From NCBI RefSeq assembly GCF_001194135.2, contig NC_068999.1, forward strand, positions 33,015,910 through 33,079,909: 64,000 nucleotides of DNA, given 5' to 3'. The position numbers were made by a program, and so were the translations under genes. The stretch comes from Octopus bimaculoides (lineage: Eukaryota). Below the pieces are notes generated by a model. The model ran no database searches. It was not told the origin of the DNA and worked only from the letters and a program-made list of their open reading frames with translations. Positions 1 through 64,000 of this stretch are shown here, in pieces (positions within the stretch are counted from its first letter, which is position 1; the number at the start of each line of letters is the position of its first letter).

Positions 1-1431
1 ACACCTATGATATGTTTGTGATTCCATTTTAAACAAGTCATTTACTTGTGATCAATATGGTGACAAATGTGATAACCTGTTATAATTTTTTTTTTTTTTT
101 CATTCTTTGTTTTTCCACTGTAGGTATGCATTGGATAGATTTGTAATGTTTCATCGCATGACACATCTCTATTTAATGTCTCATTTATATGTTTATATCT
201 TCACATCTAACCTGACTACTTCTTAACAACTCTCCCTTCATCAATCTCTCCATGGATACCTTCCACTATCTTTTAGATTTGTTTGTATGCTGCAGATAGT
301 GTAGCTTTGCTAAACCTGAAATAGTCACACATTATATTTAGGCAAATATAATTACTGTTAGCTAGTTGTATCCTTTCAAGTACAAACCCCATCTAACATA
401 AAATAGAAATGTTATTTATAGTTGAGCTGGCACCAATACCTCTACCAAACAGACAAAATAATGACTCCCCAGCTGTTTGAGGGAGGTCAAAACTATGACT
501 TTTACACCCAAAAATCTAACATGTTAACCACCCCATTGTCACACCTCCGTTTCAATTAACTGTTATTTGAGCAAGTTTCTTGTATATTGATTTGGTATTG
601 ATCTCCTTATCTAGCTATGATAACCTAATCGATGAACCTACAAATCACTCTCTCTCTCTCTCACAAACTCTATTTAGTAGAAGTAGCAACATTAACTTTT
701 CTTCATGTTATGTTGCTGCTGCTACTGTTGTAGTTAGTTGTAAATCTGTTTCTTGTAATGTAGGGCTGAGAAATGGTAGGTTTATTGAACTATTCCTTGC
801 TATTTTGCATCATCTGTACTTCCTCTCACTTGCTGTCACAACAAACCATATAATGGAATCACTACAAATAGATCAATATCTTCAACAATCAAAATCTTCT
901 CAATTCGATTGATATTTAAAAAATATTTTTATAAAGTATCATCATTGTCCTTGCTTAAATTCTTAAAACATTTGCACAAAAGATGAATTAAATTTTTTTC
1001 ATACCAATTGCTGTGAGCTTTAAGGTATTGATCAAACTCACCCTACTGCAACCCTAGTATTGTGCCTCTTTCCTTTTGTTTCTTTACTCGACATGACCTC
1101 AGTCGGTTTGGTCCTACAAATTTTTTATGATGAAATGGCTTTGGAAATGAGATTTATCAAGAGGCTCAGCTGTTGAGATGAGAGAATGTTTAATATTTCT
1201 ATCATTTAATAAGGGTTTGAACTGAAGCAAATATAGTGTAGATATAAAAGTAATTTTTTAAATATCTTTATCTCTACAGATGAGGTTTGTGATCTGGAGA
1301 AAAAAATGTTATACCACTTAAACATTTATTGAATTAAATATATAAATTAAGAAACTGCAGACCATGTTCTGTCAGCTGGTATAAATCAATGGTAAATACT
1401 GATAATCAATTATCAAGTCATTGGCAACATT

Positions 1432-1494
<63 letters not shown>

Positions 1495-2197
1495 AAAAAA
1501 TGGAGGTGATGACAAGTGACCAAAACTTCTAGTGTTTTGCTGTGCTTCAGAAGATATGTCAAAGCTAAGTGAAATCATAGTCATGGCCCATGACGGCAAC
1601 ATGTAAAAGACACCCAGTACACTCTGTAGAGTTGTTGGTGTTAGGAAGGGCATCCAGCCATAGGAACCAAGCCAAAACAAACAACTTAGAGCCTAGTGCA
1701 ACTCTCAAGCTTCCCAGCTCCGGTCAAACTGTCTAACCCATGCCAGTATGGAAAACAGACGTTAAATGATGATGATTATGATATATGTGTGTGTGTGTAT
1801 ATAAATATAAATATAGTGTTTGTTCAGCTTTATGTTCATTTTTCCTTGTTAGAGTGGAGTTAGATGCAACTTATATGGCTGCTCCCCTGTCACCAACCTT
1901 TATCTTTTTCCTAAGTTTGGTATATTCCACTGATTCTCATGCATCTAAAGGTGACTATGTGATGTTTTGTTTACGATAAATTGTAAACAAAGATGTTTTT
2001 CAATCAGATGGTGCTAATGAGAGCACATGTAATGACACACACATCATAGGCTTCTCCACAGTTTCCATCTACCAGTTCTAATCATAAGACATTAATCTAT
2101 CTGAGGCTATAGTACCACACAGTGAGACCAAATCTCAAACCACATGGTTATGGTTAGTCCACATTACTCCATAAGGGGCATAGGGCCGTTTTCTGTA

Positions 2198-3329
2198 TCT
2201 ATATATATAAAAATGAGAATGTGTGTCTGTGTGAATCCCTAAAACTCGAGAACTACGCAACCAATTTCATTCAAATTTTACAGATGCCTTACTTAGGGTT
2301 CCAGTTGTGTTTTAGTCAAAAAAAATTATTAACTTCTTGCGGAGTTCGAGCCCACGGCAACATAATATCTCCTCCACTATTTAAGTATTACGTGTCAAAA
2401 GTGAAACAAAAACACTCATGTCAAATACTTTCACTTTAAAAATGAAACTATTCTACTAACTGAAACAATCACATTTCGATACTGTAATGACAGATACTTT
2501 CAGAGAGAGAGAAAGAGATGTATATGTATACATATACATGTATATGTACACGTATATGCATNNNNNNNNNNNNNNNNNNNNNNNNNNNNNNNNNNNNNNN
2601 NNNNNNNNNNNNNNNNNNNNNNNNNNNNNNNNNNNNNNNNNNNNNNNNNNNNNNNNNNNNNNNNNNNNNNNNNNNNNNNNNNNNNNNNNNNNNNNNNNNN
2701 NNNNNNNNNNNNNNNNNNNNNNNNNNNNNNNNNNNNNNNNNNNNNNNNNNNNNNNNNNNNNNNNNNNNNNNNNNNNNNNNNNNNNNNNNNNNNNNNNNNN
2801 NNNNNNNNNNNNNNNNNNNNNNNNNNNNNNNNNNNNNNNNNNNNNNNNNNNNNNNNNNNNNNNNNNNNNNNNNNNNNNNNNNNNNNNNNNNNNNNNNNNN
2901 NNNNNNNNNNNNNNNNNNNNNNNNNNNNNNNNNNNNNNNNNNNNNNNNNNNNNNNNNNNNNNNNNNNNNNNNNNNNNNNNNNNNNNNNNNNNNNNNNNNN
3001 NNNNNNNNNNNNNNNNNNNNNNCTTTGCCTCCACTGATTCACTTGCAAAGTGTTGAGTAAAATTATTTCGTTGCAGACCTCCTTTGGGTCTTTTTATTAT
3101 CACTACGACACACATAGTCCCCAGTTGGTAATATTGATTTCAAGGCCCTTCTGGATGAGAGACTGGCATTCCACTTAATGTCTATGTTCCATGCTGGCAT
3201 GGATTGGAGAGTTATTAATGTAGAAATATGGTATCGTAGCTACTAACAGTTGAGGGTTGCATAGTCTAGACGGCGTTTTTAGATTTCATTATTCTCTTTA
3301 ACCCGGGCAAAGCCGGGTATTTCTGCTAG
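2198..3329 (+). mobile_element. Non-autonomous Helitron (contains the N gap 2562-3022)
   Basis: Starts A|TCTATATATATATAAAA; subterminal hairpin ACCCGG-GCAAAG-CCGGGT at 3301-3318; ends CTAG|T; no TSD, inserted between A and T. Confidence 0.8.
2562..3022. other. Assembly gap (others at 11752-11761, 18098-18278, 38670-38820, 39683-40124, 49381-49399, 50708-50717, 54048-54057, 58541-58550)
   Basis: Runs of N. Confidence 0.99.
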
Positions 3330-6300
3330 TTGTATATATTTTTCCTGGACAGAACACTGGTCCATCACAGAATTATTTTTACCAACTGAGTGGACTGGAA
3401 CAACATGAATTGAGGTGCTTTGCTCAAGAACACAATGCACTGCCCAGTTTAGGAATCAAAATCACAATCTTAGGATCGTGCATCCAACACCCTAACCACT
3501 AAGCCATATGCCTCCTCCTGGTAATGAACCAAATTTCCTAACCGCATAACTATGTCTGCACTTTCACCAAAATGTGAGACTGCTAGATATAAAATATTGT
3601 TTTTAGTGGTTCCAGCTTGGTGTTTGTGCCTACCATGCTGAAGCCCATACCTTTAGCCACTCTTTAAGGGTTTCTATTTATGTATGTTGAGGGACAATGC
3701 ACATTTTCAATTCCAAATCACTTTTTCTTGATCTCATCAAGAAAGGAAATTGGATTTCAGTGCTGTTTTTTTTAGACCATAATTTGTCTTATGTGCAGAC
3801 AAATATGATTATGATAATAACATTAATAATGATTTTTTACTTAGGTTATGAATCCGGGGATTTGGGAAATAAGATTGGTTGTCTTTATTGGCTCTCAATA
3901 TTTTGAATGGTGTTTTATTTTATCTGGAAGAATGAAAGGCAGAGTTAACTTCAGTGTGATTTGAACTCAGAAAGTAATGTTTGAACAAAAATCAAGGCAT
4001 TTGAGCTTCAACAGTTTAGTCTTTACCCATTTCGTCCATCTTCAGAGTTCAAATTTCCCTCTAGGTCAACATTGCTTTTCATCCTTTTGGAATCAATAAA
4101 ATAAGCACCGGTTGAGCTCTGGGATCAATGTAATCAACTTATCCACTCCCCCAACATTACTGGCCTTGTGCCAAAATTTGAAACCATCATTATTGTTGTT
4201 ATCATTATTATTATTATTATTATTATTAATGATGAATGAGTAGGAAACCAATTCCTAGACAGACGAAGTGTAAAGATTTACATCAGAAAATTAAATGAAT
4301 GAAAAAGGAAGTATAAATATGTCTGGTATAGAAATAATGTATGATGCAAATGGCCTGATAGAGGAGTGTCAACTTGTCCTTGGGCTTCTGTTGCCATTCT
4401 CATATTTTTTGAGTGATGTCTTCTTTAATGTCACCTGACTAATTAACTGAGAATTTCTGGGCAGTAGCCAGGCACATTATGGAAATATAATAAAAAATCA
4501 TGAGGAAAAATAGAAATGGAACAGGAAATGCTGTGCCCCAAATTTTGTGAATACTTGCTATTCTGGGCGTTTCAATTCTCACGCTCTGTGTCTATATGCC
4601 TGGGTATCTCCCTGCTAATTTTCATTTGTGTGTGCCAGCGTAATTTTTTTTTTTTCTAATTTGGGAACTAAAGCAATTTTGTCAAGGACAAGCATTTGAA
4701 TAAAAATGACTCAAGTGTACATGGGGTGGGTAAGTAAGAGTACCATGAATTGGAATATCAGAACCGTTTAAATTTGGTGCTTTGATGGCATGTGGCCTAG
4801 TGGTTAGGGTGTTGGGCTCATGATTACAGGATTGTAGATTCAGTTCCTAGTCCAGGTGGTTCATTGTGTCCTTGAACAAGGCACTTCATTTCACATTGTT
4901 TTAGTCTACTCAACTAAAATACATAACCAACTCAGTGCTGGTGCAGCTGTCTTTCTCTTTAGCAATCATATACTTGATGTTCTGCTGGGCTAAGGGTGGA
5001 ACACACTGTCACTGTCTGTCTGCAACAACAAATACACCTAAAACAATTGGTGAAAGCAAAATACATGCTACCAAATCATTCTCACTTGTGAGTGATAAGT
5101 TTGGGTTTTTAATTGTGTTGTCGGTGCTGCTGATGATGTTGTAAAGTTTAATGAAATGTAGGAATTTTGCATAGGTATTATGGTGATGTAGGTAGCACAG
5201 ATATTGATTGTACAGTGTGCGGTAGGTAATAACATGGATAGATCCGGTAACATACATTGTGTGTGGTAAGTAGCACAGGTATTGTAGAGTGACAGATCAC
5301 AATATTGCAGGAGAGGTCTTACAGTCGGAGTGCTGACTGATTCTTTGAGTGGGAGGTGCTTTATACAAAGATGAAGTGGAGCTAGCAGATGGTGTTGCTG
5401 ATCAATTTACTGTCAATTCTTTTGATACCAAACTACCAAATACCCCTTTTCTCTGCTTGTTTCTTTGACACAGATCTACCATATCTTAATTTCACAAACA
5501 AACCTTTTTGTTAAGATTCTGCTCAAAATATCAGCTTTATATTGAAAAAAAAAAAAAAGTTACTTTATTATGCAAATTCTTCATTATTTACAAAATTAAT
5601 TAAAACATACTCTGTTAGTCTCTCGTGCTTTAGTATTACCCATTAGTATTCATCACTCAATCTCTCTCATCAGCAAACATGTAGTTGCCATCACCAACTC
5701 TCTTCTATTATTGTCTTCTTCACCATACTCTCACTCTATTCATTCACTCAGCCTTACTCCTCTTCTATTCATTCTCTTGATCATATTGCCTTGATTGAAT
5801 GGTAGTGAGGACATTCAGTCTTGCAACCTCAGTTGTGTTGATGTCCCAAGTAAACTGCACCCAGTACACTCTGTAAAATGCTTAATGAATGAGTAGAGAC
5901 AACATAGAGAAGAGGATGATTTAGTGTTACAGAGCACTAGATAAGTTCTATAGTAAGTGGTGTTACACTGAAAGGAATCCAGTACTCTGTGTAAATTGGA
6001 GAAATATATCAAAAATAGTATATACAAATAAGATTTGGCCCTCTTGCCCATTTAGGACAGTAACTCCATGTAGAAACTGCATCAGATCATGTTGACCTGC
6101 AGAACCCATGCTGGCATGGAAAGTGGACATAAAAATGATTAATATGCTGGTGGTAGCAGTGGCAGCAGGTTGTGTATTTCATTAAAACTATGGTCATAAA
6201 AGGTTTAAGGCAAATTTATTATCTTTGAGAAGTGATATTCAAAACAGGCTTGTGTGCATGCACACACTCACTCTCTTATCTCTCCATCTCTCTCTCTCTC

Positions 6301-9143
6301 CTCAGCTCTCCTCTACCTCTTTCTCTGTAAATAGTATAACATTAGACATTTATAAATGCCAATTTGAGATTGAAAAGGGAACAATAAATCCACTGATGGA
6401 ATTTATTCTTTGTTTGCCAAGCAACTATTGTGTGTGTTTGTGGAGTAATGTATACATGCGGGTGTCATATATATTGTGTATGTACATGTGGATAATATGT
6501 GTGTATGTTTGAATTATGTTTACGCTTGTATATGTGTTTGGGTGTATACCTAATGTGTGTTTGGACACAGGTATAGCTAATGTTTGTTTCATGAGGACTT
6601 GGATTAAATTACAATGCATGGAATTGTGGGCAAGTTCCTCTACCAGAATCAGGTCCTTGCTCCTTGCCTTGTGAGTAAAATGGGGTAGACAGAAACTGTG
6701 GAAACTTGTTGGATCTACTTTACCTGTGATTCAAAGGTCCATCTTTGATGCTCCACACTGGGCACAACCTGATTCCTCCTTAGGCCACACATGTTTGAGA
6801 AATAGTCATACTGCCAAATCATTTGATTCACCCTTTAGATACCAGTCCACCTAAGATTGTCCTTGGTTCTGTGGTACAAACTTCTTGTTTTACAGTGATC
6901 TAAATTAAAACCTTGTATTGAAATTCCACATTAATTTATGTCCCAAACACCATCTTAATAATGACAAAGTTATTTTACTAAATTTTTCATTATTTAAAAA
7001 ATTTAAACAAAGGCAATGTATTTCAGCAGATACATGGTAATAAAAGGGTTAAAGAATCCACAATTTAAGAAAAGGACTCATTTATATTTGAGGTGTAGAG
7101 TGTATCTTAAGAGCAGGTAGAAAGGCTAAACAAATTTGCAGCTCACATGGGTTAGAGAATTTGTTGAGACAGATTTTCTATGACTGAACTCTTTTCCTAT
7201 TTCCAGCCTTTACCAGTTTCTGAACAAGGTAATATTTCTTCATGGTCAGACATGCTTTCACAGAAAATTGGAAACAAATAGTACTACTTGTAAGATGGTG
7301 CCATTGCCAGGAATTATATGTGATCCTTGCGCAAGGTACCACACAGTGGGACTGAAGTTGAAAACATGATCTGGAAGTGAGCGTTTTAGAAACACATTCA
7401 TTTCTACACCTCTCACTCTCTCAACACATGCATGTGCATACTTGTATCATCCTCATCACCATCAGTGTCCCTTTTCCATGCTGGAATGGGTTCTATGGTT
7501 TTTACAGTTGAATGCCCTTTCTAATGCCAACAACATTACACAGTGGACTGAGTGCTTCTTAACCTGGCACCATCAGCAAGCTCTGTTTGGCATAGTTTTT
7601 ATGGCTGGGTGCCCTTCCTAACACCAATCACTTGACAGAGTGAACTGGGTGATTTTTATGTGGCACCAGCACTGGCAAAGTCTGCTTAGACATGGTTTTT
7701 ATGGCTGGATGCCCTTACATGCACACACACACACACACACACACACGTATTTGTGTGTGTGTGCATTAGAGCAAGACTAAATAGCATTCAGTATTTAGAA
7801 TATATACCAAGACATACACAAGTTCACTTGGTCCTACATATTTCTTCTAATGTGCATCAATGTGAGTGAGTGAACTCACCTAACAATACCTTCATCTTAT
7901 GCATTTGTGTCATTGTGTGTGAATGAAGTCACAAAATATTGTGACAACCATGTCAACTTTCTGCCCTCATTTACTTTTCTATCACTATCAACTTTATTTA
8001 CATCACTTTGCGGGAAAGATATGAATGCCTCAACTTCCCATTCACTTTTTCTTTTTAAACTGAAATCTTCATCTGGAGACAAACGCCACAGCTTCTACTT
8101 TTGATTTCTGTCTTTAGTGATTTCACTTCATATAATGAAAATGTACTTAACACCACTGGATTGTATATTCTTCGGCCAATTATTATTTACTTTTCTTCTC
8201 TTCAATGAAAACATATTGACATTGTAAAGGTTTAGGATTTCTGTTTTGTACAGGTCTTAAATATTTTCTCTGTCATATCTGGAAATACTGATGTATTTAT
8301 AGCATTTTAATGAGCTTCATACAGTTCTAGAGTAATTTTTAAAATATTGATCAGATATGGGAAAAGATTCTCTTGTTTAGCAACCCTCTGGTTTAATTCC
8401 ATCCAATTGTAGATGATGTAGACATTTTGGTCTCTATGGCAAGAGTCTAAGGATGGTATATATACCAGTAATATACTGCAAATAGCATAATTAACTGTAC
8501 TCACCCATCCTAAGCAGAAATAATTGGCTTTGTGTTAAGACTCATCTCTTTTACTCTAGTTTGCGAAGAAGAAAATTGTAATTATGCTTACTAAATTGAT
8601 GGAGGAGTATGGGTGCAGTGGGATTGTTTCTTTCATTAAATTTCAATTAATTTAAATCTTGTATACTTTAATTTTGGTTTTAATCTCAGCCTAATTAGTT
8701 ATTTTCTTGATTTTTCCCTTTTAACTCAAATTTTTGCCAGTAGTAACAAGATATATGGATGTGTACTCATGTATCTGGGTATGTGTGTGTATGTTTCTAG
8801 GCATATGGATGTGTGTCTGTGTGTGTGTGTGCATGCAAGCGCTATTTCTGACACTAAGTTTTTGAGGTATTTTACCAAAATGTTTGTCTTGACTGACTGT
8901 AAATGATGAACGCATGAGGAGTTAATTATGTATTTAGGGTAAGTACATATGTAAGTTAGCAGGGCTGGCTATAAATAAAGTTAATCCCCAGTTTTAGTTT
9001 GAGTTAGATATGGTTATGTGTATAGGTTACTGTGTGTGTTATCCCTTTTCTTGTATATGTGTTAATGTATATGTAAATGGCATGTAACAAATATATTTTC
9101 ATATGTGCCTAGATGCATGTGTATCTGTATATGTACATATATA

Positions 9144-10087
9144 CAAGGGTTGGACAAAATAATGGAAACACCTAGCATCATAATTTTGAAATATCTATAA
9201 AACAGTCAAAAGCTTGTTTATTTTTGTTTTTTTATTTATTTATTATTAGTGTTGCTTAATATGTTTTGCTAAAATTGCTATTTCTTAAGATATCATCAGA
9301 AAGAGATAATTAAAATTCATTAAAATGACAGATCCTTTGGACTTTCAAAGAAGTCAAATTGTTGGTGCTCGTATGGCCAGTGCTAGTGTAACAGAAACAG
9401 CCGAAATGTTTGGTGCATGAAGAAGTACTGTCTCGAAAGTAATGACAGCCTTTGAGAAAGAGGGAAAAACCTCCTCCTCATCATCATCATCGTTTAACGT
9501 CCGCTTTCCATACTAGCATGGGTTGGACGATTTGACTGAGGACTGGTGAAACCGGATGGCAACACCAGGCTCCAATCTAATTTGGCAGAGTTTCTACAGC
9601 TGGATGCCCTTCCTAACGCCAACCACTCAGAGAGTGTAGTGGGTGCTTTTACGTGTCACCCGCACGAAAACGGCCACGCTCGAAATGGTGTCTTTTATGT
9701 GCCACCCGCACAAGCCAGTCCAGGGGCACTGGCAACGATCTCACTCGAAAATCCTACGGGAGCCAGTCAGGCGGTACTGGCAACGGCCACGCTCCTCGAA
9801 ACAAAACTCTGGAAGAAAACCTAACTTTCAGATAGGGACTATCAGACACTTACGTGAATTGTTAGACACTTACGTGAATTGTTAGATAGGATCACAAAAG
9901 TACAGCTCCCAAAATTACTGCAGAGTTTAATGACCATCTCGAGAATCCAGTTTCCACAAAAACTGTTTGCCTTGAGCTGCACAAAGTGGGATTTCACAGG
10001 AGGGCTGCAATCAGAAAACCACTACTTTCAAAAACAAACGTTGCAAAGCATTTAGTGTGGAGTAAACACCTACAGAATTGGTCCCTA
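9144..10087 (+). mobile_element. Tc1-like DNA transposon, 5' half (TIR and HTH region), decayed and SINE-interrupted
   Basis: TA|CAAGGGTTGGACAAAATAATGGAAACACC; translates as MTDPLDFQRSQIVGARMAS...AFEKEGKTSS / KQNSGRK...RAAIRKPLLSKTNVAKHLVWSKHLQNWSL, with a stop and a 22-bp tandem duplication near 9844-9886. Confidence 0.88.
9477..9791 (-). mobile_element. SINE-like retroposon with (ATG)n tail, inserted in the Tc1 copy
   Basis: CTCCTC at both 9471-9476 and 9792-9797 (TSD); tail reads AAACGATGATGATGATGAG on the minus strand; the same family recurs many times in the window. Confidence 0.8.
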
Positions 10088-10149
10088 GGAATAAAAGGAA
10101 AAAATTATAAGAAATACATAAAATAAAAAATTAATGTAAGTTAAAACAT

Positions 10150-11200
10150 ATGGGAAAGCTTGTACAGGAACATAGTAGAAACGTAGATTCTAGCTGTGAT
10201 CTTGGGGTGGCCAAAAACTGTAACAAGTATTTTGTGACATGTGGACATAATCCCAAAAGTTCAGTTCTTGAATTTAAACATGTAGCAGGGTCCAAGGAAC
10301 TTTTCCAGCTGCACCATTTTTCCATATTACAAAGACCACATTTGCCACTACCATTGGTATAAGGTTTACACTTGGCTAAGATCTTCCAGTAAATCTTTTA
10401 GTTGACACCTTGTTCTTTTAAGAACCATATATAACTGGATAATTTGGTAGGTTTTTGTTTATTCCAGTGTCTGAAGGTGTGATTGTTGAATCTTGCTTTG
10501 AAATTTCCTTCTGTGAGAACCACATATCTCTTGGATGAAACTGTATTATTAGCATTCATGGAATTTACAGTGGCTTCATAAATAATGGCCTTGGTCATAC
10601 AGGCTCCATTTAGTCTTTATCCCTGCAGGAACAGCCAGCTTCAGGTTGTTGTGTTGCATTGTGTGTAATTATGCTTTTTAAGTTTGGAGTGGAACTAAAA
10701 CTAATTTTTAGGTTATGCCTATTAAAGAGTTTTCTATATTTGTGATGTATTGGAAAATGTCTATCTAGAAGTGACAAGAAATATTTATCTATATCAAAGG
10801 TTACTTTGGGTGAGTAAGGGGGTGTGAACCAGATAATTTTCCTGTGTTTGTTTTCTTCACTTTATTTCTGGTCTAGTAGTAGTTGTGTAAGCTATGTCCT
10901 CTTTAAATCCACTAGCTTTAAGGGCAGCATTATTAAGTATGTTTATATTGGAGGAGCAGCTAGAAATTCCAATATTCTTAACTAAATTCTTAAGCACTAT
11001 GGAGTGGGGGGTGGCAGGAACCTACATATATATAACTAAGTCTATCGTTGGGCTTTCTATAGGGCTTGTAAGTACTTGTTTGTAAATCTAGAGATATATC
11101 AAGGAGATTGACAAACGTCAAGTTGGTATCTATTGTTATGCTAAGATCGAATGTTTTCATAAAATGGATTATACCCTTCCTTAACCGATGTACATGTATC
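10150..11200 (-). mobile_element. Penelope-like retroelement relic (RT thumb plus GIY-YIG endonuclease)
   Basis: Minus-strand peptides TNLTFVNLLDISLDLQTSTYKPYRKPND, RKIIWFTPPYSPKV...LLDRHFP, TKAIIYEATV...YVVLTEGNFKARFNNH, KPYTNGSGKCGLCNMEK and LNSRTELLGLCPH; frameshifted. Confidence 0.85.
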
Positions 11201-12137
11201 AGATGTCAAAACAAGGAGGCATGTACACACACAGACACACACACACAGGTTCTTTTTCAGTTTCCATATATTAAATCCACTCAGAAAGCTTTAGTCACCT
11301 TTGGCTGTGGTAGAAGGCACTTGCCCATTGGGACTGAACCTGAAACCATATGATTGTGAAGCAAACTTCTTAACCACACAGCTATGCTCTAGTGTGTGTG
11401 TGTGTAATCATCATTTAACATCCCTTTTCTATGCTGGCATGGGTCGGATGGTTTTACAGGAGCTAGTAAACCGAAAGATTGCACCAGGCTTCACTGTCCA
11501 TTTTTGCATGACTTTTATAGTTTTAACACCAACCACCTTGCCGAATGGTCAATAGGTGTATGCGTTTGTGGGTGAGAGCAATGAAATGCATTTGAAAGGT
11601 GTGTGAATGATTTATTTTTGAATGAAACCTGAAAGAAAATTACTATATTGGATACTTATCTCTCTTATTTATAATTTAGTGAAAGGAAATTGACATGGGG
11701 ATAATACTTTGTTTCATTGTAATAATAACTCCTTCATCTCCCCCCCCCCCCNNNNNNNNNNCCCCCCCAGTCCACATCCATTTTTCATTTCAGTCTCCCG
11801 CTACCACTGTGACTAACAAAATCACATTGTAAATTATTTTATGTGTGTGTGTGTAAAGTTTATTAGCATCATATTAACATATATATTCATGAATTATAAA
11901 TTATAGACGTCTATGCTAACATTTTCTTATGTGTTGTGTTGGTATATGCACAAATGCATCTTAACAATTATATATGCTTTAATGTATGTCAATATAAACA
12001 TAAATTACTTGTGTATGTATATTAAATATATTTTGTTTATGTATATATATATATATACAAACACACACACACACACACACACACACCTACATAAATTATA
12101 TTATGTATAATAACATTTTTTATGTGTTTAATATATA

Positions 12138-14108
12138 CAGGGTGCAGTGAATAAATTGTCATCTAAATTATGCAAAAATGAAAATAACACTGACATCTCA
12201 TTTTAACAGATATATTTACCAAAATTACTTTAAAATATCTTGAAATGCTAAACAGTAAATTTATTGGATCTTTCTGAATTGACGGGCGCCACTTTTTATT
12301 TGTTTTATTTAGTGTGTTTTCTACCGAAACACTTTCAAACTTTGTATACTTGTATATTTTGTCTTATAGAACAGATGAAAATTTTTGTATTCGAAGTTAT
12401 TTCATGTAAAAAATTGTTGTATTTTGGTAATTTCAACCAATCACTGACGTCTATTGAGGTGAAAACAATTACTGCTATGGATTGTAAACAAAACGTTGTG
12501 CGGTGTAATGGGATCTTTTCCCTTGAATAAAATTAGTGCCATTGTTTGTCAACAACAACTATCGGCGGTACTATTATTTATAACATCGTTCGTGCGTTTG
12601 TACTGGTTTTAGTTTTAGAGTTAGGGTTATGATTATTTTTGCCATAACCTAACTCATAAACCCTAACCGTAACCCGAACTCTAACCCTCGAACCCTAAAC
12701 CCCTACTAGGGAATAACGATATAATTACCAGGGAATAACGATCTTGACACCAGCAAAAATTGTTTACAAAAACAGCAGTAACTGTATTCAGCTGAATAGA
12801 CGTCAGTGATTGGTTGAAATTACAGAAATATGACAACTTTAACATGAAATAACTTGCAATATAGAAAGTTTTGTTAAGAAGGCTGAGAGAAAAAGATGTT
12901 TTATATGACACGTTTTACCAGTATCCCAAGTTTGAAAGTGTTTCATTCAGAAAACAAGTGGCGCCCGTCAATTCAGAAAGATCCAATTTATTCAATAAAA
13001 TCACCATTGGCTTCAACCATGGTGTCCAAAAAACTTCAGAATCTCCTGCACCTCTTCTGGATAGTCTCCTTGTTTAAGTTGGTGAATGCTGCCATAATCC
13101 TTGCCTTCAGTTCATCTTTGGTGTTACAAGGAGTTTTGTTGGTCTCTCGGTGGAGTTAGGTGGCCAGATCTTAGGGTGATGTGGTCGCAGAAATTGTCTG
13201 ACAGCCACAACTGGGTTCTCCTGCTTGTGTGTCATGGGGCAAAGTCTTGCTGCCAGATATAGTGTCTTCCAGCTGCCACCCTGTTGACCCAGGACAGCAC
13301 TACCTCCTCCAGACTCCATATTGAGTCTGAGGCTGTGTGGGAAGATGAATGGAAGCATAACATCGCCACCACTAGTGATCACTCCTAACACCATGATGTT
13401 GACTGGATGTTTCATTTTTTAAGTTCTCAGTACATGTTTTGGGGACTCGGCAAGCTAACGGTTGTTCTGTGCGTTCACCATCTGATCCTGGCAGAAATTT
13501 TTCTCATCTGAGAAAAACCAAAGCATGTTCAGTTGGAGGGCATCCTTGAGTTTGTTCAAAAGCTTCGTAGCATGGTTTTTCCTCTTGTCCTTGATAGCTT
13601 GGGATAAAAATTGGTCCTTTCTCATCTTCTATGAGGAATACCAAATGTCTTCATGCACTAACCTGCCTGATAAGAAACTCAAATACTCCCATGTCCATGG
13701 TGATGGACCTGATTGACTTGGAGGGATTGTTGTCAATCATGGCCTGGATCTCACCAACAAACTCAGGAATTCTTTTCTATCAGAATGATCAGAGTGAGCT
13801 TTCCAAGCTGCCGTACCTTTGTAATCCCCATTAGACTCATCCAACTCTTTCTGAATCCTCTGCACTGTCCTCAGATTGACACCCAGACACTCTGAAATGT
13901 TCGTGTAGGAGCTTCCAGCATGAATGCCAAGCAGTACAACATGTTGTTTCCAAATTTATGGCATAGTGAATTGCATCATGATGCTGTTTTTGTCACAGAC
14001 AATGCCCAACTGACCCTACTATACTGTGTAGTTGACAGAACCCAAAACAAACAAACAATGCATGAAATGAAAAATATAAACTGGCAACAATTTACCAATC
14101 GCAACCTC
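12138..14108 (-). mobile_element. DD37D (maT-type) mariner-family transposon, decayed and MITE-interrupted
   Basis: TA|CAGGGTGCAGTGAATAAATTGTC terminus; minus-strand WFFSDEKNFCQDQMVNAQNNR (~13455-13526), KHPVNIMVLGVITSGGDVM, WQQDFAP* and WPPNS. The far end near 14108 is only a degenerate TIR match. Confidence 0.8.
12266..12984. mobile_element. Fold-back MITE, 719 bp, 8-bp TSD AATTTATT
   Basis: Terminal IR GGATCTTTCTGAATTGACGGGCGCCACT / AGTGGCGCCCGTCAATTCAGAAAGATCC; TSD at 12258-12265 and 12985-12992; further internal inverted arms; single-copy empty site in the paralogous maT copy near 18781-18789. Confidence 0.9.
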
Positions 14109-14779
14109 TATATTCAAAAATTTCATATATATATTAAGCATTTTCCTTCTTTTATTCACACCGTATTGTATCCACACATCATTATCATCTTCATTTCACA
14201 GCTACCTTTTCATTCTGGTACAAAATGGAAAGGTTGTTAAGGGCTAAGTTATTTCTTAATATGCATCTTATCAATAGATTGGCAGCATACAGATTAAACA
14301 GGTCTGTGTATCTGTGTGCATGAGCGCACACTGCTCACTTTGGCACCACCTCACCATTATAATAGGCATTATACGCTCAAGTCTGTTCTATATGATAACT
14401 ACTGGAGCTGTTTTTTACTATTTATTATTGACTGATTTAAAAAATTGCTGAAACTTAATTTCTTCTGCTTTTCACATCTTGGAGTTCATTAACACTATTG
14501 CCAAAAACAGTGCTATTGGAATTTTGATGAAGTCTGGACTGACTGCTCAGACATAAGAGATACTCTGTCTTTGAATGTTGAATCTAATCACATATGTGTT
14601 TGTGTACATGCATGGATGTGTGTGTTTGTGTGTTTATGCATGTATATACATATATAACCATTTAGCATTTAAACCATCCTCATCTGGCCCAAATATATTG
14701 CTCTATGTCCAAACTGACCAGATCCAGCCTCTCACACCTAACCTACTGTGTCATCTTGAAAATAAACAATTATGTTTAA

Positions 14780-14999
14780 CCCTTTAGCATTCAGATTATT
14801 CTGTAAAATGTAATGTTTATTAATTCACTTTGTTTTGAATTAATCTTGCATTAACTTGTAGCCAAAAGATTTCAATGATGTGGTTGTTTATTTTTACTAC
14901 AACAATATAGGATAGGTATCAAAGGCCAGGTTTGGCTGGTTTTAACATAAAACTGGTAGAATGTTTGGGCCAGATTCGGTTAATTTAAATGCTACAGGG
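14780..14999 (+). mobile_element. piggyBac-like MITE (220 bp)
   Basis: TTAA|CCCTTTAGCAT...ATGCTACAGGG|TTAA; family copies at 36003-36222 and ~46525-46745, partial copies near 20430-20575 and 63880-63960. Confidence 0.7.
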
Positions 15000-15150
15000 T
15001 TAATAGAAGTGCTAAAAGAATAACATGAGTTAAATATGTATCCTCAGAGAGTATTAACTCCAAATTAGCATTGAGTGGTTTGCAGCTACCCACTGGTTCA
15101 AGAGGGTTTACTGCGTAGTTGACCTGTAAGAAAAATCATGGAGCACAATG

Positions 15151-15536
15151 CGGTTAGCACTCCGTCACTTACGACGTCCAGGGTTCCAGTTGATACGATC
15201 AACGGAACAGCCTGCTCGTGAAATTAACATGCAAGTGGCTGAGCACTCCACAGACACGTGTACTCTTAACGTAGTTCTCGGGGATATTCAGCGTAACACA
15301 GTGTGACAAGGCTGACCCTTTGAAATACAGGCACAACAGAAACAGGAAGTTAGAGTGAGAGAAAGCTGTGGTGGAAGAGTACAGCAGGGTTCGCCACCAT
15401 TCCCTGCCGGAGCCTCGTGTAGCTTTAGGTGTTTTCGCTCAATAAACACTCACAATGCCTGGTTTGGGAATCGAAACCGTGATCCTATGATCGCGAGTCC
15501 GCTACCCTAACCACTGGGCCATTGCGCCTCCACGGA
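15151..15536 (-). mobile_element. tRNA-derived SINE, apparently full length, with 9-bp TSD
   Basis: Minus-strand head GGAGGCGCAATGGCCCAGTGGTTAGG (A box)...GGTTTCGATTCC (B box); AGCACAATG at 15142-15150 and 15537-15545. Confidence 0.8.
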
Positions 15537-16927
15537 AGCACAATGTAAAACAAAAGAAAAAAGACCTGGATATTCCTTGGTTGCACCAGAAAGATTAGTC
15601 AGTGTTGGGCTCAACAATAATCATGAAAGTTACTGGAATCATTGTAATATCCATTCAACTGTGTAGATGGCCTCCTCTTCACTTGTCTGCCATGTACAGT
15701 GGTCTGACACCATTACAACTGCAACTTATGATATTTCAATACCCACCTTAATATGTTGTTTATCACTGTCACATCTTTATCATCAATATGACAAAGGCCC
15801 ATTGTTGCAGGAATCCCACCTTTTTTTGGAACTTTCACCAATCACCAGTTCTCCTCTCTTTTTCATCATCATCTAAGGAGGCCTACTATCTCACGTTAAT
15901 GATATCCTCTCATTAATTAGGCTCTTAATTACCATTGATTTATTCTTTGATGTTTATACATCAGGTGTGTGTGTGTGTGTGTGTACGACTGGTTGCTGAA
16001 AAGTTTCTGGCTTTAAAGGTATCACAATAGGCCTGGCTAGAGGCCCAACCTTTGGAGTTCTTTTACAGGACTTAGAAAAATTGAAGGACTGCAGCAATAA
16101 GTGTGTGAATCTGAGAAGGGAATATGTTGAATAAAATTGTAATTAACTAATCCTCCTGCATTTTCTTTTACCCAATGCGAGGAACTTCACAGCACCCCAT
16201 CGTGTATGTATATGTGTGTATATATATTTATGTATATGTGTGTATATATATTTATGTATATCATCAGCAGCAGCATTTAATATCCGTTTTCGATGCTGGC
16301 ATAGGTTGGATGGTTTGACAGGAACTAGCAAGACCAGGGCCACACCAAGATCCATAGTCTGTTTTGGCTTGGTTTCTATGGCTGGATGCCTTTCCTAACA
16401 CCATCTACTCTACAGGGTGTACTGGGTACTTTTTATGTGGCACCAACACTTTTTATGTAGCCACTTCATTTTAGGATCTCAATTCTGTTATGGTGGGTGG
16501 GTCTTCTTGAGTACAGCAATGCACCTCATATCTTAGTCCTCTTTCATCTCCTTCATAAGATTCAGCATTTTGAGATTGACTTTCAATACTTCGTCCATGT
16601 CTTCCTGAGTCTCCCTCATCCACAACTCTCCTCCATTATATATAACCTGGTCTCTGTTGAAACAGTTTATTTCATCACTACTTAACATTAATAGTTCCAT
16701 GTTGATACCATGCTGTTCTTTCAGGGTTTTTATCTTACATCATTTTGTTTTATTTAAAATTATTGTCTGTGTTCTTTGTAATGTTGGATTGTTCTTTCAC
16801 ATGATTTCAATGTCTTCACTAAACAAAAATTATTTTACTTCATATTTGTTAAAACTCAAAATACAACCATCAGCCATGTGCATATTGTTATCTCTCTCTC
16901 TCTCTCTCTCTCTCTTTCTGTTTCTAG

Positions 16928-17030
16928 GTGAATGGCATTGATCTACGATGGGCTACCCATGAAGAGGCTGCAGCAGCCCTCAAGGGTGCAGGTGACACTG
17001 TAGAAATTGTAGCTCAATACAAACCTGATG
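16928..17030 (+). CDS. dlg1: Discs large exon, C-terminal half of PDZ3 ([34 protein letters not shown]+G)
   Basis: (CT)n tract then TTTCTAG acceptor; G|GTAAGA donor; 103 nt, phase 0 to 1. Matches the Dlg PDZ3 motif DLRxAxHExAAAALKxAGxxVxIVAQYxP, recognised from memory. Confidence 0.96.
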
Positions 17031-18047
17031 GTAAGAATTAAAAATTTTTTTTCTGTCAATCTTTTTCCTATTGCATGTATTTCACTATTAGTTTATCTCT
17101 CTACTGGTCGAATCCCCTTTCATATTAAAACAATGTTACAGGCCATAACGCACATGTGTGAGTACAAGTGAGGAAGTACGTTCTGTCCACCTTTTTTTAT
17201 CTATTAAATTATAAGCTAGTTATTGTTAATTTGAAACTTCCTTTGCTCTATGATAGTTTTAGATATTGAATTTTTTTCTTATCCTTAGACTCACTGACTA
17301 CAGTTCTAACCATTCACTTTTTCTTCCTCTCTTTATCTCACCGGTAAAATTAAAAAAACAATTCCTTTTCTTAACCGTTATACATTTAATGTCCTACAAC
17401 ATTTACACGCAGTTCTCAATTTAACTCTGCCTCCTAACTGAGGTTGGTAGATAACTAATTGATTAAATTACTATTTTCTTCTGAAGATCTGGTATTTCAA
17501 GGTAATTATGCAATTGTCTGTAAGAATGACGCAACATATTGGTATACACTAGTGAAACGTGTAAAGATTACATAATTTATGATAAAGTGATAAATCCTTT
17601 GTTTTGTTCTGCTCTCGTGTGTGTGTATACACACGCACATACATAGATGTGTATGTATACACACACAGATGGAGACTGTTGAGGAGTACCTTTCTATAGA
17701 AGAAGAATTACTCTACCAACATGTTTAATTTAAACAACTTATGTCAGTTAATAAAAATGTTAGGCATTTTTATGTAATATTTTCACTTTAACCCTAGCGT
17801 GGGTATAAACACATGTAGAAACTTCAAGAAATATATGGCTAATTCTATATTATCAACAATCTGTCTCAAATCAAATTTAGCTAAAAATAATAGCATGTAA
17901 TACATTGAGTTGAAATATAGAATCCTTGGCTGAAAGCTGCATGGTAGACTCAAACCATGTTTCTTCTATAGCTGAACCCTAACACCACCTCCTCTCTCCC
18001 TCTGTAAGTGGTTCCTTAAAGCATTTTAGAGCATAGTTACAATATAT

Positions 18048-18097
<50 letters not shown>

Positions 18098-18352
18098 NNN
18101 NNNNNNNNNNNNNNNNNNNNNNNNNNNNNNNNNNNNNNNNNNNNNNNNNNNNNNNNNNNNNNNNNNNNNNNNNNNNNNNNNNNNNNNNNNNNNNNNNNNN
18201 NNNNNNNNNNNNNNNNNNNNNNNNNNNNNNNNNNNNNNNNNNNNNNNNNNNNNNNNNNNNNNNNNNNNNNNNNNNNNNACATAACAGCATAGAAATACAT
18301 TACTGCTCTATGCTTTAGAGTGTGCTTCTTTTTCGGCTATAGGAAACATTGA

Positions 18353-18394
<42 letters not shown>

Positions 18395-18666
18395 TAGATA
18401 GATGCAGGTGTGGCTGTGTGGTAAGAAGCTTACTTCCCAACAACATGAATGTGTCTTTGTGGTTGTTTTTGTTCCCCACCACAGCTTGACAACTGGTGTT
18501 GGTTTGTTTATGTTCCTGTGCCTTAACAGTTCAACAAAAAGAGGCCGATAGAATAAATACCAGGCTTAAAATAAGTACAGGAGTCAAATCATTCAACTAA
18601 AAGTTCTTTGAGGTGGTGCCCCAGCATGGCCACAGTCTAATGACTGAAACAGATAAAAGATATATA

Positions 18667-19240
18667 CAGGGTGCAGTGAATAAACTGTCATCTAAATTAT
18701 GCAAAAATGAAAATAACAGTGACATCTCATTTTAACATTTACCAAAATTACATAAAAATATCTTGAAATACTAAAGAATAAATTTATTCAATAAAATCGC
18801 CATTGGCATCAACCACAGTGTCCAGATGACTTCAGAATCTCCTGCAACCCTTCTAGACAGGCTCCTTGTTTAAGTTGGTGAATACTGCCATAACCCTTGC
18901 TTTCAGTTCATCTTTGGTTATCTTTGGTGTTACAAGGAGTTTTGTTGGTCTCTCACTCGACTGCGCCCCACACATAATAATTAAGGGGTTGCAGTCTGGG
19001 GAGTTAGATGGGTGATGTGGTCGCAGAAATTGTCTGCCAGCTAGACTGGGTTCTCCTGCTTGTGTGGCATGGTGCAGAGTCCTGTTGCCAGACATAGGGT
19101 CTTCCAGCAGTCACCCTGTTGACCCAGGACAGCACTACCTCCTACAGGCACTTGATGTAGGCCTCCATGTTGAGTCTTAGGCCATGTGGGAAGATGAATG
19201 GAGGCATAACATCACCATCACTAGTGATAAATTCAAACAC
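18667..19240 (-). mobile_element. Second, truncated DD37D/maT copy (3' end)
   Basis: Same TA|CAGGGTGCAGTGAATAAA terminus as 12138; minus-strand WQQDSAPCH and NSPDCNPL motifs. Confidence 0.8.
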
Positions 19241-21183
19241 CATGTTTGGGAAGCGAGCATCTTATCACACAACCATGCCTGTGCCCATATAGTAAATATA
19301 TTTAAACATTTGACCCAGTGTAGTGAGTTCTGTTTTAGATGTTTTCACTATATAAGATGTATATTTGTATATATTTTAAAACTCTTACATTGTTACACAA
19401 TTTGATATACTCGATTTCAAACACAAATTTGTTTGTGTGTCAGTTTAAGTAATGGGACATTTTACATATGCTTGTGTGTTCACACACACATATTTATATC
19501 ATATTTTATTTTTATAACTTACGCTTAGTTTTCTTCTTAATTTCATTATATTTTCAATCTCCGTTTTCTAATTTCTGGTATTAAAACCTATTCTGGATTA
19601 TGTATTTTAAAGTACTCTGACACCATTTCATGAGAGTTAGAACATTTTAAAGTTCACAACTAACTCTCATCCTGATAATCTACTTTACTCACATCAATAA
19701 CTCATTCCTTAAACATACATAACACATCCTTACATCTGCTCATGCTCTCTCTCTTTCATTCCCTTTTTCTCCCCCCCCCCTCCCAACACACACACACACA
19801 CATTGTTTCATTAATATGGTTGACTTTTCAACTGATTAAATCTGACATGAAATGTTTCTTCTGTTGTGCTTCTTTCTTTCTGTTCCTCTCTAGTTTCCAT
19901 TGGAAACTTAAATCACAAACAATATTTAGAATATGAAGGCATATTTGGTACCACCCATCATTGCTGCCATTCTTCAGTACACAGTAGTCACTCTTGTCAA
20001 ATCAACACTTGCTATTTAAATAACTGCAGAGGGTGTTGTACCACAGTAATAGACAAGCTGTTGTTGACCTAGCAATGGTGTGTGTGTGTGTTGTAGATTG
20101 ACCCAACTGCTAAGTCTTCCTTGGCAATCCTTATGCCAGTGTATGATAATTGGTGACAGTAGAAATAATATGAGTGGTTATATGTAAACCAAGTTCATGT
20201 TCCTAGGGATTCTTTTGGTCAATATTTCAGCAGAAATCTGTGAAGTTTGGATATTCACACCTTCCAATAGCTGCATTTATCATCCATTACACTCCACCAT
20301 CTTTTGCCTATAAACAGTAACACTTGTCATCATTGATTCCATCACACTGTTACATTCCACTATAACCCCTCCTCCTTGTAAACTGTAACAGTGTACCATC
20401 CATGACAACACAGCACCACACACATCCATTTGTAAACAGTTTTTGATGATGTGATTGTTTAATTTTAGAATATTGTTGCAGGGTAGGTGTGAGAGGCCAG
20501 ATGTGGCCTGTTTGATCATAAAATAGGTAGAATGTTTGGGCCTCATATGGTCGGTTTAAACACTAGAAGGTTAAAGCTCACATTTCTCCCTACCCTTTGT
20601 TACACATACCACTCTCTACACCTGAGATACTGATTACATTTCATGTCATTTATGTAGCCCTTCCCATACTATGACATTCAAGTAAGTAACCTCAACTGGC
20701 TTTCTGTAGGCTCAACCATTTGTGTAGGAATCTATGTATGTGTTAGGGTGTGTTTTTACAAACACACATTGTCTCTGGTTTCGTGTCTCACTGTTTCAAG
20801 TTTTAATCCTATAGGAGTTAGTTTTGCTTTTATCATAAGAGATTTCTCTAAAATAAATACCTGCAATATACAGTTACTGTGTGTATTGTTGTTTTAGACT
20901 AGGTATGTCACATCCTTGCATGCTGTAAGTGGTGACTGAAAGGGCATCCACAGGCCATAAAGCACTGTCTCACAAAAATCATCCAACCTATGTCAATAAG
21001 GAAAAGTTCAATACAATACTGATGATTATGCTGTACCAGTAATATACAGGGTTAAATAAATAAAAATTGATCTTACACATTGTAGAAACACAACATTAGA
21101 ACACATTGGTTGATGTTATTAGAACAATTACAATGATGTCTTGGCCAAAACAAAGCAATTTCTATTTAGTTTTCATGCTAGAG

Positions 21184-21378
21184 CAGTGTTTCTTTATCAT
21201 TTTTTACCTAAGGACCTCGTTGATTCCTATTTTACTCAGATGGACCCTCCTAGCCATATTATTAGGAATTGTATTAAAAAATTTTTTAATATTTTGTGTG
21301 TTGTAGAAGTATAACCAATTTATTGTAGATAAATTTTAACAACAAAATCTTATATGGACCCCCCGTTGAGAACCACTG
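21184..21378 (-). mobile_element. hAT (Charlie-like) MITE
   Basis: CAGTGTTTCT...GTTGAGAACCACTG ends; flanks TGCTAGAG / AGTTAGAA resemble a degenerate 8-bp NNNTAGAN target; inverted relative to the copy at 54701-54961. Confidence 0.65.
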
Positions 21379-21836
21379 AGTTAGAAAGTGTCAAGAATTA
21401 GATTTAAGAAAGTTTGGCTACTGTTTCTAGCAGGTTCAATGATCACTTCGAGGCTTCTCCACAATGATCATTATTGTTTCTTTTTTAAAGAGAATGCATT
21501 TATATACACACGTATATATCTATAAATATATGTATATGCATAATTGTGTATGTCTCTGTATGTGTGTATTTATATATCTATAAGTGAGTATATATTTCTG
21601 TTGAGGTTTACGTAGTACAAGGCCTTGGTGTTTACCTATCTGTGTTTACGTGTGCACAGGCATATTTATGTATTTGGAGTAGATTCAGATAGAGAATTCC
21701 TGGAATGTTTAGCACATCTTAAACTATTCCACTAATTGATATAATCTGTAGAATACTGTATTGTATTTACTTGAGAATTTCAGTATTTCTAGCTTACTGC
21801 ATAAACAGATTGTTAAGAGTCAAAGTGTATCACTGA

Positions 21837-22300
21837 TAACTGGTATTAACTAGGATACAGTCTCAGTGTATAGCTCAATATACCGATAACTATCAGTGAA
21901 AGCTAGAACCATTAGTCGGGGCATATAGCTCGGGTTGCCAATAACTGTAGATATTAGCTAGGACCAATAGTTAGGGTGTATAGCTCAGGGCACCAGTAAC
22001 TGTAGATATGAACTAGGATTATAGTCAGGATGCATAGCTCAGTATACCAATATCTATGAACTAGGACCTATAATGAGGCTGTATATAACTCAGTATACCA
22101 CTAACTGTAAGTGAACTACAACCTGTACTAAAGAGATGTAGTCAAGTACAGTAATGACAATATGAACTAAAATTTATAATCCGTGTATATAACTCAGTCT
22201 ATTAATAGCTATGTCAGTAAGAACATATAATAAGGATGTATAATTCAGTACACTAATGATTGTAGGTGTGAACAAGTCTCAATAGTCATGGGATATATAG
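21837..22300. repeat. Degenerate minisatellite, about nine units of 48-55 bp
   Basis: Units start at 21837, 21887, 21942, 21997, 22051, 22102, 22152, 22206 and 22254; consensus is roughly TAACTGTAGATATGAACTAGGACCNATAGTCAGGGTGTATAGCTCAGTATACCAA. Confidence 0.85.
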
Positions 22301-25300
22301 AGCTCATTCTCTCTTTCAAAGTCCGGTACCAATATTGGCCTTGCAAAAAAATTGAAGGATATACTTGTGTTATTGTACCTTTGCAAAGTCTGCTGAAATT
22401 CTTTTTCGTTATTCTTATTTACACTAATTAATACCTACAACATTTCTTCACATACCACCGAGGAGGCCTCTCCATGGTTGCACAACCTGTTAGAAACAGC
22501 AGCCAAATCTTATTCCAATTGTACCCTAGCATCTTTAAAAAGGAAGAGACATTAAACTAGGTACACTTCCTGAACTAAAGAATAGTCACAGCTGCTCTAT
22601 ACTGTTATATTTCTGCTCATTCAGAAGCTCACCCAAGTTTAAAAACCTAGTCTTCATCACTTTAATAGTCCTCATAAATGTCATTGGTTTTACTCTCTGC
22701 CATTTTAGTCAGATCTGTAGTCCTGGTATGTCTCGTATGAAGCTGCTACAATGCTTGCCTTACCCTACAGTCCTTTTCATTCACTCACCCATTGCTAATC
22801 ATATTGTTCATCCTGTAAATGAAATAGTTAAGTAGTCTGTATTGGCACTTATCCATGCAATATAGATGAGGAATGGAGCTACAAGCTTCTTTCCCAAGTT
22901 CATTCTGATAAGGTAAATGATACCACTAGCCAGTCCATTGGGATGTTGGTCACATATTACTTACTTGAAAGTAGTGGTGGTTGTGATGGTCAATTTAATA
23001 GACTGTGACTGACTTATTCTATTTAGTAAATATCCCACCACCCAAATAGGGAGAGGTTTTAACTGTGTAGCCACCAAAGTTTATGCTGCTGTTGTCAACA
23101 AGCTAAAAGGAGAGTTTCTACAGTACTGCTCAACCTCATAGAAATAGTAACTAAATCTCTCAAGTTCACAAGCACCATCTTTAAAACTAGAAGGTCATAT
23201 GTCAAATAATGTAGTCTTAGTTAAAGACTGGGTAGTCATGTCTGGAATATTTTTTTGACTAGAGGTCTGGTTGACCTGGGGCTAAACAACAACTGCAAGT
23301 ACCAGAGACTATCTGAACATAAGCAGCCAAAGCTTACACCTACATACACCCTCCCACACACACACACACCTACATACACCCCCACACACACACCTACACA
23401 TTAATATGCATGCATAAGCACACACACACACATTCACATACACCCTTACACATGCAGCCTCTCCTTCCCCACCCATACAATATTATAAGCAACACTACAG
23501 CTATTTCACTGTCTGTTCATAACAGCTGTTCACTTCTCACTGCAGCTAATCTGATTTATCTTGTCTTTTCTTCAATATCCATTATTGTTGTAATCCAGTT
23601 TAATCGCTACCATTATATCATTAATCCTAATTAACTTTTTGGTTTTTCATAAATTCATCTATCATAATTGATACAATCACATTTTAGTCATGAAACAGCA
23701 TTCCATTACTCCCACAGACCCCCACCCACTCACCATCATCCATCCTTCACTTTTGTCTTTTTATTTGTAGGTTTGTCTGTCTGTGTAGATGGGTAGGTGG
23801 GACAGTGTTTTGATTTAATTCTTTACGTCCTTTCCTCCAGACCAATTCAATAAAAATATGAAAAATAAATAAATTCCTAACTATACAAAGCCTCATTCAC
23901 TTATGGAATTTGCCCAGCATACCAACAGAATTTAGAACGATAATGTTCATATCTAGTTTGTGTGTGTGTGTGTGTGAAACATCTTCATTTTTTTTATATT
24001 TGTATTATTATTATTATTATTACAGAGTACATTACCACACTGGTTTTCAGTCTTCTGCCTCTACAATTTTGGCATCTTTGTGTGTGTGTTTGAACAAAAA
24101 AATTAGTATAAAGAGTAGATGAGAATTGAACCCACATATTCTACTCTAGTGTTATATTATTAACAACATTATTCTGCTTCTGACTTGTGGCTTCCTCTCT
24201 GTATTCTATTTCTTGTATTCTTACATTACATCTTTCAATTTTATATTAGAGAAGGTAGCATATCAGTTTGTAATCTATTAGAACGCTTTTGTGGTAGACA
24301 GTTTGTGACTGTGGAATTGGTATTGTTAATCTTGGATCTTCGTGTTCCTTTGATTAGTATGTGTACAGGTGAACTAACAATTGAAAATCAATTCGTGCCA
24401 CTGGAGCCAATGACCCGAACGTATATTTAGAATATTTAGTCAAACAGCAAAAACAAAGATTTCAGATTAATGGATTGTACTTGAACCTGTACACTTGAAT
24501 TAAATCTTCTAGTGAGTGTAAGTTGTATTACATCAGTTTATGTCTAATCCATTTACTTCTTACTGGTAAATCGATACTGTTTCTCTATAAGCTGCACTGA
24601 TCAACATTGATCAGAATAAATGTTAACTGCCATAACAAACCGAACCTTCACAAAGTATTCATCAAGCGCAAGGCATCATTTACAATTCATTAATCTCAGA
24701 CTTATCTTTATTAAACTAATGTTTCAGCTATTTTTTTTTTTTCCTAAAAACATTCTTAGATATTAAACCTGAGAGTGCAAGAAGTTGTTATTGTCAAAAA
24801 TCCTCAAAACTTGAGTTTTACTCAATAGCTTCCTTATGAGAACCACATTTGGTCAAAAAGTTAAAGGTTCATATTCAGTTATCAGTACTGTGTGCTGTCT
24901 TTAAGGAGAAACTTAAGCTTTTTGTTTCCATATTTCTTTTAAAATAGACTGCTTTTATTTCAATAAATCTGGAAAATGAAGAATTAATGAAATAGTTTTG
25001 TCATAATTAAGCTGGTGTTTGGAACATAACCTGAAATTTTGATAAAAGGGTTAATGTTTCTTGGCTTAGTCAACCTTGCTGTAAATATATAGCATGCAGT
25101 CAGTAGGGTGTGGAGACACTGCAGAATGAAATACAGATTTTAATAGAATGAGGGCTTCTAACTGGATCTTTATTGAAGACATTCTAAGACAGCTGTCTTG
25201 ATAATTTCCTGCTCTGAAAAAATATTGGGCCATTGAATATTCCATGAAATAAATCAATGCTCATGTTGATTGACTTACATTAAGTTGTTGCAAGATAATA

Positions 25301-28300
25301 GAGGGATAGATGGATAAATAGATAGATATAGATATGCACGTATGAATTTTGTAACAATGTAAGACAATCAACTAAAATGTTTGTGTTTGTGTGTCTATAT
25401 GATTGTATGTCTGTGTGTAGGTATGTATTTACGTCTATGTGCAAGATGTGTGTGTGTGTGTGTGTGTATGTGCATCATAATTACCATTTTAATGTCCACT
25501 TTTCCATGCTTGCATGAGTCAGATGGAGCTTTTTGGGGGCTGATTTTCTACAGCCAGATGCCCTTCCTGTCACCAACCCTCACGTTTCCGAGCAAAGTAA
25601 TATTTCCCCATGACAAGTTCTCATAGATTATTGAAAACTAATGATATTGCTTATTTGACTGACTCACATTTACAACTACAGCAGGATGTCAAGACAAAGA
25701 GACACAAACATACTCTCACTCATCCCCTCTATATATGTATGTGTGTATGTATACATGTGTATTTGTGTGTGTACATATGCATCTGTATTTGTGTGTATAT
25801 ATGCATCTGTGTGTGGTGTACACAAGAAGTTATGGGTTAGTGAAGGAGAATAAAGACCGAAACAGAATCTGATTGCATAAAGCGGTGTCTATCATTAAAT
25901 ATCATGTTCTTCTAGAACATTTCTGATTACAATAAATGTGAGAAATAACCTGAAAGTATCCAGTAATTACTGACAGATTCTGTTCTAGGAATCAATAAAT
26001 GAACTATGTTAATAAATAGACAATTACATCAGTGAAAATATATTTAATGATTGGAAAATGAAATGAATCATGTATAGTTAATTTTAAAAATTTTGTTTTT
26101 CTTTTTGAGTTGTTAAATCTTTGTGGTCTATAATTAATTTTGGTTGTGTGTAAGGGCAGTGGATGGTAGAACTGGTAGAGTAACTGGCAGAATGGTTGTG
26201 TTGAACTGAAGACTCAGTAGGGTGACGGACAACACAGTGATGGTGAACAGAAGAATGAGTAGAGTGACAGTGGTGGATGCTACTGTACAGACTAAATGCT
26301 GGATGGTATAATTGCTTGTGTGTTAGATAATGTCTTAACCTTGCAGCATTGGCTGCAAACCCAGGTGTTACTGCCTGTAATGCAGAGGAGAGAAAAGTCA
26401 ATAAGTATAATGGCCTGGCTGACCAGCTGCTATCAGTTTTGTACCAGTCACTGTTGAGATGTCAGGTGTTCTGGAACCCCATACTACTACTTTCCTCTAC
26501 AAAACAGAGATAATGGCAGTCCATCGGAGAAACAAGCCTCACAAGGTGGAATGGCTGCTGCAGGTAGGGTCCCTGGCTATTCTCTGCAGCAACGACATTG
26601 TGGCCATTATCATGAGTATTGCTGACCATACTATTTGTTCTGGGATATGTGGACCATCACCCCCCACATCTGCCACTATCTGTTGCTTTACTCCTCCATC
26701 ATCAATTTGTCCCCTTTTCTCTTTTTTCCTTTCTTATCTCTCTTCCTTCCTGTTTGTTTGTATTTAAATGTTCTTATAAAATAAAGATATTGTATTGAAT
26801 TATATTGTTTTATGTTCTTGAGGATATGCTCTGATAGCACTTCATGTACTCTTTTTGATTTGTCCAAAGCTACATTATCTACTATATCCTTCTGAGAAAG
26901 ATTTGGCTGTTGTTTCTAGTAGGTGGAATAACTCTGTAGAGGCTTTCTTGTTGTGGACCGCATTTTTCTGACTGGTGGTGAACTGTACTTCTCTATGGTA
27001 CCTATCTACAGTTATTTGGTCTTTTAGTCTTTTATTTGGAATACAGCAGCACATTGTAACCAACCAAACAACCAACCAATTGAAAAACAACTGAGTTAAC
27101 AAGTGCAATTCTGTATTGAGTAGTGACTAATTGTATTGTAGGTTCCATTGTTGTCTGACTTGGTCTCTCTTTCTCTCTCTATCTCTCTCTCTCTCTCTCT
27201 CTTTGCCTTGCTCCTGTGTTGTAGTAGCATTCATTCTTCAACCCTTGCTGTCTACATATTTTATTAACTATATACACTGAATCAACCAATTTAACTAAAT
27301 GACATTTGAAGCATTATAGAATGAAATATTGTCCCTCCCCCTCCTTTTGTTGTCTCTGTTCCCCCTCTGTCACAGTTTTTGTTTTCTCTCTTTCTCTTTC
27401 CTCCTCCTACAATTGTGCAGCTTTTTACTTCTCCACCTGTCTAACACCACCATCCCTGTCCATCTTCCTCCTTTTGCCACAGCCACTGCCACTACCATAA
27501 ACACCTCTGCAGTTACAGGCTGTAGTAGGATGTGGGGTATGGTACTTATTGTATCTATCTTCTTTAGAATTGATTGATTGATCCATCCTCTATAAACAAC
27601 CAGCTGTGATTTAGCTGGGCTTTTACTGTATCTTCAGACATGAATGACTGCTCCAGTTGAGGTGAACACCATCCCCACCATTCAGTGCACACACACACAC
27701 ACACACACACACAGCTTCAGACATATCCACAGATGAACACATTTCTACACTCACATACCTACACAGTGTACATTTGTCATGTCTTACTTTCAGATGCCCC
27801 CCCCTCTCTCTAACACATACACACTCACTCACTCTCTCACTCCAGTACACCTCACCCCTCTTCTGTGAGACCACAACTCGCATATCATCCAGAAGTCACC
27901 ATCATTCAATATATTTATTTGCCATGTTTGGACTACCACTATCTCCACAACACTTAATGACACTATCATTGTTCCTACCACAAACATATAAAAGGCCACT
28001 GCAGCTATTACCACTATCACCACTACTACCACAACCACTATTACAATCTCCTTAATATCCAATTTTTGTGGTTATTATTTGATTAATATTCCAATTTCGG
28101 TTGTTATTCCGTTAAGTATTCACATGACTGGTGTTAGTGTGTATATTCATACAACTGTTTTGAATACCTGTATATATGATTGTGTGTGTATATACTGGCT
28201 GTGTAGTTCCGGGTTCAGTCCCACTGTGTGGCACCTTGGGCGAGTGGAAACTGAAAGAAGCCTGTTATACGTATATGTTTGTGTGTTTGTTTGTTCCCCC

Positions 28301-29343
28301 AACATTGCTTGACAACTGATGCTGATGTGTTTACATCCCCATAACTTAGCGGTTCAGCAAAAGAGACCATTAGAATAAGTACAAGGCTTATAAAGAATAA
28401 GTCCTAGGGTCGATTTGCTAGACTAAAGGTGGTGCTCCAGCATGGCCGCAGTCAAATGACAAACAAATAAAAGAATAAATGTATATGGTGGTATTTTACT
28501 TGGAAGAATTGAAGAGGAGGTAATTAAGCAACAAGATGTTATGTTACCACTTGAAACAGATGTATTAAATGCATTCAAAATATCAGTAATTGGTTTGGGG
28601 ATTATTCTAACACACACACACACACACGCACATTATTATTTATATATTTATTGTTGTGCCTTGGGAGAGTCATTACGCCAATAATAATGATGCATGCACA
28701 GGTTCAATTCCACTTCTTTATTTTAGTCAATTGGTTAAATATCTAAGCAACTAACTAATTGATTATTTGTATAACCAGCACATAAAACAAACGATCAATT
28801 AGTTAGTTGGATAGATACTTAACCAATTGACTAACATGAAAGAAGTAGAAATGTACCTGTGCATGTGTTGTTATTGGTGTAATGACCCTCCCAAGACACA
28901 ATAAAATTTGTTTCAACCCACTAATTCACATTGAGAATCTTGCAAACCAAATACAAAACCAATATAGTTATTTGCAGTTGTCCAGTGAATCTTTCACTGG
29001 TGTTCTGTATTTCTGCTGGTGAAAATGTCAAGAGATTGTCTGGCCAACTTTGTGCAGAGCAGACACTGCACAGGTCAAAGCACTGTTTCTTTCTTCAACA
29101 TTGTTTCAGTGTTTTACTGATATTCATCAGCAAGACTTACACATACATATATGCTTGTTGCCAATATGCATCAGCAAAGCGTAAAAGAAAATATGAGAGA
29201 ATGAGATGACAAAGGAAAAAATGATTATCTTATTAACTTCATTAGCTTACAGTTGTTTCTGCTATAAGATGCAGTCAGGTTCATAGTTGATTGCCTGAGT
29301 AACAACTTATAGTTTAATCAGGGCTTCAATCAAAAGACAAATA

Positions 29344-29712
29344 GTGCTGGCAAAATTTGCATTCTCTAAATTGTATAACGTCTTGAGAAACTTTATTCTT
29401 AGTGTCAAGACCAAGATTCATATATCTAACTGCTATGTCTACTTTGTGTTAATGTATAGAAGTGTGGCATGGTCTGTAACATCGAAAATGGGGAGGTGCT
29501 CGGAGAGTTGTGAAGTGTGGTTCTTAAAGAGAATATTGGACAAAGTGTCAAATGAAGGAGTGATGACCTGGGCTACAGTAAACAGGAAACTGCTTCGTAA
29601 TATAAGGACCAAGCAACCGAGATATTTTGGTCATGTGGTGAGGAAAGAGGGTCTAGAGAATTTAATGATGACCAGAAAGATTGAAGGGAAAGGGAGCAGA
29701 GAAAGAGAATGA
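29344..29712 (+). mobile_element. RTE-clade LINE relic (C-terminal part of the RT ORF)
   Basis: AFSKL...KTKIHISNCYV..VLMY...AWS...EVWFLKRIL.DKVSNE...RYFGHVVRKEGLENLMMTRKIEGK is typical of the RTE/BovB ORF end. Confidence 0.8.
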
Positions 29713-30107
29713 TGTTATATATATAACATGATTGATATATATATATATATATATATATATTATGGTATCATCCAGACTGTTACACTCCACTGGTCACTAT
29801 GCACTTTCAAATAATGCTACTCTACTAGATAGGCAAACAAGCTAATTTTGTGTGTGTGTGTGTGTGTGTGTGTAAATACACACATACAGTGGTTTCCTGC
29901 AAAGTTTCTGTCTGCAAAATTCTAGTCAAAGGCATCAATCAACCTGAAATGAAGGTTGAAGACAGGAGCTATTGCAAGAACTTTGGTTAGGCCACACTTC
30001 TTGCAATGGAATCAATCACAAAAATTCTGTGGTTTTAAAGTGAACTTTTAATTACATACATACAGGCCAGTTGTGCTCTCAAGTGCAATTAGTTCAACTT
30101 TTAATAC

Positions 30108-30138
<31 letters not shown>

Positions 30139-32150
30139 GGTTAAAAGTTCAACTATATATGATGTTAATAATAATCTCACATACACACACACCAATCATC
30201 TTACCCATTTCCATCAGTTCAAGTTTGAAATTCATTTCATAAAACAAATTCTTATATTTGTAAATCAGTTCTTTGGTTGTTGTTGTTGTTGTTGTTGTTG
30301 GTGGTGGTGTGTGTGTGTGTGTGCAATTTCATATTTTGTCTTTGAAACTTTATATTTTTATCACCATCAGTAAAACTATCTTTCATTTAAAATTTTTCAC
30401 TTTAGTCTTTATTTTTATTTATCTCTTCCACTTCTTTCCCCCCCCCCCTCACCTCCTTCAAAATGACATAGATTCTAATGGCATTTCTGAAAAATGTTCA
30501 AAATCAATTTTTAAGAACATTATTATTATTTATCATTATTTAAAGTCAGAGTCAAAATCATCATTATTAATGTAGTGTTTTAAACGTCTTGTTAATGAAC
30601 ATAGTCCATTGTTTGAGGCAAGTGTCACAACAACAATAACAACAACAATAGCATTAATAACAACATAGCAACATCTACTCTATTTCTGCTCCAGGAATAT
30701 TCCACCTCGCTTCACTCACTCTTCATTTATTAATTAGTTCAATGAAAGAAGAAAAAATAAACTGATGTAGTTTGTTTTTCTGGTTTTTCCCTTCCATATT
30801 ATTTGTATGTATGTTAACTTTTGTGCTTGTGTGTGTATAATGCTTGAATGCTTCTTGCATATGTATGTGTACAAGTATGTTTATGATGTGTGTCTGTATA
30901 GTTTTGTTTGTATGTATAATTTTGCATTTGAGTAGTTTTGTGTGTGTGTAGTTGCATGTATGCGGTTATTTGCAGTTCTATGTAAATGTTGATGTGTGTA
31001 CGCCATGATTTGTGATTCTGTGTATATGCTGGTGTATGCATAGTGATGTGGTATCGCTCTGCATTATCTGTTAAGATGGTTTCAAGACATTTGAAATTCC
31101 AAAACAATTGGCCAAGTGATGCCATCAAAAAAGAAAAAAAGAATCCTCAAATTTTTTCCTTCCTTTCACTGACATTTTGCTGGAGCTTTTCAATTTACAA
31201 AATTACTTGTTTCATTTAGTTAGCTTTACTGTTGTTGTGAACTTTGCTTCATAATTTGTATAATTTGTCGAACATTAATTAAACAAGGCAATATTATTAG
31301 TTCTATTAATTCGATCTTTGATGTCCTCCTTCGTTTACCTCACTAATCTTTCACATCAACTGTTCATAGAATTCATTTTCTGTTCATTTTCCACCATCAT
31401 AATTAGTAGAATCCCTAATTACCAAATATTTGTTTGATGGGGACCAAACTTTTCATTCTAGATCGTTGTCCTAGCTTCACCAAGTTATCTGGTTCCTGAA
31501 ATCAAAATACATTAGCTCTGATTAATACAGTAGGGTGAATTCTACCACCACAGCATTCTAGTGACACATACACAAAGTTGTGGTGATGCTGTTGTAAAGG
31601 GTTTAACACAGGTTTGAATTATACAGTCAGTTGCATTTGTGGTACCTAGTTGTAGTTGCACTGTAACAGATGTAAGTAATGTGACACAAGTTAGAATTCC
31701 TATTTTTACTTCTTCATTCTGCCATTAATGGAATTATTTGACAATTAACTGCCAAACGAAGTTTGTTTATTGATTTGATTTTGTTTAAAATTCTATGCTC
31801 TGTTTGGTTCTGGGATATAAACACAAGGGAGTTCTGCAACTAGTCTCTATATTGTCTCAGAGAACTAGCTAACCAAAATATATCTCACTGTACGACAGGA
31901 CTGCTTCAATAGGACATTCACCCAGCTTCACCAATGTTAGGTTCCTATTGCAAACAAGAAAGATAGCTTGTCTAGGAATGAACATTTACTTCACATCTCT
32001 TCTCCTTCCATTACACCAAGTCAAGTCTGTTATTACATCATGTAATATATTTTCTGCTTTTGATGAAATCTTATGAAGCCAATATTGGAAGCTAGGTTTC
32101 TCAGTAATGTTGTTTCTTTGTGTGTGTCCATATATACATGTGGATATGTT

Positions 32151-32198
<48 letters not shown>

Positions 32199-32296
32199 TA
32201 TACATATCAATGTATTTATGCATGTGTGTGTGCATGTGTGTTTATGAATTTGTGATGCAAGATTCCTAATGTGAAGTTGTGTTGAAACAGATATTG

Positions 32297-32665
32297 TTGT
32301 ATTTCAGGATGGTCTTTTTTTTTTTTTTGCCAAATAAACACACACACACACACTATATATTCAGTCTTCACTTGTTTGTTACTGTTCTTATTTTGACTTG
32401 TGTCCTCTGTCCATAAATCTTTCATCACACATCTGTGACCTCTTCAGCAATACTTTCTGTGTGTGCTCTTGCTCTGCTTATTCCATTTTGTTAAGCAGAG
32501 CAAGAGCACAAGTGAAGACGGAAAGTATCGCTGAGAAGGTCACAGATGTGTGACGAAAGATTTCCAGGCAATAGACATGAGTTAGAATAAGAACAGTAAT
32601 AAATGAGTAAAGAATGAATATATAATACATTTTGTGCAAAAAAAAAAAAAGACTCCCGAAATACA

Positions 32666-32666
<1 letters not shown>
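32297..32666. repeat. Long imperfect inverted repeat (two ~180-bp arms, 11-nt loop)
   Basis: Perfect 19-bp stem between 32462-32480 and 32492-32510; ~43-bp near-perfect stem below it; alignable out to TTGTATTTC / GAAATACAA. Confidence 0.92.
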
Positions 32667-32696
<30 letters not shown>

Positions 32697-35600
32697 AAAA
32701 ATGGTGTGGCAATGTCAAAGTTTATTGCAAAGTCCCCTCCTGAAGTATCATTGCCTTTGCATAGTCTAACAAGATCTCAGATCCTTAATCCTCATTTTAC
32801 TATGGAAAGAACTATGTGAGACTTAACTGAAATCTATGAAATGACTTTCTAAGAAATATATTTAAACACATGAATTAAGCTCCTGTTTTTCAGGGTACCA
32901 TAGTTTTAGATAACAATTGTTGGCCTTAACAAGTATTTTTATAATCTAGAGGTCATAAATAACTTTGATGTCAATGTCTATTATTGAGTGGAGACACAAA
33001 TTCCAGTAAAAGCTTACTAAGAAAAATAGTAATTCTCTAATTTCACCCATCTCCACCCATTAAATCAGGTTAAGAGTGGCTGGTTTAAAGGAAGTCACGC
33101 AAGCCAGTAAAGCCTTCATCACCCCTATTCCAAGGGACACTTAATAGCAGGACCTAAACTCCACACTATCAGCTAAAAAAAATTCCTGTTCTTACCACAT
33201 CCTGTAGTATTAAGCTACTCTTTCACTGTGCTATTCGAATATAAAGTATTACAACCAACATTTCATTATTCTATCACTTCAATCAGCTGTGACTATTTCT
33301 ACTGAATCCATTTGAGGTAACATTGATGAATCTATTAAAAGGCTTGTCTAACTAATAATTCTTATGTGGATTTATCATTACCAACACTGATTAATTATTA
33401 CCACCACCAGTTTCCCTATATTCTGGATTTTCCATATTTACTAAAATATCTTAATGAATATTTTAACAGCTGTAAAAGTATATTGATGACTTGGCAGCTA
33501 AACTTTGGATTTTAATGGATATTTAAATTTAGGAGACATTATACTATTATATCATCCACTTTTCTCTATTGTTATATTCTTCACATAAATAACACACTGT
33601 ATTCTTACTTCCCACTATATGTATATCTCCCTAGCTCCCACTACATCCTTGCTGTCTCCCCATTTTTCATCCCTCTATTGTTATACACTATAATTATCAT
33701 CATAACTATCTTGACTGTCACAACTCCCAGTGTCATGTATTTTGAGTGCCACCTCCCCTTCTACTAATACAGTTACTAATACATTACTTCACATACCGCT
33801 TGGCAGGTAACCCCACACAATGTGTATGTGTACATGTAACATATATCACTGTGACCTCATGACCTTGTTTTTTTTATATAACATCAGTCTTGTTGTTATG
33901 TCATGTCTACCACACCTAATTTTCTGCTAGTTTCCAAAACTCACAAGCTTAACTTACTAGAAATAGTAGCAAATTCGCACTCAAATCTCACCCTATTGTC
34001 TTGAAGATACATTGAAGAATTTATTCCTAGACATCCTTAAAAAGACAAGATAGTCATGGCTGGAATACCATACATTGTGGTCTGCTTGATCAGCTGAGGT
34101 TTACTTGTTGCTAAATGACACCAGCCAAGATAGTGGAGTGCTTGAAGATACTTTTCATAAGAATGAAGGTACCTGAACATTCTTACCGTAGGAATGATTT
34201 ACTTTTCGTCTCAATATTATTTATTGAAACTGGTGTTACACTGGCATATAGCCCTCCTCTTTCATGCAATAGAAACTGGTGTTATGTACAGCGTTCCTAC
34301 AATCCACCGTTTTCATATCATAGGAACTAGTTCTACTAGCCTATAGACCAATCTACATGTTTATAAAAGAGTCAACTTTTCTCAGATTTCTGTAGCACAC
34401 ATTTACCAAATGAATGCCACAACATCTCGTAGATGTCCCATTCTTTAAGGATCAGTTAAATTGTAAATATCTGTGACACCTTTCTAACATGTCATCAATA
34501 TTATCATCATTGCCGCTAACTGTGCTTCATTTACTGTGTCAAGTTCCTGCTGTGAAACAAAATCACTACCTTGTTGGTGGTGGTGTTGTTAATGTACCAT
34601 CACATAATACTTTTATGGCATGACACATTTCCTGTGACATTGTCAATATTTCACTTACACTAGTCAGGTATGTAATATTATTCTCTCTCACACACACATG
34701 TATATTCATACAAATGTAAGATAAACTTAAAAGTATGTAATTTAAGTCAAAATTAATTTTATCCTCCCCATGAAAAGTCTAAACTGTGGTTAAACCATGT
34801 TTTTTTTGTTTTTTTATATATCTCCATGACCAGAAACAGCCATATTTCTAAGTTTCAGTGTTTTTATTGCTTCATCAGTCAATTGTAATTGCTTTCCAAT
34901 TAAAAAATTGACAATGCCAAGTAATACAATTATTATATGCTAAAATACAAGTAACAATGATTAGGTGGACTGTCATTGAATGTTAGATTACTTTTAACAT
35001 TACCGCTACCACCACATCCAATCTGTACCACTACCACAGCACAAAGATAAAGCTTTTTAAACTTATTCTTACAATGACAACTTTATTTCATTATTTCTTG
35101 CTTTTCTGATTTCTTTGAACATTTGTTTCTTTTCTTTTTCTGTCTGTGATCTCTTGGCTATTCACTTAATTCTTCCTCCCCCCACCAATGCTGAGTTAGA
35201 TACTTGTGTGTGCGTGCGTGCATGTACATAACTAGGTTTGTTGATTATAATCATAGTAGTATTTAATTGTGTGTACTCGCTGCAGACCAAAACCATCAGA
35301 AATAGGTTGTCAACCCCATATCCGTTCAAGCTGAACTAACCACAAATGTGTGAAGGTGTGTAGGTTGTTGATGTGTTTGTAGTTTTAAGGTGAGGTTTAT
35401 GTATCCGTTTGTGTTAGGGTCAGTCTGTATTCGTTCTCAAAGGGACACAGCAGCCAAGGCAGAAGATGAGGCAGTGTTCTTTTTGATAGTAAGAAACGGA
35501 AAAACTGAGAGATGGGGAAAACTGTGTGCAGCTTACTACTGACTTGAAGTGGTCCCCTACTGATGATGTGTTGTTGTTTAGGCTGAAGTCAGATAAATGT

Positions 35601-36002
35601 TCAGTGTAGTGATCCACTAACCTATGGTTATATTTTGTTTTGATTTTTCCAAAACTATGTGACCACAGAATTGACACCTGCACCTCAAACATACATAAAA
35701 TAATGAAGAATTAGAGTGTGTGATAAGTGAACATGGAGGATTATTAGAATGTGGTTAAGAGTACCTGTGATAAAATATATTTAACATTTTGAAGTCTAAT
35801 ATAATGTTGGCCAACTATGAGACAAATACCAAAGAAAATGCTTCTTTATGTAAAGTAAAAATGGCTCAAATGAAACACAGCATTCCAACCTGTAAAAACT
35901 ATCAAAATTAAGAACATGTTACTTACAATTGGCCAGAAATGATGTTAAGGACAGTGATATGCAGGAACAGAAAGTCTATTTTGAGCTGATCCCATTGTTT
36001 AA

Positions 36003-36222
36003 CTCTTTTAGCATTTAATCCAGCCATATCCAGCTCAAATATTCTACCTGTTTTATGTTAAAACTGACCAGATCCAACCTCTTGTACATATTCTACAATG
36101 TCATTCTAAAAATATACAAACATGCCATTGAAATCTCAAAGCTATGAGATAATGCATGAACGATTCAAAGTATGTGAATAAATAAGCATTACATTTGACA
36201 AAGAAATCTAAATGCTAAAGGG
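36003..36222 (-). mobile_element. piggyBac-like MITE (220 bp), opposite orientation to the 14780 copy
   Basis: TTAA|CTCTTTTAGCAT...ATGCTAAAGGG|TTAA. Confidence 0.7.
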
Positions 36223-36905
36223 TTAATGTTTTTATAATAAACTATGAAAGTCTGTTTCATTGGATAGAAATAGTCAATTTGCAAAACTCAGCTGGCTAGT
36301 GGGTCTTATTCTGAGTCCTTTTGAAATCATCAGAAAACCAGTGTGTGTGGGTGTGGATGCACACACCTTTCTCTCATAGCCATTGTCATCATAATTCAGT
36401 GATGACAGACTTGGGAATATTTCATCCTCCTCTCTCCACTACTGCTTGATTCACGAGGGACACTTAACATGCTAGAATTAGCAGCCATATCACATTCCAC
36501 TGACATAATTATGTTTCTTTAAATGTGCAATTTTGTACTTAATTCCAGTGTAGGTTCGATTGCTGATTTTATATTGTTTGTAGATAGTATTTTATTACAT
36601 TTGTTTGTGACAATTGACTCTTCTCACTTGTAATGCTTTCTTCATAATGTGGGAGAATGAACCCCCCCCCCTCCATTCACCTTCTCAAACTTTTCTTCTG
36701 TTAAAGGTAATCCTCTAAGAGGATTAAGACATGATTGTATCCAAAGACCTGGTTTTCAGCAGTATCACAGTGATGATAATAACAGCAACACTTCATATCA
36801 CTGTACTAACTTTTGTGTTCACTAAACCTGCAATTATTTGAGATGTGTTTATTGTAATGTTCACTGTTTATTCATGTCGACTCATTCTTTCCATTGATTT
36901 TGCAG

Positions 36906-37008
36906 AATACAATCGGTTTGAAACAAAAATTCAAGATTTACGGGAACAAATCATGAACACAAGTACTGGCAGTTTACGAACAACACAGAAACGAACTCTT
37001 TATGTCAG
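36906..37008 (+). CDS. dlg1: Discs large exon, PDZ3 end and PDZ3-SH3 linker ([35 protein letters not shown])
   Basis: TTTTGCAG acceptor, CAG|GTAAGG donor; 103 nt, phase 1 to 2; joins the previous exon as G+AA=Glu. Matches Dlg EYxRFEAKIHDLREQxMN...GSLRTxQKRxLYVR. Confidence 0.96.
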
Positions 37009-37189
37009 GTAAGGAAAGAAGAATGGTCTGGAGTCAGTTTGATTGTTTGGGAGTCACACTGGGACAAGACATTTTTTTTTTAAATTCATTTTGTAAAAAG
37101 TGAAAGAACCTCTGCAACTGGTAGATAATGAAAACAACAAAAAAAAACTTTAATTCCTTCATAACAGCAATAGGTATCAGCACAATATA

Positions 37190-37403
37190 CAGGGTGGCCC
37201 AAAAGTAAGTTTACAGTTATTCAACTATCTCTTTCACATTCATATATTAATAGTTTAGATCTTAATTATAAAAAAATATGAAACCATTATTCCATGCTAA
37301 TTTAGTTAATTGTAAGAGAGAAATTTAAATGTAATTAAATGTTTTAAAAGAAATTAAGTGCCTACGTGATAACTGTAAACCTACTTTTGGGCTGGCTGCT
37401 CTG
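37190..37403. mobile_element. Tc1/mariner-type MITE (~214 bp)
   Basis: TA|CAGGGTGGCCCAAAAGTAAGTTTACAGTTAT ... ATAACTGTAAACCTACTTTTGGGC..CTG|TA; AT-rich interior. Confidence 0.7.
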
Positions 37404-37479
37404 TATAGTTATTCCAAGACTGAAGACTTGATCTAAATATTCATAACAGAGTGGACCCTGCTATCTATCTATTTGATTG

Positions 37480-37740
37480 TCTGACTTTCTAAGACCAAAT
37501 GATGTCCAGATCCTCCATAGCAATCTTCATATCCTCAACTTGATATCCATTGTCTTCCATGAGTTAATCAGTATATGATCTTCGTGGTCTGCCAATACCT
37601 GTACGTCCATTTTTGGGTTTCCAGAGAAGGAGATCACTGGATATTTCCTCCTTGCTTCTCCAGTAGTGTGCTGCATACTGTGTTTTTCTTTCTCTAATTA
37701 CTGAGGTGATGGTGTCAAACCAGGCAACAGATTAAGTTTA
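37480..37740 (-). mobile_element. RTE-like LINE 3' relic
   Basis: Minus-strand ITSVIRERKTQYAAHYWRSKEEISSDLLLWKPKNGRTGIGRPRRSYTD*LMED. Confidence 0.65.
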
Positions 37741-38228
37741 CCAGTCTTTCAAGTTCATACATTATGTCATCTACATCATCTTTTAAACATCCATTTTCTA
37801 TGCTGGCATAGGTTGGACAATTTGACCAGAGCTGACAAGTAGGAGAGCTGCACCAGGTTCCAGTCTGATTTGGCTTGGTTTCTACAGCTGGATGTTCTTC
37901 CTAATGCCAGTCACTTTACAGTGTGTGCTGGGTGCTTTTAACATGGCCACTGAAAACTGATACTTCGAGTGATTATAAATGAAGAGTAAGGACTTAGAAA
38001 GTATCTCCTTGGATGTCAGTGCTTACCATCGGACATGGTGCTAAAAGGAGAGATCACGTCATGGTTACCAAAATCACTTGGCACTGCTAAAGAGATGATA
38101 AAATTAGAAAATCAATAGGTCCCACCATGGACAAAATCAAGGTTAGGGTATGTTTGATTAAATGAATGAGATAGGTTTTGTGATCTTAACAGTATAGCTA
38201 TAGACTTAGAGTATGCATCTTATATATA

Positions 38229-39233
38229 CAGGGGTTGGACAAAATAATGGAAACACCTTAAAATTTCAAACAAATGTATTTTAATATGAAGTAGGACCGC
38301 CTTTGGCAGTAATTACAGCTTGAATTCTATGAGGGATGGACCCGTACAAAGTTTGAATTGTTTCCAAAGGAATTATTGTCCATTCTTCAGCTAAAACAGT
38401 CTCCAGTTCTTGTAGTGATGATGGTAGAGGATATCGACTCCTTACTTGTTTTTCTGAAATGCACCATAAATCGTCGTCGTTTAACGTCCGCTTTCCATGC
38501 TAGCATGGATTGGACGATTTGACTGAGGACTGGTGAAACCAGATGACTACACCAGGCTCCAATCTGATTTGGCAGAGTTTCTACAGCTGGATGCCCTTCC
38601 TAACGCCAACCACTCAGAGAGTGTAGTGGGTGCTTTTACCCACACAAAGGCCAGTCAGGCGGTACTGGCNNNNNNNNNNNNNNNNNNNNNNNNNNNNNNN
38701 NNNNNNNNNNNNNNNNNNNNNNNNNNNNNNNNNNNNNNNNNNNNNNNNNNNNNNNNNNNNNNNNNNNNNNNNNNNNNNNNNNNNNNNNNNNNNNNNNNNN
38801 NNNNNNNNNNNNNNNNNNNNCCTCATGCCATTCAGTAACAACTTTAGCTGTGTGAATTGGTGCATTATCATCCTGAAAGATTGCGTTTCCCTCTGGAAAC
38901 AGTTCCGCAACCATAGGATGAATTTGATCAGATAAAATGCTTAAATAGTCTTGACTATTAATTCTGCCATGAATGGAAACCATTGGGCCGACGGATTTCC
39001 AAGATATTGCCCCCCCCCTTCTATGTTTAACAGTTGGAAGAAGGCAGTCTAGGTCAAATGCTTCTTTTGGCTGTCTCCACACGTATACTCGGCTGGTGGT
39101 CGGAAATAAGGTAATGGACGACTCATCCGAGAAAATAACATTCTTCCACTCAGGGACCAATTCTGTGGGTTTTTACTCCACTCTAAACGCTTCACAACGT
39201 TTGTTTTTGAAAGTAGTGGTTTTCTGTTTGCAC
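38229..39233 (-). mobile_element. Tc1-like transposon, 3' half with DDE domain; SINE insertion and N gap inside
   Basis: ORF 38636-39160 has WKNVIFSDES...FQDDNAPIHTA; C-terminus LETVLAEEWTIIPLETIQTLYGSIPHRIQAVITAKGGPTSY*; TA|CAGGGGTTGGACAAAATAATGGAAACACC TIR at 38229. Same family as 9144. Confidence 0.92.
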
Positions 39234-39395
39234 ACACGCACAACACATTGTGTCACACAAATCCTACCTAAGGAATATGTTAAGGATATACATGTCTGTG
39301 GAATGCTCTGCCACTTACACATTAATTCAGTATTAGGTTATTCCACAACCACTCTCTCTTTTTCTCTCTCCCCATATATATATATATATATACAC

Positions 39396-39682
39396 ATAGT
39401 AATTCCCCGACTATTGCGGGCGTTACATTCCAAAAACTTCCGCGATAGATGAAAATTCACAGAGTAGAAACAATACTGTACTGTATATTTTTCTTTATAA
39501 TTTGTATATACTTATTTTATTACAAATGCAAAACACCACCACAGAGGAATCGACATAAGCTTAAATAATAAACAATGGTATGGTGAGGGATTATTGTATA
39601 GAAATCACAGAAATCACACATCAAAATCTTATGCTTCAAGTTGAACCTAACCTTACTGTAAAATCTGTTGGTTAAAAGGAAC
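39396..39682. mobile_element. Probable Tigger/pogo-like element end, running into an N gap
   Basis: AGTAATTCCCCGACTATTGCGGGCGTTACATTCC...CCGCGATAGATGAAAATTC resembles Tigger-type termini; the other end is not visible. Confidence 0.45.
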
Positions 39683-40559
39683 NNNNNNNNNNNNNNNNNN
39701 NNNNNNNNNNNNNNNNNNNNNNNNNNNNNNNNNNNNNNNNNNNNNNNNNNNNNNNNNNNNNNNNNNNNNNNNNNNNNNNNNNNNNNNNNNNNNNNNNNNN
39801 NNNNNNNNNNNNNNNNNNNNNNNNNNNNNNNNNNNNNNNNNNNNNNNNNNNNNNNNNNNNNNNNNNNNNNNNNNNNNNNNNNNNNNNNNNNNNNNNNNNN
39901 NNNNNNNNNNNNNNNNNNNNNNNNNNNNNNNNNNNNNNNNNNNNNNNNNNNNNNNNNNNNNNNNNNNNNNNNNNNNNNNNNNNNNNNNNNNNNNNNNNNN
40001 NNNNNNNNNNNNNNNNNNNNNNNNNNNNNNNNNNNNNNNNNNNNNNNNNNNNNNNNNNNNNNNNNNNNNNNNNNNNNNNNNNNNNNNNNNNNNNNNNNNN
40101 NNNNNNNNNNNNNNNNNNNNNNNNACTAAAAGGATGCATTCCTGCTTTTATCTTTCTCCCAAACCCCACCAAAAAAGAAGTAACACACCATTATTGATTA
40201 TCTGTTTGAGAAGTTACGAAATACAAATTGTGTCATCAACGCTGATTATTAAGCAAACTAAAGGCTTTTAATTTGTTTTGGTGGGTGAGATCAATATTAT
40301 TTTGATATTAAATCTTAACTTTGTGTAGGATAACACCACTGCATGGGACTCTGCATCAGTGAGTCAGTCCTTAAATGCACAATACCATAAGAATCATACT
40401 AAATTTTATTTACATTCATTTCAAAGGAAGTGAACCACTCTAATGCAAGGGAGGAAACTCTAATCTCTTCTGTCCTTCATTTTTGTTTTTATACCCTTTT
40501 TTCTTTTTAGCTAAGATGCCTTATGGTATTTGTTCCATCTCTCACAGTCCAAGCTCAAA

Positions 40560-41110
40560 TCTCACCACTTAGCCTCTCATCTTTTCGAGGTTAATAAAAA
40601 TGTACCAATCTTTGGACGCTGGATTGTTACATTTGGATCTGTTAGTGTGCTGGGCACAGTGCTTTGCAGTATCTACTCTGGTCCTTGGTGTCCTGATAGT
40701 AATGTCTGTGCTGACTTGTGCACAGCTGTATTGGCCCAAGTCAGTGACCTTTTCCTTGGATAACATCAGCAGCATGGAGTCAGGTGACTGGTATACATGG
40801 GAAACTGCCAGTTTCCTTCTTCTTCAAAAAATATCCATACCTGCACGTGCTGATGAATGATCAACTTTGACTTTGACCTCCTGGATTGCACAGACAAAGA
40901 GATCCATCAAATCCCAAATCATCACATGACAGCTGGCTTTTATTGCTTTTAGCTGCTTTACTGGTGATGTTGGAGATGTTAAAGATAGCTGGAGTTTTAC
41001 AGTAACACTTTACATTGCAAGTCTTGTGAAAGCTGGCTGAAGACCACCTCTTTTTTGTAGGAACTTACTAACACATTTCTCTACTCCTTCCATTCTTCTT
41101 AATGAGATCT
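40560..41110 (-). mobile_element. Probable HERO/NeSL-like non-LTR retrotransposon relic
   Basis: Minus-strand fragments KCVSKFL..GLQPAFT.LA..S.TVKLQLSLTS...KAIKA resemble the post-RT KFLRxWLGLP..L.S.ALY...KLQLP region of R2-superfamily elements; heavily frameshifted. Confidence 0.5.
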
Positions 41111-41873
41111 TGTGCATTTGGAGTGACTATAAAAGCTTGCCACCAAAATCCATGGCAATACTCCATGAATGCATATAGATACATCATCATCACATCCATT
41201 TTCCATGCTAGCTTGGGCTACACAAAATTTGCCGGGGCAGGTTTCTATGGCTGGTGAGTTCAACTTATTACCGAGACTCTGACTAGTTTTCAAAGTAAGA
41301 TATTTTCATTTCACTGGCCCCTAACATTACAAACCAAGGGATCACTGAAACTGCAGGAATTTTATTTACTGGAGAGTCTAAACAATGTCCTTAGCTTTAT
41401 CTTTTTCTTTTTTTCCCATCTTTTTACTTGTTTCACTTATTAGATGGCAGCCGTGCTGCGGCACCACTTTGAAGAATTTTTAGTTGAATGAATTGATCCC
41501 AGTACTTATATTTTAAAGCCTGGTTCTTATTCTATTGCTCTCTTTTGCCGACCTACTCGATTACAGGGATGTAAACACACCAACACCACTTGCCAAGCAG
41601 TGGTGGGGGACAAAGGTATGCGCGCGCGCACGCACACACACACACACACACACACAATACGCTTCTTTCAGTTTCTGTCTTCCAAATCCACTCTCAAGGC
41701 TTTGGTTGGCTTGTGGCTATAGTAGAAGACACTTGCCCAAGGTGCGAGGCAGCGGGACTGAACCCGAAACAATGTGTCTGGTCAATTTGTGTTAATGAGG
41801 ACACAAGGAAATAACATTCCTAAACACAAACACGCACACTTATATTAACTCACATGACATGTATGTATGTATG

Positions 41874-41918
<45 letters not shown>

Positions 41919-42057
41919 GGTTTTCTCTGTTTCATTCTAACCACTTCTACTTTTAAACCATTGTTCTGTTCTAGGTACCATGTAGTAGGACTGAACTTGA
42001 AGCCATGTACTTGTGAAATGCACTTCATGACCTGTCATGCCATTGTACATGTATAGT

Positions 42058-42380
42058 GAAGGCATGTGGTTTAGTGGTTAGGGTAATCAGCTTATAATCG
42101 TAAGGTCATAAGTTCAATTCCCAACGGCACATTGTGTCCTTGAGCAAGATGCTTAATTTCACATTGCTCTAGTTCACTCAGCTCGCAAAAAATGAATTGT
42201 ACCTGTATTTCAAAGGGTTGACCTTGTCATATTCTATGTGTCATGCTGAATCTCCCCAAGAACTATGTTAAGGGTATGCATGTCTGTGGAGTGCTCAGCC
42301 ACTTGCACATTAATTTCACGAACAGGCTGTTCCGTTGATCGGATCAATTGGAACTCACATCATCGTAAACTGACAAAGCG
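42058..42380 (+). mobile_element. tRNA-derived SINE with CORE-like central domain
   Basis: GGCATGTGGTTTAGTGGTTAGG...AGTTCAATTCC head followed by TGTGTCCTTGAGCAAGATGCTTAA; the 3' ~190 bp match 15150-15340 in inverted orientation. Confidence 0.7.
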
Positions 42381-43479
42381 CCAGTTTTTGTACATATATA
42401 GGGTTATGTATAACTATGTATACAAATGTATGTGTGTAAGATTATGTCAATAATATATGAAGTTGAGTATTACATTGAATGTGAATGACAAGTTTGTGAG
42501 ATTGAAAGGCAGAGGCATATAAACATAAAATGTATCTGTTTAATAAGTGTGAGCACAAAGTGGGGAAACATGAGTCATTAAAGAAAGCAAGATGTCTATT
42601 AATAATATTATTGCTGTAAAATTGATAATAGTTTGTCTGTGAAAAAGAAAGGGTGTACAGAAAAGGGGAAGTGAAAGGATGAAGAGATGGATTACAGGAC
42701 TGTCATTCTATCAAATAAACTTTAACAGATACTAATAACACCCTTCTCCTCATCCTTTTAAAATCTAATTGAAACTCACAAAAGCGCATGCCAACAAAAC
42801 AAGACAACCGCAAGATACTCACTGCCTCAATCAGCCACCATTTCCATCTGCTGCTTGCTATCACTTAGAAATATATTTTTATCTTATTTGTTTACTTGCA
42901 TGTCAAACAAGTGTGAGTGTAGCGCATTAAGTGGGAGGAGGCTTTATATTTCAGTGATGACTCAACTTTTCATTACTGCATCAGTTTGGAGAAGGGGTGG
43001 AATCAAACCCCTATCTCATTGATTCCAAAGTCAATACACAACTAGTTTAGGTTTTTCTACTAATGAATTTACACTTCATCATCTCCTTGCTAACCCCTTT
43101 GTCTATACAGTGGAGAGGTGGACAGGTAGGGGATATGTCAGCACCTAGCTTCAACAAGTTGGAAACATAGCCCTTAACTTTTATTCTCTATTTCTTCTTT
43201 CCTCTCCCCTCCCTATGTTCAACTACTTGTTATCACTTATTCAACAATCTTGAATCAATGTAACAACTCCCACATATTCACCCAACAACCACCTCCATCA
43301 CGTTCAATGGCCAACACAACCACTATCACAGAAATCAAGTTTTTGTCTCTCTTCTCTTTATTTTGCTATTTCGTTCATAAAGAATACTTCTACCGCAATA
43401 TTGTATTTGTAGTCATTATGAGGCTGTGATTGGTAGACTCAGAAGATTGCCAAACAAAGTGTGGTATTTAGTTGTGGTT

Positions 43480-44580
43480 CCTGTAGATTTTTGTCAAATA
43501 AAAGAGCTGTCAAGTATTAGGGTTGATGTAATTGGTTAATCCCCCTTACCCCCAAAATTGGTGACCTTGTGCTAAAAATTGTAACAAAGGCAGTAAGCTG
43601 GCAGAATTGTTAGCATTTAAGGCAAAAATACCTAGCAGCATTTTTTCCAGCTCTCTATGTTCTAAGTTCAAATACAGCTGAGGCTAACTTTGCCTTTCAT
43701 ACTGAAGTAAAGGGCTTGTTAAGCAACGGAATCAATGTAATCAACTAAACCCCTCCCCTTAAAATTGATGGCTTTGTGCCAAAATTTGAAAGGAATCATT
43801 AATTTTGCTGAATTAGCCGAATCAGTTGAACAGTGGACAAAATACATTACAGTAGTTGGTTACAGCCATTTACATTCTGAATTCAAATCACATTTAGGTT
43901 GATAAAAATAAAGTACCAGTCATCCACTAATTTGATATGATTATTTCCTCCCACTAAAATTTCTGACTCTGGGCTGAAGATATCAAATTACTTCCTAACC
44001 TCAAAGATTGCTGGCAGCCTTGTGTCTAAATTAGAATCAGTGTCAGATGAAATGCTTAGCAACTCTTCTTCCAACTCTTTATATTTTGAGTTCAAATACT
44101 GCCACAGTCAACTTTCCTTTCATCTTTTTAGGATTTATAAATATAATACCACCTGAGCACTGGGGTTGATGTAATCAACTTAGCCCTACCTCTAAAATTG
44201 CTGGCCTTGTGCTGAAATTTGAAATAAGTATTGGTAAGCTAGCAAAATCGTTAGCATGCCAGACATGACACTTAGGAGCATTTCATCCATCTGTACATTC
44301 TGTAATCAACTATACCTGTCCCCTAAAATTTTAGGCTGTATGCTTATAGTATAAAGGATTATCATTGTTGTTGGGTCAGCAAAATGGCAAAATCAGTTGA
44401 GCATCAGAAGAAATGCTTTGCAGGAATTTTTGCTGCTCTTTATAGTCTAGGTTCAAACCTGCAGAAGTCAACTTTGCCTTTCATCATTTCTGGGTCAATC
44501 AAGTATTGGTCAGGTACTTGGGTCAATGGTATCGGCTAACTTTCTCTCCTTAAATTGTTGGCCTTGTGCCTTTATTGTTA
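43480..44580 (+). repeat. Head-to-tail cluster of about six degenerate copies of one SINE family
   Basis: Recurring AAGCTGGCAGAATTGTTAGCA head, GTTCAAAT B-box-like motif, AACTTTGCCTTTCAT, GATGTAATCAACT and AAAATTGCTGGCCTTGTG; all on the same strand. Confidence 0.75.
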
Positions 44581-45459
44581 TTATTATTGCTGTTCTGTGT
44601 AGATGCCATACTGCCTATTCAATAGATAATATTTTTCTGTCTGCTTCTGGCTAATATAGAAACTATCATCATCATCACTAACGTCACTTCTCAGCACCAC
44701 CACCATTTTCACCATCACCTATACTTTCTCCCCCCCCCCCACTCCCACCATCATATTCACTGTATTAACATTAACTTTTTTTTCACTGAAATCCCTTCAC
44801 TTGTTATTATCATCAAAAATGACATTTCATTTTTTTTTTTTTTTTTTTTTTTTCAAAATCTTTCCCTTAAAGTTTTCACTTGAGTGTTGAACTAAAGACG
44901 CACACACATTGGTGCCTCCTCTCTATCTCTCTCTTTACCTACATATCTGTCACAGCCGAGATGTAAAGCTGTCATGCAAGTTTCTATCCTCCTTCTGATT
45001 ATCTTCACTTCTTTTCTTTTTAAAAAGAAGAAAGAATAAAAATAACTTTTCTTTTTTAAAATAAGTTATTTTGCTTGCACTTAAAAATATTATTATTGCG
45101 GTTATTATTATTTTTTTTATCATCATTATTATTGCATCATACGTACATTGACTGTTAACAATGTAGCAAGTCAATCTCCTTGTTCTGGCTGTGTGTAAAG
45201 GGGTGGGGCAGAGTGACATGGAGACAGAGAGATTGAAATAATAATGTACAAGATGGGTGGTGGTAGTAAAGTGTATATTTCACCCTACCTTCCCGTCATC
45301 TCTTTTCTCTTTCCATCTCCTACACGCGCACACTAACCCTGCCCTGCCCCCATCAGCATCTTCAAATAAGTATGTATTGATTTAACATGAAGAATTTAGT
45401 GATTTCCTAACAAACTTTCAGGAAATTTTCTTTGAATAGTGTCAAAAGGAGAGAGTGAA

Positions 45460-45730
45460 TAGATTAAATTAGTAATAATAACAATAATAATAATAATAAT
45501 AATAAGAGCACTCAGAGAGTGCAAACCTCCGCCAAGGTAACACCAACGTCCTCTCAATGATTAGCCAGAGATGATTTTTAAAATGAGAATATCTGGAATA
45601 AACTTACCTGCTCTCACAAACGAGAATACTAAAAACGAACCCAACTGCTCTCAAAAATTAAGTAAAAAAAAAAAAGCAAAAATAATCCAGAATCGTTGTC
45701 CAATACCCGATCGATCCCAATGGTAGTCAT
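45460..45730 (+). mobile_element. Interspersed repeat starting AATAAGAGCACTCAGAGAGTGCAAACCTCCGCC after an (AAT)n tract; possibly Helentron-associated
   Basis: Short CTC..GAG self-complementary start after a microsatellite; the classification is a guess. Confidence 0.3.
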
Positions 45731-45769
45731 GGAATGTGAAGTTGGGTGTGTAGGCTGTGTGTGTGTTGT

Positions 45770-46300
45770 TTTGCAGTGGGAACTGGAACAGTTTTCTCTA
45801 TGAAGGCCTTTTTAGTCTATCCACTGATATAGTGTCTTTACAACCATTAAGGTTTATAGTGAAAAATTTATCTGTGCATGAAAGAAAATGGAAAGGACCT
45901 ACATATGGTGCTGTTAATGGAGGTTTGACAACATTGTTGCGCAAAAAAAATGTGAGTCCAAGAAGCAAAGCTTCCTTCAAGGCAGAGCTAGAAATGCAGT
46001 TGTCAAGTAGGTAAGAGGTTTTAAACAGGAGATATATATTCAAAATTGATAACACTAAAAATTGTTGAGGATAAATTAAATTTATTGTTGTTACTGAATA
46101 TGTTAGTGTTATTTAATTTCTGAATGGTTTTGCTGCCGTTTGTTTATGTAGGTATATAAATTGTCAGAGATGATAATGCAGTCCTTCCTGACAGAGGAGG
46201 ATCTTGGTCCAGGACCAGTTGAGGAATCCCACTGTCCAAGGTCAACCTTGAAAACCAGGGGCAAATAACCTCTCCAACTGTCTACAGGGCTTATAAAGTG
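45770..46300 (-). mobile_element. Ty3/Gypsy integrase C-terminal relic
   Basis: Minus-strand FLRNNVVKPPLTAPYVGPFHFLSCTDKFFTINLNGCKDTISVDRLK matches the GPY/F-type integrase tail; upstream W..YLPLV fragment. Confidence 0.75.
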
Positions 46301-48739
46301 ATCGTATGCACTCTTGCCATTTTTGTTACTCACACCTCACTTTCAGTAATTTTATTGGTGCATAGCACCTTCTTCACTTCATCCTCGTTTATAAGTGAAA
46401 CTTCAAAAAGTCAATAAGAGCTTTACCAAAGAGTTGCCCTCAGGCATTACATTCTTGTTCATCACACAACTGCTTTCATTATGGCCACCAGACAGAAGAA
46501 AACTACTATCTCTACTCAATTTATCTCTTTAGCATTCAAATTATTCTCTCAAATGTAATGCTTATTTATTCATATTGTTTTGAATTAATGATGCATTACC
46601 TCATAGCTTTCAGATTTCAATGATGTGATTGCTTATTTTTAGAATGACATTGTAGGATCAGGTGAGAGGCCAGATTTGGCTGGTTTGAACATAAAATGGG
46701 TATAATACTTAGAGGCCTGACATAGCCAGTTTAAATACTAAAGGGCTAAAGGAAGGCAGCAAAGCAATCATAGCCATAAACTCAAAGGAGTATCAGGTCT
46801 GACCGTCTGACATAACTCCACAATTCAGCATTGCTTGGATACTTAACATGTACAAAAAGGTTCCATTGTTATGTGTAAATCTTATACAGGCCCAGAAAAA
46901 CTCGCCAAAAAGAAGTTGGTTCATTCCTTATACAGTGACAAAAAAAAAATTAAATAGTTTTGAAGCAAACACATCCCAGTTTGAACAACAAAAAATTTGA
47001 AAAATTTTACTGAGTCACAATGGAGCTTGCCCTTCCCATTGATACCAGTAATAATAGTAACTGTTTCTAGTGGGAACTAGATAACTACATTGACTCCAGT
47101 ATGTGACTGATACTTTATCAATGCTGGAGTCATGAAAAGCAAAGCTGACTTTAACAGAACTTGAACCCAGAACATAAAGAGCTCGAAGAAACGCGGTTCT
47201 GTTTGATTTCTTTTATAGCTCCATTTCCAGATTCTTCTCCATGTCGATACAGAATGTTTATTTATAAAATTATTCTATTTATTTATAAAATCTACTTCCA
47301 CCACCTCAACACTGCTTACCATCACAAAGACCCAACAATTTTATTCTACAACAACAACACTACCACCCTCTGGTCAATACATCATTCCTCGTCCATACCT
47401 TGACAGACATCTCTTCTATAAACATTGGTTGACATCATTAACGTCCTACTGGTCTTTCAGCTCAATCCTGCTCCAAGAATTAATTCAATGATATCAGTTT
47501 CTCTTAGACACTCAGTTATTCATTTCATTCTCTCTCCCTCTCTCTTTTTCTCTCCCTCTCTCTTTTTCTCCCCCTCTCTCTCATGCAATAGAAATATGTT
47601 CCATCACAAAATGATGCAAGATTGTTAGAAAAGACAGAGAAAGCAGAGGAGATAAAAAAAATAAAAAAATTTAAAAACTCAATCAAATGAAATTGTGGAG
47701 TATTTGTTTTGTTAGTTTTTAATATTTTCTCCACAGCACTCTGGAAATAAATCACATGCCAGGAAGCTGTGTAAATTCATGTGGAAGCTAAAATATAATG
47801 GCACCAATAATAAGTAGAATGGTCGATAATCAATAGCAATGCTGTTGTATTAACAGTTGAGGAAACCATTCAAATTTCAGGGTTGGTCCAGCACCACTGG
47901 ATTTGAGACAAAAGACATGGATGCCCATTGAAATAACTGCCATTTAATTAAATGATGGACTGAAGAATTTTACGGTTTTACTGTCAACTGGTTACTATAT
48001 TCAATGTTCTCCTTCTCCCTTCTCCTTATTATTATCATCATCACCATCATTATTATTTCTACTAATACAGCTACTATAATCACCACTACTTCTACTACAG
48101 CTACTGTTACCACTACAACTATTATTATCACTAGAACTTCTGGCACCACTACTACAACAATTATTATTATCATCATCACCAACATTACTACTATTATTAA
48201 CAATATCAACATAGAACCAGTGAGGGAGCTGCTATACAGTAGCTCAAATCTGCTAAAAATAGCAGTCAAATCTTGCTCATAACATGCTCCACCATCTTAT
48301 ATAAAGCAACAATGATAAGATGGTCATGATTATTAGAATGTCTTTCATTATAGTTCTGCTGGATCAGAGCTCTCCTGGGACTAAACAGCATATTAATCAT
48401 AATGCTTTCTAACGCAACTACAAGGCCAAATGGAATGCAGTTGATTGTATCTCTCCCTTTGATGACTTATTTCATCAACCTTGGAAGGATGAAAGATAAA
48501 AGTCAATGCAACTTATTTGCCAAATGGACCTTTATATAAATTTAACTTCTAGGTACCTAGCTTTACGTACATGCTTCTCTCAACCCAAATCATTAACAGC
48601 TGTGACATTAACTTGTGTTTAGTGAGCCTCTTCATCTTCATGGGTGAAGAGGGTGCTAGTGTCTGAGGTGGCTGTTCAGGCCAAGGGCAGTATAGAAGAA
48701 CTAGAAGCATTTATCAGAGGGTAGGGTTGGCAGAGAATG

Positions 48740-49050
48740 AGGAAGTGCAAGTCACTCTTTACGTCTTCGATGTTTGTTATTTTCCATCAGGTCTGTTCCC
48801 TTGGCAATGACATGTCACCACCTTGAGCTGTCATTAGCAATTGTTTCCCATGTACTGGGGTTGATGGAGCAGCAGAAGAGAGTGGCCTTGAGCTGATCTC
48901 AGAAACGGAATTTGGGAGCTTCGCATGGTGTGATGCATAGGCCAACTCTACAAAGCGGAGTTGACAGGGAAGGTGCAATTTTGGCATACATATGATGTGT
49001 CTCAACCAGTAAACAATACAAACAAGTAACAATCCCTCACACTTAGCCAA
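48740..49050 (-). mobile_element. RTE/BovB-like LINE 3' relic
   Basis: Minus-strand YWLRHIICMPK.HLPCQLRFVEL, then DQLKATLFCCSINPSTWETIANDSSRW in another frame. Confidence 0.7.
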
Positions 49051-49399
49051 CTACTAGCTGCCCCCAAAGAACACTTCTTTTGTACAACCAGAAAAATTGT
49101 TTCTATCACTCTTTCCTATTCCTATCCACTCAAACCTATAGTGTTTTACTTTCTTCTCTATTTCTCATGTTTCCTTACAAACTCACGCCACACTTAATTT
49201 CCTAATACATAGCTCCAACTCCCAGATGAACCTATCCCTGTTCCCTAATCATTTTTCTTTCTTTCTCATCCTAATATTCCTTTTCTAGCATCCCTACTTC
49301 CTCTTTCTCACTCTCCTATCTTCTCACACTTAATTGTAGACTTTCTCCCTTCCTTCCTAGGTTCTCTCTCTCTCTCTCTCNNNNNNNNNNNNNNNNNNN

Positions 49400-49435
<36 letters not shown>

Positions 49436-50543
49436 TCCCTCCCTCATTCTCCTTCTCTTCTATCTGCTGCCCACACGTGACCCTTGACTGATTTTCTATT
49501 TTCTGCCCTTTCACCACTCGACACCTAACATGCTGGTCAACTTTTTCTCCTCTCTTACTAATTCTGTTTTTATATCCATTTGAGGATTTCTTCCAGGCGT
49601 TAATCCATCATTCTCGTGTTTGGCCTGAAAGGCTTTATTTATTGTCTTCATCTATTGTTTCAAATTACATTTGTTTACTTTCATACATCCACCCTGTATT
49701 GTTTTGTTTGCTCGAGCCCTAATTCTACGCAAATCTGTGGGTGCCGCCGATATACGAAGTTCCCAGTCTTATCGTTAAAGGCACGAAACTGGGTATTAGT
49801 ATTTTTGGTCAATAACTGAGGAAGGTTAGGGTCCTTGTGTCTGTCACACATGTACATTTTGTAGTATTTAATGCATTCTTCATTTATATGTGTGTGTGTG
49901 TGTGTGTGCAAGCGTAGCTGTGTGGCACCTTGTGCAGGTGTCTTCTACTATAGCCTCAAGCTAACCAAAGCCTTGTGAGCGGATTTGGTAGACAGAAACT
50001 GTAAGAAGCCCATTGTATATATGTATGTCCTTCCAATAATGTTTGACAACTGGTGTTGATCTGTTTACGTCCTCATAACATTAGTGTTTCAGCAAAAGAG
50101 ACCAATACAATAAGTGCCAGACTTGACAAAATTAAGTACTGGGGGTGTTTCGTTCAACTAAAAATTCTTCAAGGCAGTGCCCCCAGATGGCCACTGTCTT
50201 TTAACAGCAAGTAAACCAAAACTTCAAAGTCACTAACACCTATTTCTTAGTGAAATAGATGAATTATAATACTCTACTGAAAAGTACTGTGTGTGTGTGT
50301 GCATATGCATGCATGGCTGTGTGGTTAAAAAGCTTGCTTATCAACCAAGTGGTCTCCAGTCCCACTAGGACACCTTGGGCAGCTGTCTTCTACTATAGCC
50401 TGAGTCAACCAAAGCCCCCAAAGTCTTGTGAACAGATATGGTAGATGGAAACCAAAAGAATACTTGTAGTACCCCAGCATAGCCACTGCCTTTGGGCTGA
50501 AACATATAAAAGAATGGCCACAGCTCATGTGCTGAAACTGGAT

Positions 50544-50579
<36 letters not shown>

Positions 50580-50655
50580 CATACATACATACATATACAT
50601 ATATATATATATATATACATACATATATACATACATACATACATACATACATACA

Positions 50656-50689
<34 letters not shown>

Positions 50690-50774
50690 CACTGTGTGTG
50701 TGTGTGTNNNNNNNNNNTATATATATATACATACATATATACATACATACATACATACATACATACATACATAC

Positions 50775-50807
<33 letters not shown>

Positions 50808-52767
50808 AACCCATGCCATCATGGAAAATGTTCATTAAATGATGACATACATATATATATATATATATATATGTATAAATTTTGTTGTGTTTGTGTGTGC
50901 ATGTACATATGTATGTTGTTAAGATGTCATACAAACTATGTTTAGTTGTTCCCGGTCTTCCATGTAAAATATTACCTTACTTGCAAACAGGTAAATGTTG
51001 GCAGCAGCAAGGGCATTCAACCATAGAAAATTTGTCTCACCAATTTTCTACTGATCCACACAAGAATGGAAAAGTGGATATTACAATGATGATACATTGC
51101 CTGTGAAATTGAGGTTTTATATATATATATATATATATATATCGTACTTGTCAGATATTGGGGTCGATTTATTCAACTGTTGCTTCCTCCAGTGTATTCT
51201 ATTGTTATTAATAACAATCATTACTGCTCAGCATTATATGCTTTACACCACATTGTGTATGTGTGTGTGTGCACACGGCATGCTCCCACCACCACCTGCT
51301 GCTGTATATTTTAATAAAGAATGCTAGTCTTTAAATGAAATATTAAATTATTCTATTTTGTTTCCATGGAAACTGGATGTTTTACTATTGTCTTCACATT
51401 ATTTTAATCATCTCTTAACGTTATTTCCATATAGGTTATATGGAGCAATGTTTATGGAATTTGTGTGTGCTTGCTTTTGTATGCAAGTACTTTTGCACGT
51501 GTGTGTGCTTGTGCTTGCATGTGTGTATGCACATTGTATTAGCTGTTTGATGTGTGAGTATGTGTGTATTGTATAGAATCTCAATGCATGAACTTTGTAT
51601 TGGTGTAGGCTGTGTATGTATGTATAGTATGCATTATGTGTGTAGATATGCCCTGTGTTTACTTATATGCTGTATATGGAGTAGTGTGTGTGTGTGTACC
51701 ATTTACTTTGCATCTATGTAAATATACCACAGGTAGTGTATGGTTATGTTTTATTGTAGGTGTACGTGTGTGTTTGTGTACTATAGGTACCATATTGTCC
51801 TCTGACCTTACAATTGTCTTCCCTGATATCATTCAATGTTTACAGTAATATTAAGTCATGAAGTACACTGAATTGTTGTTACTGCACAGTAACTGGTTGA
51901 AAAAGAGTTTATGGTGTTAAGGGTTTGGGAAGGCGAGGCTGTTTAAGCATTTTGACTAATTGTGTGTGGGTAATGACACAGACAGGCAAACATGTACAAA
52001 GCTAGCTAGCTATGTATGGATAGGTAGGTAGATAGATAGATATGTATATAGACATGTAAGTAGGTAGGTAGATAGATAGATATGTATATAGACATGTAGG
52101 TAGGTAGGTAGGTTGGTAAGTAGGTCGGTAGGTAGATAGATAGATAGATTGATTTGTAAATCCCTCCTTGTCATATTCATGTGTGAGATTAAAAAAAGAA
52201 AATTTCAGTATTTCCCCTTCTCTTAACTGAAACAACCAGCCTGGATTTGTTATCTTTATATTACCTTTAATTAACTTTGTGGTCCATGAGTATATACCAT
52301 TAATTAAGTAGCATTCATTAACAATCTGCTCTCAGAGGTACACACTTTTTATCACTTCTGGACCACAGGTATGCGTGCATCTGTGTGTGTACCATTAATT
52401 AATATTGTGTTCACTAGTGTATACCATCCATTAATTCTATGGTCCACAAGTATATACCATTTAATTTCCCCCTCAGAAATTATTTTCTTTCATCCTAATC
52501 TTTATCATCATCTTCATCATCATCATATTACCATGAAATTTGATTTCATTACCATCATTCTTATCATCATCTTCATCAGCAGCATTATTGTTCTCATCAG
52601 CTGTCTTCATTGTCATTATCTTCATTGCTGTTATTTCTCTCTCTCTCCCCCCTCTCATAAATAGCAAATTCTAAAACTATCCAGTGATTGATTATTACCA
52701 GTAACGACATTTACTATTTCATTTCTGATATCAAAGGGGAATGTATCCCCTTTGGAAATTGGGAACG

Positions 52768-52937
<170 letters not shown>

Positions 52938-54003
52938 CCTTCAGTTTGCATTGCCCTGAGCTCTGCTAAACATAGTTGACTCTGCCAATGATGCCCCTCT
53001 TCACTTCTTTCTCCTATCTCAGAACAACAAGTAGGGAAGGGTTGGTGAGAGGGGTTGGATTTTGTTTATAAATGTCAGTGAATTAAATATATTGATCTGG
53101 TGGCGGCAGCGGTGAAAATGGTGATGATAAATGGTAGTGATGGTAGTGCTATAGTGGTAAATGATGTTGATAAGTATGATGCAGTAACTTCAGATACCCA
53201 CCATATCGAGTGATTGGTGGAATCTGTTCTGTATTCTATTGACATGCCCCACTCTACTACAACATGTACCCTAATTACATGCCCAGCACTGCTTCATTAA
53301 CATGTAACCCTGCCTGGTCTGTCCCACCCACAGTCCTGTTGTGTGTATGTTTCTCTCCCTCTCTCCCCCCCTCCTTTATATTAACATGTACTCGACCGCA
53401 AACTGCAACCTTTCATTAGCATTATCTTAACTTTCCTACCCAGTTTCTCATTGCCGTTTGTTTTATAGCATCTCCTCTTCATCCCCCTATATTTCTCATC
53501 ATCATCATTTAACACCCATCTTCCCTACTGGCATGAGTTGAACGGTCCCCCAGCAAGAAAACTTAATCCACCACCCACTTTTCCCTGACATCCTTCTACT
53601 TACCAATTTACTGAGACAATTAGGTGTTCCTTCATCTCTTTCTCTCTCGCTCACACACACACACACATGGTGCAAATGGCCACAGATTATGTGATTAAAA
53701 TCTCCAAACCAATGAACATTGTTCTCATACAGAAGGTTTCTTTCTAAAGATCCAGTCAGCATAATACAAAACACAAGTAGTAGTGGTGGTATTGATGGTG
53801 GGTGTTGGACAGTTGTTTTGCGTCTCTTTTACTCCTGGTAGAACAGATAATAGCCAGTCTCACTGGGATGTCCTTGACTGGGTTTGGTGTAGTGTTGAGG
53901 CTGTAGTCTTCATTGTTTATTTCCACTTGCTAATTCAATGATACTATGAAGCTGTTGGTCAAAAACAAAATTTAGCATGCATTAGACATTTGTGACTACT
54001 CAC

Positions 54004-54046
<43 letters not shown>

Positions 54047-54067
54047 ANNNNNNNNNNGACTACTCAC

Positions 54068-54110
<43 letters not shown>

Positions 54111-54443
54111 AGAGAGAGTTCTTTTTACACCAAACATAACATGAACACTATTCAGAATATTGTTAAGAATTTAGAGTACTTCCTTCAGCATTGTTTGTTT
54201 CAAACAAACATCTATTGTTATAAATAAGTTAAGGCTCTAAACCTCATTTTCTGTATATATGTGTGTCTCTTTCTGTATGTGTGCATTTAACATTTTACAG
54301 TTTTATGATACATAGCTATTGTGAGTGAATTTGTCGATGGATTGTTGTCCTGTCTACGACTGAACATCACCACACTTCCCATTTCATCAACATTAACAAG
54401 ATATCTGTGTCTCATTTTTCCCATCTGTTTCTTTTGATTGCAG

Positions 54444-54620
54444 GGCCTTGTTTGATTATGATCCCACAAAGGACAGCGGATTGCCAAGTAAAGGCTTAGC
54501 ATTTAAATATGGTGACATCTTACATGTAACCAATGCCAGTGATGATGAGTGGTGGCAAGCCAAACGTATCACCCCAGAAGGGGAAGAAGAAGGAATGGGT
54601 ATAATCCCAAGTAAAAGACG
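54444..54620 (+). CDS. dlg1: Discs large exon, SH3 domain ([60 protein letters not shown])
   Basis: TTGATTGCAG acceptor, CG|GTAAAA donor; 177 nt, phase 2 to 2; AG+G=Arg. Has the MAGUK SH3 signatures ALFDYD, GDILHV, DDEWWQA and IPSKRR. Confidence 0.97.
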
Positions 54621-54700
54621 GTAAAACACTTTTGTTACTGTTTTCTCTTTTGATTCTGTTTGTTACTGTCCCTGTCCTTGTGTCTGTCAGAGTATTCAAT

Positions 54701-54961
54701 CAGTGGTTCTCAACCAGGGTCCATATGGCCCTTGTGAGTCCATATAAGATTTTGTTGTTAAAATTTGTCTGTAATAAATTGGTTATATTTCTACAATACA
54801 CAAAATATTTTAATGATTATTTTTATACGGTTCCTTATACTATTTAATTATAAAAATATAAGAAGATTTTTTTAAAAAATTCGATAGTTATGAGGGCCCA
54901 TCCGAGTAAAATAGGAATCACAGGAGTCCATTGGTAAAAAAAAAATGGTTGAGAACCATTG
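54701..54961 (+). mobile_element. hAT (Charlie-like) MITE, 80 bp downstream of the SH3 exon
   Basis: CAGTGGTTCTCAACC ... GGTTGAGAACCATTG TIRs; TSD not conserved. Confidence 0.75.
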
Positions 54962-56710
54962 GTGTAAATAATTCTTGTCAAAAGTACCTAAATCAGTCAG
55001 TCAAAAATGCTTAACGAATATGATACTTTAATAATACTAATAATAACATTAATAGTAACAACAACAATGATAATTATAATAATTAGTAACAATTAAAAAC
55101 ATTAAAATGCTAATTTATTCTAATTGTTAAATATGTTGGCTTTTATTCATATTTCTATAAACCAAAAGCTTATAGGCTGGCTTCTTTTAATGTAAAACTT
55201 ACTTTAATACAGTTTCCTTTCCAGTTCTGTCTTATTGTAACAATACAAGAATAAACACTCCTTTATTAAATTGGATTTCTATTGTTTCATAAAAGTTATT
55301 TTCATGTAAATTTTATTATAGAAATGAAATTGTATATTAAGATAATGGTGAATGTATGTCTTTCTGTTCAATATATTATGTCTAATATTTGGTGAATTTT
55401 CTGAAATATCTTAAGAAATGAAGGAGTTTGTGTGATTATTGTTGTTGTTATGAATTGACTGTTTTACATTTAATGTAAATGATTAAAGCCATTATTAAAC
55501 AAAGTTGAAAAGCTTGCTGTAATGGGTATTTGTAAAGTAAGAGCCTGTTAACAAGTGACTGATGGTTATCTTATGGGAGTAGATAGCATAGTTTACATAG
55601 CTGAAACAAACCCATATCTTATTTGAGTCTAAATAATAGCGAAGGCTTTAAAAAAAAAAATGTTAAAATATTTTGTGTATAGATAAGTTTATTGTTCATT
55701 TAGTAAACTACAAAATTCTTACTTTCTCTCAATTTCCTGTAATTCAGACCACCTCATGGTCCCTTACTTGAGAAGAGTAAGTAGCCAGTGTTTTTAGAGT
55801 AATCAGTGTTTTCTAGAGTAACCCACTACCAAGCTATCTGTGGCTCATTTTCTGTCAGTGAGGTCGGTTTGTCTTCCTGTCCCTGCTTGGTTACTTTAGT
55901 CTATTTTTCAACATTGATTTAGAAGTAACAAATATTTAATCCCTATCATTCCTGCAGAACTATTTTTCCTATCCTAAATTGTAGTATAATCATTCCAACA
56001 TGAATGGAACAACCAGAAATGGGCACTAATGTTCCATCAAAACTGAAACATAAGGAAATTGTTTAGTTGTACAGAAGACCATATTATTTGATTGGTGTCT
56101 GTAAATCTCCATAAAAATACAATGTTATCAGGACCTCATTGAAATTTTCACTTAGTCATTGAAGGGCAGACACATTGCATTGGTTTCCTGTTCTATTTTC
56201 TTCACTTATAGAATACATCCAGATCAGAAATGTAAACTTGCTGCCTACAACAGTGAAATATGCCTCCCCCATTTTGCAGATTTATCTCTTTTGAATTTGC
56301 CTGCTGAGCCTTGGAGACCTTATGCAAGACACACTGCAGTTTTGGTGTAAAATCTACAGAACATATCTTTACACTATTACACTGTCCATTCTTCTATTCT
56401 GTCAGCCATCTGTGACTGCTCTTTAATTGCATGGTCACACCCGAACTTACATTAAATAACTGACCAGTACAGATGTCATTAATGTCAACCAGACATACAC
56501 TGAACTGACCAATTAGTTATTTCGATTAAGATATTTATTCACTAGAACTAATTCTCCTATACCTAATTATTATTTCTGTAGACATTCAATGCCTAGAACC
56601 CACACTACTTTGCTCTAAAAGTCCTTGTTTTTTTTTCCCCTGAATTAAAATAGTATTGTTGACTCATCAGCTTGTTTATTGTCACTGTCTTCATCTTTTT
56701 TGCTCAACAG

Positions 56711-56774
56711 AGTCGAACGTAAAGAACGGGCACGGTTGAAGATTGTCAAGTTTACTGGCAAAGGGAATGATAAG
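56711..56774 (+). CDS. dlg1: Discs large exon, start of HOOK region (R-VERKERARLKIVKFTGKGNDK)
   Basis: TTTTTGCTCAACAG acceptor, AAG|GTAAGT donor; 64 nt, phase 2 to 0; CG+A=Arg. Matches VEKKERARLKxVKF of Dlg1. Confidence 0.95.
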
Positions 56775-57018
56775 GTAAGTGGAAAACCTCAGCCCTTTAC
56801 ATACCACACCACACACCTCATGGTGTGCATCGTTGTCTTAGTGTTTTGTATTTTGTTGGAGGGGGGGGGTCTCAAAGTAAGAATTAATATGTATTTTGTT
56901 GTCTTTAGAAGATATCAGTGGTTGAGTGATGTTTGTCTGTGGTGGTCCTAAACGATGTGTAAGTTTGTATGGTGTAGTCAATGTCATTTTTGATGGTTTC
57001 TTTGTTTTTAAATTCTAG

Positions 57019-57127
57019 GTGGCAGCAGCAAATGAAAAAAGGAAAAGCAATTTCTCCTTCTCTCGAAAGTTTCCGTTTATGAAGAGTAAGGACCACAGCG
57101 GTAGTGAAGATGTAAGCGCTGATGAAC
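57019..57127 (+). CDS. dlg1: Discs large exon, I3-like HOOK insert (VAAANEKRKSNFSFSRKFPFMKSKDHSGSEDVSADE+C)
   Basis: TTTTAAATTCTAG acceptor, C|GTAAGT donor; 109 nt, phase 0 to 1. The FSRKFPF(M/Y)KxxD motif is shared with vertebrate SAP97 I3 and Drosophila Dlg as I recall them. Confidence 0.93.
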
Positions 57128-57422
57128 GTAAGTTGTGCTGGTGCCATCTTGCCCTTTTTTCACAATACATAATTACTCGACATCATATTTGGAGTATGCT
57201 TTTCTTTAATTGACAAACTAACACTTGAATGTACGTACATATACATACATATATATATATATATACAGACAGACAGATAAGTGAAGAACTCCATGTGTTC
57301 TTCACTAGTCTAAACAATATTGTTAGCCTGGTGTGCCAACAGAGAGCTTATAAAGTATTTTGCCTGGATTGATAATCCTTCACTGTTAGCTCTGTTGTTA
57401 TTTATACATACATATGTATATT

Positions 57423-57485
<63 letters not shown>

Positions 57486-58934
57486 CATCAACCCTGCTCT
57501 AACAACCCTCATGACTCATTATATCTAAGGATCATATTAACCTGTGTTTTTTATTAATTAACTGATGGAGTATGTATATATTTAGCTTCTATTTCTAGAA
57601 GGTCAAACAACTGTGAAGACCTAAGTTTTAGTCACTGTTATGATTGTTGGTCAGGATTAGACCAGATATATTGTGCTGATAGTGGCTCACTGTTCAATAA
57701 GAAAATGATACCAGTAATTATACTACTACTTGTACTTTGCTGAATTATGAATCACTCATGCAGATATCATTACCTTTTCAATTATGAAAATTTAATGATC
57801 TAGATTACTCTGTAGACTCTATCTATCCACCAGTCACTTCTGTTTTAGACACAATGTAGACTATATTCAAATGAATTCATCTTCCTACATGATTTAATCT
57901 ACCATAGCAGATACTGAGGCTGTCTTGCACTGTGTATGTGTTGTAAATATTGAGATTTACATGCACATGCACACACACACACACACACACACATTAGATG
58001 CCAAGATTTTGCAATATTTCACTTTTAGTATAGTGGTCAACTGAATCTATCACAACTAACCTCAATGGAGGTTCCAACAGGATCTTTCTACTTTCTAAAA
58101 ATACCTACCAAATCTCCCTCAAATCACATCCTACTGTCTTAAAACAAGGAAGGACACATTGGATAATGTAGTCCAAGGTATCTGTCTGAAAAGGCAAGAC
58201 AGTCACTGCAGGATCACCTTCAATTAGTGTGAGCTGGGATTAAACAACTACACTTCAAACTGAACCTCAATCTAATTTACCCTATTCCAGGTCTTTCAGT
58301 TGACAATGACTGTGAAGGCTATAGTCACCATCCCAGCCAATCACTTAACAGATTCATCTTCTGTGGAACCAGTATCTCAAAAGGCTATTCATATTCCATG
58401 AGTGAGAATCAAAAATATTTGAAGTAAAATCCTCAAAAAAAAAAAAAAAAAATGCCCTGATGTCTGCCTTCAGTTGGTCATCTCTATGGTAACACTAACC
58501 CTAATGCTGATCCTCACATTAAGTATAACCCCCCCCCCCCNNNNNNNNNNACCCCCCCCCCCACACACACACACACACACACACCAAAAAAGAAAAAAGG
58601 CTCAGGCATGGCTTTGTGGTTGAGATGCTCACTTTACAACCATATGGTTTCAAGATAAGACCCACTACACAGCACTAAGTGTCCTCTGCTATAGCCATAG
58701 GCCTTGTGCATTTGGTAGACAGATAGTTAATACTTTGGAGATGATTAGTACCATGAGTGAGGACAAGATACACTTTGTGTAGGGATAGAAAGCAATTTTG
58801 GTAGAGACAAGTGATACTTTATGTAGTGCTCAGTGATTTATTAAGTTTAAAACTGCAAAAGTTTCAGAAATATATTGAAGACTAGAAACACTCATGCATA
58901 TATACAAATGTACTCAGACAGACTGCTCTTTCTT

Positions 58935-58992
<58 letters not shown>

Positions 58993-59841
58993 CCTCTCTC
59001 TCTCTCTCACATACACACACAAACACCCATTAAAGAGGGTTTTCTTGCTACACGTAGAAAGCTTTGTTGAAATGTTTTGCTTGTTACACATTAATAAAAT
59101 TGTAGGACAATTACTGTTAAAAACATTTTTTTTTTTTTATAAATGTAAAGTTTGTAAGATTTTCAGAGAAAATAATTTGCAATATTTAGTTTAGTTTTTC
59201 TACATTCTAAGTTCAAATCCTGCCAAAGTAAATTTCACCGTTTAACCTTCTCTGAATGATAAAATATATTCCAATCATTTAACGGACTTTATTCAGTTGA
59301 TTACATCCTTCCCTCCCTCTTTCTCTGTCAGTTAGTGTCAGAAATCATTACAGAATCAATAAAGTATCAGTCAATTTAACCCTTTGCCTGTCCTGTGTGT
59401 CACTTGTGCTACACACGATATATTTCTCCTGGCAGCCATGCTTATTATATGATTCACATTCCCATTTTTTTCTTTTCTTCTTTCAACACCCTGAGTAATT
59501 TGGGACTTTTGAAAGGAAAGCTTTAGAACATGAAACAAGGGATAACTAAAAGTCTGAAAACAAGTATGGATGTTTAGGACAAACTTATGAAAATGCTTTG
59601 GACAGGCAAAGGATCACTCAAATTATTCCTTCTTCTAAATACTTGTGGGATTGGTACCTTCTGTAGTATAATTCAGCTACATCTCTGTATGGAAACTATA
59701 AACAATGGAACAGAGTCAAAAGCTTGATACACACACAACAATAGTTGTACTGTAAAACAGTTATTGGTTCATAAACAATGGAAGGAAATAAAAGACAATG
59801 TAATGTTGACATAATATATTATTCATAATAGAGTTAACTAG

Positions 59842-60009
59842 GCAGGAGTGGCTGTGTGGTAGGTAGCTAGCTTACCAACCACATGGTTCCGGGTTCATCC
59901 CCACTGCGCGGCACCTTGGGCAAGTGTCTTCTACTATAGCCCCGTGCCAACCAAAGCCTTGTGAGTGGATTTGGTAGACGGAAACTGAAAGAAGCCCATC
60001 GTATATATG

Positions 60010-60040
<31 letters not shown>

Positions 60041-60256
60041 GTGTGTATATGTTTGTGTGTCTGTGTTTGTCTCTCCAACATCGCTTGACAACCGATGGTG
60101 GTGTGTTTATGTCCCCGTAACTTAGCGGTTCGGCAAAAGAGACCGATAGAATAAGTACTAGGCTTCCAAAAAGAATAAGTCCTGGGGTCGATTTGCTCGA
60201 CTAAAGGCGGTGCTCCAGCATGGCCGCAGTCAAATGACTGAAACAAGTAAAAGAGT
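59842..60256 (+). mobile_element. Young full-length tRNA-derived SINE with an internal (TA)/(TG) microsatellite
   Basis: A box TGGCTGTGTGG, B box GGTTCATCCC, CpGs retained, AAAGAG-type tail. Older copies near 11220, 18403, 28190, 41400, 49910 and 50310. Confidence 0.85.
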
Positions 60257-61870
60257 AGTAAATATTTAAATTTAGGATATACATGAATGTGTGTGTGTGC
60301 ATGCGTGCATATAATGTGCAGGTAAGATTGTATGCTTATGAAATCATTGGGTTCAGGTTCCACTACATGGCGCCATGGGCAAGTGTTTTCTGCTATACCT
60401 TAGACCAACTAACACTTTGTGAATGGAATTGATTGTGTGTGTGTGTATGTATAATCATCACCATTTTAACGTCCATTTTTCCATGTTTGCATGGAATAGA
60501 TGGAGTTTATTGAAACATTTTATATGACCAGATGCCCTTTCCTGTCACCAACCTTTACCAGTTTCCAAGCAAGAATAATATTTTCCCGTGGCCAGAATTG
60601 TTTTTGCGGAATATTGGAAATGAATGCAATTCATTTACAACAATCATGCAATATCAAGACAAGGAGACACAAACATACACACCCATACTTACTAATACAA
60701 TAGGCTTCTTTCAATTTTCGTCTATCAAATCCACTCATAAGGCTTTGGTTAACTCAGGGTTATAGTAATAGACACTCACCCGAAGTGCTACACAGTAAGT
60801 CTGAACCAAAAACCATTTGGTTGGAGAACAATTGTGGTGTCACAGATAACTTGATCTTAATAGATTTGATTTCACTCAATAGTTACACCATCAGTAAATG
60901 CTGTTATTTTCAAAAGATCTTTCAAATAAGAATATCTTAATACACTCACACACAGATGTGTGTGTGAATTTGTGTGCATGACATCTTGTGTCTTGTCATT
61001 AACACAATACAAACAAAAAAAATGGATACCTGTTCTCAATCACCCATACTAGTGGAAAACAGGTTTGCAGCTGAAAGAGCATCTGACCTCAACAAGCTTT
61101 GTCTAAGCACTTGTCTGCATGGAATAATGAACATAGAAATTGAACAAATGAATATATATATATATATATATATAGTTACAGAAACTGTGAAGGCGCATGG
61201 ATCAGTGGTTAGAGTGTCAGGCTCACAATCATGAGGTAGTGAGTTGTGTTCTTCAGCAAAACACTTTATTTCATGTTGCTCCAGTCCACTCAACTGTAGA
61301 AATGAATTGAAACATCACTAGTGCCAAGCTGTATCAGCCCCTTTGCCTTTCCCTTGGATAACATCCATGGCATGGAGAGGGGAGGCTGGTATGCATGGGC
61401 GACTGCTGGCCTCCCATAAACAACCTTGCCTCGACTTGTGCCTCAGAGGGGAACTTTCTAGGTACAATCCCATGGTCATTCATGACCAAAGGGGGTCTTT
61501 ACATGTTACAGAATCCACTGCTTAATGGGTTCAAGTCCATCCTTATACACTTTACTCTATGATCCCTCTGGGATCAATTTAGTCAACTTAGCTCCTCCTC
61601 AAATGTTTCAGTTAGAAATGTTTTTGCAAAATCATGAGAGTAGATAAAATTGCCCTAGATACAATACTTTGGCAAGATTTGAACTCAGAACACTAAGGAC
61701 TTTCAACATTTGTAAAGAACTAGTCATATTACTAATGTCTCTTGAAATTCATTGTTCCTTTTCTCCAAACCATGCAACCTTGTCTTAATATTTTTATTCT
61801 TTGAAAAATAAATATTATCTCTCCTCTTATTTTCCCACCTCTTCTTTTTGGCTGCTTTTCTGGATTATAG

Positions 61871-61873
61871 AAG
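61871..61873 (+). CDS. Candidate 3-nt microexon (AAG) of dlg1
   Basis: TTATAG|AAG|GTACGT; no AG from 61724 to 61868; pyrimidine tract with TGC at 61853-61855; frame-preserving in the phase-1 intron. No transcript evidence available. Confidence 0.45.
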
Positions 61874-63553
61874 GTACGTTTTAAACTTTACTTATTAATT
61901 GTTCTCTTCATTAACAATTCTGCAATTAGTCTAAATATATTCTCTCTCTTTCTCTCTCTCCCTAAATTGTGTGTAAAACATTAACTATATTCTTCTGCAA
62001 TGAAATTTTAACACACATACCACAACTGTTTCCAGTTTGCCTAAGTTGGTTCTGTATTTCAGTCTAACATGATGATTGAAGTAGGAATAATAAGTCATAC
62101 AAGTTCAAGTATTATTTTTATGGTTTCAATACTAGGCTATACTGCTTAATATTCTACTAGAGTTACAATACTAGATTATACTAGTAAATGTAATATTACT
62201 GGGTTACAATGCTAGGTCAAATTATTTAATGTAGTATTACTGGGGTTAAAATTCTAGGTTGCCTCTAGAAGAGAGTCATTCATAGACACCCTAAACAAAC
62301 CCGGAGCAGATGAGGCCCCTCAGTTCTTTAGCTGCTCATCTAAGAGAAGGTAACTCCATAAAAATCATACATCCTTTTAATTACTGGGTTCATGGAACTT
62401 GTTGCACTAGACCAGTACAAGTTTGAAGAATGAGAAAGCGGGACTCTCTCTGCACAAACCATAGCCACTATTTTAATAGTCATTGTGTGGTCGTTCAGCA
62501 AACGAAGGCACCAGCAACCAATATACTTTAATTCATAAGTTCAGTGGCAACAGGGCAAAGAGGTGATGAGTACAGGTAAAGGACACTACAGGAAGTGTTC
62601 AGTCTTGACTCTGCACACAGGCAGCCATAAGATGATGGTTGTTATTAAGCTATGTCTTGTTAAAATCTCTCTCATTGAAGTAACAAGAGAGTCCACCACA
62701 ATTCTAGGTTAAAGTAGTTAATTTAAGGATATGTTACAATATGTTACTATTAGAGATCTGAAAAATCATCATAGCAACAATGACTTGTAATTACTTGGAA
62801 GAATAATTACAAAACAATTCATATTATTCTTGTTGTTGTTATTATTATAAGCCAATTTAACCACTCCTGTCCTTAATAATTAGTGGTTTTCTGTTAATGT
62901 TAGAAATCAGTAGTAATGTGTAAATAACTGAATATATATTGAACTCCAGTTTGTTGCATCATAGGTTCAACTTATGCTGTAGGCGCTATTATTCCATTTT
63001 GTCATTGGGCAAATACACAATAGGTTATTTGGTTTTCAAAATTGGCTTACAACTTTACTACAGTATCCTTGTTTTTGAGTGCACTGATATGGTAACAAAT
63101 GTTATCATTTAATATATTCAGAAGTCAAACAAATTTCTCTCTCTTGCATTAATGTTAATTAGACAATCTTTTTGTAAAGTCACTTTTAATGAATGAGTTT
63201 CTTGAATAATCTCTGTGATTCCATTCATATTATTTTTGATATACTTGGCGGTGGATTGGTAGAATTAGTAGAGTGTCGGACAAAATACCTTGTGGTATTT
63301 TGTCATGTCCCTTTACTTTCTTATTTCAAGACTCACCAAGCCTTTTATCCCTCTAGCAGTCAATAAAGTACCACTGATGTGCTGGACTCAATTTCCTTGA
63401 CTTTTTCCATGCCCCTGCCCAACTTTTCTGGCTCTGTGCCAACATTACAAATTGTTGTTGTTGTTATTATTATTATTATTTCTTTGTTTTCTTTACCAAT
63501 TTCTATTGCGCCAAAAGCTAACCAATATGATTTCTTGTTTTTTCTGCATGCAG

Positions 63554-63574
63554 AAGGCGATTGCCCTGGCCAAG
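63554..63574 (+). CDS. Candidate 21-nt microexon of dlg1 (x-GDCPGQ-x), or start of an alternative terminal exon
   Basis: Branch-like GCTAAC at 63517-63522, T-rich tract, TGCATGCAG acceptor; AAG|GTTTTT is a weak donor; phase 1 to 1. Confidence 0.35.
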
Positions 63575-64000
63575 GTTTTTACTCTGTTTGTTTCTAGATT
63601 ATTGTCAACCTGCTTCTAGCCATGTGCTGTTGTACCCGCTTCATGCTGACACATTTCCACCATCACTGTCACCAACCACTTTCAACTACACCAAATCTGC
63701 ACCCTTCTCACCATATATTTGCTCTTGTGTCTGCATGTAGAAAAAGTGATATTTATGCAATGAAACAAAGGTGCCCAGTCTAAATCCAGCTGGCAGGCAC
63801 ATTTATATAGGGACTACAGATGAGTGGTTCCAGTGTTGGAACCACATATTGATAGTATTTGTGTATCTACCAGAAGTGAAGTATTTGTGTAGTGATCCAG
63901 CCCAAATGTTCTATCTGTTTTATGCTCAAACTGACTAAATCTGGCATATCAAGCCTATCTTACAATGTCTTTCTAAAAATAAACAATCACATCATTGAAA

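What the first reader, a model, noticed from the sequence alone, without database searches (positions are those of the whole stretch)
61724..61879. Candidate 3-nt neural-type microexon (AAG) in the Dlg HOOK-GK linker
Seen: 145 nt with no AG (61724-61868), CTAAT/TTAAT branch candidates, a long pyrimidine tract, TGC 15 nt before the acceptor, then TAG|AAG|GTACGT, a good donor. It preserves the phase-1 frame (C+AA=Gln, G carried on), adding one residue. Established: neural microexons of 3-27 nt have long AG-exclusion zones and an upstream UGC bound by SRRM3/4-type eMIC proteins, a bilaterian program; standard annotation misses them; fly and vertebrate Dlg have alternative inserts at this junction. 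AGAAGGT alone arises by chance, so the case rests on the context.
Basis: partly seen in the sequence, partly recalled or inferred. Interest (0 to 1): 0.7.

Follow-up and report, generated by a model that had tools for sequence, protein, structure and literature searches.

The report
Real 3-base exon in octopus Dlg

Summary
A 145-nt AG-free stretch runs from a TACTAAT branch-point candidate through a 31-nt, 94% pyrimidine tract and a TGC to TAG|AAG|GTACGT.

The window is the Octopus bimaculoides Dlg gene. In all 13 informative RNA runs the mRNA reads ...GATGAAC-AAG-... straight after the HOOK exon that ends at 57127.

Five runs read C|AAG|AAGGCGATTGCCCTGGCCAAG|GTGGAT. The 21-mer is a second microexon at 63554-63574, and the genome just before it is CAG, not AAG. 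The 3-nt AAG is therefore its own exon, somewhere between 57128 and 63553.

Only three AG|AAG|GT sites lie there. 61871 alone has good splice signals and sits in a block conserved in two other octopus species. Reads cannot place three bases directly, so this last step is inference (confidence about 0.85).

The "neural-type" reading is not supported: no skipped form appeared. "Annotation misses it" is only half true, because RefSeq proteins already read SADE-Q-G.

Squid or cuttlefish-type cDNAs carry the same AAG plus 21-nt pair. A mussel has a 6-nt microexon (CGGAAG) at the same junction.

Verdict: a new member of a known kind, of modest interest.

The parts
54444..54619 (+). Dlg SH3-domain exon ([12 protein letters not shown]...IIPSKR)
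   Evidence: Identical to XP_014780568.1. The loose end before the next exon in RNA contigs confirms its 3' end.
56711..56774 (+). HOOK exon 1 (RVERKERARLKIVKFTGKGNDK)
   Evidence: RNA contigs give the joint 56774|57019 with GT..AG ends. Sequence.
57019..57127 (+). HOOK exon 2 (VAAANEKRKSNFSFSRKFPFMKSKDHSGSEDVSADE + C), ends in phase 1, donor gtaagt
   Evidence: It is covered by RNA in every run, and all spliced reads leave it at 57127.
61724..61868 (+). 145-nt AG-exclusion zone upstream of the microexon
   Evidence: In organism B, 61722 is A>T, which extends the zone further.
61730..61736 (+). TACTAAT, candidate distal branch point and 5' edge of the conserved block
   Evidence: The substitutions at 61727 and 61729 in both relatives stop just before it. 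Its use as a branch point is inferred, not mapped.
61819..61849 (+). Polypyrimidine tract (29 of 31 pyrimidines)
   Evidence: In the relatives it differs only by A>G at 61837 and a 1-nt T-run deletion at 61845.
61853..61855 (+). UGC motif between the pyrimidine tract and the 3' splice site
   Evidence: This is the position described for SRRM3/4-responsive microexons in bioRxiv 10.1101/2024.09.17.613571. Binding was not tested.
61869..61870 (+). Acceptor AG
   Evidence: Unchanged in organisms B and F.
61871..61873 (+). 3-nt microexon AAG (completes Gln with the preceding C and supplies the first base of the next Gly)
   Evidence: AAG follows 57127 in the mRNA of 13 runs. It must be a separate exon upstream of 63554. 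This is the only one of three AG|AAG|GT sites with good signals and conservation.
61874..61879 (+). Donor GTACGT; with the exon it reads AAG|GTACGT, 8 of 9 matches to MAG|GTRAGT
   Evidence: Unchanged in organisms B and F, and the conserved block continues to about 61900.
63554..63574 (+). Second, alternative 21-nt microexon AAGGCGATTGCCCTGGCCAAG (adds EGDCPGQ). Acceptor ttttctgcatgcag| with UGCAUG at -9..-4; weak donor |gtttttac
   Evidence: It matches exactly the RNA contigs of X3, X61, X51, X52 and X54, which read C-AAG-AAGGCGATTGCCCTGGCCAAG-GTGGAT. Genome sequence. Decapodiform cDNAs carry AAGGCGACTATCCTGGCCAAG.

Best explanation
AAG at 61871-61873 is a constitutively included 3-nt internal exon (µ3) of the Octopus bimaculoides Discs-large gene, in the linker between the HOOK region and the guanylate-kinase (GK) domain.

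Inferred exon order: HOOK exon 2 (ends ...GAA C) | µ3 AAG | optional 21-nt microexon at 63554-63574 | optional 36-nt cassette (GTGGATTAGCC..., outside the window) | GK exon (GTGGTGATGAACC..., outside the window). Every one of these exons is phase 1 to phase 1.

Including µ3 turns the ancestral junction codon C|GT (Arg, as in SADE-R-GDEPILSYE of gastropods and bivalves) into CAA GGT (Gln-Gly).

Shown: the AAG is in the mRNA, it is a separate exon, and it lies within 57128-63553.

Inferred: this particular site is the source. An exon of 3 nt cannot be recognised by exon definition. It probably depends on the extended, conserved and unstructured region from the distal TACTAAT branch point to the AG, on the long pyrimidine tract, and on a near-consensus donor placed 3 nt after the acceptor. 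The two flanking introns would then be removed one after the other, much as at a recursive splice site except that 3 nt stay in the mRNA.
For: 1. The window-encoded exons are identical to XP_014780568.1, a Dlg-family protein of O. bimaculoides, which reads SADEQGGDEPILSYE.

2. RNA contigs and raw reads leave 57127 and continue with AAG in all 13 informative runs. X1, X4, X27 and X57 give AAGGTGGATTAGCC. X2 gives AAGGTGGTGATGAACC. X48-50 give 154, 131 and 83 reads. X3, X61, X51, X52 and X54 give AAGAAGGCGATTGCCCTGGCCAAGGTGGAT.

3. The 21-mer is in the window at 63554-63574 with AG and GT flanks. It is preceded by CAG, not AAG. The first AAG is therefore a separate exon between 57128 and 63553.

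4. XP_014780566.1 reads ...GSL-R-GDEP, so the GK exon joins as C|GTGGT without an AAG. The 21-nt exon is likewise followed directly by GTGGAT. AAG therefore does not belong to the downstream exons.

5. Only three AG|AAG|GT sites lie in the interval (0.28 expected from composition), and there is no AG|AAG|GC site. 61871 has a 145-nt AG-free zone and a 5-of-6 donor match.

6. In orthologous DNA contigs of two other octopus species, 61730-61900 carries 1 and 2 of the 22 listed substitutions each (6.1 expected; P=0.008 and 0.036) and only a 1-nt indel. The flanks carry the rest plus 10-21 gap letters. TAG|AAG|GTACGT is unchanged.

7. No Rfam match and no excess RNA structure (z=+0.54) explain the conservation.

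8. Decapodiform cDNAs read GATGAAC-AAG-AAGGCGACTATCCTGGCCAAG-GTGGAGATGAACC.

9. The mussel Potamilus has a 6-nt exon ccatgccag|CGGAAG|gtaata at the same junction, encoding P-E-G.
Against: 1. No read can be assigned to a 3-nt exon. No splicing intermediate (AAG joined on one side with an intron retained on the other) was seen at 61871. Only 2 intronic reads covered the area in about 6% samples of three poly(A) runs.

2. The conservation test uses closely related species (about 4.5% flank divergence), so its P values are modest.

3. The downstream exons and the RefSeq exon table could not be read. The RefSeq placement of the 3 nt is therefore unknown.

4. A more distant relative (L001) shows no AGAAGGT in the 8 kb after its HOOK exon. 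Its introns may simply be longer than the fetched flank.
Confidence: 0.85

Rival explanations
1. One reading: the AAG is an alternatively spliced, neural-restricted microexon of the SRRM3/4 (eMIC) programme, skipped outside the nervous system.
For: The cis-architecture fits: UGC between the pyrimidine tract and the AG, a long branch-point-to-AG distance, a strong 5' splice site, and a conserved, unstructured upstream region (compare PMC12871342). Skipping would stay in frame and would recreate the ancestral SADE-R-GDEP.
Against: All 13 informative runs from 6 studies show AAG. These include 6 runs of the 2015 multi-tissue study and a run (X2) with a different downstream isoform. In the raw runs no spliced read extends into 57128-57129, as a C|GT junction would. 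Both RefSeq isoforms seen include it. Caveats: tissue labels were hidden, contigs drop rare variants, and minor loose-end classes were not printed.
Confidence: 0.08
2. The mRNA's AAG comes from 57599-57601 (tttctag|AAG|gtcaaa), the site used by the 2015 gene model, and 61871 is a look-alike.
For: It is the nearest AG|AAG|GT to the upstream exon. UniProt A0A0L8GJ11 (P0242) ends ...SADEQGQTTVKT*, which is read from an exon starting at 57599.
Against: The donor GTCAAA matches 3 of 6. There is an AG only 11 nt upstream of the acceptor AG. The site lies inside a roughly 40-nt high-copy repeat. Organism F has a 17-nt insertion 10 nt downstream of it. No RNA read at 95% identity or better covers the modelled exon body, so that terminal exon looks like an alignment artefact.
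Confidence: 0.05
3. The AAG comes from 62347-62349 (ctaagag|AAG|gtaact).
For: The donor matches 5 of 6 and the site lies inside the permitted interval.
Against: The acceptor AG is immediately preceded by another AG. Further AGs lie at about -16 and -25, and there is no clean pyrimidine tract.
Confidence: 0.02
4. There is no 3-nt exon: the extra AAG comes from tandem NAGNAG-type acceptors (..AGAAG|) on the downstream exons, or from an internal GC donor after the first three bases of the 21-nt exon.
For: Three-nucleotide differences at junctions are usually NAGNAG events. The 21-nt exon starts CAG|AAG|GCG, so AAG|GC is formally a GC donor.
Against: The isoform C-AAG-AAGGCG...CCAAG-GTGGAT needs an AAG that the genome does not have in front of the 21-nt exon (CAG). 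AAG precedes three different downstream exons but is absent when those exons follow one another. GCGATT is a very poor GC donor.
Confidence: 0.02

Closest known systems
Ancestral molluscan microexons in the Dlg HOOK-GK linker (6-nt CGGAAG 'PEG' exon of the mussel Potamilus streckersoni; 'LEG'/'LEEG' isoforms of Pomacea; 'PEG'/'PEAEG' in other, unlabelled Logan transcripts)
   Same: Same gene and same phase-1 junction after ...S(A/G)(D/E)E. The exon ends in ..AAG|GTA. A pyrimidine tract with a TGC lies just before the AG. It is followed by an acidic serine-rich cassette and then (R/G)GDEPILSYE.
   Different: It is 6-9 nt long rather than 3 nt. Octopus reads TAG|AAG where the mussel reads CGGAAG, so the octopus acceptor may have moved onto an AG created inside the old exon. 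That is my inference and was not tested.
SRRM3/4 (eMIC)-dependent neural microexons (bioRxiv 10.1101/2024.09.17.613571; PMC12871342; Torres-Mendez et al. 2019, cited from memory)
   Same: Length within 3-27 nt. UGC between the pyrimidine tract and the AG. Long branch-point-to-AG distance. Strong 5' splice site. Conserved and unpaired upstream region.
   Different: No alternative or tissue-restricted inclusion was detected. Dependence on the factor is untested.
Classical 3-nt microexons: the NCAM1 'AAG' triplet exon (from memory: Santoni 1989, Reyes 1991) and the 3-bp micro-exon of Drosophila homothorax (PMC7392893)
   Same: A single-codon-sized internal exon, conserved across large evolutionary distances. 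For NCAM the sequence is also AAG.
   Different: Those exons are alternatively spliced. This one looks constitutive and sits in tandem with a 21-nt alternative microexon.
Recursive (ratchet) splice sites of long introns (from memory: Burnette 2005, Duff 2015)
   Same: A strong 3' splice site with a long pyrimidine tract sits directly against a strong 5' splice site inside a long intron. Stepwise removal of the two intron halves is the likely mechanism.
   Different: A recursive site leaves nothing in the mRNA. Here 3 nt remain and are translated.
Vertebrate and fly Dlg HOOK-region alternative inserts (DLG1 I2-I5; from memory)
   Same: The same linker between SH3/HOOK and GK, and combinatorial small cassettes. 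The serine/acidic cassette (LASDSREGSL here) resembles vertebrate ..SDSESSYRG.
   Different: No 3-nt exon is described there to my knowledge. Homology of the individual inserts was not tested.

Membership tests
Microexon (internal exon of 30 nt or less) | Flanked by canonical AG acceptor and GT donor in the genome | tested here: met
   TAG|AAG|GTACGT at 61868-61879.
Microexon (internal exon of 30 nt or less) | Its bases are present in mature mRNA between the neighbouring exons | tested here: met
   AAG follows 57127 in 13 RNA runs. RefSeq proteins read SADEQG.
Microexon (internal exon of 30 nt or less) | The bases are not part of the upstream or downstream exon | tested here: met
   The genome after 57127 is GTAAGT. 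The 21-nt exon is preceded by CAG. The GK exon joins the cassette without AAG.
Microexon (internal exon of 30 nt or less) | Direct assignment of the mRNA bases to this genomic site (intermediates, mutagenesis or an annotated exon table) | tested here: inconclusive
   No intermediates appeared in the sampled poly(A) reads. The site was chosen by excluding the two other candidates and by conservation.
SRRM3/4-eMIC neural microexon programme | UGC motif between the pyrimidine tract and the 3' splice-site AG | tested here: met
   TGC at 61853-61855, after the tract that ends at 61849 and 14 nt before the AG. Criterion taken.
SRRM3/4-eMIC neural microexon programme | Long branch-point-to-AG distance and a strong 5' splice site | tested here: met
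   145-nt AG-exclusion zone starting at TACTAAT; donor AAG|GTACGT. The branch point itself was not mapped.
SRRM3/4-eMIC neural microexon programme | Alternative inclusion (exon skipped in some cell types) | tested here: not met
   No skipped form in 13 runs or among about 370 junction reads. Low-level skipping cannot be excluded.
SRRM3/4-eMIC neural microexon programme | Neural enrichment of inclusion | not testable with these tools
   Run, sample and tissue names are coded and library descriptions are absent.
SRRM3/4-eMIC neural microexon programme | Inclusion depends on the eMIC domain protein | not testable with these tools
   This needs knock-down or ectopic expression.
NAGNAG tandem acceptor | The 3 extra bases lie directly upstream of the downstream exon as a second AG | tested here: not met
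   The genome before the 21-nt exon is GCAG, not AGAAG. AAG is absent at the cassette-GK and µ21-cassette junctions.
Recursive splice site | Zero-length exon, with nothing retained in the mRNA | tested here: not met
   Three bases are retained and translated.

The most novel reading that the evidence does not exclude
The cephalopod 3-nt exon may be the remnant of an ancestral molluscan 6-nt microexon (NNGAAG, 'P/L-E-G'). A TAG arose inside that exon and the acceptor slid 3 nt onto it. The result is the shortest possible coding exon, now constitutive and kept for the whole history of coleoid cephalopods. It retains the full cis-architecture of eMIC-type neural microexons, and it is paired with a truly regulated 21-nt partner. 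This would be a natural case of a regulated microexon becoming hard-wired.
Probability: 0.25. Interest if true: 0.5.

Novelty: new member of a known kind. Interest (0 to 1): 0.36.

Why it matters
It gives a clean, well-supported example of a 3-nt exon that is included everywhere it could be checked. That raises a question about how a spliceosome handles an acceptor and a donor only 3 nt apart without a tissue-specific helper.

It corrects the 2015 octopus gene model, which truncated Dlg at a false terminal exon.

It also shows that the Dlg HOOK-GK linker of molluscs is built from a tandem series of phase-1 microexons (3, 21 and 36 nt in octopus; 6 nt in a mussel). That offers a tractable system for following how microexons shrink, become fixed or become regulated.

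The protein consequence is small: Arg becomes Gln-Gly in a flexible linker.

Tried and rejected

2. I looked for splicing intermediates at 61871 in three raw RNA runs and found none. Only 2 intronic reads covered the area.

3. I tried to read the downstream cassette and GK exon acceptors in the octopus genome.
- Lookups of the RefSeq and UniProt octopus proteins were not on record.
- An exon-level protein search returned no octopus genomic ORFs.

4. A more distant relative (ENA ERZ24900295, L001/L002) has the SH3 and HOOK exons. It shows no recognisable island or AG|AAG|GT in the 8 kb after HOOK exon 2, and the two haplotigs diverge there. This was uninformative.

5. The Pomacea isoforms with LEG/LEEG were not on record.

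6. The first protein search returned only short fragments, because the tool keeps hits no longer than about 1.75 times the query length.

7. A conserved non-coding RNA as the reason for the island was rejected: no Rfam match and no structure signal.

8. A paper search for octopus microexons found no description of this exon.
Full report
**Observation.** The sequence is as described.
- There is an AG at 61722-61723 and no further AG until 61869-61870.
- TACTAAT lies at 61730-61736 and CTTAAT at 61784-61789.
- The tract 61819-61849 is 94% pyrimidine.
- TGC lies at 61853-61855.
- The core reads TAG|AAG|GTACGT, with the exon at 61871-61873.
- AGAAGGTAMGT occurs once in the window against 0.07 expected.
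- Only 10 of 3240 AGs in the window have 145 nt or more of AG-free sequence upstream.

**Gene context.** The + strand carries Dlg exons:
- the C-terminal part of PDZ3 at 16928-17030;
- a linker exon at about 36904-37006;
- the SH3 exon at 54444-54619;
- HOOK exon 1 at 56711-56774;
- HOOK exon 2 at 57019-57127, ending GATGAAC|gtaagt in phase 1.

Their translation is identical to XP_014780568.1, 'disks large homolog 2-like isoform X7' of Octopus bimaculoides, which continues ...SADEQGGDEPILSYE. RNA contigs confirm the 56774|57019 junction.

**The AAG is in the mRNA.** Reads and contigs that leave the exon at 57127 continue with AAG in all 13 informative runs.
- X1, X4, X27 and X57 read AAGGTGGATTAGCCAGTGATAGTAGGGAAG.
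- X2 reads AAGGTGGTGATGAACCTATCTTATCATATG.
- The raw-read runs X48, X49 and X50 give 154, 131 and 83 such reads. Their consensus is the X1-type sequence.
- X3, X61, X51, X52 and X54 read AAGAAGGCGATTGCCCTGGCCAAGGTGGAT.

In the raw runs no spliced read extends into 57128-57129, as a skipped C|GTGG junction would. I therefore found no skipped form. Low-level skipping cannot be excluded, because minor loose-end classes were not printed and contigs drop rare variants.

**The AAG is an exon of its own and lies inside the window.**
- The 21-mer AAGGCGATTGCCCTGGCCAAG is in the window at 63554-63574. Its flanks are ttttctgcatgcag| and |gtttttac.
- The three genome bases before it are CAG. In the isoform C-AAG-AAGGCG...CCAAG-GTGGAT, the first AAG must therefore come from a separate exon between 57128 and 63553.
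- RefSeq isoform X5 (XP_014780566.1) reads SADE-Q-G-GLASDSREGSL-R-GDEPILSYE. The GK exon thus joins the 36-nt cassette as C|GTGGT with no AAG.
- The 21-nt exon is likewise followed directly by GTGGAT.
- Together these rule out NAGNAG acceptors on the downstream exons as the source.

The exon order is therefore HOOK exon 2 | AAG | (21 nt) | (36 nt) | GK exon, all in phase 1.

**Which site supplies the AAG.** The interval holds three AG|AAG|GT sites and no AG|AAG|GC site.
- **57599.** The donor is GTCAAA, and an AG lies 11 nt upstream of the acceptor AG. The site sits in a roughly 40-nt high-copy repeat. Organism F has a 17-nt insertion 10 nt downstream of it. No RNA read at 95% identity or better covers it. 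The 2015 model A0A0L8GJ11 used it as a terminal exon (..QGQTTVKT*), which looks like an alignment artefact.
- **62347.** Its acceptor AG is directly preceded by another AG, and there is no clean pyrimidine tract.
- **61871.** It has the 145-nt AG-exclusion zone, the 31-nt pyrimidine tract and a near-consensus donor.

Conservation points the same way. Orthologous DNA contigs of two other octopus species span 61480-62100. In each, 22 substitutions are listed. Only 1 (organism B) and 2 (organism F) fall in 61730-61900, against 6.1 expected (P=0.008 and 0.036). Only a 1-nt indel falls there, while 10-21 gap letters fall in the flanks. The conserved block begins exactly at TACTAAT and ends about 27 nt after the donor. 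Nothing in Rfam matches the region, and it is not more structured than shuffled sequence (z=+0.54).

I put the probability that 61871-61873 is the source at about 0.85. The assignment is not direct, because no splicing intermediates were seen.

**Wider conservation.**
- Logan cDNA contigs from a protein cluster that includes Sepia (Acanthosepion) pharaonis DLG1 read GATGAAC-AAG-AAGGCGACTATCCTGGCCAAG-GTGGAGATGAACC. An optional 54-nt cassette follows the CAAG. Both microexons therefore predate the octopus-decapodiform split.
- Gene models and transcripts of other lophotrochozoans read SADE-R-GDEPILSYE when nothing is inserted.
- Many of them carry tiny inserts at the same point: Pomacea LEG/LEEG, unlabelled mollusc-like transcripts PEG/PEAEG, and Lingula QTEG....
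- In the mussel Potamilus streckersoni, 'PEG' is a 6-nt exon, ttttttttccctccatgccag|CGGAAG|gtaata, 955 nt after the HOOK exon.
- Octopus TAG|AAG|GTA lines up with CGGAAG|GTA. This suggests, but does not show, that the octopus acceptor moved onto an AG created inside an older 6-nt exon.

**Mechanism.**
- Shown: the exon is included in every transcript sampled, and it converts the junction Arg codon into Gln-Gly.
- Inferred: exon definition is impossible at 3 nt. Recognition probably rests on the extended, accessible branch-point-to-AG region and on the strong donor, with the two introns removed in sequence, as at a recursive splice site that keeps 3 nt.
- The architecture matches what is described for SRRM3/4-responsive microexons: UGC between the pyrimidine tract and the AG, long branch-point-to-AG distance, and a strong 5' splice site.
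- Constitutive inclusion argues against a neural switch. The variable exon is the 21-nt one. It has two UGCs and a UGCAUG at its acceptor and a weak donor.

**Verdict.** It is not shown to be neural or alternative, and RefSeq proteins already contain it. It is a new member of a known kind, of modest interest.

Noticed in passing
window 63554-63574: A second, alternatively included 21-nt microexon AAGGCGATTGCCCTGGCCAAG (adds EGDCPGQ). Its acceptor ttttctgcatgcag carries two UGCs and a UGCAUG (Rbfox-type) motif, and its donor gtttttac is weak. It is present in the contigs of 5 of 13 runs and conserved in decapodiform cDNAs. It is the better candidate for a regulated or neural microexon.
   Followed up: partly
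window 57599-57625: The 2015 O. bimaculoides gene model (UniProt A0A0L8GJ11) ends in a false terminal exon here (QGQTTVKT*). It apparently arose because AAGGT was aligned to the nearest AG|AAGGT. No RNA reads support it, and the gene was split into two models (A0A0L8GJ11 and A0A0L8GJ54).
   Followed up: yes
window 56773: One RNA contig (run X51) reads GATAGG instead of GATAAG at the HOOK exon 1/2 junction. That is an A>G change (Lys AAG to Arg AGG), either a SNP or A-to-I editing.
   Followed up: no
window 57034: An extra A in the A-run of HOOK exon 2 appears in about 5-11% of raw RNA reads in three runs. It is probably homopolymer slippage or a sequencing artefact.
   Followed up: no
window 57574-57619, 61666-61701, 61921-61977: Short high-copy repeat segments, with depth spikes of 10-100 times in the DNA contigs of three octopus species. 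Two of them bracket the conserved microexon block.
   Followed up: no
L006 58133-58138 (Potamilus streckersoni, GCA_016746295.1): A 6-nt microexon CGGAAG (P-E-G) at the homologous Dlg junction, with TGC 5 nt before its acceptor end. It is followed by a 24-nt acidic cassette that begins about 3 nt upstream of 63162, and by the GK exon at about 66838.
   Followed up: partly
window 29299-29709 (+), 13110-13418 (-), 18856-19110 (-): Open reading frames that look like transposon remnants inside the Dlg introns: a reverse-transcriptase-like C-terminal fragment and mariner/Tc1-like transposase fragments. There are also several assembly gaps (N runs at 2516-3049, 18035-18286, 38657-38834 and 39677-40131).
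   Followed up: no
L001 / L002 (ENA ERZ24900295): Two haplotig-like contigs of an unidentified mollusc or cephalopod carry the Dlg SH3 and HOOK exon 1. They are 97% identical up to about 12085 and then diverge. Only L001 keeps HOOK exon 2 (ends GACGAAC|gtaaga).
   Followed up: partly
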